From positions 1-51,522 of the IMG/VR virus record IMGVR_UViG_3300039149_000010: a DNA stretch of 51,522 nt; one strand, given 5' to 3'. The DNA comes from a virus (lineage: Duplodnaviria > Caudoviricetes). Both the position numbers and the translations under genes were made by a program. Under the pieces are notes generated by a model that saw only the letters and a list, made by a program, of their open reading frames with translations, did not search any database and was not told the origin of the DNA. This document shows, one piece after another, positions 1 to 51,522 of this stretch. Within the stretch, counting starts at the first letter, position 1, and each line of letters opens with the position of its first letter.

Positions 1-127
1 GTTTATTTGCACACCCTTTTCACCGAGGTATTGATAGCATGTGTTTTTATCCCAATGTCGAATGAGATTTGCCCAATAATTTTGATTGCGGCCTTCCTGT
101 TGGATGTCCTGATTATCTAGCTTAAAC
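1..127. repeat. Terminal direct repeat (copy 1), circular-assembly overlap
   Basis: Bases 1-127 are identical to 51396-51522, and a reading frame continues across the join. Confidence 0.95.
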
Positions 128-570
128 ATCCGGTTTTCGCTTTCACTGGAACGCGCTCCATTAATCAGCAGGATACGCCGCCCCCGTTTGCGCTGGCGAA
201 AGTTTTTGGAAATTAGTTTGCGAAAATACTCGGCCTTCAGAATGTGATAGGCGTAAGCGTGGGCTCTTTCCCCACGCCCTAAAAATCCTTTGCGTAGGAC
301 ATAGCGTTCATAGGCATCCCCGGCATTGGCCTCATAGTACGGGTAGGGCTGCTTGGCTGCCCATTGGCGTACCCAGTCAGTAGTCTCTGGGATACCTGTA
401 CCGGTCACAACATGGGCAATGCCTGAAATCGACACGCCCAATTCGCGCGCTACGGTGTAGGCCGTCAAGCTATCTGAGCCGCCGGATACCATAACCAGAA
501 TAGCGTAAGGGTTAAGGTTGGCAATGGCGCGTTGGATTATTGACTGACTTTGTTCTATAGTCTCATTCAT
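1..570 (-). CDS. PAPS-reductase-family protein, N-terminal part (continues at 51395..51129; about 278 aa in total)
   Basis: Translated by hand from the ATG at 570, which overlaps the upstream stop as ATGA: MNETIEQSQSIIQRAIANLNPYAILVMVSGGSDSL... It has the SGGxDS PP-loop and the GARSSES (GxRxxES) motif, and is in frame with ORF 51129..51407 (SGECMCG). Confidence 0.85.
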   Translation of the reverse strand, partial: MNETIEQSQSIIQRAIANLNPYAILVMVSGGSDSLTAYTVARELGVSISGIAHVVTGTGIPETTDWVRQWAAKQPYPYYEANAGDAYERYVLRKGFLGRGERAHAYAYHILKAEYFRKLISKNFRQRKRGRRILLINGARSSESENRMFKLDNQDIQQEGRNQNYWANLIRHWDKNTCYQYLGEKGVQIN

Positions 571-749
571 GCGATTTTCCTCCATTCGTGGGTCGTCATT
601 TCGACCCCATCGTAACTCTCCACTACGACCCACCGCTGCCCGTTTCGGTCAATCCCGACTGACCGCGTGACAACCAGGATGCACGTCGCCAACTGCACGC
701 GCTCCATTAGTCGGGTTTTCAGGTAGGTGATTAGCCGGGGCGGTGTCAT
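567..749 (-). CDS. Hypothetical protein, 60 aa
   Basis: GGAG RBS upstream; ATGA-coupled to the next gene. Confidence 0.6.
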   Translation of the reverse strand: MTPPRLITYLKTRLMERVQLATCILVVTRSVGIDRNGQRWVVVESYDGVEMTTHEWRKIA

Positions 750-760
750 GCGTTGCGCTC

Positions 761-2542
761 CTAGAATACCGTGTCTTTACCCACTGCAATAGGCATTGGG
801 TTTTGTTCGGGTACAGCTTCTGCCTCTTGCCAATTGAAAAATCCGATACCCCCTTTGAAACGTAACGGGATATGCTCGTTCCCAACATACCGATAACGGT
901 GTTTACCCACATAAAGTAGGGCCTTGCCTGCTGGATACTGTTCAGTTAAATCACGCTGTCTGGTGTCTTTCATATCAATCATATTTCGGGAAACATAATA
1001 ATGATGATAGTACAGCGGAATAACTATATCTGCGTCCTCTTCGATTGAACCGCTGCCCTTGCCATCATGAATGGTCGGAATTTTACTTGCTCGGCCGTCC
1101 ATCTTGCGTCCGATTTGAGATGTCCCAACGACAACCAATCCGGTAGTTCGCGCCAAGTCCTGAAGCGTATTGCTTACTTTGGTGGTGGTGTCGTAAATGC
1201 CATTTTTACTGCTGGTCTTTAGACGACTGATACTATCAATCATCAACCATTGAATCGGTAATTGTTGCTGCCATCGCTTAACCCACGTAACAATACTATC
1301 CACGTCAGGAGAGCCACCGTCATAAATGCGAGATAGCGATGGCTCAAGTAATTCCTGCTTTTCGCGTACCCGTTTCAATTCTTGTGCGCTGCATGTCCCT
1401 TCGATAATCTTTTCAATCGGAACACGGGCGGCATAGGCTACCATTCTATCGAACCAAATTTCGGGCGGTGTTTCGGTTGTCACCCATAACCCCGGCGCTT
1501 GCCAGAGGAACGCCATTGAAATAGACACGGCTAATGTACTCTTGCCCATGCCCGTAGCACCTAGAATGGTGTGGATTCGGTGTGGGCGAAATGTACCCAA
1601 CGCTTCATCCAATGCGTTAATGTGAGAGAATAACCCCGTTTTGATGACACGGCCTTTAAGGGTCTGCCGTGCCAACACCTGAATGGGAATAGACACCTCA
1701 TCGGTCGGAAGTTCTGTAGCCCGTTTCCGCAATTCCGACAGGCTGCTTTCCAGATAGAGTGTGCAGAAGTCGGCCAAGTCCTGAGAGCCGTCTAGCTTCA
1801 TGTCTACCCGCTTGGCATGGGGCAATTGTTCCAGCCACTTGCCCGCCGTCTTATTGCCCTTTTCATCGTCTTCCAGGCAGATGTAAATCGCGCCCGACCA
1901 TTTGCTTTGGAGTTCTGCAAGGTTGCTTTCGCTTAACGGATTTTCGCCGCCCTCTTGCGCCGCCGCCGGTACACCGTAATGCTGAGCGACCACCACCGAA
2001 GCCGCACCGTTGCACAATACCAGCGCCGGTGGGTTATCCTTTATGGCTCTATCCAACCCATACCAGCACGGACTAAAACCAGTCTGCGAGGTGAAGCGCT
2101 TTTCGTTGCTATCGCCGTCGATGAAACGGTAACGAAACCATTGTTTGCCGCTGGCATCAGTGACGGGATAACGCAAACATGGACGTTCCTGGTAGGTAAT
2201 TTTTTCCCACCCGGCCTTACTGTACACCTCCGGCTTTACCCCATGCGCTTGGGCGTAATCGGCTAAATCGGCGTAAGCGCGTTTACTGGTGGTTTCGGGC
2301 GTGCTGCCGTTGACCGGTAGTTCAATGCCCAACTTCGTAGCCAATTCGTATAGGCTGCCACTCTCGCCCGACACCTTGTCGTCATAGCAGCCGTGTTCAC
2401 CGTCGTCTATTTTGAGGGTCAATCCCAGACTGTCACTCCCAACACTCCATGGACGGTTGGCCCGGTATTGGTCTGTACCATCCTTGCGCAGTTTGAACGA
2501 TTGCAACGCGGCTAAAACTTTGTCAGCAGTGGTGTTATTCAT
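761..2542 (-). CDS. Primase-helicase (Toprim-like N-terminus plus DnaB/SF4 helicase)
   Basis: Walker A GATGMGKST, Walker B LMIDSI, SQIGR and GSGSIEEDADIVI DnaB motifs; Toprim-like WYGL...LVLCNG...EDDEKG. Confidence 0.88.
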   Translation of the reverse strand: MNNTTADKVLAALQSFKLRKDGTDQYRANRPWSVGSDSLGLTLKIDDGEHGCYDDKVSGESGSLYELATKLGIELPVNGSTPETTSKRAYADLADYAQAHGVKPEVYSKAGWEKITYQERPCLRYPVTDASGKQWFRYRFIDGDSNEKRFTSQTGFSPCWYGLDRAIKDNPPALVLCNGAASVVVAQHYGVPAAAQEGGENPLSESNLAELQSKWSGAIYICLEDDEKGNKTAGKWLEQLPHAKRVDMKLDGSQDLADFCTLYLESSLSELRKRATELPTDEVSIPIQVLARQTLKGRVIKTGLFSHINALDEALGTFRPHRIHTILGATGMGKSTLAVSISMAFLWQAPGLWVTTETPPEIWFDRMVAYAARVPIEKIIEGTCSAQELKRVREKQELLEPSLSRIYDGGSPDVDSIVTWVKRWQQQLPIQWLMIDSISRLKTSSKNGIYDTTTKVSNTLQDLARTTGLVVVGTSQIGRKMDGRASKIPTIHDGKGSGSIEEDADIVIPLYYHHYYVSRNMIDMKDTRQRDLTEQYPAGKALLYVGKHRYRYVGNEHIPLRFKGGIGFFNWQEAEAVPEQNPMPIAVGKDTVF

Positions 2543-3848
2543 ACGGATTCCCCATTAAGGCAAACACGCTGCCCTCTGGCGCTCCATTTCGACTGGACTT
2601 GCGCCGCACATCTGGCATCCCTTTCCCTTGCCATTCCATCACCCAACTTTGCACGGTTTCCACACTGCGTAAGTCACATCCTGGACAACGCCCTTGATAC
2701 CATTCCCAGAATACAAGTAATTGGTCGGGATGGGTTAACGGTTCAACCAAATTGTATTTTGCATACCCGTCTTTGCCGGTGCTACGCAAAACGTTTACAA
2801 TGCGTCCGTTTCGGAAACCGGCCTCTTTGGTCGTAGCCTTAACCGCATCGTACCATCTATCCTGCCAATGCTTCGCCTCAGAAATGTTCCCCGGCGCAAG
2901 GGGCTTCTTGTACTGTGCTTTCGGCGTTTCATCGGTTGGCTTTACTGCCGCCACAACATCGTCCAATGCATCACCCCATGCAATCACCCCCCGTTCAAGC
3001 AAATCATCAACATAAGCGCGGGCTGCTATCGGGTCGCCACTAAACGAATGCCCCGACATTGACGCGAGGCGGTCTGCTGCGCTGTAATTCCATGTTTGCG
3101 GATTTGAAACCATGTACGCATTGTATAGCAATTCCCACTCATTCTTTTTTCGCCGTGCAGTTATCAATTCACCGTCCATGTTTTCGATAGGCATAAGACG
3201 AAAAGAATATTTCCCGCTGGTAAACACATGCTTATCAGGCACTTTATCACTGTACACCCAATAACCGCCATTAGCCTCATAAGCGAATTTGGTGAAGCCC
3301 GGTAGGTTTTCGTAAAATACCTTGCGGATGAAATCACTATCCAAATCATTGACCGGCGTTGCTATCGGACTATCCAATTCACCAAAGGGCTGCCCCTTAA
3401 CATCGGTTGGTTTTTCAGCATTGGATTGCACCGCATCGCCAGAGGCGATAGAGTCTTTTATCTTTGTTGACGGTTCTAAGGACGGTTCGGGTGACATCTG
3501 GGTGTCAGGGGTAGGGGTGACATCCTTAGTGTCAGGGGTGACATCTATGTCGGGGGTCTGTTCTGACTTGTATGGTGGGCGTAATGGCGCGTTTTCAAAG
3601 GCCGTACAATAGATAGTTGTCTTACCCGGTCGTCGCTTTTGAATCTTCAGTATATCCTTTTTGAGAAGCGACTTAATTAACCGCTGGATAGTACGTTCTG
3701 AATAGCCTGTTTTCCATGCAATCAACCCGACACTGGGCCAGATGTTTTCTCCTAAGTGGTCGGCGTGGTCAGTCATCGCCAACAATACCAGTTGCTCATT
3801 CGTTGGCAGGTCTAAATCCCAGACTTGCCCCATAATTTTACCACTCAT
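2535..3848 (-). CDS. Replication initiator with N-terminal winged HTH
   Basis: LVLLAMTDHAD...WPSVGLIAWKTGYSERTIQRLIKSL is typical of phage Rep HTH domains. AGGGAG RBS precedes the ATG at 3848. Internal iterons; adjacent to the helicase. Confidence 0.8.
   Translation of the reverse strand: MSGKIMGQVWDLDLPTNEQLVLLAMTDHADHLGENIWPSVGLIAWKTGYSERTIQRLIKSLLKKDILKIQKRRPGKTTIYCTAFENAPLRPPYKSEQTPDIDVTPDTKDVTPTPDTQMSPEPSLEPSTKIKDSIASGDAVQSNAEKPTDVKGQPFGELDSPIATPVNDLDSDFIRKVFYENLPGFTKFAYEANGGYWVYSDKVPDKHVFTSGKYSFRLMPIENMDGELITARRKKNEWELLYNAYMVSNPQTWNYSAADRLASMSGHSFSGDPIAARAYVDDLLERGVIAWGDALDDVVAAVKPTDETPKAQYKKPLAPGNISEAKHWQDRWYDAVKATTKEAGFRNGRIVNVLRSTGKDGYAKYNLVEPLTHPDQLLVFWEWYQGRCPGCDLRSVETVQSWVMEWQGKGMPDVRRKSSRNGAPEGSVFALMGNPYE
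3489..3557. repeat. Iterons, probable replication origin inside the initiator gene
   Basis: Three GGGTGACATC copies (3489, 3515, 3536), each followed by TGTCA/TGTCG GGGG, forming short TGACA...TGTCA palindromes just after the HTH-coding region, as in lambda O-type genes. Confidence 0.7.
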
Positions 3849-3868
3849 AGTTAGCTCCCTGTTCCATA

Positions 3869-3998
3869 GGTACAAAAAACCCCGTCTAACGGTGGGCGCT
3901 TTTGGGCATTTGGTAGTGTCCGGCAGGGTGGACAATTCCCGAAAGCACGCCCCGTTAAAGGGGGTTTACATCCCTGCCTAGCTATAGCGCTACCAACG
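3869..3998 (-). promoter_or_regulatory. Structured attenuator-like 5' leader of the initiator gene
   Basis: Interleaved complementary segments a-b-a'-b' ending in a U6 tract (see findings). Confidence 0.6.
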
Positions 3999-4012
3999 CT
4001 TTTACACCTCCA

Positions 4013-4088
4013 ATACTACCACCAACACCCCCCAAATGCAAGTTACAAATTTGTTTCATGGGCGTTGGCGGTCGGTTGGGCAAGGGAC
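4013..4088 (-). promoter_or_regulatory. Sigma70-type promoter within a 76-bp direct repeat (copy 1; copy 2 at 5033-5108)
   Basis: Minus strand TTGCAT-N17-TAGTAT with extended TG; 73/76 identical to copy 2. Confidence 0.75.
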
Positions 4089-4101
4089 ATCGGACTAGCG
4101 C

Positions 4102-4416
4102 TCACGTTTCATCGTCTGGTGCGAAATGAGTTAACCTGGTTTCCCAATAGTGCAGATTTTTCTCAAATCGGACAACTTTCTTGTTTTCATCGAAATATAC
4201 ATTCAGCAGAAAATTATCAGCCAGTGAACGTAACGCATGGGTCAGGGTATCTGGGCCAATGTCTGCATGAAACCGATACTCATTATCCGCATTCTCGACT
4301 GTCCAATCCGTTAGGCCATGCTCATCTAAAATAATCTCGGTGATTTGGCGCAGTGTAATATGCCGAAACGATTTCATACGCGGGATTGTCAGATTGACAA
4401 TTGATTGTTCACTCAT
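4102..4416 (-). CDS. Hypothetical protein
   Basis: GGAGG RBS before the ATG at 4416 (MSEQSIV). Confidence 0.65.
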   Translation of the reverse strand: MSEQSIVNLTIPRMKSFRHITLRQITEIILDEHGLTDWTVENADNEYRFHADIGPDTLTHALRSLADNFLLNVYFDENKKVVRFEKNLHYWETRLTHFAPDDET

Positions 4417-4423
4417 GATATTC

Positions 4424-4471
4424 CTCCATTCACCAGGGTACAAAAAAACCCACTTTCACCGGGACATTTCG
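4424..4471. repeat. 48-bp direct repeat (copy 2 at 4879-4926)
   Basis: 44/48 identical; the two copies bound the 142-aa ORF. Confidence 0.85.
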
Positions 4472-4884
4472 CCCTTATGATAATGCTTTGCTATAGTCTT
4501 TCCTTTTGGGGTTATTCGATAGAATGTCCTAAATATTGCAGATTCCATCGTTAACAAATCAGCATTAACCAATTGGTTGAGAATTGTCATATTGCCATAT
4601 TCAAATTGTTTAGGCATTCCGTTCCGCAACCAATGCAAGTATTCCAAATGAGTATTCGGAATGGTTTCGGTAATGATGTAATCAACAATAGACTTGTCTT
4701 GGAGATTACCTGAATGCGAATGCCATTGGGCATTATGAATGTCACGAGACCAGAATATGGCATTCCTACATAAGGATTGGGCTTTTTCTAAGGTCTTGCA
4801 AATTCCCAGCAAAGTACGATATGGCCTTTTTGGGCCTAAATACGTGGCTTCAACTTCGTATTGGAAAATCAATATCAACTCCAT
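4456..4884 (-). CDS. Hypothetical protein with a possible C-terminal wHTH-like segment
   Basis: 142-aa ORF; C-terminal YRITPKG motif. Confidence 0.6.
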   Translation of the reverse strand: MELILIFQYEVEATYLGPKRPYRTLLGICKTLEKAQSLCRNAIFWSRDIHNAQWHSHSGNLQDKSIVDYIITETIPNTHLEYLHWLRNGMPKQFEYGNMTILNQLVNADLLTMESAIFRTFYRITPKGKTIAKHYHKGEMSR

Positions 4885-4896
4885 TCACTAGGGTAC

Positions 4897-5016
4897 AAAA
4901 AAGCCCACTTTAGCCGGGACATTTCGGGTCAGAGTGGCTGCCACACGTCAGCCATTCCGAAATGCAACCCCGCTAAAAAGGGCTTTCTCTGTGTGGTTCA
5001 TGGGCTCTGACACCCG
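4897..5016 (-). promoter_or_regulatory. Second structured attenuator-like leader
   Basis: Same a-b-a'-b'-U6 architecture as 3869-3998 with a different sequence. Confidence 0.6.
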
Positions 5017-5032
5017 TCTTACGCGCTCATTT

Positions 5033-5108
5033 ATACTACCACCAACACCCCCAAAACGCAAGTTACAAATTTGTTTCATGGGCGTTGGCGGTCGGTTGGG
5101 CATGGGAC
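5033..5108 (-). promoter_or_regulatory. Sigma70-type promoter within the 76-bp direct repeat (copy 2)
   Basis: Minus strand TTGCGT-N17-TAGTAT. Confidence 0.75.
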
Positions 5109-5114
5109 TAGGTA

Positions 5115-5402
5115 TCACAATTCAACATCGTCTTCACTTGGTTCAAATTCCAGCATAAAGGAAACTTTGAGGCGCTTTGCGTAGCGACCCTCATTATCGT
5201 AGGTAACTGTCCATTTGACCGGGCTGAGTGTGAAAGTAACGGGGTCTGGTAATTTAAGCGCCATAAAGATGGTTTCAGCGAGGTACTTGAAAATATACCG
5301 CATGACAAACAAATTTACATCGGGTATACTCCCCGGCTTCACGGTAAAGATCGAAAATGGTTTTGCTCCCTTTTCCTGGTCAACTGACATTATTTCCTCC
5401 AT
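5115..5402 (-). CDS. Hypothetical protein
   Basis: ORF in the operon; GGAGG precedes an internal ATG. Confidence 0.55.
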   Translation of the reverse strand: MEEIMSVDQEKGAKPFSIFTVKPGSIPDVNLFVMRYIFKYLAETIFMALKLPDPVTFTLSPVKWTVTYDNEGRYAKRLKVSFMLEFEPSEDDVEL

Positions 5403-5410
5403 AGATACAA

Positions 5411-5740
5411 TTACCGTTTATCCCCGTCGCCCTGGATTGTCCCCCGGCGTTGGCGGTCGGTTAGCTTGTCCAGGTTGTTTTGGGCGATGTCGTCTAAATC
5501 CAATCCGAGTTCAGTTGCCAGTGCTGCGCAGTACCAGAGAATATCCCCAATTTCATCAGCAATCGCTCCCCGGCAATCCAGGGTGCGGACATCCCCGCGC
5601 AAAACCTTTTTGACCTTATTTGCCACTTCCCCGGATTCACCTACCAGCCCCAGCGCAGCATAGGCTAACCCGGCGTTTTGCCCTTGTCCGGGGTAAATGG
5701 CGGTCTCTTGAGATTTGTCCTGATAATTAAGTAGGTTCAT
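5411..5740 (-). CDS. MazG-like nucleoside triphosphate pyrophosphohydrolase
   Basis: LGLVGESGEVANKVKK...DEIGDILWY...NLDKL..R..RG.I.GDGDKR signature. Confidence 0.92.
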   Translation of the reverse strand: MNLLNYQDKSQETAIYPGQGQNAGLAYAALGLVGESGEVANKVKKVLRGDVRTLDCRGAIADEIGDILWYCAALATELGLDLDDIAQNNLDKLTDRQRRGTIQGDGDKR

Positions 5741-5991
5741 TATTCGCCTTTCGCTTCAAAGTGCATAAACACGACCATCTGGTCGTCAACCCACTCGGTA
5801 TGCATAACCAGTTGATGGGTTGCGATAAATTCGCGGTATTGGTTCAGGGCACGGTGCATAACATCCGCTGGGCAAATGCGTACTTCAGTAGCGCCCGATT
5901 CGGAACAGGCGATTAAAATCACATCGCTTCTCCCGTCCCAGTCGGATAAGCTGGCAATAGACGGGATTTTATTTGGGTCTGGGTCGCTCAT
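5740..5991 (-). CDS. Hypothetical protein
   Basis: Translationally coupled to both neighbours. Confidence 0.65.
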   Translation of the reverse strand: MSDPDPNKIPSIASLSDWDGRSDVILIACSESGATEVRICPADVMHRALNQYREFIATHQLVMHTEWVDDQMVVFMHFEAKGE

Positions 5992-6509
5992 AAGTCCTCT
6001 TTCGCTTCTGCCAGTTCAAATTCCAGCACCCACACCGCCGGGTTGTCTGTCCAACGTGTACCGGGGTTGGTGTGAATGGTATCCCAAATCTCGGCGTAGG
6101 CATCCCGTCGTAAGCCAATGTCGAATCCGAATTGAATCGCACCGGCTAATGTACCGGCAGCCTGGACATTAACTGGCAACTCAATCCCCTCTGCAATCGC
6201 GTCCGCTTCGGTGATGTCCTGTACATACTCTTGGCGAATGCCGGTGAGCCGAATACGGGCAATCTGCTTTTTCCCGCGCCCCGGCTGGACGGCATAAGTA
6301 CGCCCGACAGCCCATTTGATTCGTAAATCGCCGGTATACACGCCACTAAAAACCGCGCTGATTTTTTTGGGTGGGATAATGCAACGTAAGTCCGGCCACT
6401 CCATTGCATCATAGGCTAGTGTTTTATCGTCCGTATGGTTTTCAGATACCAGTCGCCGCGTCTGCGTCTTTCTGCCTGATAACACGTCCTGCCACTGTTT
6501 GAATATCAT
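5988..6509 (-). CDS. ASCH-like domain protein
   Basis: GRKTQTRR...VQDITEADAIAEG...WTDNPAVWVLEF, a typical phage ASCH-like family pattern. Confidence 0.8.
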   Translation of the reverse strand: MIFKQWQDVLSGRKTQTRRLVSENHTDDKTLAYDAMEWPDLRCIIPPKKISAVFSGVYTGDLRIKWAVGRTYAVQPGRGKKQIARIRLTGIRQEYVQDITEADAIAEGIELPVNVQAAGTLAGAIQFGFDIGLRRDAYAEIWDTIHTNPGTRWTDNPAVWVLEFELAEAKEDL

Positions 6510-6640
6510 ATTCTCTCCTATCCATTCCGCCTACGCGGAAAATAAACGCCCTGGTAGCCCCCGATGGCTCTGCTCATACCACGCACCGTCACGTCTCAAA
6601 TGCGATAGTGGTCATCAGCAATTCCAGGGCGGTGATGCAT

Positions 6641-6725
6641 TGGAAATGGGCGGAATCGAACCGCCGTCCAGGTGGGCGCTTAATCGCACTAAGCCTCTGC
6701 CCACCTGTCGAATCCTGTCATTCCC
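6641..6725 (-). ncRNA. Miniature tmRNA-like RNA (tRNA-like domain only, alanine identity)
   Basis: Acceptor stem GGGAATG/CATTTCC with G3-U70 and discriminator A; stemless D-loop ACAGGATTCGA; helix CAGGTGGGC/GCCCACCTG; GAC linker; T-arm GGCGG-TTCGATT-CCGCC; no anticodon loop; CCA not encoded. Confidence 0.8.
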
Positions 6726-7027
6726 TAGTGCTCCACTTGCCCGACCTTGACTGGTTTGTACTCACTGTCGAGTTGCACCGGGATAGGCGCGGGTAGTTCC
6801 AATCGCTTGTTGTGAGGCCACTCAAAGTCCAGTCCGCAAGAGTCGAATACATCCTGACTTTCAGAGTACATTAATCTTGAGCCTTCCTTACCGTCTTTAT
6901 CTTTGAAATGCAGTGTCCAGCGATCACGTAGGAACTTACCCCGGCTATCCTTACCCCGGCTACGGTGGCTAATGGCATGAACGTCAACCCACTGAGCTAA
7001 CGTTGCCCCTGCTATGTCGTCACTCAA
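6725..7027 (-). CDS. Hypothetical protein
   Basis: 100-aa ORF overlapping the upstream stop; its TAG shares the first base of the RNA. Confidence 0.65.
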   Translation of the reverse strand: MSDDIAGATLAQWVDVHAISHRSRGKDSRGKFLRDRWTLHFKDKDGKEGSRLMYSESQDVFDSCGLDFEWPHNKRLELPAPIPVQLDSEYKPVKVGQVEH

Positions 7028-8019
7028 AAAGGGACATCTTCATCAGCGCCCCCGTTGCCTTTGGCCTTTGCTGGCGATTCATCTTTGTATTGGTTGTAGG
7101 CTACCAATACGTCCCACGCCTGTTGGATGGTTTTATCGTATTTGTACCAGTCATCGAATGAGGTGATAGGCGCGCCATTGTCCATAGCGGCAGTCAAAAC
7201 AGTGAACGTCATTGGCTCGTCTAGCAAGAAATCTTTGAAAGCGCGGTGGAGTAAAATCGCTTCTATCGCCCTGTATCCTGCCATATCCATACTGAGTGTA
7301 CCATCTTCAAGAAGGTTCTTGATTGTGCCGCGCCGATGGAAAGAGTCTTTGTCATCGGGATACATAAATGCGATAACTTCGGTCAGACCTTTAGTGTCTA
7401 ACGATGGATGTTGATTGCCGTCTGCTTGTGCCGGTTCGCTTTTAAGCTTTCCGTTCCCATTGGCTGGCGCAGGATTAATTGGCATCCGCTTGCTGGTACG
7501 TGGCGGGGCATCCTGTGGTGCGTGGCCATAAGTTTGGCTGTACCACGCGGCAAACTTATTTTTCGCCTCATTTTCCCGGCTACGGTGTTCATCCCAATCA
7601 TTCTCAGCATATCCAGCCGTGTACAGGTCAACACCCTCGTTGATATACGCACCAAATCCCCATACACTGGCTACACGTCTAAAGGTATCGGTCATCGCGC
7701 CTTTTTCCAGGTTTTCCGGGTCTTTCTGGGTGTTGTAGCTAGCGCTCTGTCCGCCATTGAAAGACCGTGACATTCCACGTATAGTCAAAGTTGCTGTGAT
7801 ATTGGCGTAACCATCACCCCGATAAATTTCGTCAACCGAAAATTCCCACTCACCAGGGAACAATTCATCTAACCGGCGCTGAATTGCGAACCGGTCAAGA
7901 TAAACAAACCAACGTACTCGCGTCCCGGCTTTGTTTTTGAATCCTTCCCGAATGCTGTGGGCTTCCAGTGGAAACGGGGCATATATAGATTGAATTTCGT
8001 TTTGGGTAAAAGCACTCAT
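7024..8019 (-). CDS. Rad52/Rad22-like single-strand annealing protein (Sak-like)
   Basis: YLD...IQRRLDELFPGEWEF...EKGAMTDTFRRVASVWGFGAYI motif; acidic DEDVPF tail. Confidence 0.85.
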   Translation of the reverse strand: MSAFTQNEIQSIYAPFPLEAHSIREGFKNKAGTRVRWFVYLDRFAIQRRLDELFPGEWEFSVDEIYRGDGYANITATLTIRGMSRSFNGGQSASYNTQKDPENLEKGAMTDTFRRVASVWGFGAYINEGVDLYTAGYAENDWDEHRSRENEAKNKFAAWYSQTYGHAPQDAPPRTSKRMPINPAPANGNGKLKSEPAQADGNQHPSLDTKGLTEVIAFMYPDDKDSFHRRGTIKNLLEDGTLSMDMAGYRAIEAILLHRAFKDFLLDEPMTFTVLTAAMDNGAPITSFDDWYKYDKTIQQAWDVLVAYNQYKDESPAKAKGNGGADEDVPF

Positions 8020-8285
8020 GATTGCTCCTTAAATTCTTTCTGCACTTCTTGGATGATTTCATAAACCATTTTTGGCGGGATGATTCGCGCCAGTTCCAGC
8101 CCCTTATTCGCCGCATTCAGGGCAGCTTGATTATAGGTGGCTACATCCGCCTCTGTCCATTCGAGATGCCGGTCTAGCAAAAACACTGTGGCTTCGTTGA
8201 CGGCTCTCAGCGCATCCTTATAGGATTGGATGTGCAAGCGCTGTTCCTCTTGTTTTCGCATCATTTGACGGGCGTTATATTTCAT
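8016..8285 (-). CDS. Hypothetical protein
   Basis: AGGAG RBS; ATGA coupling to the next gene. Confidence 0.7.
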   Translation of the reverse strand: MKYNARQMMRKQEEQRLHIQSYKDALRAVNEATVFLLDRHLEWTEADVATYNQAALNAANKGLELARIIPPKMVYEIIQEVQKEFKEQS

Positions 8286-8342
8286 GTTATGCTTCTCCTA
8301 TCGTATACGGCATGATGGCTATGCCCTACGTCATTTTATCTG

Positions 8343-8367
8343 AAGCCCGGTTTTCCCGGGCTTTTTT
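8343..8367 (+). terminator. Intrinsic terminator-like hairpin
   Basis: AAGCCCGG-TTTTC-CCGGGCTT followed by a T tract. Confidence 0.6.
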
Positions 8368-8376
8368 GTTGCCTAC

Positions 8377-8421
8377 TTGACACCTAAATGCATTATACAC
8401 TATAATGATTTACATAGTCAA
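8377..8421. promoter_or_regulatory. Overlapping divergent sigma70 promoters
   Basis: Plus strand TTGACA(8377)-N18-TATAAT(8401); minus strand TTGACT(8421)-N18-TATAAT(8397); central palindrome CATTATA-CAC-TATAATG. Confidence 0.85.
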
Positions 8422-8448
8422 GTTAATGTTCAAATAACGGAGTATACA

Positions 8449-8685
8449 ATGGATGATAAGCAATTATTGAAGCATTTGAAAAATAAGCGTGCTGTATTGG
8501 GAATGTCTGCAACGGAACTGGCGCGGCGCTCAAATGTTTCACCCCTCACTATTCGCAACTATGAAATTGGGTCAAGCGACCCCCTGCTGAGTAACGTGAT
8601 TAACATAGCCGAACAATTGGGGTATGAAATTATGTTGCGCTGGAAGGGCTTGCCGCAGGAACGGGAGCGCGATAATGGAATTTGA
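8449..8685 (+). CDS. XRE/Cro-like HTH regulator
   Basis: LKNKRAVLGMSATELARRSNVSPLTIRNYEIGSSDPLL; GGAG RBS before the ATG at 8449. Confidence 0.9.
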   Translation: MDDKQLLKHLKNKRAVLGMSATELARRSNVSPLTIRNYEIGSSDPLLSNVINIAEQLGYEIMLRWKGLPQERERDNGI

Positions 8686-9481
8686 CGAGTTCCGCAAGCT
8701 GTATATCAAGCAGCATCGGTCAAGCGTTCCTAACCGGGGGACGCAGGGCTGGATACGCACAGCAGCTATAATGCTCTTCGTATCCAGCGCGATGGTTTCG
8801 GGGGCGCATACCATCCCGACTATCGCGGAAACCCTGCCGTTCCAGAATAATATTATAGGGGTCAAAATCGTTATTTCCATAGTGAGTCTTTTCATGGTGG
8901 AAATTGCCCTATTTGCCATCGCGTTTGTCCGTAGGATGAACTTGTTGGAAGGCCGCTTGTGGCTGGGCTTTATGCAGTTTGTCGCGCTAGTGGTCGCTAT
9001 TGCTGGCAATCTATACTCAACGTTTGAGGCGTTGGGTGTGGACATTGCCAACCCGAATATGTTTACGCTGGTGGTCGGTATTGCCGTTGGTCTGGGCGCT
9101 CCACTATTGACCATGCTATCTGGGGATATTCTGGCAGCAGTGGAAATGTCACACCATACCGCCTGGAAAGAGTTCGATACGAAGGTTTTGGCAGCGTTTA
9201 AGAAAGAGGAAAAGCGACGTGGAAATTCCATTCCTTCCATTCCACGCATGGAAAATGGAAATGGAAACACTGGAAATCGCGCTCCATTCCGTTCCACTGG
9301 AAAACGGGATATTGTACGCCAACACTTTGCGGAAAACCCGGAATATCTTGAAATGTCGCCTATTGACTTAGAGGATGTTATCGGGGCTAAAAAGTCTTTG
9401 ATATATGATGTCCGGCGAGAAATACTAGCAAACACCAATGGCAACGGGCATAGCCCGAATGGGCATGGAGGAAACGAATGA
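8675..9481 (+). CDS. Multi-pass membrane protein with a C-terminal HTH-like segment
   Basis: About four hydrophobic helices, then a low-complexity linker and an HTH-like end (SPIDLEDVIGAKKSLIYDVRRE). Confidence 0.7.
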   Translation: MEFDEFRKLYIKQHRSSVPNRGTQGWIRTAAIMLFVSSAMVSGAHTIPTIAETLPFQNNIIGVKIVISIVSLFMVEIALFAIAFVRRMNLLEGRLWLGFMQFVALVVAIAGNLYSTFEALGVDIANPNMFTLVVGIAVGLGAPLLTMLSGDILAAVEMSHHTAWKEFDTKVLAAFKKEEKRRGNSIPSIPRMENGNGNTGNRAPFRSTGKRDIVRQHFAENPEYLEMSPIDLEDVIGAKKSLIYDVRREILANTNGNGHSPNGHGGNE

Positions 9482-9699
9482 CTGATCTAATGCTCCGCTA
9501 CATGCGACTGTTTAGGGATATGGAAATCCAGTACACCTGGATGCAATCAGGGGACGTTATAAGAGAATCCCAATGCCGCAAGTATGAACGCCAGCTGGTA
9601 ACATCTGGGATGACCAAACATGGGATTATCACACTGCGGAAAATCGCAGCCTGGGATGTCTGGGAGGCGATTAAGCGGGGAGAGTATAATTATGAGTAA
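9478..9699 (+). CDS. Hypothetical protein
   Basis: GGAGG RBS; ATGA overlap. Confidence 0.65.
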   Translation: MTDLMLRYMRLFRDMEIQYTWMQSGDVIRESQCRKYERQLVTSGMTKHGIITLRKIAAWDVWEAIKRGEYNYE

Positions 9700-10003
9700 A
9701 CGCAAGCCCGTAACCAAAATGAGCAATACAGAATTACAGGACGAAATAGCAAAATGGTTGGGAAGTGAATGGGCGCAATGGACTGATAGACCTCGTTGGT
9801 TCGATGATATGAACGCCGCTATAGACTTGCTTAAGGAAGTATGTAAAGACGGGTACAATTTGACATGGCGTGGCACTTGGGAGGTGCTTATTCACTTTGA
9901 TGCCCCCAGTTATACTGGGATTTTAGCATCTCATGAAAATCCTGCCCGTGCCATTTGCGAGGCGTATTGCAATAAGAAACGTATGGAGGAAACGAATGAG
10001 TGA
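9692..10003 (+). CDS. Phage ABA-sandwich-like protein
   Basis: ELQDEIAK...DDMNAAIDLL...ENPARAICEAY pattern. Confidence 0.6.
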   Translation: MSKRKPVTKMSNTELQDEIAKWLGSEWAQWTDRPRWFDDMNAAIDLLKEVCKDGYNLTWRGTWEVLIHFDAPSYTGILASHENPARAICEAYCNKKRMEETNE

Positions 10004-10268
10004 CCACTACCATTACAAAACTCCGCAGTATTGTTTTCACTGCGGTAAAGAATTAGAACGGGACTGGATAGACAAGGGCAAACCTTATTACCATTGTCCA
10101 ACGTGCGATTTGTACTGGACGCAAAAAGATTTGCGCCTGGAAAAGAAGCAACGAAAAACGATTGAAGATTTTAACACCACAGGCAAAGTAAAACAGCAGG
10201 AACCAGAAGAACATGACTATACCGGAACGCTGTTTGATGTTACGGCCCAGAACAAAGGGGGCGCATGA
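9996..10268 (+). CDS. Zn-ribbon protein
   Basis: CFHC...CPTC; GGAGG RBS. Confidence 0.65.
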   Translation: MSDHYHYKTPQYCFHCGKELERDWIDKGKPYYHCPTCDLYWTQKDLRLEKKQRKTIEDFNTTGKVKQQEPEEHDYTGTLFDVTAQNKGGA

Positions 10269-10582
10269 TGAAACGTAAACCGTTAACCTATCAGAGAGCA
10301 TGTGCTAAATTAGTGTTTCTACGCTCTGAACATTGTTGGATGATACGGGCTAATAAAGCCCTACGAAAAGCTGCCAGATTATCAGATGACAAAGCAGTAC
10401 AGGGTCTAATGCTCATAGACGAGTTGGGTATTGACCGTATGATAACATTGGATTTACTGGGCTTTAATGCAAATGGCACACGAGGCTATACGTCGGATAT
10501 GTTGCACCATAGTCGGGAACGTATTCGGAAGTACCAGGAATTGATTGACGATTGGGCAAAAGAACAATGCACCCCACATTGA
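10265..10582 (+). CDS. Hypothetical protein
   Basis: Coupled ORF in the operon. Confidence 0.6.
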   Translation: MMKRKPLTYQRACAKLVFLRSEHCWMIRANKALRKAARLSDDKAVQGLMLIDELGIDRMITLDLLGFNANGTRGYTSDMLHHSRERIRKYQELIDDWAKEQCTPH

Positions 10583-11037
10583 CCAGCACAACCCAAATAC
10601 GGCATCTTGTGCAGGCAGCGCGATTTCAGACTACTGCACAAACACCGCACAGCGTCCATTCTAAGCCGTTTTCTGGCGCTTTGGGTATATTCCGACATGC
10701 AACCCTGAAACAAGCGCTTAAATCGCGTCGCCAACCCATGACGCGGCGGGAACTATCCGAGGCGTGCGGAATGAGCAAAAGCGCGGTTGCCAGCCAAATC
10801 GAAGCGTTGGTGCAGACGGGTATGGCACATCGCACCATTGCCAACGATGGCAGAGGCACGTACCTGTACCAGTTGACCGCCAGCAAGCCGAAAGTGCTGC
10901 GCCGGGCGGATGGTCAACTGGCGCGGTGGTGTAGTTGTACTGCATACGTCCGGTTTAAGCACTATAAAGGAACATGGATTTTCAATTGCCGGAAGTGCGG
11001 GTTGCGTTATTTTGACGACGACCCGATAGGAGGATGA
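10567..11037 (+). CDS. Winged-HTH protein with C-terminal Cys cluster (start uncertain)
   Basis: PMTRRELSEACGMSKSAVASQIEALVQTG HTH; CSC...CRKC. Confidence 0.7.
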   Translation: MHPTLTSTTQIRHLVQAARFQTTAQTPHSVHSKPFSGALGIFRHATLKQALKSRRQPMTRRELSEACGMSKSAVASQIEALVQTGMAHRTIANDGRGTYLYQLTASKPKVLRRADGQLARWCSCTAYVRFKHYKGTWIFNCRKCGLRYFDDDPIGG

Positions 11038-11038
11038 A

Positions 11039-11236
11039 ATGACCACCGACCATACCGGGCGAATGTTGGAATTTATCGGGCTAGGCTGCTTTGTCAGCCC
11101 GAGGCGGTTTGCTGATAGTACGCCCAGTCGAGACATACTGGTGCGAAGCGTGCAATCGCTACGGGTTTTGTGGCAGGCAGACGAGGTGGAATTGCGGTTG
11201 CGGGAACTGGTGGATTATATGGCAAGTGAGGGATAG
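11039..11236 (+). CDS. Hypothetical protein
   Basis: GGAGG RBS. Confidence 0.6.
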   Translation: MTTDHTGRMLEFIGLGCFVSPRRFADSTPSRDILVRSVQSLRVLWQADEVELRLRELVDYMASEG

Positions 11237-11273
11237 GTTGGAGCATCCCCCTAAATATTAGGGAGTGAATTGT

Positions 11274-11302
11274 TTGACAAGGTTCTCAATAGGATATATA
11301 AT
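11274..11302 (+). promoter_or_regulatory. Consensus sigma70 promoter
   Basis: TTGACA-N17-TATAAT. Confidence 0.88.
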
Positions 11303-11370
11303 GAGTGTATAGTCAAGTTAAACAAAACCCGGTGCTACGAACACCGGGCCAGAAAGAGAAACGTAAAACT

Positions 11371-11616
11371 ATGTACCTCAATACTAACACCAAAACGAAG
11401 GAAGCGCAAGCACTACTCGACCGGGTACGCCATTTGGCACTCGATATCAAGGGCAACGCTACTATCGCCTGGGCGTGGACGGTAACATCCGACCTGATAA
11501 AAGTTGAAGCGCATGTTACCGATTTTCAAGTGATTTACGTGCTGAGTGACATTGGCAGCGCGTACACCACCACCAGCTACCGGGAAGCCATAGCCGCCTT
11601 GAGCGCGGCACTATAA
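11371..11616 (+). CDS. Hypothetical early protein
   Basis: First ORF after the consensus promoter. Confidence 0.6.
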   Translation: MYLNTNTKTKEAQALLDRVRHLALDIKGNATIAWAWTVTSDLIKVEAHVTDFQVIYVLSDIGSAYTTTSYREAIAALSAAL

Positions 11617-11629
11617 GAGGAGAAACGGA

Positions 11630-11959
11630 ATGAGTGAATATACCAACAGTTTCCAGCAATACCAGCAAATCATTGACCGGATAGAGGCAGCGGTAAGCGA
11701 TGAATCCGACCGCCGCTGGCATGAACTTCAGCAAGATATTTTTGATCGGAGGCTTCTCAAATTGCAACGGCACTATTACAACGAAAACCCCTGTGAGGAA
11801 CGACGGGGATTCATTTTCTGGTATGGCGATGGTACAACCTATGCAGATTATCGGCGGGGCGAGTCCCTTGATCGCATGTGTGAATATGGTTGGTTTGTCA
11901 AAGTTCAACGTCCGGGGTATGAATATTATCGCATTACCGACGCAGGCTTGAAGGCTTAA
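11630..11959 (+). CDS. Hypothetical protein (wHTH-like C-terminus)
   Basis: AGGAG RBS; YYRITDAG ending. Confidence 0.65.
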   Translation: MSEYTNSFQQYQQIIDRIEAAVSDESDRRWHELQQDIFDRRLLKLQRHYYNENPCEERRGFIFWYGDGTTYADYRRGESLDRMCEYGWFVKVQRPGYEYYRITDAGLKA

Positions 11960-12023
11960 TGCACAGCGTAGGGCGCTCATTCGGTGAGTGTCCTGCATTG
12001 TCCATTATGAAAGGAAAGACGAT

Positions 12024-12200
12024 ATGTTAATCACAATTGAGATTTCTAAACCGTTTCAAATAACCCCCTGGAAATTTGTCTCAGTGGTTAAAAACCAGCG
12101 AGCCTATCGTGTAGGTTGGTTGTACTTTGCTGTTGGGGTTTATAGATGTCGTGAGGATGAACTATTAGATGGAACAGTTGAATTTAATCTGAGTAAATGA
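12024..12200 (+). CDS. Hypothetical protein
   Basis: AAGGA RBS before MLITIEI. Confidence 0.55.
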   Translation: MLITIEISKPFQITPWKFVSVVKNQRAYRVGWLYFAVGVYRCREDELLDGTVEFNLSK

Positions 12201-12211
12201 TAGGAGGTGTT

Positions 12212-12535
12212 ATGGCATACATCAGCACTCAAGAAGCGGCGGATCGCGTCAAAGTCCACTCGAACACAATCAAAAAGTGGTGTAAGCAGGGCAGAGTAAA
12301 GGCCAAGAAAGGAAAACGGGAAAGGGGCGCGGGGTACAAATGGCTGGTGAACGAACAATCGCTAGACCAGATAACCCCCAAGCGCGAAGTATCCTGCACT
12401 TGGAACGGGGAAACCTACAAGTCCTTGACAGACGCGGCGGCGGCATTAGGCATCACCCGCGAGGCGATGCGCCAGCGTGTTGAAAAGGGGCAAACGCAGG
12501 ATAGTGATTTAGGGAAGGGGAATAAGCATGAATAA
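12212..12535 (+). CDS. Excisionase/MerR-like HTH protein with a second HTH (NUMOD1-like)
   Basis: YISTQEAADRVKVHSNTIKKWCKQG; TYKSLTDAAAALGITREAM; GGAGGT RBS. Confidence 0.8.
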   Translation: MAYISTQEAADRVKVHSNTIKKWCKQGRVKAKKGKRERGAGYKWLVNEQSLDQITPKREVSCTWNGETYKSLTDAAAALGITREAMRQRVEKGQTQDSDLGKGNKHE

Positions 12536-12749
12536 ACCCAAGTTTCAGGTTGGTGATACGGGCTACGTTTCCGACACGCCCTTCCAAATTACGGGTGTGG
12601 GATTATGCTCCGATGGTCAGTGGGGCTATTCAATTGAGGGGTGGCATAGCGCATTGTTTCCGGGCAACGTCTGCCTGACTGAAGATGAACAGGCGGCGCT
12701 TGTTGAGCGTGTGGAGAAGTTGATGAAAGGACGTGGAAAACATGATTAA
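12528..12749 (+). CDS. Hypothetical protein
   Basis: Coupled ORF; KFQVGD start suggests an SH3-like fold. Confidence 0.6.
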   Translation: MNKPKFQVGDTGYVSDTPFQITGVGLCSDGQWGYSIEGWHSALFPGNVCLTEDEQAALVERVEKLMKGRGKHD

Positions 12750-12951
12750 GGTAGACGATAAGGTTAACCTGTTGCAATCGTACCTGGACTGGTTTGAGAG
12801 AAGCCAGTCTCGGAAGTCGGTTAACTATGTGGCGCAAGCGGGGTTAGACCGCTGGAACGTCGAGGCGGTCGATAGCGGTCACTATCGGCTGAGTAAAGGC
12901 GGGATTGTGTTGTATAACATCCCGGCAAAATTTATCGAAGTGAGAGAGTAA
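12742..12951 (+). CDS. Hypothetical protein
   Basis: Its 3' end recurs at 13692-13765 with synonymous changes, which supports coding. Confidence 0.7.
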   Translation: MIKVDDKVNLLQSYLDWFERSQSRKSVNYVAQAGLDRWNVEAVDSGHYRLSKGGIVLYNIPAKFIEVRE

Positions 12952-12963
12952 GGAAGCATGATG
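12877..12963. repeat. Direct repeat A (copy 2 at 13692-13782)
   Basis: Long identical core GGCGGGATTGTGTTG...GAGAGAGTA, plus RBS and ATGATG. Confidence 0.9.
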
Positions 12964-13629
12964 AGTACATATCCAGAGTGGCAACGGTTAGCAAGGGAAG
13001 CTCAAGAACAAAGAAATCAGGCAAAAGAGGAACAAGCAAGACAGGCGCGACAAGCACAAATTGAACTTGAAAAGCGGCAAGGGGAACTACTATATTCTGC
13101 GCTTAGTTTTCTTGTTCCGTCTGAGAAGTTGACCGTCCCCTCAGAAAATAGATGTCAACTCGGTAATTACATTTTCGAGTTAGCTGAAGTCCATAAAGGG
13201 GATTATTTTGAAACCGATAGAGTCTGCTATACGGTTAGAGATAACCAAACAGGAGAGCCAGTGGTGGCATTCAGGCTATATATCCGATATGCGGAAAAAG
13301 ACATTCCCTGGCAAGGTCTAGATATTGATGAGCGTTTTTTCGATGAATGGGATATTTGGAATTACTCATTATCCCAAGAATTGGGTATCCAGCCCGGTAA
13401 ACCATTCGAGATAAACGAATCCAATATTCATGAGTGGAGTAATACTCTTGCCGAGTTCGGAGATTTATTAGACACTGCGAAAGTGAATTACGAACTGGCG
13501 GTTCATGCCTGGAAAAAACACGTGGAACGCCAAGAGGTTAAGGACGCGCATGAAGACTCAGAAGATTCGGAATTATCGGCTCGTGAAATGCTGTTAAATG
13601 CCCTAGATAATTATTTTATGGGGTGTTAG
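12958..13629 (+). CDS. Hypothetical acidic protein, 223 aa
   Basis: AAGGA RBS; bounded by repeats A and B. Confidence 0.8.
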   Translation: MMSTYPEWQRLAREAQEQRNQAKEEQARQARQAQIELEKRQGELLYSALSFLVPSEKLTVPSENRCQLGNYIFELAEVHKGDYFETDRVCYTVRDNQTGEPVVAFRLYIRYAEKDIPWQGLDIDERFFDEWDIWNYSLSQELGIQPGKPFEINESNIHEWSNTLAEFGDLLDTAKVNYELAVHAWKKHVERQEVKDAHEDSEDSELSAREMLLNALDNYFMGC

Positions 13630-13637
13630 ACATAGGC

Positions 13638-13698
13638 AAGCAGCAAACGCATTGCATCACGCGCAGACCCTCGCTGAGTATGGGCAGCGAGGGTCACT
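13638..13698. repeat. Direct repeat B with hairpin (copy 2 at 14369-14429)
   Basis: 61 bp with one mismatch; contains the stem GACCCTCGCTG/CAGCGAGGGTC. Confidence 0.9.
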
Positions 13699-13776
13699 AT
13701 AGACTAAGCAAGGGCGGGATTGTGTTGTATAACATCCCGGCAAAATTTATCGAAGTGAGAGAGTAGGAAAGGAAGC

Positions 13777-14370
13777 ATGATGTCTGAAAAAACAAGAATG
13801 ATTGATGAGTTGAAAGAAGTTCGCCAGCAAGCACAACAAGCGTCAAAACTGTGGAAACTTAGTGCGCCAGAAGTTTCACTCGTCATGACTCATGGGGCGG
13901 ACTTACGCAGGGCGAACTTGCGCTGGGCGGACTTGCGCTGGGCGGACTTGCGCGGGGCGGACTTGCGCTGGGCGGACTTGCGCTGGGCGGACTTATGCGG
14001 GGCGGACTTGCGCTGGGCGGACTTGCGCGGGGCGGACTTGCGCGGGGCGAACTTGGAAGGGGCGAACTTGGAAGGGGCGAACTTGTACAGGGCGAACTTG
14101 GAAGGGGTAAGATGGGATAGTCATTTCCATGTGAGGACAATATCGCCTATCGGAAGCGCTAGCTCAACGCTATTGGTCATGTGGGATAAAGGCGCGGTAA
14201 CTATTCGTAGAGGCTGTTTTTCTGGCGACCTGGACGCATTTAAAGCAGTCGTTGCAAAAAAACCAGATGGCGACAGCGACCGCTTAGAATACGAGGCGGT
14301 CATCGTCTATTTGGAATCGGTTTTCGCACAATGGCAATCCGAGATGGATGCATTAAAAGTACAATACTAA
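13777..14370 (+). CDS. Pentapeptide-repeat protein
   Basis: 14 A(D/N)Lxx repeats (15-bp units at 13897-14106) and a C-terminal RRGCFSG domain. Confidence 0.92.
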
Positions 14371-14442
14371 GCAGCAAACGCATTGCATCACGCGCAGACC
14401 CTCGCTGAGTATGGGCAGCGGGGGTCACTTCGTTTGACACTA

Positions 14443-14466
14443 CCCCATTAATTAGGGGCTTTTTTA
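14443..14466 (+). terminator. Possible terminator at the convergence of the two transcription arms
   Basis: CCCC...GGGG stem followed by a T tract; weak stem. Confidence 0.4.
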
Positions 14467-14802
14467 TTGGCAACCCTCCGGCAAGTCGACCCGCTTAATT
14501 ATCCCTTCCAGGCGTTCCCCGTCTTTCATCGCTGTCACCCGCCGATAGTCCTCTTTCGGTTGTGCTTCGTACAAAAAGATTACTTCTGTACCGGCGACCA
14601 GCCGTTCTTGGTGGAAGTGAACCGCGCCTGTTGATGGTTCGACAATCGTAATCAGCGCATCCTGTTGGAGAATAGCAAAGCTCGTCCAGATACAAATGAC
14701 TTCCCGCGTGGGTGTGGGGTCGGGTGTGGGGGTAACGGTCGGGTCAATAACCCCCACATAGCAACCGGATAGGAGTAAGACCAGGAAAACGATGTACTTC
14801 AT
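14464..14802 (-). CDS. Lipoprotein at the end of the lysis module
   Basis: MKYIVFLVLLLSGC signal with lipobox; PT-rich linker; ATGA overlap with the upstream gene. Confidence 0.75.
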   Translation of the reverse strand: MKYIVFLVLLLSGCYVGVIDPTVTPTPDPTPTREVICIWTSFAILQQDALITIVEPSTGAVHFHQERLVAGTEVIFLYEAQPKEDYRRVTAMKDGERLEGIIKRVDLPEGCQ

Positions 14803-16391
14803 TTGCTGCGTTGATATCCAAACACTGGAATATTGCGCTTGGCGGTGAATGAATGAACGGCTTTTTGCCCGACAACCATCGTCAGCAATCCGATTACAAC
14901 CGGGATGGCAGTAGTGAGCCAATCGGCAAACGTCGCCAGTTGCAATTCATAGCCAAAGTACCGGGAAGCAATGGTTGCCAGCGTAACCCCACCAGCAACG
15001 AACAGCGAAACGTTGTCGCCTTTGAACCATTCGTTTTCTTCCAGCCCAGCTTTTTGCAGCAGGAACTTGACCAGATTCACCAGCGGCGTTGTAACCGGCG
15101 CTGCCAGACCACCGGCTAAAGCGGCGGTAAGTGCAGCCATAAAAATATCGACCATTTCAGGGAATGTGATAATGCCTTCCATTGTAGCTCCTTGTGCCGT
15201 CAAACGCGGCATAATTAACGAGTAGAGGATTGCAACCAATACCGCAAATACAAATAAACCAACCCCCCACTTAATGAGACTCGGTAGGGTGTTTTCATCG
15301 TCGGGCGGGTCATCGTCAGGGTCATCGTCGGGCGGCGGTTCAATCATAAGCAGGTGATGCAATTCAACCAGATCACCAAAATTATAACCCAAGTTTTCCC
15401 AATTTTGTTCTTTGTGGGGCAAATGCCCGTCAAACGCCCAACAGAACAAATTGAATCCGATATAGTCCGCTGGGTAATTCCGGTCTGCCCATTCCAATTG
15501 ATAGTAGACCGCCTCGGAATATGACCAGTAAGGCCAGTAGGCGCGCCATACATTTTCCAGGGTACGTGGGCCGCGTATCTCAAAATGCCCGGTTGCCCCG
15601 TAAGCCGCTTGCAATTGCTCATAGATATTTGGCATGGGCTTAGTTAGGTCAGGCATTCTATCCCACCCGAATTCGGTTAGCACAACTTTATGCCGTTTTG
15701 CCCCGATGTCAATAGCACGCTGCTGAAACCATTCTGTTCGCATCAAATGCCAGTAGTGATTAGGCTCAGCAGGGACATCTATTTGTGCGATAATCTCAGG
15801 CCACCATTCCGGTTGCATTTTTGCTGTTGAGCGCAGGTCATCAATTGCCCAATAACCTACACCAAACGGAAGGACAATACCGGTGTATTCGTGCCAACCG
15901 CCGTAGTGAATGCCTCGCTCCGACCAGTCGGCTAGCTTGCGCAGGTAGTCGTCAAAAACCCCGCTGGCGATGGTTTCCGGTTGGACGGTGGCTGGGCCAA
16001 TATTGCCCAGAACGGCGTGATATCCCGCCTCTTCTAGCAGCAATCCTACCCGGACTAACCAGTTGCACAATTTCGGACAATCCTTCGGTGCTGTACCCGG
16101 TTCATTTAGTACCTGTAACCAGATATGCTTGGGGATAGTTCCATCGTGCGTAATTTCCTTGACGTAGCGTTCTGGTGTGTACCGGTCGTATACATCCGCT
16201 TCGCGTTCAAAATATTTCCGGTGGATAACGATGGTTTCGCCCTCGGTTGCTGTGGAGGCATCCAACGCCAATTGCACATTATCCATGATGACAGTCGTCG
16301 TCGGGCGGTGGTTCTGCATAAAATCCAGGTAAGCTAATCGTTGCTGATGATCTAGAAATTGACCGAGGACATCAAATGCCATTCGTTTCAT
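14799..16391 (-). CDS. Putative lysin: clan GH-A-like glycoside hydrolase fused to a holin-like membrane domain
   Basis: VLNEP (acid/base) and VLTEFG (nucleophile) motifs, WHEY, a P/D-rich linker, then several TM helices; position after the tail genes. Confidence 0.65.
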   Translation of the reverse strand: MKRMAFDVLGQFLDHQQRLAYLDFMQNHRPTTTVIMDNVQLALDASTATEGETIVIHRKYFEREADVYDRYTPERYVKEITHDGTIPKHIWLQVLNEPGTAPKDCPKLCNWLVRVGLLLEEAGYHAVLGNIGPATVQPETIASGVFDDYLRKLADWSERGIHYGGWHEYTGIVLPFGVGYWAIDDLRSTAKMQPEWWPEIIAQIDVPAEPNHYWHLMRTEWFQQRAIDIGAKRHKVVLTEFGWDRMPDLTKPMPNIYEQLQAAYGATGHFEIRGPRTLENVWRAYWPYWSYSEAVYYQLEWADRNYPADYIGFNLFCWAFDGHLPHKEQNWENLGYNFGDLVELHHLLMIEPPPDDDPDDDPPDDENTLPSLIKWGVGLFVFAVLVAILYSLIMPRLTAQGATMEGIITFPEMVDIFMAALTAALAGGLAAPVTTPLVNLVKFLLQKAGLEENEWFKGDNVSLFVAGGVTLATIASRYFGYELQLATFADWLTTAIPVVIGLLTMVVGQKAVHSFTAKRNIPVFGYQRSK

Positions 16392-17143
16392 AGCAAATTC
16401 TCCAATAACCACCACAATGCTGTACCGATACTACCGCCCCCTAATAGCAACGCCCAAAACACCTTGCTCTTGAGTAGACCACCCGCGCCTTTGAATAGGC
16501 CGCCGATGTACTTAATAGCCATCCGTTCCAGTCTTTGCCGTGCTTCAATCCATTCGTTTTGTTTGGCAACGTCGATTTCAATGCGTGTGACACGACCCAT
16601 TAGCGCGGCTTGATTATTGGTAATCATTAGCTCAAGGTTTTTGAAATTGTTCCTTTGTTCCTCCACTAACGATTTTGGCCCGTTACCGTTGCCGCCGAAT
16701 ATATCCCGGCGCAATTCATGATGTTCACTTTCGACTTTGATTGTACGCTCGTTTTGCTTATCCAGGCGTGCCAATGTCTGGGCGTTTTCATTATCCAGAC
16801 GTTCCTGGTCGCGGCGTACACTTTGCACCCAATCGTTCTGATTGCGTTGCTGTTCAGCCAGGGTAGCGATTAAGGTTTCCAGATTGGCGAACCGGTCACT
16901 CATGGTCTGAATGAGATTTTGAACGGTCGCTTGCATCTCGTTGACAGCGGATGTGATAATCTCGTTGGCAGCGGCTTTAACCTCTTGCTCGACTAATGCC
17001 TGCACGGTATAAATAGACGAATAGCTACTTAGCGCTTGATGCAATTCATCTTTTGACACCATGTTTGTAACTACCTTTTCAATTTCCTCGGATACAATTT
17101 GGCGTAATTCATCGGTGTCTAATTTTAAATCATTGTCAGTCAT
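16388..17143 (-). CDS. Coiled-coil protein with a C-terminal TM anchor (lysis module)
   Basis: Heptad-rich body and hydrophobic C-terminus; ATGA overlap with the lysin. Confidence 0.65.
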   Translation of the reverse strand: MTDNDLKLDTDELRQIVSEEIEKVVTNMVSKDELHQALSSYSSIYTVQALVEQEVKAAANEIITSAVNEMQATVQNLIQTMSDRFANLETLIATLAEQQRNQNDWVQSVRRDQERLDNENAQTLARLDKQNERTIKVESEHHELRRDIFGGNGNGPKSLVEEQRNNFKNLELMITNNQAALMGRVTRIEIDVAKQNEWIEARQRLERMAIKYIGGLFKGAGGLLKSKVFWALLLGGGSIGTALWWLLENLL

Positions 17144-17236
17144 TACGCCCTCTTTTGTGATATGATATTCATGTCGGTGTAGCTCCTTTACACTGACCGC
17201 TACCCCCGGTGTTCACGCACGCGGGGGTAAGCGTGT

Positions 17237-17722
17237 CTAGCTGCCCTCTAAATTCGGAAATAGTTTATTACGGAATGCGGCGGTAAATCGAATCAGCGCG
17301 TTAAATGCTACCGCCTGTTTTTTCATTAATGCTTGCGCCTCTGCTAAGTTGGTGATCGAGTCAATAGGCGTATCCCCAATATTAGCCTCTGACCAAGCAA
17401 GCATCTCTGCCTCTGTCCAGGTTGCGAAATTGGGGATTGCTGCTGCTTGGGCGGTTGCCCCAGCCTCTACTGCGTCAATGGCATTCTGAGATGCTATCCC
17501 CGCTTCCACCACTGCCAACGCTGCCAACAATTGGGTTTCATTCGGGGCGGCATACGTGTTCGGTATAGCCTGTTCCCAGTTGGCAAGTAACGTTGCCACG
17601 CTGGTTAATTCACCTTTAGGTGGCACAGTATCCAGACGGGCGCTATGCTCAGTTTCCATGTATTGCTGGATAACCATTGACCAGCGCAGAGTTAATCGGT
17701 CTATTTCGTTTTGAGTTGCCAT
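17237..17722 (-). CDS. Hypothetical protein (possible tail-fibre chaperone)
   Basis: TAATG-coupled to the fibre gene. Confidence 0.6.
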   Translation of the reverse strand: MATQNEIDRLTLRWSMVIQQYMETEHSARLDTVPPKGELTSVATLLANWEQAIPNTYAAPNETQLLAALAVVEAGIASQNAIDAVEAGATAQAAAIPNFATWTEAEMLAWSEANIGDTPIDSITNLAEAQALMKKQAVAFNALIRFTAAFRNKLFPNLEGS

Positions 17723-19887
17723 TATGCGAGTTTCCTTAATACAAGGGTCAAGTAGACCTCATTGCTTCCATCACTTACCGCCTCTCCAAGCCCGTCGTCA
17801 GCATTGGCAGTCTCAGTGTAGTGGTCAATACGGTAAGCATCCGTTCCATTAGCTGTGAATTTTGTTCTTAGTGTAACACTGTTAGTGCTAGCATCACCAC
17901 TGGAAGAAAGGCCATTTTGCCCTTCATCAACCGAAGCCGTACCCGTGACATTATACAGGCGGAGGCGTTGTCGCCCAACAATTCGCCCCGGTGCTGATGC
18001 CTCTATTTCGTAATCTCCAGCTACCGGCGTAAATTGGTTGCTGGAAATCGTGACGATACCATCAGGATCGTAAACTTCGGTGTTCAAGTCACGGGGATTC
18101 CACGTTGTGGCGCTTGCCGAGCCGCCTTGTGTTGTTGTGGCTTTTTGGTCTTCTAATATAGCAACAGACGTATACAACCCACCACCGCCCGCCGCTGCCC
18201 ACTCTGGTGCAGTTGCCCCGGCATTGACCGTCAATACCTGACCGGCTGTGCCGATGGCTAACCGAATATTGTTACTACCATCACGGTAAATGGTATCCCC
18301 CGCCGTCGTCACAGGAGATAATGCATCAAAAGCTGCTGTTTGGGTGGTTTGCCCTGTACCGCCATTCGCAATTGCAACTGTATTTCCACCCGTGACAACG
18401 CCCCCAGCGGTATTTTGCAATACACCAGCGCTAGACATCTCTGAAAAAATGTAATCGCCTTTGGTGGCATTGGAAGTGGTCTGCAGGGTTAAATCATCCC
18501 CGCTGCCCGTGCCGCCGATTAGGGTCTGCCCACCAGAACGACCGGCTAAGGCTGCATACTGGGTATGGTCGTCGTCGGTCAACCCGGCTAACGCGCCGTG
18601 ATCGGAAACGGTTGTACCCTCGAAGGTCTGGGTAAAAGCGCTCGTAATTTCTGTGAAGCTGGCAGCACTTTTTAAGATGATGATTTTACCAGCAAGGGTG
18701 GCAATGGCGGTTAATTCGGGCGGCGCAGTAGGTACAAGCGCAGCTTCGGCTTGAGCTAATGTGTAATCGCCATGCCCATATTGGATGTACAAATCGCCGT
18801 CATGGGCAATATACACCCAATGCACACCATACCGATTGGCAGTCAGGGCGGCGGGTGTACCGCTATTGTCGTCGTAATTGGTGTTATCAATTTGTGTCTG
18901 ACTATCGACTTCCGTCCAACCACCAACGCCGTCCCGATAAAAGTAGGAGAATGTGTCCGCTACAGCAGTATCAAACGCTGTCAGGGGGATTCGGGCCAGT
19001 CCAGCGTACAGCACTCCTGCGCTATAGGCGACATTACGTGTGCCGGTTTCGGAAATCGACAAACCAGAAGCACGCTTTACCCGGTCAATTTCCCAAGACC
19101 GTTCAAACACCAACCGCGCAAAATCACTAATCTGTTGACTGGCGGGTACGATATGAATTTCCGTCCCTTCCCTGTATACATTGCCAACGGGAAATTGGGT
19201 GTGAAAATCCATATTGGTAAACGTGGTGGTTGCGGCAATGGCAGGTGTACCGGCATTGTAATCAACATACACCCAATTTAACGCATTGTCGCTTAGGCTA
19301 ACGTTGGTATCCTCTGCAAAATTAAACAGGACATTTGCGCCAACATTGCTATCGGTGGTTTTAATGATGCCCGTGCCAGCGGCTACCGTGACTGAGCCAT
19401 CCCCATTATCCGAAATCGCGCCGCCTGTGCCTAAACCGGCACTTTGGGTAACGTTTGACCAGTCCTGTACATCGTCATAAGTTGGTGTACCGAGAACGCC
19501 CATAGCCACCTGTGAAGCGGTTACGGAGGTGCTACTTAAGACGGCCTTAAACACAATCCAATTCGTGCCATCGTAACGTAAGGATACCAGCGCGTCGTCG
19601 GTCAAGGTAACGTCGGTGTCATCGGGTAACGAAAGATTCCCCGTCCCATGTTTTAGGGTAATCGTGTCGCCCGCATCCGCAATGATATTGACACGCGGGT
19701 AATAGGCAATGCTGTTGACCGAATAGCTAACGGTGGTATCTAGTGTGATGGTATCTAAATCATCCGTTGTCCCGGTTTCCGCAGCGATAATATGGTCTTC
19801 TTGGGTACGTGTAACCGCGCCGCTGGAAAGCGTTAGGGTGGTTGCGTCTTTGAATAATGTTTGACCAATGCGTAGGGTACTGCTCAT
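17722..19887 (-). CDS. Tail fibre / receptor-binding protein
   Basis: T/G/S-rich; DHGALAGLTDDDHTQY, IANGGTG and RLAIGTAGQVL fibre motifs. Confidence 0.8.
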   Translation of the reverse strand: MSSTLRIGQTLFKDATTLTLSSGAVTRTQEDHIIAAETGTTDDLDTITLDTTVSYSVNSIAYYPRVNIIADAGDTITLKHGTGNLSLPDDTDVTLTDDALVSLRYDGTNWIVFKAVLSSTSVTASQVAMGVLGTPTYDDVQDWSNVTQSAGLGTGGAISDNGDGSVTVAAGTGIIKTTDSNVGANVLFNFAEDTNVSLSDNALNWVYVDYNAGTPAIAATTTFTNMDFHTQFPVGNVYREGTEIHIVPASQQISDFARLVFERSWEIDRVKRASGLSISETGTRNVAYSAGVLYAGLARIPLTAFDTAVADTFSYFYRDGVGGWTEVDSQTQIDNTNYDDNSGTPAALTANRYGVHWVYIAHDGDLYIQYGHGDYTLAQAEAALVPTAPPELTAIATLAGKIIILKSAASFTEITSAFTQTFEGTTVSDHGALAGLTDDDHTQYAALAGRSGGQTLIGGTGSGDDLTLQTTSNATKGDYIFSEMSSAGVLQNTAGGVVTGGNTVAIANGGTGQTTQTAAFDALSPVTTAGDTIYRDGSNNIRLAIGTAGQVLTVNAGATAPEWAAAGGGGLYTSVAILEDQKATTTQGGSASATTWNPRDLNTEVYDPDGIVTISSNQFTPVAGDYEIEASAPGRIVGRQRLRLYNVTGTASVDEGQNGLSSSGDASTNSVTLRTKFTANGTDAYRIDHYTETANADDGLGEAVSDGSNEVYLTLVLRKLA

Positions 19888-20783
19888 AAGATTAACATAT
19901 CCCCTTCAACCGTCAATTCCCCCTCAACGGTTAAATCATAAACAATTTCGTGGTGGGTTGAACGGATTAGTATTGCCTTACCGGATGGTATCGGATTCTG
20001 AAACCCATAAATACGCGGCATGTTGATAAAATTGCGCAAGTCCTCCACCACGTTATTAATGGTGATATTGGCGTTGTTGTCGCTCAATTCAATGGATAGC
20101 AACGGGATGTATTCGTTGTGCAAGAGTTGGGCAAAACATTCGTCGTAATCGGTGCTGTCTAAGGCACTCGAAATGGCCTGTGCGGTACTGGCAGCGACAA
20201 AATACGTTTGTTGGAACGTGTCAAAAAAGATACACACCAGACGATGGGTGTCGGCGGCGGGTATGTAGCTGGTTAAATCGACTTTATCGGCGGCGCGAGG
20301 TGTACCGGCATAGGTGAACCAGTCCAGGATTTCATCAACTTTGAAGGGCAGTTCTCGGATGGTCACAAGGGCGCTGTCAACCGTTGCCGAACTTCCAACC
20401 GGGCGCGTTAATCCTCGGACAACATTACGCAAATACAGGAATTGATTGTGTTGTGCCGACGGGTTAAAAGCGCGACTGTCAATATCTGCGTCGTCATAAT
20501 ACGTCGGGTTTACCCGTTCTATTGATAATTCGCCGTCGTAATCGTAAAAGAGTAGGACATCCACCCCGGCTATTTCGGGTATATCACCCCCAGCATAGCG
20601 CATCGGCAGTGGGTTGCCATACGTGACATTACCCTCACTGTCTGTACCCTGTTTAATGCGTACCCAGTACCGGCTTTTTTTGGAGGTGTACACGTTGCCG
20701 CTGCCGTCGCCTAAAACGGCCTCAATGCGTTGTCGGTTGCGAAGTATACGTTGTCGTGCTTGCTGATAAATTAAAGGCGGCAT
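19884..20783 (-). CDS. Tail-associated structural protein
   Basis: Position between large tail proteins; coupled to both. Confidence 0.55.
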   Translation of the reverse strand: MPPLIYQQARQRILRNRQRIEAVLGDGSGNVYTSKKSRYWVRIKQGTDSEGNVTYGNPLPMRYAGGDIPEIAGVDVLLFYDYDGELSIERVNPTYYDDADIDSRAFNPSAQHNQFLYLRNVVRGLTRPVGSSATVDSALVTIRELPFKVDEILDWFTYAGTPRAADKVDLTSYIPAADTHRLVCIFFDTFQQTYFVAASTAQAISSALDSTDYDECFAQLLHNEYIPLLSIELSDNNANITINNVVEDLRNFINMPRIYGFQNPIPSGKAILIRSTHHEIVYDLTVEGELTVEGDMLIL

Positions 20784-23677
20784 CAGGCCTGTTTCATCCC
20801 TTCCCCGCAAATGAGAACAGTTAATTGATTGTTGTCATTGTCTGAATAGTCGCTATCCAGAAAACGGAAGCCAAGCGGTGAACCTGTACCGGTGGCAGAG
20901 AACGAATAAGCATGACTGCTCTGGAATGTGGGCAATCCGCCGGGGCGGGCTGCGTCAACCTGGAAACCGTTGCTACCAGGGTATAGGGCAATGCTATCGC
21001 TGTCATCGTCATAGCCAGTATAAAAAGCATCACCGCGCGAGCCACCGCCGGTAAAGTTGGTGGCGTTGCTCTGGATTTCCACCGGTACACTTCCCGAACC
21101 GGTCAGTACCAATTTACTGACGGTAGCAGAGCCACCAAACCCTCCGGTACTCGTGCGGACATCAATTGCCGCGCCAAATGAACCGGTATATAACTGGTTA
21201 TAAGTTTTGGCAAACGTTCCCGCCCCGGCTTGGGCGGCTGTCGCTAACGGGTTGCCATAATTGCCCCCAAACACAATCGCCCAGTTTCCCGCTGGAATGC
21301 CGCCGCCGGAGGTGTAGCTGCTTAACGTCATAGACGCAGTAGCAACGGTTACGCTTCCAGTAAAGGCGAAAGACAGCAGGCAGCGTGTGTTATCAGTTGG
21401 CCCGGTTGGTTCAGTCCAGTTTGTAGTACGCCAACCATTTCCTGCCACATACAAAGCCCGTCCGCTTACGTAGGTAAAGCCACAATCGGATTGTGTAAAA
21501 TCAAACGTAGCCGACCAAGATGTTGTACCGACTAAGCCATCCCCTGCCACTTTGATAACATAATTCGCCCCAAACACGGTGCTTTCTGAGGTGGTCACAA
21601 CCGACCCGGTTTTCATGCTCACATTCAACGCCTCACAACCGGGCGGCGGTTGTGTTGCCGTAATGCCCGGTTGATTAATGCCTGCGTCAATGCCGGGTAA
21701 GGTAAAATTAGGGTCATCAATGGGATAATTAATCAAGGGGTCTATCGCACCAAACCCCGCGCCAATGCCCGGTAAAATAGGCACGTTCAAATCGTTCACA
21801 TCTGGAACGAGTGTGACAATAATGCCCGATGTACCCCCGGCGACAATTAATTCAAAAGTGGCAGTTACGGTGTCATAGCCGCGCTCTGTATTGTGACTGT
21901 AATTAACTTCAGTACACAACCATTTATCGCTGCTTGAATAGGCGCGACCTGTCACGTTATCGGCGGCGGCTATCGTAAAGGCATATAACTGATGCGCAGT
22001 TGGCACAAGCCAATACCATCCCGGCATAAGTTCCAGCGTTAAGACCGGGCGTGGGTTGACCGTTTCCAGATAGTTGGCAATGCGTGTCCCGGTTTCCGTG
22101 CGAGCTTGCGCGTCGGTTAAATTGGCCTTCATAATCTGACTGTTCAGTGTACCGGTTTCCCAACCGGGGCTAAAACTTTGTGCCGGGGCGCGGCCTCGGT
22201 AAACGTTGGTTGTTGCTGTGGAAGTATTGTAAGTCGCCGCGCCGATGATCGCTTGCGAATGGGAGGGTATCGGTTCAATCGCCAGACTGAAATTCAGGAT
22301 GTCACTATTACCGCTGTCGTCAACCACCAACGTCCCAATAGTAGTTAACCCGGATACACCGACAATACGCGCAGACCGTTGGAACGTGCTTTGTCCATCT
22401 GCTGCAATAACCAGTTGGGCGTTTTGGTCGTCCGAAACTGAGTTCACCCATTCTAAAATACTGGATTCACGTACTACAAAATCAGGCCAACGATAGTCGT
22501 CGCTGTCTGCATCAAAGGTTACGCCGGACACGTTCAGGAATGTACTATGCCATGCCAGCATATACACCAGCGTTCGCTTAATTGTTAGACTCTCAATTTC
22601 GCCCCACTCGTCAGGACTGGAAGCGGTTTCAATGTACAACCCCGCCCCGTGTAAGCGCCCTAATTGGGCAATAAAGCCCTCTACCGTTAGCGATACATCC
22701 TGCAAAACGCCATAGCGTTCATTTCCGGCAGTCGTGTCCGTTCCTTGCCGTAAGCGCCCTACAAACGCTATGTTTTGCGTTAGGGGCGTGGCTGTACCGT
22801 CGTAATCATCAACGCTCAGAAGTGTGCAGCGAGTACGGTCTAAGACAGTACTAAAACCATCCCAGGCGCGGACGGTCAAGATAAAACCATCGACCAATGT
22901 ACCCGTAACTTGATAATCACCACTATCCAGCGCAATAACGTTGGTGGAGGTGTCGGTCAAGTCTACCGTGTACACCTCAAATGCAAAATAGGCAGACACC
23001 CCATTGCTATCGGTGACGGTTAGAACAACCCACCGATGTTCGTTAGTCGCCGCGCCGGGAAAGTCCACGTCAATAGACGCTGTGCCCGCGCCGCTGTTAA
23101 TCGTGCCATCGTCAACAAACCAGGAATAGGTACTGATGGTTGCGCCGTTGGCGGTCGGGTCTGCCGTTGCGGTGAACACAAAATTGACCGTTGCTGTACC
23201 GGCAGTGTCTACGTAGGTAGACTGCAAACCGGTTATCAAGGGCGGCAAAGTCTGGAATGTTAAATCCCAGTCTTTATATTTTGTACCGGCGGTTGTCCGG
23301 CGCTCCAAACGCTCGTGAATATCCCAGTCGTTTAAGACCGTGACATAATCACCAGTAGACAGCGTGGTGCTATTTTCATTGATGTAAAAAGTTGTGCCAT
23401 CCGGTGTAGTACGCACGCGCCCACGAAAAATAGCATTGGTGCGATAATCCGAATCACTGCTAATGATAACCGTCATACCTTCCAAAACGTCGGCGCTATC
23501 GCCTGCTACCGTTCCCGACCAAAGGAACTCAGCAAATGGAGTGTTGCTGATGTCCTCATCGGCTTGCGTCTGCCAGATGACATCATTCGGGCAGAGCAAG
23601 AGATATTTCTGACTGGCTTGGTTGGTGGTGCGTAATTGGGTTAATTGTCCGGCGCTTAGTTGTGCGGGAAAGCCCAT
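20783..23677 (-). CDS. Large tail-tip/hub protein with a PKD/Ig-like domain
   Basis: 964 aa; ISTYSWFVDDG...VVLTVTDSNG PKD-like motif; downstream of the tape measure gene. Confidence 0.7.
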   Translation of the reverse strand: MGFPAQLSAGQLTQLRTTNQASQKYLLLCPNDVIWQTQADEDISNTPFAEFLWSGTVAGDSADVLEGMTVIISSDSDYRTNAIFRGRVRTTPDGTTFYINENSTTLSTGDYVTVLNDWDIHERLERRTTAGTKYKDWDLTFQTLPPLITGLQSTYVDTAGTATVNFVFTATADPTANGATISTYSWFVDDGTINSGAGTASIDVDFPGAATNEHRWVVLTVTDSNGVSAYFAFEVYTVDLTDTSTNVIALDSGDYQVTGTLVDGFILTVRAWDGFSTVLDRTRCTLLSVDDYDGTATPLTQNIAFVGRLRQGTDTTAGNERYGVLQDVSLTVEGFIAQLGRLHGAGLYIETASSPDEWGEIESLTIKRTLVYMLAWHSTFLNVSGVTFDADSDDYRWPDFVVRESSILEWVNSVSDDQNAQLVIAADGQSTFQRSARIVGVSGLTTIGTLVVDDSGNSDILNFSLAIEPIPSHSQAIIGAATYNTSTATTNVYRGRAPAQSFSPGWETGTLNSQIMKANLTDAQARTETGTRIANYLETVNPRPVLTLELMPGWYWLVPTAHQLYAFTIAAADNVTGRAYSSSDKWLCTEVNYSHNTERGYDTVTATFELIVAGGTSGIIVTLVPDVNDLNVPILPGIGAGFGAIDPLINYPIDDPNFTLPGIDAGINQPGITATQPPPGCEALNVSMKTGSVVTTSESTVFGANYVIKVAGDGLVGTTSWSATFDFTQSDCGFTYVSGRALYVAGNGWRTTNWTEPTGPTDNTRCLLSFAFTGSVTVATASMTLSSYTSGGGIPAGNWAIVFGGNYGNPLATAAQAGAGTFAKTYNQLYTGSFGAAIDVRTSTGGFGGSATVSKLVLTGSGSVPVEIQSNATNFTGGGSRGDAFYTGYDDDSDSIALYPGSNGFQVDAARPGGLPTFQSSHAYSFSATGTGSPLGFRFLDSDYSDNDNNQLTVLICGEGMKQA

Positions 23678-23689
23678 TCAGTCTCCAAT

Positions 23690-23713
23690 AAAAAACCGCC
23701 TCAGTGGGCGGTT
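23690..23713 (-). terminator. Intrinsic terminator closing the moron
   Basis: Minus strand AACCGCC-CACTGA-GGCGGTT followed by a T tract. Confidence 0.7.
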
Positions 23714-23743
23714 CGTCGGTTAGGTGGTTGTGGATAATTCGTG

Positions 23744-23992
23744 TTATTTCCTAATCTTTCCGATAACAATATCGCTATCCTGCAAAACTTCCACCGCGCA
23801 GGACAACCATATCCCATGCCGTAAGAAAGTAAAACGGTTGGCAATCCGTTCAGGGATAAATCGTCGGGGTAATTCTACCCAACGTAAGACGATAGTTAGT
23901 TCTTGGCCGCTGGCTAAGTCAGGCATTTCGATATTACCACCGCCGACAATGTGTAGGTAATCACTCATCACGCACCGCCCATTGCATCTCAA
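23744..23992 (-). CDS. Hypothetical moron protein (likely start at the MSDYL ATG)
   Basis: Second ORF in the inserted unit. Confidence 0.45.
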   Translation of the reverse strand: MRCNGRCVMSDYLHIVGGGNIEMPDLASGQELTIVLRWVELPRRFIPERIANRFTFLRHGIWLSCAVEVLQDSDIVIGKIRK

Positions 23993-24248
23993 TGTCTGCC
24001 AAAGGAACTCGGTATGTAACGTCTAAGGTTATCCCGACATCAGGGACAATGTGGTTGGCGTAGACCGGGATATTTACAGTTCTCCAATGTAACTTATCCA
24101 TTGGAATAACATGCACGATATTATCATCGGGGTACACTTTGGTAATCAGACCGCGTAATTCAAAACCCAAATATGTTTTCAGGATAGTGCAGTTCGTCGG
24201 GAAAGTAGAAGCGGTGTCGTTTTCTTGTGGTATACTACTATCAGTCAT
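23961..24248 (-). CDS. Hypothetical moron protein
   Basis: Own extended -10 (TGCTATAAT at 24329-24337) and a hairpin-embedded AGAAAGGA RBS. Confidence 0.6.
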   Translation of the reverse strand: MTDSSIPQENDTASTFPTNCTILKTYLGFELRGLITKVYPDDNIVHVIPMDKLHWRTVNIPVYANHIVPDVGITLDVTYRVPLADIEMQWAVRDE

Positions 24249-24454
24249 CAGAAATCATCCTTTCTTGATGATTAGAACGGGCGTACACGTAAGGGACGTG
24301 ACGCTCGTTTGCATTTGTGGATACCTCCATTATAGCACAAATCGGTAAATTGCATAGCAGATTATCACCGATAGAATCAGCCCGATAAGCAACAAGGTTA
24401 TCCGGCGTTCGTATGCCCAGATGAACAACACGTACAACCAACCGCGCCAATGCA

Positions 24455-24895
24455 TTACAGCGCGTCCAGGTCTAGCAGGTGCAGGCGAATACCGCGCAAC
24501 CCCGGCCCGACTAACCCGCCGTCGTAAACACTGCCCTGCAAATACACGTATTGCCCGGTGGGCCTTTCGTCTATCCAGGCCGCAGCGTTGTAATTACTGA
24601 ATGTGCCGTCGCCGTCCGGGTCAGTTTTGACAGTGACTAATCCGGTAAACGTATTGCGCAGGTAGGTGTGTTGCGTTACCAGTAGAACGGCAAACTCCCA
24701 GTCTTGTGTAGGCTTGCCCCGATAGGCGGCGGTGCTGTTGGCACGTACAATACGCTCGCCCACTTCGTAAAAGGGGAGGGCGCGTGGCATCACCAATTTA
24801 ACGCCGTTGGCATCGGTCAAACTGGTAACGGCAGTTAATCCGGCGGCATTATTGTTTCCGGCGGCAATCTGGTAATTTGGCGTATAGGCAACCAT
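24455..24895 (-). CDS. Distal-tail-like protein
   Basis: Immediately after the tape measure gene; size and beta-rich composition fit. Confidence 0.55.
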   Translation of the reverse strand: MVAYTPNYQIAAGNNNAAGLTAVTSLTDANGVKLVMPRALPFYEVGERIVRANSTAAYRGKPTQDWEFAVLLVTQHTYLRNTFTGLVTVKTDPDGDGTFSNYNAAAWIDERPTGQYVYLQGSVYDGGLVGPGLRGIRLHLLDLDAL

Positions 24896-26640
24896 TACGG
24901 AATAACCCCCATTGTATTCAAATCGCGGACGGTCACAAAGTTATTCTGCCCCGGCGGTCTTATGCCATCGGGTGTGCTTGTGCCACCATTCGCACCGGGC
25001 GTTAAGGCAACCATCTGCTGCCAGAATTGCGCTGTTTGTCTCAGAATGGCGTTTTGCCCCTCTTGCGCCAATTGCAATTCCCGGTTTAATGCCGTAGCAG
25101 CGGCTTGCAATTGCCGTTGCTTTGCGGTCTGTATATCGCGCAATTCTCGCTGTTGTGCCAATTGCAATTCCCGGCGCTGGCGTTGTCCATCGCGCAACCG
25201 TTCCTGACGCAAGCGTTGACTTTGTTTGGTCAAGTCGGACAATTCATTCTTGTTCGCTTGCAACCGGTCTTGCTCAGCGTCTTTTTGCGCTTGTTTTTGG
25301 TCGTCTAACTCCCGTTCAGTCTGCTTGGTTAGCTGGTCAAGGGATAGAAAATCGCGCTCGGCAAGCAAGTCCTCTTGGCTGCGGTTGGCATCTTTGATGA
25401 TGTCTCGCACAGTACGGTTGTGATCTTTCCGGGCTTGTTGTTCATCCCGAAATTGATCTGCGCGTAAGTCGTCCAGGGCTTGTTGCTGGGCTATCTGGTC
25501 GTCTAACAATTCTTGACGGACGTTAGTCGCCAAGTCAATTAGACTATCATTCAGTTTGGTGCGGGCATCTTGTGCAGCCTGGATGGCGGCTGTACCTGCG
25601 TCGGCTATCGCATTAGCATAGTTGGTCTGCGCTTGGGCAGCGCGTTGGGCGGCTTGTTGTTGTGCGCGTGCGGCTTCTTCGGCTTGGCGGGTACGTTCTC
25701 GCTCGACCTCTTCGGCCTTACGTGCAGCCTCCTCTTCGGCCTGAGTTGCGTCTGAGCTTGCCCCGGCTGTAACCTGTCTGGCTTCAGCCAACGCTTTCTC
25801 TACTTCAGCGGCTTCGCTGGCAGGGATTTCACCATCGGCTAGCGCTTTTTCTAGCACCGCGATTTCTGCATCAAAGTCTGCAATACGGTCTTTACTCTTG
25901 CCCAACTGCTCGTTCAATTCGGGAATCTGTTTATTAACGACACCCGCAACGCCCGTTAATGCACCGTATTGGTCGGTTAATTCTTTTTCTGTTCCCTTAA
26001 GTTGGGTTAATAATTCCTGTTCCCGTTCCCGCTGGGCGTTCAATTCCTCAATGCGTTTTCGGGCTTCATCCTGAGAAATCGAACCGCTAGCGATTTGGTC
26101 ATTCACTTCGCGGGTTTTATCAATCAACGCCCCAATTTGCCGCGCTTGCGCCTCAGATGCTTTTCCCAATTCATTGACCACCACCACTAACGCGGCCATC
26201 GCCAATGCTACAGCGCCTAATGCAGCAATAGCCGCACCAGTACCGCCCACCATTCCGGCCAACGCCCCCGTCAAACCGCCCGATCCGCTTAATCCCTGTA
26301 GGACATCCCCTAGACCGGCAACCAACTTTGGTGCGGCTTCACGTACAGCGAACAGTTCTGCGCCAACGTTAATTAAACCTTCGGCTGCTCCGCCAGCCTC
26401 GCCTCCCATATACCCCAAAGCGCCGGACAACGTGCGAACTTGGGATTCAACATCCCCATAAATAGCAACGTCTTTGGAAACGGTATCAAAGCGCCCGCCG
26501 CCCGCCTGGGTTTTATTGAGTTTAGTCGCATTCTTAATCATTAACTCTTGGGCTTCGCTAACTTCACGCGCCCCTTTGAGCGTTTTGCTAAGTGCGGCGT
26601 TATCGGTTTGATACCGTATCAGTATCTTACTTTCAGGCAT
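24895..26640 (-). CDS. Tape measure protein
   Basis: Ala/Gln-rich coiled coil with a Gly/Ala hydrophobic segment; follows the chaperone genes. Confidence 0.8.
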   Translation of the reverse strand: MPESKILIRYQTDNAALSKTLKGAREVSEAQELMIKNATKLNKTQAGGGRFDTVSKDVAIYGDVESQVRTLSGALGYMGGEAGGAAEGLINVGAELFAVREAAPKLVAGLGDVLQGLSGSGGLTGALAGMVGGTGAAIAALGAVALAMAALVVVVNELGKASEAQARQIGALIDKTREVNDQIASGSISQDEARKRIEELNAQREREQELLTQLKGTEKELTDQYGALTGVAGVVNKQIPELNEQLGKSKDRIADFDAEIAVLEKALADGEIPASEAAEVEKALAEARQVTAGASSDATQAEEEAARKAEEVERERTRQAEEAARAQQQAAQRAAQAQTNYANAIADAGTAAIQAAQDARTKLNDSLIDLATNVRQELLDDQIAQQQALDDLRADQFRDEQQARKDHNRTVRDIIKDANRSQEDLLAERDFLSLDQLTKQTERELDDQKQAQKDAEQDRLQANKNELSDLTKQSQRLRQERLRDGQRQRRELQLAQQRELRDIQTAKQRQLQAAATALNRELQLAQEGQNAILRQTAQFWQQMVALTPGANGGTSTPDGIRPPGQNNFVTVRDLNTMGVIP

Positions 26641-26949
26641 TTACAATTCCATTTTCTTTACGGTACTTTCCTGCTCTTCATAGGCATCCGGCGGCGCATA
26701 AACAAGCGGGTTATCCGGGTCTTGCACGCCATCACGTAAATTGATGTACCGTACCATATCCCAAATGAGCGCTTCAGGTTGGTCAAACAATCCCCCAGTG
26801 TAGGGGAGGACGTGCCAGTTTTCCACGCCAAACACGGCTAACTGAATATCGGGCAACGCGTGGTGGAAACCAAAATCATCGTCCGGCGACGGCGCTCTAT
26901 CGGCTAGCGCAGCCAATACGCTTTGCTGCCATTCGCGCCGTCGCTTTAG
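26641..26949 (-). CDS. Tail assembly chaperone, downstream (probably frameshift) segment
   Basis: WHVLPYTGGLFDQP motif; the -1 frame is open back past the upstream stop. Confidence 0.6.
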   Translation of the reverse strand, partial: LKRRREWQQSVLAALADRAPSPDDDFGFHHALPDIQLAVFGVENWHVLPYTGGLFDQPEALIWDMVRYINLRDGVQDPDNPLVYAPPDAYEEQESTVKKMEL

Positions 26950-27299
26950 GCTTCCGGGTCTGTGGGCGCTTCCGGGGCAAGTTCTGAATCAACGGGCGCG
27001 TCAAACGTCCGCAATTCAGTTTCCAGTTGCCACACAACTGCCGCGGTTTTGGTGTTTAGATAGGCTTCAAACTTCTTGCGAATGGTTGCGCTATCGTCTG
27101 ACGGCGCAAGCCATTTGAAGTCCACTTTTGGCTTGCTGCCATTCATGCGTAACGACAGGTTAACGAAGTCCAGCAATGCGAGATAAACCTCATCACCGGA
27201 CACCTCAAAATCCTGACCCACCTCATCAAACCAGGGTTGTGCCTTGCGTAATACCGCCGTCCGTTGCATCCGAATAGCGGGGGTATAGGGCTTAAACAT
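26946..27299 (-). CDS. Tail assembly chaperone
   Basis: Located between the tail tube and tape measure genes. Confidence 0.65.
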   Translation of the reverse strand: MFKPYTPAIRMQRTAVLRKAQPWFDEVGQDFEVSGDEVYLALLDFVNLSLRMNGSKPKVDFKWLAPSDDSATIRKKFEAYLNTKTAAVVWQLETELRTFDAPVDSELAPEAPTDPEA

Positions 27300-28144
27300 T
27301 AGCTTAAGTTCCCCTCGTCAATTTCGGACAACACCACGATTACCGCGTCCGTTGCAGGCGCAGCCACAAAGGCTAACGTGGTATCGCTCACGGTGTAATC
27401 GGCAGTGACGGTTTGCTGCACATCATTCACAAACACATAGGTTTTCGCACCGGAAACGGGTGCATACGACAGGGTGAAGTTCTGTTGACTATTATTGCCC
27501 GTGAAACGTGCCAGTGGGCCTAATGGGTTGTCACTGTCAATCGGGAAAATCGACGCGGCAGTTGTGCCATGCAAGTTAATACTCACCGTTGACCAGCCCG
27601 TCCTATCGGAGCGACTCAGGTTAATGGCATATTGGTAGGGTGTGAATGTTCGCTGCTGAATGTCGGTAAACAGCGGTTTAATGGTGCAACGTGGAATAAA
27701 TACATTCTCCCATTGTTTCACGCCCTTTGAACCCTGTAGCCAGGACTTGGCACGGCGGGATAGCAGCAAACACATGGCTTGACTGGCGCGGTCTTTCGGG
27801 TCAAGAGATGATACTTCAATATCTCCTACCGTTTCAATTTTCGTACCCTGGATAAGTGCATCAAAAACATTGTTGCGCTGCGCCAGTTCCAGAATACCGG
27901 AAATTGGTGTTTCGCTATCAAATTCAAATGTGACCATCGGTTCATCGTCACCCGTAACCGGCTCGACATCCGGTTCAGGAATGTTAATCGGCATGGTACG
28001 CGAACCGTCCAAACGCAACATACTGCTGCCTGTGGCATCACCAGCGCTTGGTGCGGTGGTGGTACTGCCGATAAAATAGCCATTGGAATCAATGACTCCA
28101 TACCAATTGAAACGAAATCCGGCGGCAACTGTCTTTTTTGCCAT
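27299..28144 (-). CDS. Major tail tube protein with C-terminal Ig-like extension
   Basis: Synteny; strong AGGAG RBS; C-terminal VFVNDVQQ...DYTVS..TLAF..AP domain. Confidence 0.7.
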   Translation of the reverse strand: MAKKTVAAGFRFNWYGVIDSNGYFIGSTTTAPSAGDATGSSMLRLDGSRTMPINIPEPDVEPVTGDDEPMVTFEFDSETPISGILELAQRNNVFDALIQGTKIETVGDIEVSSLDPKDRASQAMCLLLSRRAKSWLQGSKGVKQWENVFIPRCTIKPLFTDIQQRTFTPYQYAINLSRSDRTGWSTVSINLHGTTAASIFPIDSDNPLGPLARFTGNNSQQNFTLSYAPVSGAKTYVFVNDVQQTVTADYTVSDTTLAFVAAPATDAVIVVLSEIDEGNLS

Positions 28145-28154
28145 TGTTTAGCTC

Positions 28155-28646
28155 CTAGTAAACTGACCTCATGAATGGAATGCGTAATGTGAACTCAATG
28201 CCCAATTGATTGGCAATAATGCCACTGTTTTGAAATACCACTAACCCGGTATGTGTGGTAATAAATGCTTGCGTGGTCGGGTCTAAATAATCTTGACAGT
28301 CGGTGTATGTGCCGCTGTCAGTGTTCAAACCGCTATGCTGTGCGAAATAATCCATAATCGGCACATAATACTCATGCGCTTTTTTCGGTTTGTCTCCTTC
28401 GTATCCGGCGGTTAAATGGTCAACCACCAAACGCATCAGAATGGTTTCGGGATTGTTTTGGATGTCCTCTGCAAAACCGGTGTAATCCGGTGTCATGGCA
28501 GCGAGGCGATTTGTCCAGTACGGAAAACTCTCCTGTTCGTAAGGCCAATAAGGAACAGCGTCACAAGCCACACCGATGGTATCGGCAAACACTTCCTTTT
28601 GCATTTCGACAATCCGGTCAAGTGCCTCTTCAATGTAGTTAGGCAT
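28155..28646 (-). CDS. Tail terminator-like protein
   Basis: Synteny and size. Confidence 0.5.
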   Translation of the reverse strand: MPNYIEEALDRIVEMQKEVFADTIGVACDAVPYWPYEQESFPYWTNRLAAMTPDYTGFAEDIQNNPETILMRLVVDHLTAGYEGDKPKKAHEYYVPIMDYFAQHSGLNTDSGTYTDCQDYLDPTTQAFITTHTGLVVFQNSGIIANQLGIEFTLRIPFMRSVY

Positions 28647-29493
28647 ACTGGAATTCCATTAACGTTTGCTTCAATTCGGTTAATAGGTCTTGCGGGTAGG
28701 TAATTACGCCTACACCGTCCAACGTTTCTACCTGATATGCCCCACGTCGAGCGTAAAGCAGGGTTGCTTGCCGTGTGACAGCGCGTTGAATACGTTCATC
28801 CACTTGATAGACGCTAATCGCTGTATCCTGCGCATGGGCGGCGGCGGTTGTGCCATTGCGTCCGCGCCGGACGGTTAAGACGTTGGTGGTGGTGTTCACG
28901 GCGGTAACGTCTATTAATTCATCCTCAATTTTAATCAGGTTGCCCGGTGAAAAACGCGGTGTGAAACCCCATAAGTCTGCCCCGTCTGCGTCGCTCACGG
29001 TTATGCTTGTGGCCGCAGCGGTTAACGGGTTATCCTGTACCGTGTCTACACTATCAAAGGCGTTGCTGTAATCGGGATGGTAGCCCCATGTACCGGTGAC
29101 ATAAATCTTATAGGGCTGGGTACTGCTGCACCCGGTATACCAGTCATACGAACAGTTGGTTAAACGTAACGCCGTCGCCACTTCATTACTCCAGGTGTAC
29201 AACGCCACTTGGGAGGTAATGTCGGTGGTCTGCCGCAGCACTTCAGTGAACGCTAAAATGTGATCGCGCAGGTTAAAGGTGTTTTCCCAATACCGACTGC
29301 TAATGCGTGTCGCCTCAATTGGATAGGTGCGTTGTTCGGTATACGGTGCGAAATAGGGACGGCGCGGTGTTCCCATTGTCAGGTCAACACGTTGGCTGGC
29401 CTGGATAATGTAGCGAAACAAGAGACTATCATCAACCGTGCTATCGGCCTTCAATTCTGACTTGCATAGGTCTAATGTCGTGTAATTGCTCAT
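28639..29493 (-). CDS. Head-tail connector/adaptor protein with an inserted beta domain
   Basis: YTTLDLCKSEL...DDSLLFRYIIQASQRVD N-terminus, VTGTWGY, and an inserted LTVRRGRNGTTAAAH domain. Confidence 0.75.
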   Translation of the reverse strand: MSNYTTLDLCKSELKADSTVDDSLLFRYIIQASQRVDLTMGTPRRPYFAPYTEQRTYPIEATRISSRYWENTFNLRDHILAFTEVLRQTTDITSQVALYTWSNEVATALRLTNCSYDWYTGCSSTQPYKIYVTGTWGYHPDYSNAFDSVDTVQDNPLTAAATSITVSDADGADLWGFTPRFSPGNLIKIEDELIDVTAVNTTTNVLTVRRGRNGTTAAAHAQDTAISVYQVDERIQRAVTRQATLLYARRGAYQVETLDGVGVITYPQDLLTELKQTLMEFQYA

Positions 29494-29996
29494 AGGCCGC
29501 TTAAAATCCCTTCCACGTCTTGAAAGGCGTTCTGGATAACATCGGGAGATGAATACCACCCGGTGTCCTGGTGGAAACCTTGTTGATTAACGCCGGTTAC
29601 ATACTGCTCATAATCGGTCGTGTTGTCCACGCTTACGATGACATCGGGAGTCGGTACAACCGGCGGCGTACCCCCGACAAATCGGGTCAAGTATTCCAAT
29701 AGCGCGGCGGTATAGGCTTCAATTCGGTTTACCTGTTCAATGTTTACAGTAACCCGCCATGCTTGACTTAAGGCATGTGTGCGACGGGTGGGTATGCCAC
29801 GCCCGAATCCTTTGGTTGCAAAGAACGCCCGCCGTTGGCGCTCGGATGTCCACCGAATAGGGTATTTTGGTCGTCCCGGTTCGGTCTGCAAACGCTGTAA
29901 GGTTTCCGCTTGCCATTGTTGTAATTGGCGCGTGGTTTCCCTGGATACACGAATATCGTCGGTATTGGCAGTGAATACAATCTCTTGCTTAATCAT
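29490..29996 (-). CDS. Neck/tail-completion-like protein
   Basis: SERQRRAFFA...RTHALSQAW motif; synteny. Confidence 0.5.
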   Translation of the reverse strand: MIKQEIVFTANTDDIRVSRETTRQLQQWQAETLQRLQTEPGRPKYPIRWTSERQRRAFFATKGFGRGIPTRRTHALSQAWRVTVNIEQVNRIEAYTAALLEYLTRFVGGTPPVVPTPDVIVSVDNTTDYEQYVTGVNQQGFHQDTGWYSSPDVIQNAFQDVEGILSGL

Positions 29997-30252
29997 GCAA
30001 CCCTACCCCGGTATAGGTGCGAAGCATCATAGCGATACCCGATAGAGCAAAAGGATACAGCAGCGCTTCAATTCCCCATAGCCATAACAGGATAGCGAGA
30101 AACCCGACATACACGGACGTGCAATAGATGCAATCAAAAAGGCCGCCCATTTGGAGCGCCCTTAGTTTTTTGAATATGTCCTTTGGCCCGTCTTCGGCGG
30201 TGAGCATGTAACTAACCCGCCACACCGAAGCGGCCAGTAGAATTGTTGTCAT
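29989..30252 (-). CDS. Small membrane protein (DUF1360-like)
   Basis: WRVSYML..EDGP...LFDCIYCTSVY with TM helices. Confidence 0.7.
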   Translation of the reverse strand: MTTILLAASVWRVSYMLTAEDGPKDIFKKLRALQMGGLFDCIYCTSVYVGFLAILLWLWGIEALLYPFALSGIAMMLRTYTGVGLHD

Positions 30253-31334
30253 TATTCCCATAGAGGATGGCTTACCTCAAAACCGGCTAAACTCTGGAAT
30301 ATTTCGGGCATGGAGAATGTCATGTACAGATGTACACTCTTAATGGTCTCGTCAACGGTAAATTCCGGTTTCCAGCCCAATTCTTGCTTGGCTTTATCAG
30401 CATTGGGGTACTTGTCCGCTGCCTCTGCATAATATTGACCGTAAACTTCCCGACCATCCATAAACACGATTTCGCTTTTGCTTTCGGTTATTTCGATAAC
30501 CCGCTGCGCCAGTTCCAGTATGGAAATGCGATTGTCGGGGTTGCCTAGATTGTAAACTTCACCCGACTTCCCCCCGCCCCTATTCCGGCTGCGTAACTTG
30601 TTTGACACCTTGACGATTCCCTCGACAATATCCGCAACGTGGGTGAAAGCGCGTAGTTGGAATCCATCCCCAAACACGGTCAAGGGAGCGCCTACCATAG
30701 CCTGGGCTACAAAGCGTGGCAAAACAAAACCGCCTTGCCCAGATTGACGTTTACCGGCTACATTGAAGGGGCGAATAATCGCAGCCCGTAAACCATTGAT
30801 TTGACATTCGTTAATAATCGCAGTTTCGGCGGCTAGTTTTCCGACCGCATATTCTAGCCGTACTGTGGTTTCCGGCGGTACAATGCGCGGCATTTCTTCA
30901 CTGCAATAGCCGTTCTCACCGCCGCCGTATATCTCGCTGGTACTAATGTCTATCAGGCTTGCCTTACACCGTTTCGCAAGTTCGATTAAACCCACTGTAT
31001 CTTCAATGATGTAATGCGCCATTTTCCCAGCATAGGGCAAAATACCCGCTGGGCCAACCGGAGATGCCAAATGAAAAATAATATCCCAGTCGTCGCTCGT
31101 GCCGTTTTTCAGCCATTCATGTATATCACAAATATCGTAGGTTAGACGCTCTGGGTAATTCAAGTCCCCTAGTAAGACATCCAGTGGGACGGGTGATGTA
31201 CTGAGATTGTCTACTACATGCACATAGGGGCGGTCTTCTAATACCTGTCCGCTGGTCAGTTGGGTATTAAGCAGTCGGTCAATGAGATGCCCACCAATGA
31301 AACCGAAACCGCCTGTAACCAGAATTTTAGTCAT
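30252..31334 (-). CDS. NAD-dependent nucleotide-sugar epimerase/dehydratase (extended SDR)
   Basis: [39 protein letters not shown] motifs. Confidence 0.95.
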
Positions 31335-32200
31335 TTGACCTCCAATGCTTTCGCAGGCAACCCGACAACCGTTTGACCGTCTGCAACATCGCTCACTATC
31401 ACCGCACCTAATCCCGCCAAGACATCCTTACCGACTGTCTTTCTATCGCGTATAGCCACATGGGGTGCTATCCAGCTTCCCGCGCCAACTGTCACGCTTC
31501 CGGCTATCATACTGTGCGCAACCAGCGCCGTGTGTTCGCCAATATCGGCATTGTGGGCCACGTGGACAAGGTTGTCGATTTTCACACCCTTCCGAATAAT
31601 GGTGCTGCCTAATGTGCCTCGGTCAATAACGGCATTTGCGCCCACTTCCACATTGTCTTCAATGACCACGTTGCCATAGTGCGGGAAGCGAATTAACGCG
31701 CCGTCCGGTTCTCGGTTATCATGACTAAATCCAAAACCATCCGTGCCGATTACCGCGCCGGGATAAATGGTTACGTTGTCGCCTATGACGGCGTGTTGCA
31801 CAACGGCATTCGCGCCAATAGTAACATTTTCGCCTAACTCGGTAGTATCACGGTCTATCCAGGCAGTATGGTGTATAGTAAATCTTGGTATCGGCCAAAA
31901 GTGTTGGCACACTTCAATAAAGCGTTTGTAAGGGTCGTCAACCACTATCAGACATTTGTCATCGGTCATACTCATCATGCCCGGTTCATCACCGACAATG
32001 ATGGTTTCAGCTAACGATTCTTGCACATTCAAATAATTGCCTGCATTCATCAAATCAGGACGGCAAAAGGTAATCGCGCCCCGTGTAGCATTGTCCAATG
32101 GCATCGGACGTGTGAGTGGGTAAGTCTTGTCCGGTGGGTTGTATACCCGTAGCACACTGTCGCCTAGATAATCTATGACATCAACAACAGTTATATTCAT
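31331..32200 (-). CDS. LpxD-like hexapeptide-repeat N-acyltransferase
   Basis: [39 protein letters not shown] motifs. Confidence 0.9.
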
Positions 32201-32817
32201 AGCGTAATCCTTACGACCTGGAACGCTTCGGCAAATTGGCGATTGCTTTGCATCCCGCGTAACCCGGCCAAATGACGTACAGCATCACAACTCCTATGGG
32301 CGCGTACCTGCGAGACATACATTTCATACAACGCCACTTTCGCCCCTATCTCTATGGGCAGGTATACATCCGGTCGGAATGCAGGCATGTTGCCGCCTTG
32401 ATGGGTACACGGCATTTCGTAGCAGAGTACATTTTTGACATAGAAATTTTCATCGTGCGGTCTCAAGGCCGTCAATGCCGCTTGGTAAACCGTGCGGTGA
32501 TCTTGGTTGTAATCGGGAAACGGTAGCAATGCCGTGTCCGGTCGCTGGCGGGTAATGAGCGCTTCCAGCGTTGCGATTAATTTGGGCAACGGCTCTAAGT
32601 GCAACCAGTTAACCGGGAAATGGTCATACGAAATACTATGCCCGTTATATTCGGCAATCTGCTCACATTCAATCTGTGAGGCTAACCCGACTGTCGGATG
32701 TTCAGCACATAGGAAATGCACATGCTTATTTCCGTAAGGGTCTGCTAGCAGTCCGCCACAGCCCAACACTTCGTCGTCCATGTGCGGCGCAAAGATAAGC
32801 GTTTTACCGTTGAACAT
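32197..32817 (-). CDS. PIG-L family de-N-acetylase
   Basis: [25 protein letters not shown] motifs. Confidence 0.92.
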
Positions 32818-32971
32818 TACGTGCCGCTTTCGCTTGCTTCACCAGTCGAAAGTAGACTTTTCGTGATAACCGATGCGCCCCTTCCAGCATGGCCTTTTTG
32901 ATTTCCCGCTGCCCGTGCGCCCGAAAGAGTATCCTGTTATCGTGTGTGACAAAGTAGCCTGTTTTCTGCAT
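32804..32971 (-). CDS. Small basic hypothetical protein (55 aa)
   Basis: TAATG coupling with the glycosyltransferase stop. Confidence 0.5.
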   Translation of the reverse strand: MQKTGYFVTHDNRILFRAHGQREIKKAMLEGAHRLSRKVYFRLVKQAKAARNVQR

Positions 32972-34719
32972 TAGCGCTTGGCCTCCTTTGCCGCCTGCGG
33001 GATAACCTCGATCAACAGTTCCTTCATGCGTGCCGGGTAAGTGTGCTTTTTCATGCAAACTCGTTTGGCATTCCGTGCAATCGCTTTCCGGCGCTTCTGG
33101 TTTTCTGGTTTGAGCCAATACCGGATTTTCTTTTGCAGGTCGGGGTAATCCTTCCAACTGACATAATGCACGCCGTCCTTAATGCCCATCAGTTCATCAA
33201 AGTTGGGCGTTTGCTGATGCAATATCATACCACCGCCCATATACATAATGTCAAAAAAGCGTTTGCTGGTGTACCCGCTGGCACAAAATTCGTTATCGGA
33301 TACAACCAACTTGGCGTGCTTGTTTAGGGCTTGGGTCTGGTCAAAATGCCAAAAGGTGTTGCCGGTAACGCGGTCATCGTCGCCGTTCTCACCGTAAATC
33401 CCAACGTCAATACCTTCGTTGCGCAGTTCTATTAGGGTGTCGTACAATACCGCCCGATGTCCGCACTTATTCGGTCTCCGATGCCCGTTACCCTGGAATA
33501 TAACATCATGCTGAGCAACGTCTAGCTTACCGTCATTTTCCTCTGGCCCGGACTGCCAATAGTAGGCTTTAATGCCGTGATCGGCACATACGGGTATCAT
33601 GTCGGCATTAACCACAAGCAAGCCGTCCAATTCGTGCCAAACTTTTGCCCAGTCAGGATTGACATGGTACTTCGGCCATACATCGCCAATCCAGTTTAGC
33701 CAGATTGCGTCTGGCGCGGCTTGCCGAATACGTCGCACTTGTTCCGGGTTGAAAATTTCATTGTTGTGGATGTTGCTTAGAATGAGATGCGGTTGCAATG
33801 CACCCGCCGCTTGCATCACTTTGAATGGCACGTCGTCACCGTCTTTAATCAAATGTTCCCAGACAATTCCACACTCCGCAACGGCATTTTTGAACGCTGG
33901 TTTCGCCGTCCGCCAATGCGGAACACGCCGAATGTAATCATTCAAAAACAGAATACGCAATTCCTCAGTATCCGGGTTTTCAACTTGCGGCTCACCAGGA
34001 TAGACGCAATGTTCAAACGGTTGGCGTGGGTGTCCGTAATTCGATTCGCGTGTTTTCCGGTCTTGCTTGTTAACACTGCGCTGGTAACGGCTCACCTCAT
34101 CCTTGATGTAATATGCGATATTGGTTACACCGGGCACTTTGACCACGCGATACCCGCGCATCCAAATCTGATACCCTAAATGGTTATCCCCGGCATACGT
34201 CCACGCTTTTTTCATGAGGGTACGTCCGCCCCACCAGTCGCACGCATTACCGAGCCATGTTCGGATTAGCGCCACTTGCGGATACAACGCCCGAAACGTT
34301 TCCCCGTCTTTATTGTACATGGTCTGCAAATCAAAATCTTTAAGCTGCTCAATATCATCCTCAAAACAGACCGCGCCAACGTCCGTATGTGTTTCCAGAT
34401 AGGAAATGGCCCGCACAATGGCATAAGGTGGGAATGCGCTATCATCGGTGCTAATCAGGCTATACTTACCTTTAGCAGCGTGTCCAGCTTCGGTCAAGGC
34501 TTTTACACCGCCCACCGGTTTACCAAGTTGGATAAGACGACAATCGGGTTGTTCTTTAATCCAGGCTTCTGTTCCATCGGTGCTGCCATTGTCGGCTATG
34601 ACAAATTCATAGCGCATGGTTTCCGGTACAGTCGCCCGCACCGAGTTCACCATTTCTTTCAGGCCGTCCAACCGGTTAATCGTGCCGGTGATAATAGAGA
34701 GGGTTATGTTAGTCTGCAT
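32971..34719 (-). CDS. Two-domain glycosyltransferase (GT2 plus CgeB-like GT-B domain)
   Basis: LSIITGT..R, ADNGSTDGT, TDD; C-terminal DVIFQGN...YTSKRFF...HTYPARM. Confidence 0.88.
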   Translation of the reverse strand: MQTNITLSIITGTINRLDGLKEMVNSVRATVPETMRYEFVIADNGSTDGTEAWIKEQPDCRLIQLGKPVGGVKALTEAGHAAKGKYSLISTDDSAFPPYAIVRAISYLETHTDVGAVCFEDDIEQLKDFDLQTMYNKDGETFRALYPQVALIRTWLGNACDWWGGRTLMKKAWTYAGDNHLGYQIWMRGYRVVKVPGVTNIAYYIKDEVSRYQRSVNKQDRKTRESNYGHPRQPFEHCVYPGEPQVENPDTEELRILFLNDYIRRVPHWRTAKPAFKNAVAECGIVWEHLIKDGDDVPFKVMQAAGALQPHLILSNIHNNEIFNPEQVRRIRQAAPDAIWLNWIGDVWPKYHVNPDWAKVWHELDGLLVVNADMIPVCADHGIKAYYWQSGPEENDGKLDVAQHDVIFQGNGHRRPNKCGHRAVLYDTLIELRNEGIDVGIYGENGDDDRVTGNTFWHFDQTQALNKHAKLVVSDNEFCASGYTSKRFFDIMYMGGGMILHQQTPNFDELMGIKDGVHYVSWKDYPDLQKKIRYWLKPENQKRRKAIARNAKRVCMKKHTYPARMKELLIEVIPQAAKEAKR

Positions 34720-34921
34720 TGACGATTGCCTTCAAACGAAACGAAATTAACCCGTCCTTTTTAATTATGATCTTTTCATACTCTGTACGGATAAAGTAGA
34801 CATCCTCAGTTTCTTGTACTGGGTCAAGACCAATAGCCGGAAACTCATAGTATACATTCCCCCCTAAGCTGTATACCCAAAGTTTGTAATTAACCCTTTG
34901 AAGTTGCGGGCTGGCTTCCAT
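34709..34921 (-). CDS. Hypothetical protein
   Basis: AGGAGGAG RBS. Confidence 0.65.
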   Translation of the reverse strand: MEASPQLQRVNYKLWVYSLGGNVYYEFPAIGLDPVQETEDVYFIRTEYEKIIIKKDGLISFRLKAIVNAD

Positions 34922-34988
34922 TGATTTCTCCTCCTAGTTCTCCAAATAGGTCTTAGCTCGCGGCCATATACAATCATCACTGTGCGCT

Positions 34989-36026
34989 TCATTCATACCG
35001 CTGCGCCCCCAGTGCTACCAACGTATCCCAGTCGGGTGCAATCTTGCCCAATGGCGGTTGATAGACCGCTTCGTTAATGTGACCATTCAGCAGTTCGTAA
35101 TCGGCGGGCATATCGCCCAATGGCGGTGGTTCAGGCGGCGGCGTAATCACCCCGGCCTCTATCATCGCTTCCGCAAACCCACCCGCGCCAACGTATTGCT
35201 TTTCGTTCACTTCCTCTTTGCCGTTTTGCACCAGTCGCCAGCTCATCTTATCGCGCTGGACATCAAACGGACTAACCCAGGTGGTTTTGGGCCAACTCAT
35301 ACGCGGGTAACGTCGCCCGGTGGTCTTGCCGCGTTTGGTATGATTCCCATGCCAGAGCGCCATTGCCAATACATCGCCATCCTGTTTTTCGCCTTGCGGA
35401 CGGGTGTCTACTATTTCTGCTTGCCCACAACATCCCACCGGCACACCTCCATACCGTTCAACAAGTAGCCGCTTAATTTGGGTATCGCGCCCCGACTGTT
35501 TCGCCTGTAAGGAGCGCTGCCCATTGCCACTGTAATGAAACAAAGGATAGGGTACGCGTAATCCACACACCCCGTCAAAATTCATTTTTAACCAAAAATC
35601 AGTATCTTCTAATGCTTCTAATTGTTCATCAAAACCGCCCACGCGCATGACATCATCGGTACGACATAGACTGGTGATACAATGCCATGTGCCGCCCTGA
35701 CACCATGCTTTGTCCGGCGCGTGCTGATGTCTGTCGTTCACGTACCAGTCGCTATATACGTAACGTCCTGGAATAATAGCCCGCCGCATTCGCTCTACAG
35801 CTTCCGGTTCTAACCAGTCGTCCGCATCCAAGAACAATACATAATCCGTTGTGACACTGGTCAATAATCGATTGCGTGTCCAGCCCGCGCCTTGATAATC
35901 CAAGTCGGGCATGGCGATATACTCCGTTGGGTAGGTCTGCTGCTCTACCGAGGCTATCGCATTGCTAGCAATCCGGTTGTGTTCCGGCGTGTAGGGTATC
36001 AGGACGGTTACATCAGTGTCTACCAT
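34989..36026 (-). CDS. GT2 glycosyltransferase with a C-terminal extension
   Basis: VTVLIP, FLDADD, VGGFDE, EDTDFW motifs. Confidence 0.9.
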   Translation of the reverse strand: MVDTDVTVLIPYTPEHNRIASNAIASVEQQTYPTEYIAMPDLDYQGAGWTRNRLLTSVTTDYVLFLDADDWLEPEAVERMRRAIIPGRYVYSDWYVNDRHQHAPDKAWCQGGTWHCITSLCRTDDVMRVGGFDEQLEALEDTDFWLKMNFDGVCGLRVPYPLFHYSGNGQRSLQAKQSGRDTQIKRLLVERYGGVPVGCCGQAEIVDTRPQGEKQDGDVLAMALWHGNHTKRGKTTGRRYPRMSWPKTTWVSPFDVQRDKMSWRLVQNGKEEVNEKQYVGAGGFAEAMIEAGVITPPPEPPPLGDMPADYELLNGHINEAVYQPPLGKIAPDWDTLVALGAQRYE

Positions 36027-36682
36027 CCCCGCACCGCTTCCCACTCTTCAATCGTCTTGTTGTTTTTACTGGAATTGCACGAAGGACATGCTAAGACCAG
36101 ATTGTCAGGCCAATTGCTACCGCCCCGACTCAGTGGGTGAACATGGTCAATTTCATAATCGCCATGTAGCGTAATGCCGCAATAGGCGCAACGTTCTTGT
36201 TGCTCGTCATATATTTTTGCGATGTCGTCGGCTGTAAAGTGACCGTCCGCTTCTTTGAACATAGCCCACCGGTTAAGACATTTTGCTCTAATCTTTTCAG
36301 GATGATTTTGGGCATAACGTCGGTTGCGCTCATTATGCGCTTCAGGATTATTGCGTTGTGACCGTAAACGTGATTCACGCTTTACTTCTGGGTTGCGTTC
36401 TGCATACTCTTGCCAATACTGACGAACCTTGTCGGGGTTGGCTTCGTTCCAATTGCGCTTGCTCTCAGCAAGTTTTTCTGGGTTTTCTTGTTGCCATTTT
36501 TTGACCCGTGCGCGTACTCGGTCGGGATGTTGTTCACGTTCTATCCGTGCTTTTTCGCGTATACAATCACGGCAGTAATAAGCAAAACCGCATTTGTTAC
36601 GCCGCATAATACCGAAGTGTTCTTTGTCTAAAGGCTTTGTTTCTTTGCAACGTGCGCATGTGCGCGTTTGTGGTATACTCAT
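36020..36682 (-). CDS. Free-standing HNH endonuclease
   Basis: N-terminal CxxC pair, NP(E/D)K repeats, and C-terminal CAYC...DHVHPLSRGGSNWPDNLVLACPSCNSSK. Confidence 0.93.
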   Translation of the reverse strand: MSIPQTRTCARCKETKPLDKEHFGIMRRNKCGFAYYCRDCIREKARIEREQHPDRVRARVKKWQQENPEKLAESKRNWNEANPDKVRQYWQEYAERNPEVKRESRLRSQRNNPEAHNERNRRYAQNHPEKIRAKCLNRWAMFKEADGHFTADDIAKIYDEQQERCAYCGITLHGDYEIDHVHPLSRGGSNWPDNLVLACPSCNSSKNNKTIEEWEAVRGW

Positions 36683-36786
36683 GGTGATGACCTACTCTAC
36701 TAGGTTGTCCAGGAGGCCGGTCTGACATTAGACGCGGCCTCCTTGTATTGTACACTACTACGATATAGACCGCAATAGATAGAAAG

Positions 36787-38238
36787 TTACGGCTTATATA
36801 ACGTATTCCCAGGGCCGTCGCTGTAAAAACTCGAACCCGGTAGCGCGTTCCGAATTTCGGTTGTGAAGTAGTAGCTCACGTTGTCCAGTCGTCCGGCTAA
36901 GAATGGTGTTTCCATAATCAGCCGCATTTTTGAACCGAAGTGATACTCTTTACACAACCCCGTTGACCGTTCCCCTGCAATCCACAACCCGTTGTTGAGA
37001 ACCGTCATGTTATCCGCGCCTGCAAAGGTGCGAAACTCGGTTGCATATTGGTTGTCCATTGGGAAGTATTGCAGGTAGGTAAGTTTCGTCCCGTTCCAGG
37101 TATCAGGAATGAGATAAATGTCACTGGTGAACGTGCCACTGCTATTGGTCTGTGGGATACCTTCCGAGAACACCACCGGAATAGGCACGCCGTCAACCAA
37201 CAGATATTGGCCTTGCATCATTTGGAGGCGTAATTGATTAGTGGCTGTGGTGTCAGTGTTGAACGGTTGCCCCGCTGTACCATCATCACAACGATAAGTC
37301 GCATAGTTGCAACTGTATTCTTCCACTACGCGATGGAAAGCCTCTTCGCGCATCAAGAAATACCAGGATACGTTTGCACCATACCCCATTTTTCGCGCCC
37401 GGTTCTTGACTGCCCGCACCAATTCAGAAATGGCAACGGTGATATTACGTGCGGACGCGGCCGGTTCAGAGGGGATGGTTGCACCCACGTCCGCGCCAAA
37501 GGTGATAACCACACTATCCATCGCCGCGCAAACCTGCGAGCTTTTCACATCGGTGTAACCCGTTTTAATCATGCTGTCGATGCCGGTGAACTCGGAAGTC
37601 CAACCATGCTCAGTGGCAGTATAGGCTTGCGTGTTATCCCCCGCAACGGCCACAACATCTATCGTGCGTTCAAATTCCACACCCAACCGCCACAGTTCAT
37701 AACTTAACTGGGAACGGGTATCCACCATACGGTAGAACAGGTCAGGAATAAGCGGATTACGCATTTCGGGATTGGAGAAACCGGGCTGCAAATTACCAGG
37801 GATGTCCGACCGGTTGCGCAGTTGCCCAATTTCAGGGATAGCGTTCAACTCGGTTTTGATGTAATACTCGCCCCAGTAAAATGCCTGTTTACATTCCTTC
37901 CCATAGCCCACTTCAGGCGGATTGGCACACCAGCCGCTGGCATTCGTGCCGCTGGCAGTGGTGACACCCAGAAAGATGGACAGCAATTCCTCATAGAAAT
38001 CACTTGCCATAGGTGCACCCAATGCTTGTGCAAATGAGTAAGGCCGCGCCATTGCGCTGTAGCGGTCAGGCCGTACCCCTGGATAAGTGAATAACCCAAA
38101 TTGCGTGGTGCTGCCCTGGAATGGGCCTTGCAAGGTGGGTGTGTACAACGTGGTATCACTAGGCGTATGTTTTTCTGTATAGCCCAACGCCTCACGCATT
38201 TCTTTCAGTTCTGCTAACGTGTATTGTTTATCGGCCAT
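36787..38238 (-). CDS. Major capsid protein
   Basis: 483 aa directly after the protease/scaffold; strong AAGGAG RBS. Assigned by synteny. Confidence 0.7.
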   Translation of the reverse strand: MADKQYTLAELKEMREALGYTEKHTPSDTTLYTPTLQGPFQGSTTQFGLFTYPGVRPDRYSAMARPYSFAQALGAPMASDFYEELLSIFLGVTTASGTNASGWCANPPEVGYGKECKQAFYWGEYYIKTELNAIPEIGQLRNRSDIPGNLQPGFSNPEMRNPLIPDLFYRMVDTRSQLSYELWRLGVEFERTIDVVAVAGDNTQAYTATEHGWTSEFTGIDSMIKTGYTDVKSSQVCAAMDSVVITFGADVGATIPSEPAASARNITVAISELVRAVKNRARKMGYGANVSWYFLMREEAFHRVVEEYSCNYATYRCDDGTAGQPFNTDTTATNQLRLQMMQGQYLLVDGVPIPVVFSEGIPQTNSSGTFTSDIYLIPDTWNGTKLTYLQYFPMDNQYATEFRTFAGADNMTVLNNGLWIAGERSTGLCKEYHFGSKMRLIMETPFLAGRLDNVSYYFTTEIRNALPGSSFYSDGPGNTLYKP

Positions 38239-38241
38239 TTT

Positions 38242-39384
38242 CTACTCCTTCACCGGGACACCCAGGACGAGCTTTTGCCCGTGCTGGCTCTTTTCCAGTT
38301 CGCGTTTGATTTTGAGCGTGTCCTCTGACTCGCTCACCCGTGTTTCCTTAGCGGTGGAAGCCGCACGCGGGGTTAAGGCCACCAGCTTTTCTACTTTTGC
38401 CAGACGGTCTCCGAGATCATCAAATCCTTTGGCCTTTTCAGCCAGCGGCGCAAGCTCTTTGACAATACCTGCCATTTCGATGAATGCCGGAATAAGCTCT
38501 TTCATTTCCGTCTGGACATCGTTCGCTTCGGTTGCCAGCGCCTTGACCTGCTGTGTTAATTCCATGACGGCCATTGGCATCGGTTCGTCTTCTTCTTCCT
38601 CTTGCATTTCTTCCATTGGCAAGTCTTCAACGATTTCAGTTGCCGTACCCATCAGTTCAGCAATGGCCATATTCGCAAAAGCATCCAGCTTGGTTTCGTC
38701 GTCGGTGAGTTCGCGTCCCATGTCCATAATTCGGGCACGCATGTCCTCAATTAGACCCTTCATTTTTGTTGCGTCAAACTCTTTGCGTTCCAGACCGGTC
38801 TTGTCTAAAGCCGTCCGCACGCCCTCCATTGCCGCTTCCAATTCGCCCCCGGCATCTTTACCGAGTAACTTTTCAAACCAGTTGCGGCGGTCTTGCTTTG
38901 CAGTTTCGCTCATTGGTTGACCTCCTAATACGAAACTAGGCGTAATACCATTCGCCGCCTTATCCAGCGGCAACGAAGATGTTTCGACCTTGAGTATTTC
39001 CTCAAATTCGTGGTCGGTTTCATCCCCTTGTTTATGCCCGAAACCAATACTTGCGCCCCAAGCCGTATCACTACTTTCGATGGCATCCCAGATTTCCGCC
39101 CGATTAATTAACATCGGTTCATCGTCTGCAAACCGTTGTAAGTCGATGACTTCGTTAGGCAATTCCTGAGATAGCTCCAATAAAAACGGGCCTACCATTT
39201 TAGCCCCGATGATTTCGCCTATCGGCTCGCCCCCATGCCAATACTTGTGCGGTGTAGGGCGAAAGTTTTTAACGTACTGTTCCAGCGCTTTGGTTTTAAC
39301 AATGTCGCCCTCTCTATCCCGATAGGCATTGGACGACACCAGAAACATATACCGGCGGTTATTGGCTTTGAATACAACGTTCAT
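38242..39384 (-). CDS. Prohead protease / scaffold protein
   Basis: SSNAYRDREGDIV, YWH, GASIGF, ETSSLP...AAN protease-like motifs; acidic coiled-coil C-terminus. Confidence 0.75.
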   Translation of the reverse strand: MNVVFKANNRRYMFLVSSNAYRDREGDIVKTKALEQYVKNFRPTPHKYWHGGEPIGEIIGAKMVGPFLLELSQELPNEVIDLQRFADDEPMLINRAEIWDAIESSDTAWGASIGFGHKQGDETDHEFEEILKVETSSLPLDKAANGITPSFVLGGQPMSETAKQDRRNWFEKLLGKDAGGELEAAMEGVRTALDKTGLERKEFDATKMKGLIEDMRARIMDMGRELTDDETKLDAFANMAIAELMGTATEIVEDLPMEEMQEEEEDEPMPMAVMELTQQVKALATEANDVQTEMKELIPAFIEMAGIVKELAPLAEKAKGFDDLGDRLAKVEKLVALTPRAASTAKETRVSESEDTLKIKRELEKSQHGQKLVLGVPVKE

Positions 39385-41372
39385 TAAGCCGCCTTTCCTA
39401 ACATACGGCGAACAAAACGCACCGCCCGTAAGCGCCCGCGTGCGGGTTGGTCGGTGGGCAGCAAGGCACACCCACAACGATAGCCGCCACAAATCAATTT
39501 ACTGGATTGTGGCAATAAGCCGGTGCGGCGGTAATCTTTCATACGGTGAATTTGCCCATTCAATTTGAGACACGTTTTACAATGTTCCTTGACCGGATTC
39601 ACCACCCACATGAAGCGCTGATTACGGTTCGCCAGTTCTAATCCCCGGTAATAAATCGGGTTGACTGACTTGTTGACCCACATTTCTGCCCGACGTTGCA
39701 AGGCATCAAAGGTAAAGGGGGTGTCGAATAATTCCTTAACGAATTTGGATATAAACGGACTTTGCTCAGCCCGCCATACCGACAACGCTTGCCGCGCTTC
39801 GTCGTCTAATTGCGGCATGGGAGCGCCGCCGTCCGCCAGACCATCGCGTAAAGCGTCCGCCCCGGCTTCCAATAGTGCCAAGCGCAACGCCGGTCGCAAT
39901 ACCGCCTTGCTGATAACATTGTTCTGGACTTGCATTGCCAATTCGATAAACCGCTGTTTAAAAGTGCGTTGGGTTGCCGACAACGCTTTTTGCGCTTCCT
40001 CGGTGTCATCTATGACAACATCCTGTGTCGGCATTTGTTCGGGCGCGGCCAGTTGCGGCGGTTGCATTTGTTCGGGTGTTTCCGGGTCGCTGTCATCTAA
40101 ACGGACAATACGACCGGATTCATCGGTAATGACATCCCGCACGGCTTCCACTTGGTTAGCCAATAACCGGCGTTGTTCGTCCGGTGTAAGTTTGCCTTCC
40201 AATGTCAGGATAATATTGGCCCAAGTGCTGGCCTTGTCCGCTTCCTGTTGATCCTCTTCAGGGTCGCGGTACTGGAACTCAAAGTTAAGTCCTTCCGGCA
40301 AAACCTGATTTAACAGCCGTTCCAGAGATTTATACAGCGTGCCAAGCAATTGCCCTTTGGACTTCTGATGCAAGACCTCGCTTTGGGTTGCTGTACCTAA
40401 CCCGTTACCGGTCAGTTCCCACAAATCCTGAATGTCTACACCCAACCCAAGTGCGATTTCCTTGACGTTCAATTCTTTATACGCCACATAATCAAACTTT
40501 TCAGGCGTGACGTTATACGGGATACTTTCAACCGAAATCGGTTGGTCGGTTTGCATCCCGTAGAGGCGTAGGACGTTGCCCCACGTGCTGCCGAAATCGG
40601 TTTGCCTATCCCTGTCCAATTGCTCAAAGGCCGCCTGCAATTGTTTATCCTTGATATTCTGGAATAGCATTAACCCCGGCGGCGGGTTGTCGTCTAGCCG
40701 CAACTCCACATACCGGTTCATCAGAATGTCACGTTGTACCGGCGCGATACATCGGGAGAGCGCACACTCCCCATACTGTCGGTAACTGTTCTCTAGTGTT
40801 TCCGGCATATCCAGCAAACGCACCACCCGGCTAAAGTGGAGTACGTGCAATTCGCTGTCAATGTCCATGTAAATGACCGGATAGGTCGGGTCGCCGGTCG
40901 GGTAGCAGCGCAGACTGTCCAATACATTAATCTGAGTTAATGGCCCGGTGAGTATTTCCGCCGGGTTGCCCGCGCCGATAAGTTCCACAAACGCGCCATT
41001 ATCGTAACGGGTGTAATCCTTGACCACCTTACTGACGAAAGTTTCCCACCCCTCTCCAAAACAGGCGTTCCACAATACATCCTGGTACAGTTCCGCCTCT
41101 TTAACAGCGCCGTCAATTTCCCAGGGCGTACTTACAACTCGTTTAGTTGTGGTGGCAACGCCGGACTTAAAGAGCGTATTGTAATCATGGGTAGCAAACT
41201 GATGCAATGTCCATTCGCGCTCGCGTGTGCCTTCCGGCGGCAATAACGGCCCGCGCCCGTACTCACTCCACCAGAGTGCATTTTGACCGGTTTCGCCTTT
41301 TAATAGATTTGGTTTTTTCTGGACACTTTGATCTAGCGCCCGTTGAATGAGTGGCCCGCGTTGGTCTGTCAT
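39384..41372 (-). CDS. Portal protein fused to a MuF-like head morphogenesis domain
   Basis: Follows terL; portal-like N-terminal ~450 aa; C-terminal EHCKTCLKLNGQ...CGGYRCGC. Confidence 0.75.
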   Translation of the reverse strand: MTDQRGPLIQRALDQSVQKKPNLLKGETGQNALWWSEYGRGPLLPPEGTREREWTLHQFATHDYNTLFKSGVATTTKRVVSTPWEIDGAVKEAELYQDVLWNACFGEGWETFVSKVVKDYTRYDNGAFVELIGAGNPAEILTGPLTQINVLDSLRCYPTGDPTYPVIYMDIDSELHVLHFSRVVRLLDMPETLENSYRQYGECALSRCIAPVQRDILMNRYVELRLDDNPPPGLMLFQNIKDKQLQAAFEQLDRDRQTDFGSTWGNVLRLYGMQTDQPISVESIPYNVTPEKFDYVAYKELNVKEIALGLGVDIQDLWELTGNGLGTATQSEVLHQKSKGQLLGTLYKSLERLLNQVLPEGLNFEFQYRDPEEDQQEADKASTWANIILTLEGKLTPDEQRRLLANQVEAVRDVITDESGRIVRLDDSDPETPEQMQPPQLAAPEQMPTQDVVIDDTEEAQKALSATQRTFKQRFIELAMQVQNNVISKAVLRPALRLALLEAGADALRDGLADGGAPMPQLDDEARQALSVWRAEQSPFISKFVKELFDTPFTFDALQRRAEMWVNKSVNPIYYRGLELANRNQRFMWVVNPVKEHCKTCLKLNGQIHRMKDYRRTGLLPQSSKLICGGYRCGCALLPTDQPARGRLRAVRFVRRMLGKAA

Positions 41373-41378
41373 AATTCC

Positions 41379-43649
41379 CTATCGGAAGTTAAAAAGCAAA
41401 TAACGGAGTGCATCGACTAAATGGTCGTCGATCTTTAAGGGTTTCGGTTCGCCCGCTTCGCTGGAGCTGAACTTGTCATCATACCGATACCCCTGCAATT
41501 CACGAATTAGGTTCTTACAGCGTGGGTGAATGTGCAAGGAGCGCTTGCCGCTGCCGTCACACAAAAAGCGCCGGACAACCTTTATACCATCCGCTACCCG
41601 ATGCGAGGCCGCGCCGTTGAAGATGTCTTTGTCGGTTAAGCGCCGCCGCAGTTCTGCCGCGCTGCTATCCACTAATGCCAAATCCGGTTCATGATACGAC
41701 CAGGACATCACCTCGTTAATACTGGCCTCTGGCAGTTGCAACGTTTTATAGTATTCGGCAAAAATGTTGAAGCCACCATCGTTGCGTTGGTTCGCTAACA
41801 CAAACGCCCTCGGATGATACCCCGGTGTTCCCAAACCGCCGCCTTCGGCATAGCCATCGTCAACGCCCCAAAACACCGGCAAGTCAGGATTGTATTCGGC
41901 CGCTTCGGTGACGTTTTCGGCGTAACTGAAGTTGTCATATATCGCGCCTTCGGCTGCTACCCACAACCCCTCCAACCCGCGCTGGCGACGTATGCCGGTC
42001 AGTTTATTGAGGTTTGTCATCACCTCACGCCCTCGGCCAGTCAGGTTGCCCGCGCTGTCATACAGCATAGGATTATGAATATGCAATTGTTCAAACATTT
42101 CCAGGTCTCCCACACTATGGCGGGCTAACAGCCAATGCCCTGGATACGACGGGTTACAGTCACTTAGGACTTGCGGGTGGATGGTATTACCCGCCCGCCC
42201 GTCTGCCCGCGCCGTCAGCATTTCGTAGGCCGTTAGTGGGATGTCCTCAACCTGATTGATATAAATGTAGTCAAACTCGGCACTTAAGAATTTACCCGGT
42301 TTATCCAGACCACCTAAAAGGATTTCGCCGCCGTTGCTGTATAGGTAGCGTTGCGGACGTTCACCGCCAAATACCTGCACCGGACTATCGGGATGTTCGG
42401 GGGGTAACGGCAGGACTTTTCGCTCGAAGGTTTCGCACGCGCTGTTAATCAGGTTATTGTAGGTATCGCGTACCCACAGCCCCTTTGCGTTAGGGGTATT
42501 GCACATGAGCCAATGAAACCAAACCAACGCCCCGTAAGTTTTGCCGGTGTTGTGATGCCAAGAACCTTCAGCTAAATAATGCTCATAACCCGGAACATGT
42601 AAATCATAATAATAATCGTTTCTCACAAATTCTATACTTGCAATGGTGCTTACAGGTACGGTATAATTAGGGTATCGTTCAAATAGTAATGAAAGGTTCT
42701 CTAATGGCTCGCCAATCGGCTTGTCAAAAGAATGATATGTTAGTTCGTCAAATGGTTGCGGACGGTGCAACGTTAACTGAGATTGCAAAAGCCGTTGGCA
42801 CAAACCGAACTCGTGTACGGGAGTATATTGAACGGGAGGATATTCCGCATAACCCAAATTGGCGAAGTACCGGGCATCGCCTAGAACGTCACGGTAATTG
42901 GAAGGGTGGTCGTATAGTTGACAAAAATGGCTATGTGCTGGTAAAAGTTGATGACCATCCGAATTGTAACCGTCACGGTTATATGCGAGAACATCGCCTT
43001 GTAATGGAACAGCAATTGGGTCGCTATTTAACACCCTCTGAAGTTGTGCATCACATTGATGGCAATAAGCAGAATAACCACCCTGACAATTTGAAGTTGT
43101 TCCATCGAAACGCCGATCACCTACGCAAAACTTTGAAGGGTAAGCGTCCGAATTGGACATCGAAGGGATGGGCGAATATGTGCAAACCGCGTCCCCGTAG
43201 GACAAAGAAGCAATAGCACGCCACCCCTCCGGTGTTAACACACGATGCCCTAATGTAGCAATAAACGAATTGCCATTTTCCAACGTAACACGATACAAAT
43301 TAGCGATACCTTTAATAAATGGGGGTGTCGCTTTCGCTTTTCCGTATCGCGTCAATACTGTTGGGGATGTCTCTGCAACATAATAATCTTCAATGGCAAC
43401 ATAATTACCGGTGTCAGGGTCATAAATACGTGTTTCCCCGGCAACACAATTGTAAGGCCCGTAGAGGTTGATTTCATGGGAGCGCCGGTTGTCAGCCACC
43501 AGTTGAGCAAAACCGCCCCGTTTCTCCAGCGTAGCAAATTCAGGGTAAAGATCAACGTCGTCTGCTGTTGCCGTTTGGACACCCAACCCATAGTCAATGA
43601 GTTCATCGTCACTGCAAGGTGGTGTAACTGTCAGCACGTTCAATGACAC
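41379..43649 (-). CDS. terL: Terminase large subunit, intein-containing (about 456 aa after splicing)
   Basis: Walker A GPYN|TGKT split by the intein; YIYINQVED Walker B region; DCNP coupling motif; RNase H-like GVDDG and DDHLVDALRY. Confidence 0.93.
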   Translation of the reverse strand: MSLNVLTVTPPCSDDELIDYGLGVQTATADDVDLYPEFATLEKRGGFAQLVADNRRSHEINLYGPYNCVAGETRIYDPDTGNYVAIEDYYVAETSPTVLTRYGKAKATPPFIKGIANLYRVTLENGNSFIATLGHRVLTPEGWRAIASLSYGDAVCTYSPIPSMSNSDAYPSKFCVGDRRFDGTTSNCQGGYSAYCHQCDAQLQRVLNSDPIAVPLQGDVLAYNRDGYNSDGHQLLPAHSHFCQLYDHPSNYRDVLGDARYFANLGYAEYPPVQYTPVHEFGLCQRLLQSQLTLHRPQPFDELTYHSFDKPIGEPLENLSLLFERYPNYTVPVSTIASIEFVRNDYYYDLHVPGYEHYLAEGSWHHNTGKTYGALVWFHWLMCNTPNAKGLWVRDTYNNLINSACETFERKVLPLPPEHPDSPVQVFGGERPQRYLYSNGGEILLGGLDKPGKFLSAEFDYIYINQVEDIPLTAYEMLTARADGRAGNTIHPQVLSDCNPSYPGHWLLARHSVGDLEMFEQLHIHNPMLYDSAGNLTGRGREVMTNLNKLTGIRRQRGLEGLWVAAEGAIYDNFSYAENVTEAAEYNPDLPVFWGVDDGYAEGGGLGTPGYHPRAFVLANQRNDGGFNIFAEYYKTLQLPEASINEVMSWSYHEPDLALVDSSAAELRRRLTDKDIFNGAASHRVADGIKVVRRFLCDGSGKRSLHIHPRCKNLIRELQGYRYDDKFSSSEAGEPKPLKIDDHLVDALRYLLFNFR
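42638..42667 (+). promoter_or_regulatory. Promoter for the antisense HNH, inside the intein coding sequence
   Basis: TTGCAA-N18-TATAAT. Confidence 0.65.
42704..43216 (+). CDS. HNH homing endonuclease encoded antisense inside the intein
   Basis: N-terminal HTH (ATLTEIAKAVGTNRTRV), NWKGG, GY..EHRLVMEQQLGRYL...EVVHHIDGNKQNNHPDNL; GAAAGG RBS before the ATG at 42704 (alternative ATG at 42689). Confidence 0.9.
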   Translation: MARQSACQKNDMLVRQMVADGATLTEIAKAVGTNRTRVREYIEREDIPHNPNWRSTGHRLERHGNWKGGRIVDKNGYVLVKVDDHPNCNRHGYMREHRLVMEQQLGRYLTPSEVVHHIDGNKQNNHPDNLKLFHRNADHLRKTLKGKRPNWTSKGWANMCKPRPRRTKKQ

Positions 43650-44076
43650 GGCGCATAAAATCCTTTGGGTCTTTTCCGAGGGCGTTCAATGCAGACACGA
43701 ATCCGGGTATAACTTCAATAACTTCTGTCGGTAGCCCGCGCAATAAGCGCATTTTATCGGTAGCAGTTGCCGCAGCAATAACGGCGGCCTTGCCGTCCAT
43801 TTCTTCAATGACATCTGGTTTGCCCGCATGGTCAAGCATCTTGTAAGCAATCGACTCAAAGAGGTTTGCAAGCTCTGGTCTTTTTTCAATGACTACTTGG
43901 TCAGGGGGTGGGTTTTGTTCACCATTAAACCACCGGCTTAATGTACGTGCCGGGATGCCAACTTCTTTTGCTGTCCGCGTCAACGCGCCTTTGATGTCAG
44001 GATACCCGGCGGCCTGAAGCAATAAACAGGCACTCGCTCGAAATTTATCGTCGTATTGTTTGCGCTTCTTTTTCAT
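43609..44076 (-). CDS. Terminase small subunit-like HTH protein
   Basis: QYDDKFRA...LTRTAKEVGIPARTLSRW; directly upstream of terL. Confidence 0.7.
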   Translation of the reverse strand: MKKKRKQYDDKFRASACLLLQAAGYPDIKGALTRTAKEVGIPARTLSRWFNGEQNPPPDQVVIEKRPELANLFESIAYKMLDHAGKPDVIEEMDGKAAVIAAATATDKMRLLRGLPTEVIEVIPGFVSALNALGKDPKDFMRRVIERADSYTTLQ

Positions 44077-44082
44077 GTTACC

Positions 44083-45588
44083 TCAAAATACAAATCCAGC
44101 CGCCACGTTCCCCGGCTCGCCCCACTGTGGAAGCGCTTTGTTGCCCGGTCTGCAGGGTAGCGGGGCATCCCAACATTGCCCTTGTGCTTGCGCTGTAAAT
44201 ATCCCAGCCTCATAGCGGGCTTGAGTGGGTAGCGTAGGCAACGGTTCACCGGGCGCATGAATAGGCCAGCGGACGACCGTCACAACCACAAACAGTACCA
44301 GCGCGGGTGTCCATATCCGTAAGGGACGAACAAGCGATAAGCTGAGAGTCAACGGGATAAGCCATAACACCACCCCCGCAAAACGAATATTCGGGGCGGT
44401 CAAAAACCAATATACGGTTGCCATCAGGACGATGCTGAGTAGTCGCCAACGAATAGGATTGTGTTGGCGTATCAGATATAGACCGATAACTAGGGTCATC
44501 ATCACGGGCAACCAGTACAGCAGGATACTTACCCCATGCACCGACCGCCAGATGAAATAATCTTGTATCCAATTGGGATTATTTAACACCACGTCCGGCG
44601 GGGCGGTTGACGTTTTCGCCCAAGATGCAATCCAATCCGCTGTATGCTGAACCCGTTCCATTGGCATTGTCCAGGGCGTGGGAATGCGGGTTATGGCAAT
44701 CGGAAAGACAGCATACCCTGATACAATAATACTCCGTAAAGTGGCAGGAATGAGCGCACTAAAACTCCACACCATAGCCCATTCCAGTTTACGCTTACGT
44801 AGGGTCAATACTGCCAACCCCAGCGCGATGACCACCGCTGAGAGTTTAATTGCAATCATTACACCAGCCAATAGCCAGATAAAACGTCGATCGGGAGTAT
44901 CTTGTAGGACTTCCCAAAACAGCAGCGCCCCCAACAACCAAATGGCGGGGTCGGTCATCAGTCCGTTAATTGGTGCAACCACACATTCAAAGCCGGTCAA
45001 CACCAACAGGATAACCGCAATAGGCCAATGCTTCACACGACGCAGGATGCTATCGGCAAAACCCGCTACTGCTACACCGAACAATAACCCGTAGGCCAGT
45101 CCGTAACCGGTGGCATGATAGCCGCCGGACATTTGCAGCGCCGGATAAAAAGCAAAGGCATTGTTAAACGCCAATCGCTCGTGGAGGTTGCCCAACCCCG
45201 GTACAGCGGCGTACCCCTGTATCCAGCGCACGGACTGAGTATGGTATAGCCCGGTGTCGAAGCCAACGCTTTCTTGACTTTGCGCTCCCACCGCGCCGTT
45301 TGCCAGTAGTACCCAGATCACCAACAGGACAAGTAAGGCCGCTTGGCTCGTCTGAAGCTGCTGACGTAACCAATGGCGATTATGCCAGATGCCCCACACC
45401 CCCACACTGAATACGCTAATCTGTGCGAGGCTGTTCCAGGGGGCTAGCAAGTTCCAGATTTGCCCGGTCACAATCGTCAGCAGCCAGCCATACCAGAACG
45501 CACGCCATAATGACGCGCGGGTAAGGGTTGCCCCAATGCCGGTAAAGACAAGCCCGAATGTGACCCATAAGCCCAATGCCGAAAGCAT
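44083..45588 (-). CDS. Polytopic membrane protein, GT-C-like glycosyltransferase (start uncertain)
   Basis: More than ten hydrophobic helices; DTGLYH...PGLGNLHERLAFNN first-loop motif; CWDAPLPC near the C-terminus. Confidence 0.65.
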   Translation of the reverse strand: MLSALGLWVTFGLVFTGIGATLTRASLWRAFWYGWLLTIVTGQIWNLLAPWNSLAQISVFSVGVWGIWHNRHWLRQQLQTSQAALLVLLVIWVLLANGAVGAQSQESVGFDTGLYHTQSVRWIQGYAAVPGLGNLHERLAFNNAFAFYPALQMSGGYHATGYGLAYGLLFGVAVAGFADSILRRVKHWPIAVILLVLTGFECVVAPINGLMTDPAIWLLGALLFWEVLQDTPDRRFIWLLAGVMIAIKLSAVVIALGLAVLTLRKRKLEWAMVWSFSALIPATLRSIIVSGYAVFPIAITRIPTPWTMPMERVQHTADWIASWAKTSTAPPDVVLNNPNWIQDYFIWRSVHGVSILLYWLPVMMTLVIGLYLIRQHNPIRWRLLSIVLMATVYWFLTAPNIRFAGVVLWLIPLTLSLSLVRPLRIWTPALVLFVVVTVVRWPIHAPGEPLPTLPTQARYEAGIFTAQAQGQCWDAPLPCRPGNKALPQWGEPGNVAAGFVF

Positions 45589-45926
45589 AAACACCCTGAT
45601 GCTAAAATACAAAATTCCGCCGGGGCGGACTTTTTCGTGTGGCGTAGGATGGATTTGCACCACCCCGCCTGATGGAATACCCACCACGCGCCCCTATGGG
45701 CAACGCCGTAAGCGCAGGTAAATTTTGGTTGGATAAAGAAATACGCAGGAATTACATTCTCCTTTCATGAACGAATGCAATCCGCTGTTATTCCCAAAAT
45801 TGGTTGCACCCCCGCGCCAGAAATGCCAAAAGCGAAAACCCGCTTTACCGCGCGGGCTTTCAGAGAATGGATACTTCGAGAAAAGAAAGTCTCTCAGTAC
45901 ACCATACCATAAAATAAGGTTAAGTG

Positions 45927-46244
45927 TCAACTCTTTCTCACTTTTTCTAACGAATACCCAACCAACTCGTTTTTCACACTGGATACAAACATGCCTAACT
46001 TCCCGGCTATCCAGAGACAGAGGGCATGTCCATAAAGCCCATGCTGTTCCCGACCGATATTGTAATGACAAATAACATCAGCGTGCCGGTCATCTTCAAA
46101 GTCTCTACCCAATACGGTGCTATGGGATTTCGGTTCATTTTTCAATGCTTGGTTTTCTGTTCCGCGTTTGTACACGTTGCCTTTGGGTATAAACCGTTCA
46201 GACTTCGAGACTTTATGGGGTATGTTCGTGGGTGAACTGGGCAT
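45927..46244 (-). CDS. Possible hypothetical protein
   Basis: AGGAG RBS and an upstream TTGTGT-N17-TATACT; no recognisable motif. Confidence 0.35.
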   Translation of the reverse strand: MPSSPTNIPHKVSKSERFIPKGNVYKRGTENQALKNEPKSHSTVLGRDFEDDRHADVICHYNIGREQHGLYGHALCLWIAGKLGMFVSSVKNELVGYSLEKVRKS

Positions 46245-46369
46245 CGACGCTCCTACTTCATTCCCGACTATTCGCAAACAGTATACACCATACCCCCATT
46301 AAAACACAAATTCCACCGAAGTGGAAAGTGTGGAAGGAAAAACAAAATGTTACCTTTAGGATACACCCG

Positions 46370-46657
46370 TTACGCTTCGATGTCAAGCGAACCGTTAATG
46401 TCCGCATCAAACCATGTAACCTCACACCCCAAACAGTGATGCAAAACCCATTGTTTCCCGTCGATGGTGTTAGTGCAATTAAAATTCCTGTCAGTCAATA
46501 GGCGACAATTGGGGCAATGGGTCTCCACTTGGGGGATGTCCGTATCATCCCAACTCGCGTCGCTATCCAGAAACATAGGAGTGTGCCACTGGAAACCTTG
46601 CTCCTTAATTTCCTGGAATACTTTTTCAAGTTGTGCATCAGTTTTGCAGAGTATCAT
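46370..46657 (-). CDS. Small Cys-containing protein
   Basis: AAGGAG RBS; CPNC...CLGC. Confidence 0.6.
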   Translation of the reverse strand: MILCKTDAQLEKVFQEIKEQGFQWHTPMFLDSDASWDDTDIPQVETHCPNCRLLTDRNFNCTNTIDGKQWVLHHCLGCEVTWFDADINGSLDIEA

Positions 46658-46694
46658 TCTCTCTCCTTTGGTGGATAACGCGCATTCTATGAGC

Positions 46695-47315
46695 CTACAA
46701 TTCCCAATCCGGTACATTCACGCCTAAACTCATAGTAAGTCTGCGCTTGCGCGACCGTCGAATATGCAATGCGGCTTCCTGATAAGTTTGGATTGTCCAA
46801 CTCTCTATATCTGCTGTACAAGCAGCTTGCTCAAGCTCGTCACTCGAAAATTGAACACCTAACAATTCGTCAACCCGATTGCGTGTTTCTGGATGCAGTT
46901 GGATAATCTCATAATTTTGCGTATACCATAGCTGATAGTCCGGCTTGCCAAGCGCACGCCCCGCACCTTTCCAATCAGCCACCATCTCGCGGATATATAG
47001 TTCAGGCATTGGGAGTAATACCTGCTCACCTGAATCTCGCCCCAGTCGCCAATATTGCCAATGATGCCTATTTCGCTGCTGATGGTGAAGCCATGCATAT
47101 TGATAGCTAATATCCTGCATAGCCTCATCAACATTATTGTCTTTGCCATAGAAACGGTTGACGTATGGAAACCACTCTTCGGGCAGAAACTTGTCCCAGT
47201 CATGAAAAAAAGCAACCCAGATGGGAACACGTAATCCGATACATGCCCAGAACACAAACCACTTGTGACGTAGAACGTACTTGAGATATTGCCAATGCTT
47301 TTTGACGGTTGCCAT
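46695..47315 (-). CDS. DUF5662-like HD-motif protein
   Basis: HKWFV...HDWDKF...WLHHQQRNRHHWQYW...EMVADW. Confidence 0.8.
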   Translation of the reverse strand: MATVKKHWQYLKYVLRHKWFVFWACIGLRVPIWVAFFHDWDKFLPEEWFPYVNRFYGKDNNVDEAMQDISYQYAWLHHQQRNRHHWQYWRLGRDSGEQVLLPMPELYIREMVADWKGAGRALGKPDYQLWYTQNYEIIQLHPETRNRVDELLGVQFSSDELEQAACTADIESWTIQTYQEAALHIRRSRKRRLTMSLGVNVPDWEL

Positions 47316-47340
47316 AAGAACCTTTCTCCTATCTCTCGCT

Positions 47341-47793
47341 TCAGTTGGTCGATAACGCCTCTACGCCGATACTAACTTGCCGCTGGTCTTTCGGGCAGCC
47401 CCGATGGATACGGGCGCTCATGCTTACCACCTGCACGTCATCTTCCCAAACCACCCCGTTAAGCGCGTCTAAAACAGCCTTTACCAAATTGTCCAGGTCT
47501 GCGCCGCCGTTGCCATAACAGAATGTCATATCCACGCGAACCGGCATGGTAAACAGTTCCCGGCCTTCAATAGCCATTCTTTCCCGTGCCTTCCAGCCGA
47601 TGGTCTGTTCCCATGCTGCTGTCCGGGCGGGGGTGTATGCCTTGCCCCGCCCTATACGCGGTCGGGCTTTCGGGACGGGATTACCTTCCACAACGAATAC
47701 TAACCCCTGTTTCCGCTGCGTATTCCGGTAACACTGCAATTGTTCCACGTCAATGTAGGTAGGGTCTATATCAGTCATCGCCATGTACCTCAT
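47341..47793 (-). CDS. rusA: RusA-family Holliday junction resolvase
   Basis: PVPKARPR, DLDNLVKAVLDALNGVVWEDDVQV. Confidence 0.93.
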   Translation of the reverse strand: MRYMAMTDIDPTYIDVEQLQCYRNTQRKQGLVFVVEGNPVPKARPRIGRGKAYTPARTAAWEQTIGWKARERMAIEGRELFTMPVRVDMTFCYGNGGADLDNLVKAVLDALNGVVWEDDVQVVSMSARIHRGCPKDQRQVSIGVEALSTN

Positions 47794-48385
47794 AGACCGC
47801 TATCTGCCACCGTTTACCTTCCTCTTCCAGCAGGCTTATACCCGCCATAACCGCCGTCACAATATCATCAGTGGGCAATACCTCTCTGCTGGTCAACGTC
47901 AGGCGCTTGGTCATGCCCTGGAACGGTTCTTGCCCCGCAATGGCAACCGCGCTGGCTTCCATCACGCTATGCTTATGGTTATTGTCTAACTCTGACTTCA
48001 ACCACTTGACCGCTTCCCACACTTGCCCCGCCCGGTCAAGCTCTTTATGGGAACGTCCTGCCCGCCGCGCCTGTCTAAACCACGTATAATTCAATGCCTC
48101 GCTGTGCTTTCGTATTTCATGCAGCCCGTTTATTTCTACCACCAAATCTGAAGGTAAGCCGTCCGTGATCCAGAACCGGCGCATGGCGGCAAGTTCGTAT
48201 ACGCGCGTCTTGCTCATATTGAGGTCGTCTGCCAGCACATCCGCTTTATAATTATGATGGTCAAGCAGTTCGACCACCCATGCCGCCAACTGAAAATGGA
48301 GGTTGGAAATAGCCGCCACTATTTCCCGGCAATGACCCACGATTTCCGCCGTCGTTTGCGGCGGGTTGATGCCTAAATCACGCAT
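47771..48385 (-). CDS. Hypothetical protein with an HTH-like segment
   Basis: ATG at 48385 with GGGAG RBS; LADDLNMSKTRVYEL. Confidence 0.65.
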   Translation of the reverse strand: MRDLGINPPQTTAEIVGHCREIVAAISNLHFQLAAWVVELLDHHNYKADVLADDLNMSKTRVYELAAMRRFWITDGLPSDLVVEINGLHEIRKHSEALNYTWFRQARRAGRSHKELDRAGQVWEAVKWLKSELDNNHKHSVMEASAVAIAGQEPFQGMTKRLTLTSREVLPTDDIVTAVMAGISLLEEEGKRWQIAVYEVHGDD

Positions 48386-48533
48386 TCGGCTCCCCCGGTT
48401 CCCACTCGCTATCCTCCACCACGAACACCTCGCTTTCATCCGCTTCGTACACGGCGGTAAAATCAACCGCCGTATCAAACAGATTAGGGTCGTATTCCCC
48501 TTCACTGGTTAAATCAATAATTGGGTCATGCAT
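48378..48533 (-). CDS. Very acidic 51-aa protein (not in the ORF track)
   Basis: AGGAG RBS; MHDPIIDLTSEGEYDPNLFDTAVDFTAVYEADESEVFVVEDSEWEPGEPNA; overlaps the next start. Confidence 0.7.
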   Translation of the reverse strand: MHDPIIDLTSEGEYDPNLFDTAVDFTAVYEADESEVFVVEDSEWEPGEPNA

Positions 48534-48559
48534 TTATTTCTCCTGTTCTATATCCCAAT

Positions 48560-48949
48560 TCAACCTACTTTTTTCACTCGTGCCAACGGGAAATACATCG
48601 TTGCGCCAGAGCTACCGAAGTTCGGTGTATAGACTTTAAGCAGTCCACGATAGGCAAAGTAAGCTTTTACAACCCCATGCCCCCAGCGCTTCACATACAC
48701 GCAATCTCCTATCGACGCAATATCACTATGTCGTTGACACACTCGACGCTCTCTAATTCGTCGGTAGGTCGGGCGGCGCGTAAGGTAAAAACCGCGAAAG
48801 GCGCGGCGCGTTTGGCGTTTCCGATATACCGGCGGAGTAGCTTTTTGTTGTATCCCTTTTGCACCAACTCGGTTTCGCCGTCTTGCTGCTTTTCGACCAC
48901 TTGCATTTTCATGCGGTTTTCCATTCACTTTTTTTCGATTAATTTTCAT
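48560..48949 (-). CDS. Basic hypothetical protein
   Basis: Overlaps the upstream stop; SH3-like C-terminus. The frame is uncertain (alternative 48709..48924). Confidence 0.4.
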   Translation of the reverse strand: MKINRKKVNGKPHENASGRKAARRRNRVGAKGIQQKATPPVYRKRQTRRAFRGFYLTRRPTYRRIRERRVCQRHSDIASIGDCVYVKRWGHGVVKAYFAYRGLLKVYTPNFGSSGATMYFPLARVKKVG

Positions 48950-49301
48950 GGGGTTTATCCCCTAACTCTTTGTGTGCCAATTCCAACACATAATCACAGC
49001 ATCCCCGCAACCGCTTAATCTGCTCAAGTGACAATGCCCAAAACCTGTCTCCCATAATATCGTCGGTCAATATCACTCGTACTCCTGTGAGGTTGCCGTA
49101 AAAAGTAAAGAATAAATCCGGGTTGATGTCCTTGTTGTCGGCAATGCCACATTCATTGTCACCCACCCACCCCGGCCTAAATTCTTTCTGGTCGGGTTGA
49201 TAGGGTACAAAATGAATCAACTGCTCCAAAGCCTTCAGGCGCTTATCTTGCTCAGTCACCAGCAAGCGCAATTCCGTAATCTGCGTTTGTAAATCGTTCA
49301 T
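48939..49301 (-). CDS. Hypothetical protein
   Basis: GAGG RBS; ATGA coupling. Confidence 0.65.
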   Translation of the reverse strand: MNDLQTQITELRLLVTEQDKRLKALEQLIHFVPYQPDQKEFRPGWVGDNECGIADNKDINPDLFFTFYGNLTGVRVILTDDIMGDRFWALSLEQIKRLRGCCDYVLELAHKELGDKPHEN

Positions 49302-49687
49302 GATTGCACCTCATGGCCTTCCGTGTCAAAACCCGACCAAAACCGTCCAGCTACCAATGTCCATAGTGGATGTTTGGACGGAGGATAGGGACAATCCTCT
49401 ATAACTCCAATGGGATAATCCACACCTTTAGCCAAAACGCGGACAGACTCAATATCCAGGTATTCGACTGTGCCATTGCCCCAAAAACCGTTAACGCAGG
49501 CTACAAACTGCGATTTGGCTTGACCCCGCGATTCTGCTATCACAATATGAGCGTAAACTACATCATCAACTCGTGCGCTACCGACATAATCGCCGGTGTG
49601 GTACACGGGCTCATAGCTGGGCAAATCCTTCGTGTAAATCCAATATGCATTTAGTGGTTTGTTTGGAGTTTCGTTTTGCTTGCTCAT
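49298..49687 (-). CDS. Hypothetical protein
   Basis: GAAAGG RBS within a small hairpin. Confidence 0.65.
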   Translation of the reverse strand: MSKQNETPNKPLNAYWIYTKDLPSYEPVYHTGDYVGSARVDDVVYAHIVIAESRGQAKSQFVACVNGFWGNGTVEYLDIESVRVLAKGVDYPIGVIEDCPYPPSKHPLWTLVAGRFWSGFDTEGHEVQS

Positions 49688-49826
49688 TAGTCTGCCTTTC
49701 GACTATGCCTTAAAAGTGGGTGGGGCGGCGGTAAGGCTTCCGCTTTTCGGTACACCCCCGCTAAAGGATGCCCTAGCCCATACCCTATTGTATCATACAC
49801 CATAGCCCCTGTGCGTAAAGGTTGCA

Positions 49827-50660
49827 TTAATCCGCACTCGCAAATAAACTCAACTGTTTCACACCGTCCGTTTCGGTTGCCTGGAACGGATCGCTATTCC
49901 GTAGGCGCTGGCGTGCGATGTCCACATACTCCCGACTGCTATCGCCCAAGATGAACCGCCGCCCGGTTTTCCGTGCTGCCATACCGGTTGTGCCGCTGCC
50001 GCAAAATGGGTCGAGAACCAGTTCGCCGGGTTGCGTGTAAGTCTTTATCAGGTATTCGTATAAGGCGGATGGTTTTTGGGTGGGATGGACACTATGATTA
50101 TTCCCATTGGGAAATCGCAGCATGTCATCTGGATAATTTTCATATTCAATTATGCGTTTCAATTTGTGACTTGGCCTTGTATAGCGATGCTCGGTTAGGT
50201 ACTTGCTAGGACGTTTCCATATCTTAGGATTGTAAACAAGGTCTTGCGGATAATAATTCATATTACTCGGATTATTATTTGCTGTCGCTCCATTTGAAAA
50301 CACTAAGACATCTTCATGCCGTGCTAATGGTTTAAGTTTGGCGTTGGTGAAATTCGCTGCTATCGTTTTCTCCCACACCCAGTCGTACTTGTACCAGTCC
50401 AAATTGCTTACCCGTAACAGGCTGGCGAATGGCTCGGTAGCGGTCGTCAACATCACACCACGCGGTTTAAGGACACGCTTCACGGCTTGCCACCATTGGT
50501 CAAAATCAACCAGTACATCCCAACTGCACGCCGTCACACCGTAGGGCATGTCAGTAGCAATCATGTCCACCTGCACACCCTGTCGGTATAGCCAACCCAT
50601 TAAATCGAAGCAATCGGCGTAATGCACCCGGTTGGTAATGCCATCGTGTTCCCAGTCCAT
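49827..50660 (-). CDS. DNA N6-adenine/N4-cytosine methyltransferase (beta class), orphan
   Basis: TDMPYG catalytic motif IV, HPTQKP, VLDPFCGSGTT SAM-binding motif. Confidence 0.93.
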   Translation of the reverse strand: MDWEHDGITNRVHYADCFDLMGWLYRQGVQVDMIATDMPYGVTACSWDVLVDFDQWWQAVKRVLKPRGVMLTTATEPFASLLRVSNLDWYKYDWVWEKTIAANFTNAKLKPLARHEDVLVFSNGATANNNPSNMNYYPQDLVYNPKIWKRPSKYLTEHRYTRPSHKLKRIIEYENYPDDMLRFPNGNNHSVHPTQKPSALYEYLIKTYTQPGELVLDPFCGSGTTGMAARKTGRRFILGDSSREYVDIARQRLRNSDPFQATETDGVKQLSLFASAD

Positions 50661-50662
50661 CG

Positions 50663-50935
50663 TTAGCCGTCCTCAAATAAACTCAACTGTTTTACGACAG
50701 GCGGCCACACCTGCACATCCCCACGCCATACCGCTGCAATCGCGCTCACCTGCAATTGGCGTTTCTCCCACCCCAGTCCGTCGTCAGGATAGGGCGTACC
50801 GACAAAGCATAGCTCACTATATTGCGGTTTTCGGGATGTGGTGTAACTGACGATGTAGGTGTAGGGTTTACGCCGGACACGATACCAGCGTCCGGTAGTC
50901 TCTAGTTGTACGAAGTCCTCTTGCTGGATGTCCAT
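50663..50935 (-). CDS. Hypothetical protein ending in QLSLF
   Basis: TAATG coupling; GAGG RBS. Confidence 0.65.
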   Translation of the reverse strand: MDIQQEDFVQLETTGRWYRVRRKPYTYIVSYTTSRKPQYSELCFVGTPYPDDGLGWEKRQLQVSAIAAVWRGDVQVWPPVVKQLSLFEDG

Positions 50936-51132
50936 TAGCCGTCCTCGTCAGTCATCAGCACTTGCGCTGCCGCCTGCAGGGTGGGTATCGCTAGCAGTGA
51001 ACCACAGATGGTATGCGGCACAATGCCCCACTTCCGGCAGAGGCGTTCCAGGCGTACCGTTAAATCGCCGTTATGGTCTGCCAGTACCGTCAGGATGTCC
51101 ACTGCCATTTGGTTTCGGTCATTGGGTGTCAT
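50935..51132 (-). CDS. Hypothetical protein
   Basis: ATGA overlap with the stop of the PAPS-reductase-family gene. Confidence 0.6.
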   Translation of the reverse strand: MTPNDRNQMAVDILTVLADHNGDLTVRLERLCRKWGIVPHTICGSLLAIPTLQAAAQVLMTDEDG

Positions 51133-51395
51133 GCGTTTTTTTCCTGATGCAATGCGCAACTGGAACACATTGGGCGAAAACCGGGCAGTGGCATTTGACC
51201 AGCTTTCTCTTGAGCAAATCCTTTCGGGATATTCTCACCCCAACCCCAATGGTATTTGCGCTTGACTTGGCGCTCTAAATCATCCAACCATGCACCCCAT
51301 TGGGGATACCAAAAACTTGCTTCCTTGCGTTCCTCTGGCGACTGCGTTGGGCCACACATACATTCACCTGAACGATGCAACACCTGCGACACGGT
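51129..51395 (-). CDS. PAPS-reductase-family protein, C-terminal part
   Basis: In frame with 1..570 across the circular junction; RSGECMCG and CSSC motifs. Confidence 0.85.
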   Translation of the reverse strand, partial: TVSQVLHRSGECMCGPTQSPEERKEASFWYPQWGAWLDDLERQVKRKYHWGWGENIPKGFAQEKAGQMPLPGFRPMCSSCALHQEKNA

Positions 51396-51522
51396 GTTTA
51401 TTTGCACACCCTTTTCACCGAGGTATTGATAGCATGTGTTTTTATCCCAATGTCGAATGAGATTTGCCCAATAATTTTGATTGCGGCCTTCCTGTTGGAT
51501 GTCCTGATTATCTAGCTTAAAC
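51396..51522. repeat. Terminal direct repeat (copy 2)
   Basis: Identical to 1-127. Confidence 0.95.

What the first reader, a model, noticed from the sequence alone, without database searches (positions are those of the whole stretch)
6641..6725. Mini-tmRNA: an intact alanyl-tRNA-like domain with the whole mRNA/pseudoknot domain replaced by a short hairpin
Seen on the minus strand: GGGAATG-ACAGGATTCGA-CAGGTGGGC-AGAG-GCTTAGT-GCG-ATTAAGC-GCCCACCTG-GAC-GGCGG-TTCGATT-CCGCC-CATTTCC-A. Known: the G3-U70 pair, discriminator A, stemless D-loop with GGATTCGA, GAC linker and T-arm are the tmRNA features recognised by AlaRS, EF-Tu and SmpB, and normal tmRNA carries roughly 250 nt more in helix 2. The helix here is cleanly capped, which suggests a maintained RNA rather than decay. 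Inference: it could be an SmpB/EF-Tu decoy that blocks trans-translation, a tag-free ribosome-rescue RNA, or a decoy for tRNA-targeting defence nucleases. Reduced tmRNAs are known in some mitochondria and I recall a few phage cases, so novelty needs checking.
Basis: partly seen in the sequence, partly recalled or inferred. Interest (0 to 1): 0.82.

Follow-up and report, generated by a model that had tools for sequence, protein, structure and literature searches.

The report
Phage mini-tmRNA lacking the tag domain
A complete 51.5-kb phage genome carries an 85-nt gene that is just the alanine-tRNA-like part of the bacterial ribosome-rescue RNA (tmRNA) with no tag-coding part; this kind of RNA is known from one mycobacteriophage but turns out to recur in many phage and metagenome contigs.

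Summary
Window 6641-6725 (minus strand) matches Rfam tmRNA end to end (62.2 bits; cut-off 47), with about 300 model positions replaced by a capped hairpin. It folds as described (z -4.1).

The window is a complete phage genome with terminal repeats. It has no integrase, SmpB or other tRNA, so an attP remnant is unlikely.

It is not the first of its kind. Mycobacteriophage DS6A is listed as "TLD only", and a similar molecule is reported to inhibit tmRNA (PMC4131195, PMC11915505).

One sequence pattern found 53 distinct mini-tmRNAs in 92 loci, counting the window. Streptomyces phages BRock and Alone3 carry unannotated copies.

All share one design. Helices covary strongly, and G1-C72, G2-C71 and G3-U70 are invariant in 55 of 55.

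A model built without the window scores it 65.3 bits.

Best reading, at 0.45: an alanine-charged, tag-less tmRNA mimic that competes with host tmRNA for SmpB, EF-Tu and stalled ribosomes. Expression, charging and SmpB binding are untested.

Verdict: a new member of a known but under-described kind.

The parts
6641..6725 (-). Mini-tmRNA gene (TLD-only), 85 nt from G1 (6725) to discriminator A (6641). No CCA is encoded.
   Evidence: RF00023 62.2 bits, model 1-374 with 300 positions deleted. MFE fold z -4.1. 65.3 bits with model R2, built without the window.
6719..6725 (-). Acceptor stem, 5' strand GGGAAUG (G1, G2, G3).
   Evidence: Pairs with 6642-6648, including G3-U70. G1-C72, G2-C71 and G3-U70 are invariant in 55 of 55 family members.
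6708..6715 (-). Stemless D-loop box GGAUUCGA.
   Evidence: Aligned to the tmRNA consensus GGaUUCGA.
6699..6707 (-). Helix 2a, 5' strand CAGGUGGGC.
   Evidence: 9 pairs with 6669-6677. 7 of the 8 modelled helix-2a pairs show double changes across the family.
6695..6698 (-). 5'-side bulge AGAG between helix 2a and the distal hairpin.
   Evidence: Unpaired in the MFE fold. Aligned to the GAa internal loop of the Rfam tmRNA consensus. An A-rich internal loop is seen across the 53 family members.
6678..6694 (-). Distal capped hairpin: GCUUAGU, loop GCG, AUUAAGC. It stands where the roughly 300-nt mRNA and pseudoknot domain would be.
   Evidence: 7 pairs with a 3-nt loop. The helix-2 segment folds as a single hairpin in 53 of 53 members. 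The window's segment is the longest, at 39 nt.
6669..6677 (-). Helix 2a, 3' strand GCCCACCUG.
6649..6668 (-). GAC linker plus T arm (GGCGG, UUCGAUU, CCGCC).
   Evidence: T-stem cells are paired in 100% of cases, and 4 of 5 pairs show double changes.
6641..6648 (-). Acceptor 3' strand CAUUUCC plus discriminator A.
   Evidence: The discriminator is A in 50 of 53 family members.
6725..7027 (-). Upstream ORF (100 aa, no family). Its TAG stop (6727-6725) shares its last base with G1 of the RNA.
5988..6509 (-). Downstream ORF (173 aa) in phrog_874, function unknown. ASCH-like is a lead only.
7024..8019 (-). Erf-like single-strand annealing protein, in the same leftward operon.
   Evidence: phrog_1097, E 7e-09
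8392..8421 (-). Best candidate sigma-70-like promoter for the leftward operon that contains the RNA (TTGACT, 18 nt, TATAAT). A second candidate lies at 8159-8130.
   Evidence: Consensus scan only. No promoter-like or terminator-like site was found next to the RNA.

Best explanation
The element is a phage gene for a tag-less tmRNA: the alanine-tRNA-like domain plus a short, capped helix 2.

Identity, about 0.9 confidence. It is a real, selected RNA gene of the 'TLD-only tmRNA' kind.

Mechanism, inferred, 0.45.
1. The RNA is transcribed within the leftward early operon (Erf-like recombinase, MazG, replication genes).
2. Host RNase P cuts it out at G1, and a host 3' processing activity trims the other end.
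3. The host CCA-adding enzyme adds CCA.
4. Host AlaRS charges it with alanine through G3-U70 and A73.
5. As Ala-TLD it binds host SmpB and EF-Tu and enters the empty A site of ribosomes stalled on non-stop mRNAs, competing with host tmRNA.
6. It has no resume codon or tag frame, so the nascent chain cannot receive the ssrA degradation tag.

The net effect is a dominant-negative block, or bypass, of host trans-translation during infection.

Shown: sequence anatomy, family membership, covariation, phage location, absence of integrase and SmpB.
Inferred: expression, processing, charging, SmpB and ribosome engagement, and the effect on the host.
For: The RNA itself
- Full-length match to RF00023 with only the internal domain missing. 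All 28 helix pairs are intact and the fold has z -4.1.

Genomic setting
- It lies in a complete phage genome with terminal repeats.
- It is that genome's only tRNA-like gene. ARAGORN finds 0 genes, and Rfam finds one family at gathering score.
- There are no hits to integrase or resolvase families at E<=1.
- There are no hits to SmpB, RF-1 or CCA-adding families, so it must work with host factors.

The design recurs and is under selection
- The pattern found 10 IMG/VR contigs, and all 10 score 58.6-76 bits on RF00023 end to end.
- It found 116 metagenome stretches.
- Together with the window these give 53 distinct GGG-type sequences in 92 loci.
- On 55 distinct sequences, 95.6% of cells are paired against 66.6% in shuffles. 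The covariation score is 0.677 against 0.151, and 0.07-0.12 when partners are slid. 15 of 20 pairs show double changes.

Alanine identity is conserved
- Acceptor positions 4-7 covary freely, but G1-C72, G2-C71 and G3-U70 are invariant in 55 of 55.
- The discriminator is A in 50 of 53.
- Neither the pattern nor my filter forced U at position 70. This argues that the charged form matters.

Enrichment in viruses
- All 10 pattern hits in viral contigs are minis.
- Only 1 of 16 is a mini in the collection of 185,579 bacterial and archaeal species genomes.
- Cultured phages DS6A, BRock and Alone3 carry one. BRock is described as virulent (PMC7453282, abstract).

Published support, passages read
- PMC4131195 says the DS6A sequence is little more than the TLD. 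It adds that a similar molecule, chargeable or not, strongly inhibits tmRNA, perhaps by titrating SmpB (citing Mao et al. 2009).
- PMC11915505 says a similar form from DS6A was shown to inhibit endogenous tmRNA when expressed in E. coli.
- PMC3895274 reports that peptidyl transfer to a TLD-only tmRNA was studied in vitro and was blocked by kirromycin.
Against: - There is no expression evidence of any kind, and no promoter or terminator of its own.
- No CCA is encoded, so activity depends on a host CCA-adding enzyme.
- The host is unknown, so the match to its SmpB and AlaRS cannot be checked.
- If pure SmpB titration were enough ('whether or not chargeable', PMC4131195), the strict conservation of alanine identity would be unexplained. 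That fits ribosome engagement, but it fits a tag-free rescue role equally well.
- Several family members sit inside large tRNA arrays of 14-20 tRNAs in L011, L066/L145 and L098, and in BRock and Alone3. Such arrays are usually read as supporting translation, not inhibiting a host pathway.
- The primary paper for the inhibition claim (Mao et al. 2009) is not held. I know it only through two citing passages.
- No close relative of this particular phage or RNA was found. Conservation is shown at family level, not for this lineage.
Confidence: 0.45

Rival explanations
1. Tag-free ribosome rescue that benefits the phage. Ala-TLD with host SmpB enters stalled ribosomes and takes the nascent chain, adding a single alanine. 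The complex is then resolved by host factors. Ribosomes trapped on mRNAs broken during infection are recycled without marking phage proteins for proteolysis.
For: - The same anatomical evidence applies.
- Alanine identity is conserved: G3-U70 in 55 of 55 and A73 in 50 of 53.
- Members sit inside tRNA arrays of virulent-type phages.
- CDS-less tmRNAs in mitochondria and plastids are thought still to help with incomplete mRNAs (PMC11915505, passage).
- tmRNAs with tags of only two residues exist (same passage).
- TLD-only RNA has been studied as a peptidyl-transfer acceptor in vitro (PMC3895274, passage).
Against: - The window's genome encodes no release or hydrolase partner. RF-1 domain gives 0 hits.
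- After transfer there is no codon on which to continue or terminate, so the ribosome would still need a second rescue step.
- The published observation for a similar molecule is inhibition, not rescue (PMC4131195, PMC11915505).
Confidence: 0.25
2. Anti-defence decoy. The RNA mimics the tmRNA/tRNA acceptor-T-arm module to soak up or misdirect a host factor other than the rescue pathway. Candidates are RNase R (recruited by tmRNA-SmpB), defence proteins with SmpB-like domains, or nucleases that attack acceptor ends.
For: - tRNA fragments and tmRNA fragments of about 90 nt form part of the AcrIIIA1 anti-CRISPR complex and bind RNase R (PMC11662646, passages).
- CoCoNuT defence systems carry SmpB-like domains predicted to bind tmRNA (PMC11090510, passages).
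- The RNA is in an early operon.
- The class is enriched in viruses.
Against: - There is no link between any of these systems and the window or its unknown host.
- No conserved protein partner sits next to the minis. No window ORF joined any of the 25 largest neighbour clusters listed, and the most widespread cluster spans only 8 distinct mini sequences.
- The RNA has no anticodon arm, so it cannot be a decoy for anticodon nucleases.
- Conserved alanine identity is not needed for a passive decoy.
Confidence: 0.12
3. An RNase P-directed processing signal. The tRNA-like fold mainly serves to cut the polycistronic early transcript just after the upstream ORF, setting that mRNA's 3' end. The excised RNA is a by-product.
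For: - G1 is the last base of the upstream TAG stop.
- An upstream same-strand ORF ends within 15 nt of G1 in 18 of 46 distinct minis that have such an ORF. There is a 1-nt overlap in 5 of them.
- A downstream ORF starts within 15 nt in only 5 of 41.
Against: - Any tRNA-like fold would do for this job. That does not explain retention of tmRNA-specific features (stemless GGAUUCGA D-loop, helix 2a with an A-rich internal loop, GAC linker) or strict alanine identity.
- Tight gene spacing is ordinary in phages.
- ORFs were called naively, by the longest-frame rule.
Confidence: 0.08
4. A non-functional relic. It could be a leftover attP or ssrA fragment from integration into a host tmRNA gene, or a decayed phage tmRNA with an internal deletion.
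For: - tmRNA genes are common integration sites, and ssrA fragments occur in prophages (PMC4131195 and PMC9004378, passages).
- No relative of this phage was found to show lineage-level conservation.
Against: - Both halves of the gene are present and pair perfectly, whereas my understanding from recall is that integration leaves only one end of ssrA.
- There is no integrase or resolvase in a complete genome.
- 54 other distinct sequences with the same boundaries covary.
- The helix-2 segment length is narrowly distributed, 30-34 nt in 44 of 53, although the pattern allowed a 31-nt range.
- In the one other complete viral record that has an integrase, the integrase lies about 36 kb from the mini, or about 10 kb if the record is circular.
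Confidence: 0.05

Closest known systems
TLD-only tmRNA of Mycobacterium phage DS6A (tmRNA Website entry; Hudson, Lau & Williams 2014, PMC4131195; PMC11915505)
   Same: - Phage-borne and about 80 nt long.
- Acceptor stem with G3-U70, helix 2 closed by a short hairpin, and a T arm. There is no tag frame or pseudoknots.
- It lies between protein genes on their strand, 10 nt after the upstream gene.
- Recognised by the same covariance models: 50.2 bits with both R1 and R2.
- Unannotated in its GenBank record.
   Different: - DS6A has a degenerate D-loop box (GGUGGUCGA). It scores below Rfam's cut-off (43.2 against 47), while the window scores 62.2.
- The window's helix 2 is longer, 9 + 7 bp. At 39 nt it is the longest segment of the 53.
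- The window's acceptor stem is A/U-rich at positions 4-6.
- The two phages share no detectable nucleotide similarity.
Unannotated mini-tmRNAs in Streptomyces phages BRock (KX925554) and Alone3 (OR725492), found here
   Same: The same architecture. BRock scores 64.5 bits on RF00023 and 74.4 on R2. Alone3 scores 59.4 on R2.
   Different: - They sit inside tRNA arrays of phages of about 112-116 kb. The window's phage has no tRNA at all.
- Alone3 is below Rfam's cut-off, at 36.8 bits.
CDS-less organellar tmRNAs (jakobid mitochondria; Mallomonadaceae plastids, about 65 bp; PMC11915505 passage)
   Same: The tRNA-like domain is retained and the tag reading frame is lost.
   Different: - They are organellar genes working with an imported SmpB, and are the only tmRNA of their compartment.
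- Here the RNA is an extra copy brought in by a virus alongside the host's own complete tmRNA.
- I did not compare the sequences directly.
Full-length phage tmRNAs (mycobacteriophage Bxz1 group, Bacillus phage G, two-piece tmRNA of Methylophilales phage Melnitz; PMC4131195, PMC9004378)
   Same: Phage-encoded members of the ssrA family. They are often in early regions or near tRNAs.
   Different: - They keep the tag frame and pseudoknots, and ARAGORN finds them.
- The window's RNA lacks both, and ARAGORN misses it.
- ARAGORN makes a call overlapping only 7 of 93 minis.
Engineered TLD fragments used in vitro with SmpB, EF-Tu and ribosomes (Shimizu & Ueda 2006, as described in PMC3895274)
   Same: A tRNA-like domain with helix 2 truncated, studied as an acceptor in peptidyl transfer.
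   Different: These are laboratory constructs. The natural RNAs keep a specific A-rich internal loop and a distal hairpin of narrow length. Whether the constructs share this was not checked.

Membership tests
tmRNA (ssrA, Rfam RF00023) | Score at or above the curated gathering threshold, over the whole model | tested here: met
   62.2 bits against 47, model positions 1-374. The score comes only from the two ends.
tmRNA (ssrA, Rfam RF00023) | Alanine identity set: G3-U70 wobble pair and discriminator A73 on a 7-bp acceptor stem | tested here: met
   Sequence and fold. G3-U70 in 55 of 55 relatives.
tmRNA (ssrA, Rfam RF00023) | Stemless D-loop (GGAUUCGA), a helix 2a neck with a GAC linker, and a T arm with a UUCGAnU loop | tested here: met
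   Alignment to the family consensus.
tmRNA (ssrA, Rfam RF00023) | mRNA-like domain with a resume codon and a tag reading frame ending in a stop | tested here: not met
   300 model positions are absent. Only 39 nt lie between the D-loop box and the GAC linker, and all of them are in one hairpin. ARAGORN calls no tmRNA.
tmRNA (ssrA, Rfam RF00023) | Pseudoknots PK1-PK4 | tested here: not met
   There is no sequence left to form them.
tmRNA (ssrA, Rfam RF00023) | Encoded 3' CCA (required by the curators of the 2025 tmRNA database, PMC11915505 passage) | tested here: not met
   The discriminator A is followed by AUG. CCA is encoded in 26 of 53 minis.
tmRNA (ssrA, Rfam RF00023) | Charged by AlaRS; bound by SmpB and EF-Tu; acts on stalled ribosomes | not testable with these tools
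   Needs biochemistry. No RNA sequencing run holds the stretch.
TLD-only phage tmRNA (DS6A type) | Encoded in a phage genome | tested here: met
   Complete virus record with direct terminal repeats. Terminase, tail fibre, replication and recombination genes are present.
TLD-only phage tmRNA (DS6A type) | Intact TLD with helix 2 closed by a short hairpin; total length about 70-85 nt | tested here: met
   85 nt, against a family range of 68-85 with median 79.
TLD-only phage tmRNA (DS6A type) | Recognised by a structure model built from other members only | tested here: met
   R2, built from 12 sequences without the window, scores it 65.3 bits (E 8.6e-14). DS6A scores 50.2 and BRock 74.4. Full-length bacterial tmRNAs score 29-32.
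TLD-only phage tmRNA (DS6A type) | Inhibits the endogenous tmRNA when expressed | not testable with these tools
   Reported for a similar molecule in cited work (PMC4131195, PMC11915505). The primary paper is not held.
attP / ssrA fragment of an integrative element | Only one end of ssrA is present, next to an integrase gene | tested here: not met
   Both ends are present and paired. Integrase and resolvase families give 0 hits in the complete genome.
attP / ssrA fragment of an integrative element | Identity of the fragment to the host's ssrA | not testable with these tools
   The host is unknown.

The most novel reading that the evidence does not exclude
Tag-less, alanine-charged mini-tmRNAs are a widespread phage weapon against, or bypass of, host trans-translation. 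This would be a distinct RNA family rather than the single DS6A curiosity.

The family has a fixed design: TLD, helix 2a, an A-rich internal loop and a short cap.

In a subset that includes this window, the gene is placed so that RNase P release of the RNA cuts the upstream mRNA in or right after its stop codon. The phage would then create a non-stop message and at the same time supply the molecule that keeps its product from being ssrA-tagged.
Probability: 0.15. Interest if true: 0.75.

Novelty: new member of a known kind. Interest (0 to 1): 0.5.

Why it matters
Trans-translation is the main ribosome-rescue pathway of bacteria. Why phages carry tmRNA genes is unresolved: PMC9004378 offers only guesses.

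A natural RNA of about 80 nt that keeps everything needed for AlaRS, EF-Tu and SmpB, but cannot tag, would be a ready-made dominant-negative probe of that pathway. It would be a clear case of a virus manipulating ribosome quality control with an RNA mimic.

The practical points shown here:
- Such genes are much more common than the one published phage case. There are 53 distinct sequences from one strict pattern, plus unannotated copies in the cultured Streptomyces phages BRock and Alone3.
- They are largely invisible to the usual annotation tool. ARAGORN makes a call overlapping 7 of 93.
- They share a conserved architecture with invariant alanine identity.

BRock and Alone3 give tractable laboratory systems in which to test the function.

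Tried and rejected
Relatives of this phage
- blastn of 5500-8000 against cultured phages found no match.
- blastn of the RNA alone found only matches to its 3' part (query positions 52-88), none covering 80% of the query. Those annotated lie in tmRNA or tRNA genes.
- The search for related loci with the Erf-like protein and with the primase/helicase found no confirmed relative in viral contigs.
- Lineage-level conservation therefore could not be tested.

Host
- The nearest terminase relatives are actinophages at 31% identity or less. Helicase hits are scattered.

Expression
- The look-up of sequencing runs listed no RNA holder. It gave only one DNA run, from a sediment metagenome, that may be the source.

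Partner proteins
- There is no SmpB, RF-1-domain or CCA-adding enzyme in the window.
- SmpB gives 0 hits in 5 other viral records.
- All-against-all clustering of ORFs within 4 kb of the minis gave no cluster shared beyond sub-lineages, and none including the window.
- Of ten cluster representatives, 4 had Pfam hits and 3 had PHROG hits, including Hsp70, DUF6267 and GP88-like.
- Atlas look-ups of the two flanking ORFs gave only an ASCH-like lead for ORF 5988-6509 and nothing usable for ORF 6725-7027.

Rows dropped before counts
- Of 143 pattern matches, 46 were set aside: 45 with fewer than 6 of 7 acceptor pairs in my register, mostly the 3' parts of full-length tmRNAs, and 1 cut by a contig end.
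- Of 57 distinct sequences, 4 not starting with GGG were left out (L034, L041/L083, L086, L037). Three of them score 27.6-34.9 bits on R1 and L037 gave no hit at E<=0.01.
- L072, which my register had rejected, was recovered by the model at 49 bits and is in the 55.
- Alignment A4 was fitted to the model, so the pair counts lean towards the structure. The slid-partner control is given for that reason.

Considered and rejected
- A tiny tag frame. The hairpin reads GCU-UAG after the bulge, but it lies inside a 7-bp stem, 13 nt from the D-loop. I treated this as coincidence.
- A decoy for anticodon nucleases, because there is no anticodon arm.

Literature
- Searches found no paper describing a family of phage TLD-only tmRNAs beyond the DS6A mentions.
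- Supplements are closed, so the tmRNA database tables of PMC11915505 may list further phage cases that I could not see.
- Papers were read as 'find' passages only: PMC4131195, PMC11915505, PMC9004378, PMC3895274, PMC11662646, PMC11090510, PMC7453282. For PMC7453282 the only mention was in the reference list, and I also saw the abstract start. PMC7194413 had only a reference-list mention.
- Mao et al. 2009: nothing seen.
Full report
What is there

The parts in order are:
- a 7-bp acceptor stem, GGGAAUG paired with CAUUUCC, including G3-U70;
- ACA;
- the stemless D-loop box GGAUUCGA;
- a 9-bp helix 2a;
- a 4-nt bulge, AGAG;
- a 7-bp hairpin capped by GCG;
- GAC;
- a 5-bp T stem with a UUCGAUU loop;
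- discriminator A.

A scan of the whole window against Rfam at gathering thresholds returns one hit only. It is the tmRNA family RF00023 at 6638-6725(-), 62.2 bits against a cut-off of 47, E 5.2e-22. Both ends of the 374-position model are matched, 300 internal positions are skipped and 16 nt are inserted (repeated on 6300-7100).

The thermodynamic fold of the 85 nt is the proposed structure, at -39.5 kcal/mol. Shuffles give -25.6 +/- 3.4, so z = -4.1, and 0 of 200 shuffles fold as well. ARAGORN reports nothing in the window.

No CCA is encoded, since AUG follows the discriminator. And G1 is the last base of the TAG stop of the upstream ORF 6725-7027.

Context

The window is an entire virus record of 51,522 bp with direct terminal repeats, rated complete.

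The RNA lies in a leftward gene string:
- an 89-aa ORF;
- an Erf-like annealing protein (7024-8019);
- a 100-aa ORF;
- the RNA;
- a 131-nt spacer;
- a 173-aa ORF in phrog_874;
- a MazG-like pyrophosphatase (5411-5740);
- a replication initiator (2535-3935);
- a DnaB-like helicase/primase (761-2542).

Sigma-70-like sites stand at the head of this string, at 8421->8392 and 8159->8130. No promoter-like or terminator-like site lies next to the RNA. It is therefore most likely cut out of a polycistronic early transcript.

The genome has no match at E<=1 to the Phage_integrase or Resolvase families. It also has none to SmpB, the RF-1 domain or the CCA-adding enzyme family. The remaining genes include a large terminase, a tail fibre, an epimerase and a glycosyltransferase.

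The phage is remote from cultured phages. There is no nucleotide match, and terminase identity is 31% or less, best to actinophages. Its host is unknown. The only sequencing run holding the stretch is a sediment metagenome DNA run that may be its source.

Is it one of a kind?

No. Hudson, Lau and Williams list 'Mycobacterium phage DS6A (TLD only)'. They write that a similar molecule, chargeable or not, strongly inhibits tmRNA, perhaps by titrating SmpB, citing Mao et al. 2009 (PMC4131195, passages). The 2025 tmRNA database paper repeats this and adds CDS-less plastid tmRNAs of about 65 bp (PMC11915505, passages).

I located the DS6A RNA at 28478-28560. It is unannotated, begins 10 nt after gp33, and scores 43.2 bits on RF00023, below the cut-off.

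How common is the design?

I used one exact pattern: the D-loop box, 20-50 free bases, then GGAC and the T arm. It says nothing about the acceptor stem.
- In IMG/VR it found 10 contigs, and all 10 match RF00023 end to end at 58.6-76 bits with 290-314 positions missing.
- In the collection of one genome per bacterial or archaeal species it found 16 loci. Nine are ordinary full-length tmRNAs, six have no tmRNA hit, and one is a mini on a 1.6-kb contig of a MAG labelled Butyrivibrio.
- In metagenome contigs it found 116 stretches.

Of 143 pattern matches in all fetched DNA, 97 have at least 6 of 7 acceptor pairs. These collapse to 57 distinct sequences, of which 53 begin GGG. The 53 occupy 92 loci, counting the window.

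BLAST with one member also led to unannotated copies inside the tRNA arrays of two Streptomyces phages. BRock scores 64.5 bits on RF00023. Alone3 scores 36.8 bits on RF00023 but 58-59 bits on my models. BRock is described as virulent (PMC7453282, abstract start).

Similar BLAST hits in Pseudomonas, Xanthomonas and Stenotrophomonas phages turned out to be permuted two-piece tmRNAs, not minis.

ARAGORN makes a call overlapping only 7 of 93 minis, which may explain why they go unannotated.

Family anatomy and selection

A covariance model from 13 members (R1) recovers 55 distinct sequences at 47 bits or more, including DS6A.

On that alignment:
- 95.6% of cells pair, against 66.6% in column shuffles and 39-59% when partners are slid.
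- The covariation score is 0.677, against 0.151 in shuffles and 0.07-0.12 when slid.
- 15 of 20 pairs show changes on both sides.

The alignment was fitted to the model, so the slid control is the fairer comparison.

Acceptor positions 4-7, helix 2a and the T stem all vary with compensation. By contrast, G1-C72, G2-C71 and G3-U70 are the same in 55 of 55. The discriminator is A in 50 of 53, and CCA is encoded in 26 of 53.

The helix-2 segment folds as one hairpin in 53 of 53. It has an A-rich internal loop, averaging 3.8 nt on the 5' side and 2.2 nt on the 3' side. Its length is 30-34 nt in 44 of 53, although the pattern allowed a 31-nt range.

The window's RNA is the longest member, at 85 nt with a 39-nt helix-2 segment. 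It has no close relative among the 53.

A model built without it (R2) still scores it 65.3 bits (E 8.6e-14), its only hit in the window. Full-length bacterial tmRNAs score 29-32 bits.

Genomic setting of the family

- 16 of 93 loci hold other tRNAs. Arrays of 14-20 occur in L011, L066/L145 and L098.
- Five other viral records each have one RF00023 hit, the mini, and no SmpB.
- One of the five has an integrase. It lies about 36 kb from the mini, or about 10 kb if the record is circular.
- No protein neighbour is shared beyond sub-lineages.
- The mini tends to start right after an ORF. The ORF ends within 15 nt in 18 of 46 distinct minis that have an upstream same-strand ORF, and there is a 1-nt stop/G1 overlap in 5, including the window.
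- The next ORF starts within 15 nt in only 5 of 41.
- ORFs were called by a naive longest-frame rule, and phage genes are tightly packed anyway. I treat this spacing as a lead only.

How it most likely works

Shown: an intact, selected tRNA-like domain with the alanine identity set, on a virus, with no tag frame and no phage-encoded partner.

Inferred: it is released by RNase P and a 3' processing activity, given CCA by the host, and charged by AlaRS. It is then bound by SmpB and EF-Tu and delivered to stalled ribosomes, where it competes with host tmRNA but cannot supply a tag.

The strict conservation of G3-U70 and A73, while the rest of the stem drifts, argues that charging matters. That favours action at the ribosome over passive SmpB titration.

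The published inhibition by a similar molecule supports a dominant-negative effect (PMC4131195, PMC11915505). In vitro work on peptidyl transfer to a TLD-only tmRNA is described in PMC3895274 (passage).

I put 0.45 on this mechanism.

Rivals:
- Tag-free rescue that helps phage translation, 0.25. It is favoured by the tRNA-array settings and by organellar CDS-less tmRNAs.
- An anti-defence decoy, 0.12. The leads are tmRNA fragments in the AcrIIIA1 complex that bind RNase R (PMC11662646) and SmpB-like domains in CoCoNuT systems (PMC11090510).
- A processing signal for the upstream mRNA, 0.08.
- A relic or attP fragment, 0.05. This is contradicted by the paired 5' half, the lack of an integrase and the family covariation.

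Comparison with what is known, and novelty

The RNA works like, and is derived from, tmRNA. However, it fails two defining features of that family, the tag frame and the pseudoknots, so it should not be filed as a functional tmRNA.

It meets every testable feature of the DS6A-type TLD-only class.

The window is therefore a new member of a known kind. What appears new, within the limits of the searches and without access to supplements, is threefold:
- the size and uniform design of the class;
- its enrichment in viruses;
- its presence in cultured, tractable Streptomyces phages.

Limits

- There is no expression, charging or binding data, and the host is unknown.
- No relatives of this particular phage were found.
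- Prevalence rests on one exact pattern, so it is a lower bound that is biased towards consensus D-loops and T arms. The invariance of those two motifs within the family is imposed by that pattern, not observed.
- Most metagenome contigs were not shown to be viral.

Noticed in passing
window 6725-6727 (minus strand); also loci L062, L079, L110, L117: The TAG stop of the upstream ORF shares its last base with G1 of the mini-tmRNA. RNase P cleavage at G1 would therefore leave that mRNA without a complete stop codon. An upstream same-strand ORF ends within 15 nt of G1 in 18 of 46 distinct minis, and there is a 1-nt overlap in 5. A downstream ORF starts within 15 nt in only 5 of 41.
   Followed up: partly
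window 5988-6509 (minus strand): The 173-aa ORF just downstream of the RNA is in phrog_874, of unknown function. Its nearest Atlas clusters are mostly viral and partly labelled ASCH, a PUA-like RNA-binding fold. The score is 0.94, but only 10-25% of cluster members carry the Pfam family, so this is a lead only.
   Followed up: partly
window 6678-6694 (minus strand): Right after the AGAG bulge, the distal hairpin reads GCU-UAG, an alanine codon followed by a stop. It lies inside a 7-bp stem and is probably a coincidence.
   Followed up: no
window 41379-43649 (minus strand): The large terminase ORF is 756 aa, but only residues from about 365 to 755 match terminases. The N-terminal 360 aa or so are unexplained and could be a fused domain or an over-long ORF call.
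   Followed up: no
window 8300-8480: A divergent control region. It has a perfect TTGACA-18-TATAAT site on the plus strand (8377-8406) and an 11-of-12 site on the minus strand (8421-8392). A terminator-like hairpin lies at 8342-8364.
   Followed up: no
L006 5916-6012 (minus strand), IMG/VR contig: A Pistol ribozyme hit (RF02679, 50.7 bits against a cut-off of 34.5) lies about 2.2 kb from that contig's mini-tmRNA.
   Followed up: no
L153 1491-1571 (Streptomyces phage BRock, KX925554); L154 1480-1559 (Streptomyces phage Alone3, OR725492): Unannotated mini-tmRNAs inside tRNA arrays of cultured phages, lying after the annotated tRNA-Val in each array.
   Followed up: yes
L155 (Pseudomonas phage SM1), L156 (Xanthomonas phage Rb1), L157 (Stenotrophomonas phage DLP_6): Permuted two-piece tmRNA genes (RF04321, 103-137 bits) lie in stretches where the records annotate no RNA gene; in DLP_6 the match overlaps the last bases of one annotated CDS.
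   Followed up: partly
L068 682-2517 (minus strand), metagenome contig: A full-length Hsp70/DnaK gene (PF00012, E 1e-241; phrog_22485) starts 95 nt downstream of a mini-tmRNA, on the same strand. This neighbour cluster spans 3 distinct minis.
   Followed up: no
L002, L003, L010, L119, L096: ARAGORN labels these minis 'tmRNA' although they have no room for a normal tag frame. It calls the L088 copy 'tRNA-???' and the L115 copy 'tRNA-Gly'. I did not inspect the tags it proposes.
   Followed up: no

What the first reader, a model, noticed from the sequence alone, without database searches (positions are those of the whole stretch)
42549..43448. Intein whose homing endonuclease is a separate gene on the opposite strand
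Seen: a 300-aa intein (Cys1...HHN/Thr) splits the terL Walker A motif. Between its N- and C-terminal splicing blocks, where an in-frame LAGLIDADG domain normally sits, the protein has no recognisable motif. The opposite strand of that interval encodes a complete HTH-HNH endonuclease (42704-43216) with its own TTGCAA-N18-TATAAT promoter and GAAAGG RBS. Both strands stay open for about 170 codons, in the register where codon first positions coincide and antisense stops are not automatically avoided. Inference: a two-strand composite selfish element. The intein removes the antisense-derived spacer from the essential terminase, while the endonuclease is expressed independently of late terminase translation (possibly early, during replication) and its transcript is antisense to terL.
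Basis: partly seen in the sequence, partly recalled or inferred. Interest (0 to 1): 0.9.

Follow-up and report, generated by a model that had tools for sequence, protein, structure and literature searches.

The report
Terminase intein with antisense HNH gene
A phage packaging gene is interrupted by a self-splicing protein element whose middle part is read on the opposite DNA strand as an intact HNH nuclease gene; this layout recurs in dozens of phages, including cultured ones, and is a new nuclease variant of an arrangement already described for other nucleases.

Summary
Window 42549-43448 (-) is a 300-aa class-1 intein that splits the TerL Walker A motif (GPYN|TGKT). A 170/175-aa HTH-HNH_3 gene lies on the + strand (42704/42689-43216) inside it.

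It is not a one-off. 28 of 34 related IMG/VR loci, 2 of 2 MAG loci and 8 cultured Pectobacterium/Dickeya phages carry a homologous HNH gene antisense to a TerL P-loop intein. The codon register was checked in 28 of 28 IMG/VR loci, both MAG loci and phage Koroua, and is the same in all.

Substitutions fall on intein codon position 3 in the splicing parts. In the overlap they fall on the HNH wobble position. So the HNH frame is under purifying selection, and the intein frame there is only kept free of stops.

AlphaFold2 models the insert in the intein frame as unstructured (pLDDT about 40) and the HNH as a confident fold that resembles I-HmuI. Three mini-inteins lacking the insert sit next to three different HNH-bearing lineages.

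The kind is already in print for other nucleases (antisense LAGLIDADG and VSR-like; out-of-frame EndoVII-like). My searches found no report of an antisense HNH. Expression timing, antisense regulation and the cleavage target are untested.

Verdict: real, a new variant of a known kind, moderate interest.

The parts
41379..43649 (-). terL (large terminase) precursor ORF, 756 aa from the first GTG. A gene caller's version in the protein collection is 735 aa (P0003).
   Evidence: ORF; phrog_2 terminase large subunit, 4.8e-21, residues 365-753; 208 phage records match; in all 25 rows listed the match begins at residue 319-368, and no record covers 80% or more of the query. P0003.
43449..43649 (-). 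N-extein, ending in ...YGPYN (first half of Walker A)
42549..43448 (-). Class-1 intein, 300 aa, from Cys1 to His-His-Asn300, followed by Thr+1
   Evidence: translation. Intein_splicing 4e-7, 30.4 bits, below the curated cut-off of 35.8. HINT fold, Foldseek to the Mtu RecA mini-intein at E 1e-7, TM 0.82-0.86 on the target.
43173..43448 (-). N-terminal splicing part (intein residues 1-92; blocks A and B, with T65..H68)
   Evidence: pLDDT 95-98; invariant C1, T65 (nearly invariant), H68.
42660..43172 (-). Intein-frame spacer (residues 93-263), antisense to the HNH gene. Kept free of stops but not conserved as protein.
   Evidence: pLDDT about 35-50 and no secondary structure for residues 96-262; substitutions peak at intein codon position 2; absent from mini-intein relatives.
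42549..42659 (-). C-terminal splicing part (residues 264-300; blocks F and G, ...YYYDLHVPGYEHYLAEGSWHHN)
   Evidence: pLDDT 82-98; invariant D282, P286, Y291, G295, H299, N300.
41379..42548 (-). C-extein, beginning TGKT (second half of Walker A), then the rest of the ATPase and the nuclease domain
   Evidence: Terminase_3C 1.9e-5.
42704..43216 (+). HTH-HNH_3 endonuclease gene, 170 aa (175 aa if the ATG at 42689 is used), lying wholly inside the intein on the opposite strand
   Evidence: 22 homologues, with invariant H97, H117, N125, N129, N136, H139. AlphaFold2 pLDDT 87.5. I-HmuI 1u3e_M, probability 0.98, E 0.075.
42691..42696 (+). GAAAGG, a possible ribosome-binding site 7 nt before the ATG at 42704
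   Evidence: Read. Homologue alignments begin at query residues 6-7, which fits the 42704 start.
42638..42667 (+). Promoter-like TTGCAA-N18-TATAAT. The -35 hexamer lies in the conserved C-terminal splicing part and the -10 hexamer lies in the insert.
   Evidence: 10 of 12 matches, but 3 sites found against 2.6 expected in shuffles. A consensus match only.
43302..43342 (+). Terminator-like hairpin plus T-rich tail, 86 nt after the HNH stop
   Evidence: 13 pairs, 5 of them G-C; 1 found against 1.1 expected. Weak.

Best explanation
This is a composite mobile element made of two nested parts that use both DNA strands.

(1) A class-1 intein sits in the Walker A codons of terL. Its N-terminal part (residues 1-92) and C-terminal part (residues 264-300) form one HINT domain. 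The domain is translated with a spacer of about 170 aa, and the intein cuts itself out to give an intact GPYN-TGKT P-loop.

(2) The spacer has no protein function of its own. It is the reverse-complement reading of a separate HTH-HNH_3 gene, with codon first positions facing each other. That gene is translated from its own start on the opposite strand.

Selection keeps the HNH protein sequence. In the intein frame, selection only forbids stop codons and anything that would block folding of the HINT domain.

By analogy with I-HmuI-type enzymes, the HNH enzyme most likely nicks or cuts alleles that lack the element in co-infecting phages. Those alleles could be intein-less terL at the P-loop codons, mini-intein alleles, or both. 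Repair from the occupied allele would then copy intein and HNH together.

What is shown: the anatomy, conservation of the arrangement and register, the frame-specific selection, the disordered spacer, and the presence/absence polymorphisms at both levels.

What is inferred: splicing, separate expression, nuclease activity, the target, and homing.
For: Anatomy.

Recurrence:
- 28 of 34 IMG/VR loci found with the intein profile carry a homologue of the HNH (40-53% identity) on the strand opposite the intein. All 28 are in the same register.
- 2 of 2 MAG loci show the same.
- 8 cultured phage records (Pectobacterium phages Koroua, Amona, Ymer, Abuela, Sabo, Pappous, Taid and Dickeya phage Setonix) match the HNH at 42-43% identity. 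The match lies inside a 754-aa gene next to the portal gene that is labelled 'hypothetical protein'. That gene is TerL (Terminase_6N and Terminase_6C) with an intein at AFVAGFG|C...HHN|TGKS. The register in Koroua is again position 1 on position 1, by coordinates.
- The TerL frame has 0 stops through the intein part in 34 of 34 loci.

Selection:
- In 10 pairs of loci, the non-overlap intein codons differ at positions 1/2/3 in 285/309/648 cases (1305 codons). The overlap differs in 405/926/390 cases (1877 codons). The excess is therefore at the HNH wobble position.
- In 5 Ymer-group phages, variable sites are 12/5/152 in the exteins and 8/22/10 in the overlap. The density of variable sites in the overlap is half that of the exteins (0.057 against 0.121 per nt). 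The HNH ORF is intact in 5 of 5.
- HNH-type residues are invariant in 22 of 22 sequences.
- Stop avoidance in the window: P = 0.0009 to 0.04, depending on the null model.

Structure:
- The spacer has pLDDT about 40 and no secondary structure, while the flanks score above 95. The flanks match mini-intein crystal structures.
- The HNH model has pLDDT 87.5. Its only meaningful PDB fold match is the HNH homing endonuclease I-HmuI.

Mobility:
- Only 8 of 836 phage records with a homologous TerL contain the intein. The 22 other rows listed match only from residue 340.
- Escherichia phage KW1E_UTAR (71% identical C-extein) has the uninterrupted AFVAGFG-TGKSQT.
- The element sits in TerLs whose C-exteins do not align at all with the window's. 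Five of 20 have an identity measure of 0.09 or less, while their HNH is 0.32-0.43 and their splicing parts 0.39-0.52.

Function of the intein-bearing TerL: the cultured phages with this TerL form plaques (PMC11445585, passages read). Their TerL must therefore work.
Against: There is no direct evidence of splicing, of an HNH transcript or protein, or of cleavage. No RNA run holds the locus.

The promoter-like site is not above chance. No + strand promoter-like site was found upstream of the HNH in Koroua, although an AAGGA lies about 7 nt before its ATG.

The Foldseek match to I-HmuI is weak by E-value (0.075). The PDB sequence profile search found only HTH matches.

HNH identity correlates with extein identity (Spearman 0.72). 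Much of the spread within TerL clades may therefore be vertical descent and not recent homing.

HNH start codons in the other loci were picked by a simple rule.

The non-overlap class includes some spacer codons outside the HNH ORF.
Confidence: 0.8

Rival explanations
1. The HNH gene is a parasite of the intein and not its partner. On this reading it is a free-standing homing endonuclease gene whose target is the loop of HNH-less mini-inteins. It spreads among mini-intein alleles on its own, and the intein merely tolerates it. This could be true in addition to the best explanation.
For: Three mini-inteins lacking the insert are each closest to a different HNH-bearing lineage. P0004 matches the window at 0.76, L068 matches L067 at 0.73, and P0009 matches L053 at 0.75, measured on the splicing parts. 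The next-best HNH-bearing match is 0.56 for P0004, so the insert is polymorphic independently of the intein. The insert is at the same loop and in the same register everywhere, as precise homing would give. The nearest neighbour by HNH and by splicing part agrees in only 11 of 21 sequences.
Against: All close pairs (identity 0.6 or more) do agree between HNH and splicing part, and the two identities correlate (Spearman 0.67). That fits one gain followed by co-descent and repeated loss. No free-standing close relative of this HNH was seen: 0 of 37 more distant HNH loci lie near splicing parts, and they reach at most 57% identity over short stretches. The element also occurs in unrelated TerL families, which requires movement of the whole intein.
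Confidence: 0.2
2. The HNH is the packaging-associated HNH that many cos phages encode next to their terminase genes. On this reading it serves DNA packaging, not homing.
For: It lies within the terminase locus. Phage HNH proteins that assist terminases are known (mentioned in PMC11855218, passage read).
Against: A TerL about 75% identical over the aligned part (P0004) has the same intein without the HNH insert, so the gene is dispensable. Only 8 of 836 phage records with a homologous TerL carry it. The family hit is HNH_3 with an N-terminal HTH, and the fold match is to the homing enzyme I-HmuI. The phage record has direct terminal repeats according to IMG/VR, which does not call for cos cleavage (inference).
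Confidence: 0.05
3. The antisense HNH ORF is a decaying relic with no current function, and the long intein is on its way to becoming a mini-intein.
For: Mini-intein relatives exist. No expression data exist.
Against: The ORF is intact, and catalytic-type residues are invariant in 22 of 22 distinct sequences that are only 36-50% identical to the window's. Substitutions concentrate at the HNH wobble position. A relic on the antisense strand would collect stops quickly. Free-standing relatives already have stops in all three opposite-strand frames in 25 of 37 short matched segments, which shows that open antisense frames are not the default.
Confidence: 0.04
4. The insert is removed at the RNA level (a group I or II intron carrying an HNH gene), and the intein-like flanks are coincidental.
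For: HNH genes are common in phage group I introns (established knowledge).
Against: No Rfam intron family matches window 42000-44000 even at E up to 1. The TerL frame is open through the insert in 34 of 34 loci, which an intron does not require. The flanks fold as a HINT domain and carry all splicing residues.
Confidence: 0.01

Closest known systems
Non-canonical actinobacteriophage inteins with a homing endonuclease on the antisense strand (LAGLIDADG or VSR-like) or in another frame (EndoVII-like). Gosselin, Arsenault and Gogarten, bioRxiv 10.1101/2025.01.02.630785.
   Same: An intein, often in TerL, whose region between the splicing blocks is unstructured in the intein frame, while an overlapping ORF encodes a recognisable endonuclease. 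The proposed origin is invasion of a (mini-)intein by a free-standing endonuclease gene. The element still appears to move.
   Different: The nuclease here is an HTH-HNH_3 enzyme. That paper lists HNH only as an in-frame domain. The family here comes from metagenomic phages and Pectobacterium phages, not actinophages. I add position-specific substitution evidence and a fixed codon register across more than 30 loci.
Cyanobacterial DnaX intein with an overlapping LAGLIDADG ORF. Gorbalenya 1998, NAR 26:1741, known to me only through citations, as the paper is not held. Phillips et al., bioRxiv 10.64898/2026.09.14.751524: I read the abstract, section 17 and passages.
   Same: A disordered in-frame spacer. 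A high-confidence endonuclease in an overlapping frame that is under purifying selection while the intein frame is relaxed. Coexisting mini-inteins. Secondary invasion proposed as the origin.
   Different: A LAGLIDADG nuclease, not HNH. The host gene is bacterial dnaX, not phage terL. The 2026 preprint describes a +2 ORF on the same strand, whereas the 2025 preprint calls the DnaX case anti-sense.
I-HmuI, the HNH homing (nicking) endonuclease of Bacillus phage SPO1 (PDB 1u3e)
   Same: It is the only nuclease among the Foldseek matches shown, and the only row with both a long alignment and high probability (probability 0.98, 24% identity over 90 columns). It has an HNH core plus a separate helix-turn-helix DNA-binding module.
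   Different: I-HmuI is encoded inside a group I intron on the sense strand, where no second reading frame has to be kept open. The domain order differs: here the HTH is N-terminal, while the C-terminal position of the I-HmuI HTH is recalled. The E-value is weak (0.075).
ShiLan-type 'hidden' out-of-frame HNH insertions in phage DNA methylase genes (Arsenault et al., Genes 2025, PMC11855218; abstract and passages read)
   Same: An HNH gene overlaps a host ORF that stays open through the insertion. The distribution is sporadic and homing-like.
   Different: The HNH is in another frame of the same strand. There are no splicing domains, so the insert is thought to remain in the host protein as a loop.
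Fractured genes with split inteins and a free-standing VSR-like endonuclease gene between the halves (Dassa et al. 2009, PMC2677866; abstract from the search listing and the reference list read)
   Same: A free-standing endonuclease gene lodged at the endonuclease position of an intein.
   Different: There the host gene and intein are split into two genes and spliced in trans. Here the precursor stays a single polypeptide because the antisense frame is open.

Membership tests
Class-1 intein (HINT domain) | Cys/Ser at position 1, block B Thr-x-x-His, and C-terminal His-Asn followed by Cys/Ser/Thr at +1 | tested here: met
   C1, T65..H68, H299-N300 and T+1. C1, H68, H299 and N300 are invariant in 23 of 23 aligned inteins. 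The +1 residue is T, S or C in all 21 distinct loci listed.
Class-1 intein (HINT domain) | HINT fold formed by the N- and C-terminal parts | tested here: met
   AlphaFold2 pLDDT is above 95 for residues 1-92 and 264-300. Foldseek to the Mtu RecA and Ssp DnaB mini-inteins gives E about 1e-7 and TM on the target 0.74-0.86. The Pfam Intein_splicing hit is below its curated cut-off (30.4 against 35.8 bits).
Class-1 intein (HINT domain) | In-frame insertion at a conserved site of a host protein, with intein-less alleles existing | tested here: met
   It splits GPYN|TGKT. All 25 listed rows for TerL homologues align only after the intein. For the Koroua homologue, the empty allele in KW1E_UTAR has identical flanks.
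Class-1 intein (HINT domain) | Protein splicing activity | not testable with these tools
   Indirect only: plaque-forming Pectobacterium phages carry the homologous arrangement in their only TerL.
HNH_3 / I-HmuI-like HNH homing endonuclease | Profile match to the HNH_3 family above the curated threshold | tested here: met
   PF13392 at 37 bits against a cut-off of 24.8, E 2.5e-9. PHROG 10730 at 4.6e-29.
HNH_3 / I-HmuI-like HNH homing endonuclease | Conserved His/Asn residues of the beta-beta-alpha metal finger | tested here: met
   H97, H117, N125, N129, N136 and H139 are invariant in 22 of 22 sequences. The assignment of which residue is the general base or the metal ligand is recalled, not tested.
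HNH_3 / I-HmuI-like HNH homing endonuclease | Fold similarity to a solved HNH homing endonuclease | tested here: inconclusive
HNH_3 / I-HmuI-like HNH homing endonuclease | Site-specific nicking or cleavage of the allele lacking the element, and super-Mendelian inheritance | not testable with these tools
   Only the sporadic distribution speaks for it.
Non-canonical inteins with an antisense or out-of-frame homing endonuclease gene | A complete endonuclease ORF overlapping the region between the splicing blocks, on the other strand or in another frame, while the intein frame stays open | tested here: met
   window plus 28 of 34 related loci; 2 of 2 MAG loci. Koroua.
Non-canonical inteins with an antisense or out-of-frame homing endonuclease gene | The in-frame spacer lacks a recognisable fold, while the overlapping ORF folds as a nuclease | tested here: met
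Non-canonical inteins with an antisense or out-of-frame homing endonuclease gene | Purifying selection on the endonuclease frame and relaxed selection on the intein frame in the overlap | tested here: met
   Substitution counts by codon position. No formal overlapping-gene dN/dS model was run.
Packaging-associated phage HNH (terminase helper) | Conserved, required partner of the terminase in related phages | tested here: not met
   It is absent from the closely related TerL P0004 and from 828 of 836 phage records with a TerL homologous to Koroua's.
Group I/II intron carrying an HNH gene | Match to an intron RNA family | tested here: not met
   No intron family at E up to 1 in window 42000-44000.

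The most novel reading that the evidence does not exclude
The element is a two-tier parasite with independent mobility at each tier. The intein homes into P-loop codons of otherwise unrelated terminases. The antisense HNH gene homes separately into HNH-less mini-inteins.

The opposite-strand placement would then be selected, not accidental. It frees nuclease expression from late terL translation. It may also let the nuclease transcript damp terL expression from the occupied allele until homing is done.

The fixed position-1-on-position-1 register would be the one register in which this HNH sequence can be kept while the other strand stays open.
Probability: 0.2. Interest if true: 0.75.

Novelty: new variant of a known kind. 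Interest (0 to 1): 0.5.

Why it matters
This adds a fourth nuclease class (HTH-HNH_3) to the short list of inteins whose homing endonuclease is a separate, overlapping gene. It also shows that such an arrangement can be old, widespread and stable, and is not only a rare accident. It was found in more than 30 loci, across TerL families that no longer align, and always in one codon register.

It gives a clean natural example of an antisense overlap in which one strand is selected for protein sequence and the other only for being free of stops and harmless. That makes it useful for calibrating methods that detect overlapping genes.

It supports the 'splicing domain first, endonuclease invades later' view of intein evolution. 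Three mini-intein/long-intein pairs are available as before-and-after states.

There are practical points as well:
- Annotation pipelines miss it. In the cultured Pectobacterium phages, TerL is labelled 'hypothetical protein' and the HNH is not annotated.
- Those phages make the system testable at the bench.

Tried and rejected
Searches and checks that led nowhere:
- Close relatives of the window's intein were not found in IMG/VR by single-sequence patterns. The profile was needed.
- tblastn of the intein against cultured phages found only 2 Bacillus phage records, over residues 1-100 at 27.6% identity. The Pectobacterium phages were found through the HNH protein instead.
- Sequencing runs: no RNA holder is listed. 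The only holder is a DNA run that may be the source sample. I did not lay reads.
- HIP1 (GCGATCGC), as a hint of a cyanobacterial host, gave 0 matches. The host remains unknown.
- The Rfam scan for an intron found nothing. One chance-level snoRNA row (E 0.94) was ignored.
- The PDB sequence profile search with the HNH alignment gave only HTH matches.
- The Foldseek top row for the HNH model (FapR, rmsd 13.9) was rejected as a two-domain artefact.
- The promoter as evidence was rejected, because matches are at the chance level.
- I considered a tree-based congruence test and a formal dN/dS model. I used pairwise identities and position counts instead. These are cruder.
- Complex prediction, the search of protein representatives, the protein-atlas search and read laying were not used, because no open question needed them.

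Rows dropped:
- One search left out L057 (cut by the contig end), L065, L066 and L068-L072 (no HNH, or only part of the intein matched), and L069 (only the N-part matched).
- Identical copies L045 and L047-L050 were collapsed into L044.
- L052 (99.9% identical to L051) was dropped.

Literature: 8 full-text searches found no report of an HNH gene antisense to an intein. The supplementary tables and figures of bioRxiv 10.1101/2025.01.02.630785 could list further nuclease types that I could not see. Gorbalenya 1998 is not held.


Full report
**What is there**

The window is a complete IMG/VR virus record of 51,522 bp with direct terminal repeats. On the - strand, downstream of an HTH gene that resembles a small terminase, lies a 756-codon open frame (41379-43649). 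After it comes a portal gene. Residues 365-753 of that frame match large terminases (PHROG 2, 4.8e-21). Among the 208 cultured-phage records that match it, none covers 80% or more of the protein. In all 25 rows listed, the match begins at residue 319-368.

Window 42549-43448 (-) translates into exactly 300 residues from Cys1 to His-His-Asn, followed by Thr. The flanks read ...YGPYN | TGKTYG, so the insertion is inside the Walker A motif.

On the + strand, wholly inside this intein, is an ORF at 42689-43216 with a second ATG at 42704 preceded by GAAAGG. Its product scores above the curated Pfam threshold for HNH_3 (37 against 24.8 bits). It has weak helix-turn-helix hits near its N-terminus and matches PHROG 10730 'HNH endonuclease' at 4.6e-29. 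It is the only HNH match in the phage.

**Is the double open frame more than chance?**

Across the HNH ORF the intein frame has no stop, while the other two antisense frames have 5 and 9. Three null models were run on the HNH gene:
- Permuting synonymous codons gives an open intein frame in 0.36% of 20,000 trials.
- Shuffling codon order gives it in 0.09%.
- Recoding with the phage's own codon usage gives it in 4%.

The comparative data are far stronger than these figures.

**Relatives**

A search of the protein collection with the intein region found 27 proteins. Nine TerLs of different Pfam terminase families have long inteins that align over the whole 300 residues at 31-43% identity. P0004 is a TerL 75% identical over the aligned part. 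Its intein has only 131 residues and lacks exactly the middle part.

A profile of these inteins retrieved 34 IMG/VR loci:
- In 34 of 34, the TerL frame is open through the matched intein part, and the insertion is at the P-loop (G...G | [T/S/C]GK[T/S]).
- In 28 of 34, tblastn finds a homologue of the window's HNH (40-53% identity) on the strand opposite the intein. In 28 of 28 of these, the two frames have the same register as in the window.
- The six without it are short or mini-inteins (L065, L066, L068) or partial matches (L070-L072).
- The 26 usable loci plus the window give 22 distinct intein nucleotide sequences.

Two further loci from bacterial MAGs show the same arrangement and register (2 of 2).

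As a control, I examined 37 loci with more distant relatives of the HNH. None has intein splicing parts nearby (0 of 37). In 25 of 37, all three opposite-strand frames contain stops even within the short matched segment.

**Cultured examples**

tblastn of the HNH protein against 50,697 phage records gave its best matches (42-43% identity over residues 31-160) in seven Pectobacterium phages (Koroua, Amona, Sabo, Ymer, Abuela, Taid, Pappous) and Dickeya phage Setonix.

In Koroua the match lies on the strand opposite a 754-codon gene that is annotated 'hypothetical protein' and sits next to the portal gene. That gene has Terminase_6N and Terminase_6C domains and an intein of 288 residues at AFVAGFG | CVHPH...HIHHN | TGKSQT. 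The antisense ORF of 232 codons hits HNH_3. By the coordinates it is again in the position-1-on-position-1 register.

The paper describing these phages does not contain the words intein, HNH, endonuclease or homing (PMC11445585, term search).

Of 836 phage records with a TerL homologous to Koroua's, only these 8 cover the intein. The 22 other rows listed match from residue 340 only. Escherichia phage KW1E_UTAR (71% identity) has the uninterrupted AFVAGFG-TGKSQT. Because these phages are plaque-forming isolates with a single TerL, the precursor must yield a working terminase. This is inference.

**Which frame is under selection?**

In this register, intein codon position 2 is the HNH wobble position, and intein position 3 is HNH position 2.

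| Data set | Region | Differences at intein positions 1/2/3 |
|---|---|---|
| Ten pairs of loci, 62-79% nucleotide identity | Intein codons outside the overlap (1305 codons) | 285/309/648 |
| Ten pairs of loci, 62-79% nucleotide identity | Overlap (1877 codons) | 405/926/390 |
| Closest pair, L062/L064 | Overlap | 11/67/12 |
| Five Ymer-group phages, variable sites | Exteins | 12/5/152 |
| Five Ymer-group phages, variable sites | Overlap | 8/22/10 |

The pattern outside the overlap is the normal one for a coding frame. In the overlap, change accumulates at the HNH wobble position.

In the Ymer group, the density of variable sites in the overlap is half that of the exteins (0.057 against 0.121 per nt). 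The HNH ORF is intact in 5 of 5.

In an alignment of 22 HNH proteins that are 36-50% identical to the window's, H97, H117, N125, N129, N136 and H139 are invariant.

The HNH frame is therefore the protein-coding frame of the insert. The intein frame is kept open but is otherwise free to change. This is the same pattern that Phillips et al. report for the DnaX intein (bioRxiv 10.64898/2026.09.14.751524, section 17).

**Structure**

With a 23-sequence alignment, AlphaFold2 models intein residues 1-92 and 264-300 at pLDDT 95-98 as beta-strands. Residues 96-262 score about 35-50 with no secondary structure. Foldseek matches the model only to intein splicing domains (Mtu RecA mini-intein E 1e-7, TM on the target 0.82-0.86; Ssp DnaB mini-intein). 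No nuclease match to the insert was found.

**Mobility at two levels**

Level one is the intein within terL. The element occurs in TerLs whose C-exteins cannot be aligned with the window's. Five of 20 have an identity measure of 0.09 or less, while their HNH is 0.32-0.43 and their splicing parts are 0.39-0.52. Empty alleles are the rule among cultured relatives.

Level two is the HNH within the intein. Three mini-inteins are each nearest to a different HNH-bearing lineage:
- P0004 is closest to the window (0.76).
- L068 is closest to L067 and L058 (0.73 and 0.71).
- P0009 is closest to L053 (0.75).

HNH and splicing-part identities correlate (Spearman 0.67). The nearest neighbours agree for every close pair, and for 11 of 21 sequences overall. 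One ancient gain followed by co-descent and repeated precise loss is the simpler reading. Repeated homing of the HNH gene into mini-inteins is not excluded. HNH identity also correlates with extein identity (0.72), so much of the descent within TerL clades is probably vertical.

**Expression**

Nothing could be tested. The TTGCAA-N18-TATAAT match exists (10 of 12), but the region holds no more promoter-like sites than its shuffles do (3 against 2.6). A weak terminator-like hairpin follows the HNH stop. In Koroua the scan finds no + strand promoter-like site upstream of the HNH, although AAGGA lies about 7 nt before the ATG. No RNA run holds the locus. Early expression and an antisense effect on terL remain speculation.

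**Comparison with what is known**

The kind is in print. The 2025 preprint of Gosselin, Arsenault and Gogarten reports actinophage inteins, many of them in TerL, in three forms: anti-sense LAGLIDADG, anti-sense VSR-like, and frame-3 EndoVII-like endonuclease ORFs. It finds unstructured in-frame spacers and proposes invasion of inteins by free-standing endonuclease genes. It credits the anti-sense LAGLIDADG case to Gorbalenya 1998 and Gogarten 2002. It lists HNH only as an in-frame domain.

A 2026 preprint treats the cyanobacterial DnaX intein in the same way. Arsenault et al. 2025 describe out-of-frame HNH insertions without splicing domains.

My eight full-text searches found no antisense HNH in an intein. 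The supplements were closed.

The finding is therefore a new variant of a known kind, with a different nuclease class. It brings unusually broad and clean comparative support, and it has unannotated representatives in cultured phages.

**Verdict**

The statements about regulation and timing are unsupported. Novelty is moderate. I put the confidence at 0.8 that this is a functional intein plus antisense HNH homing-endonuclease unit. Interest is 0.5.

Noticed in passing
L073 (Pectobacterium phage Koroua, PQ008972.1) 1571-3835 (-) and 2944-3642 (+); the same in Ymer, Abuela, Amona, Sabo, Pappous, Taid and Dickeya phage Setonix: In these GenBank records the large terminase is annotated 'hypothetical protein', its intein is not noted, and the antisense 232-aa HNH gene is not annotated at all. 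The product 'terminase' is attached to a 163-aa CDS that is more likely the small subunit.
   Followed up: partly
window 43609-44076 (-): A 155-aa HTH protein (HTH_3, 1.1e-4) lies directly upstream of terL, probably the small terminase. It overlaps the longest possible terL start (GTG 43649) by 41 nt. A gene caller's TerL is 735 aa, which suggests a later start.
   Followed up: no
window 44083-45687 (-): A 534-aa ORF with many hydrophobic stretches that look like transmembrane segments lies next to the packaging genes, an unusual neighbour for a terminase module. No search was run on it.
   Followed up: no
window 39384-41372 (-): The portal protein (Phage_portal, 3.2e-5, below the curated cut-off) has a long C-terminal extension ending in a Cys-rich stretch (CKTC...CGGYRCGC).
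   Followed up: no
L065 2501-about 3000 (+), L066 1966-2361, L068 2501-2890: Related TerL P-loop inteins without the HNH insert (about 165, 132 and 130 aa). L068 shares the unusual start CIAPWTRI with the HNH-bearing L058 and L067. This gives a mini/long pair for which DNA is available.
   Followed up: partly
L073 3768-3789 (+): A G+C-rich hairpin followed by TTTGTTGGTT lies on the HNH strand 126 nt after the HNH stop, inside the N-extein codons of terL in Koroua. It is terminator-like but within chance expectation (3 found, 1.4 expected).
   Followed up: no
literature: The two Gogarten-lab preprints describe the Synechocystis/cyanobacterial DnaX intein endonuclease differently. The 2025 preprint calls it 'anti-sense LAGLIDADG' and the 2026 preprint calls it a '+2 ORF'. 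I could not read Gorbalenya 1998 to settle which is right.
   Followed up: no
window 42704-43216 (+): The HNH protein has a single Phe in 170 residues. In this register, Phe followed by a codon starting with A always creates a stop on the other strand, so the overlap may shape the amino-acid composition of the nuclease.
   Followed up: partly
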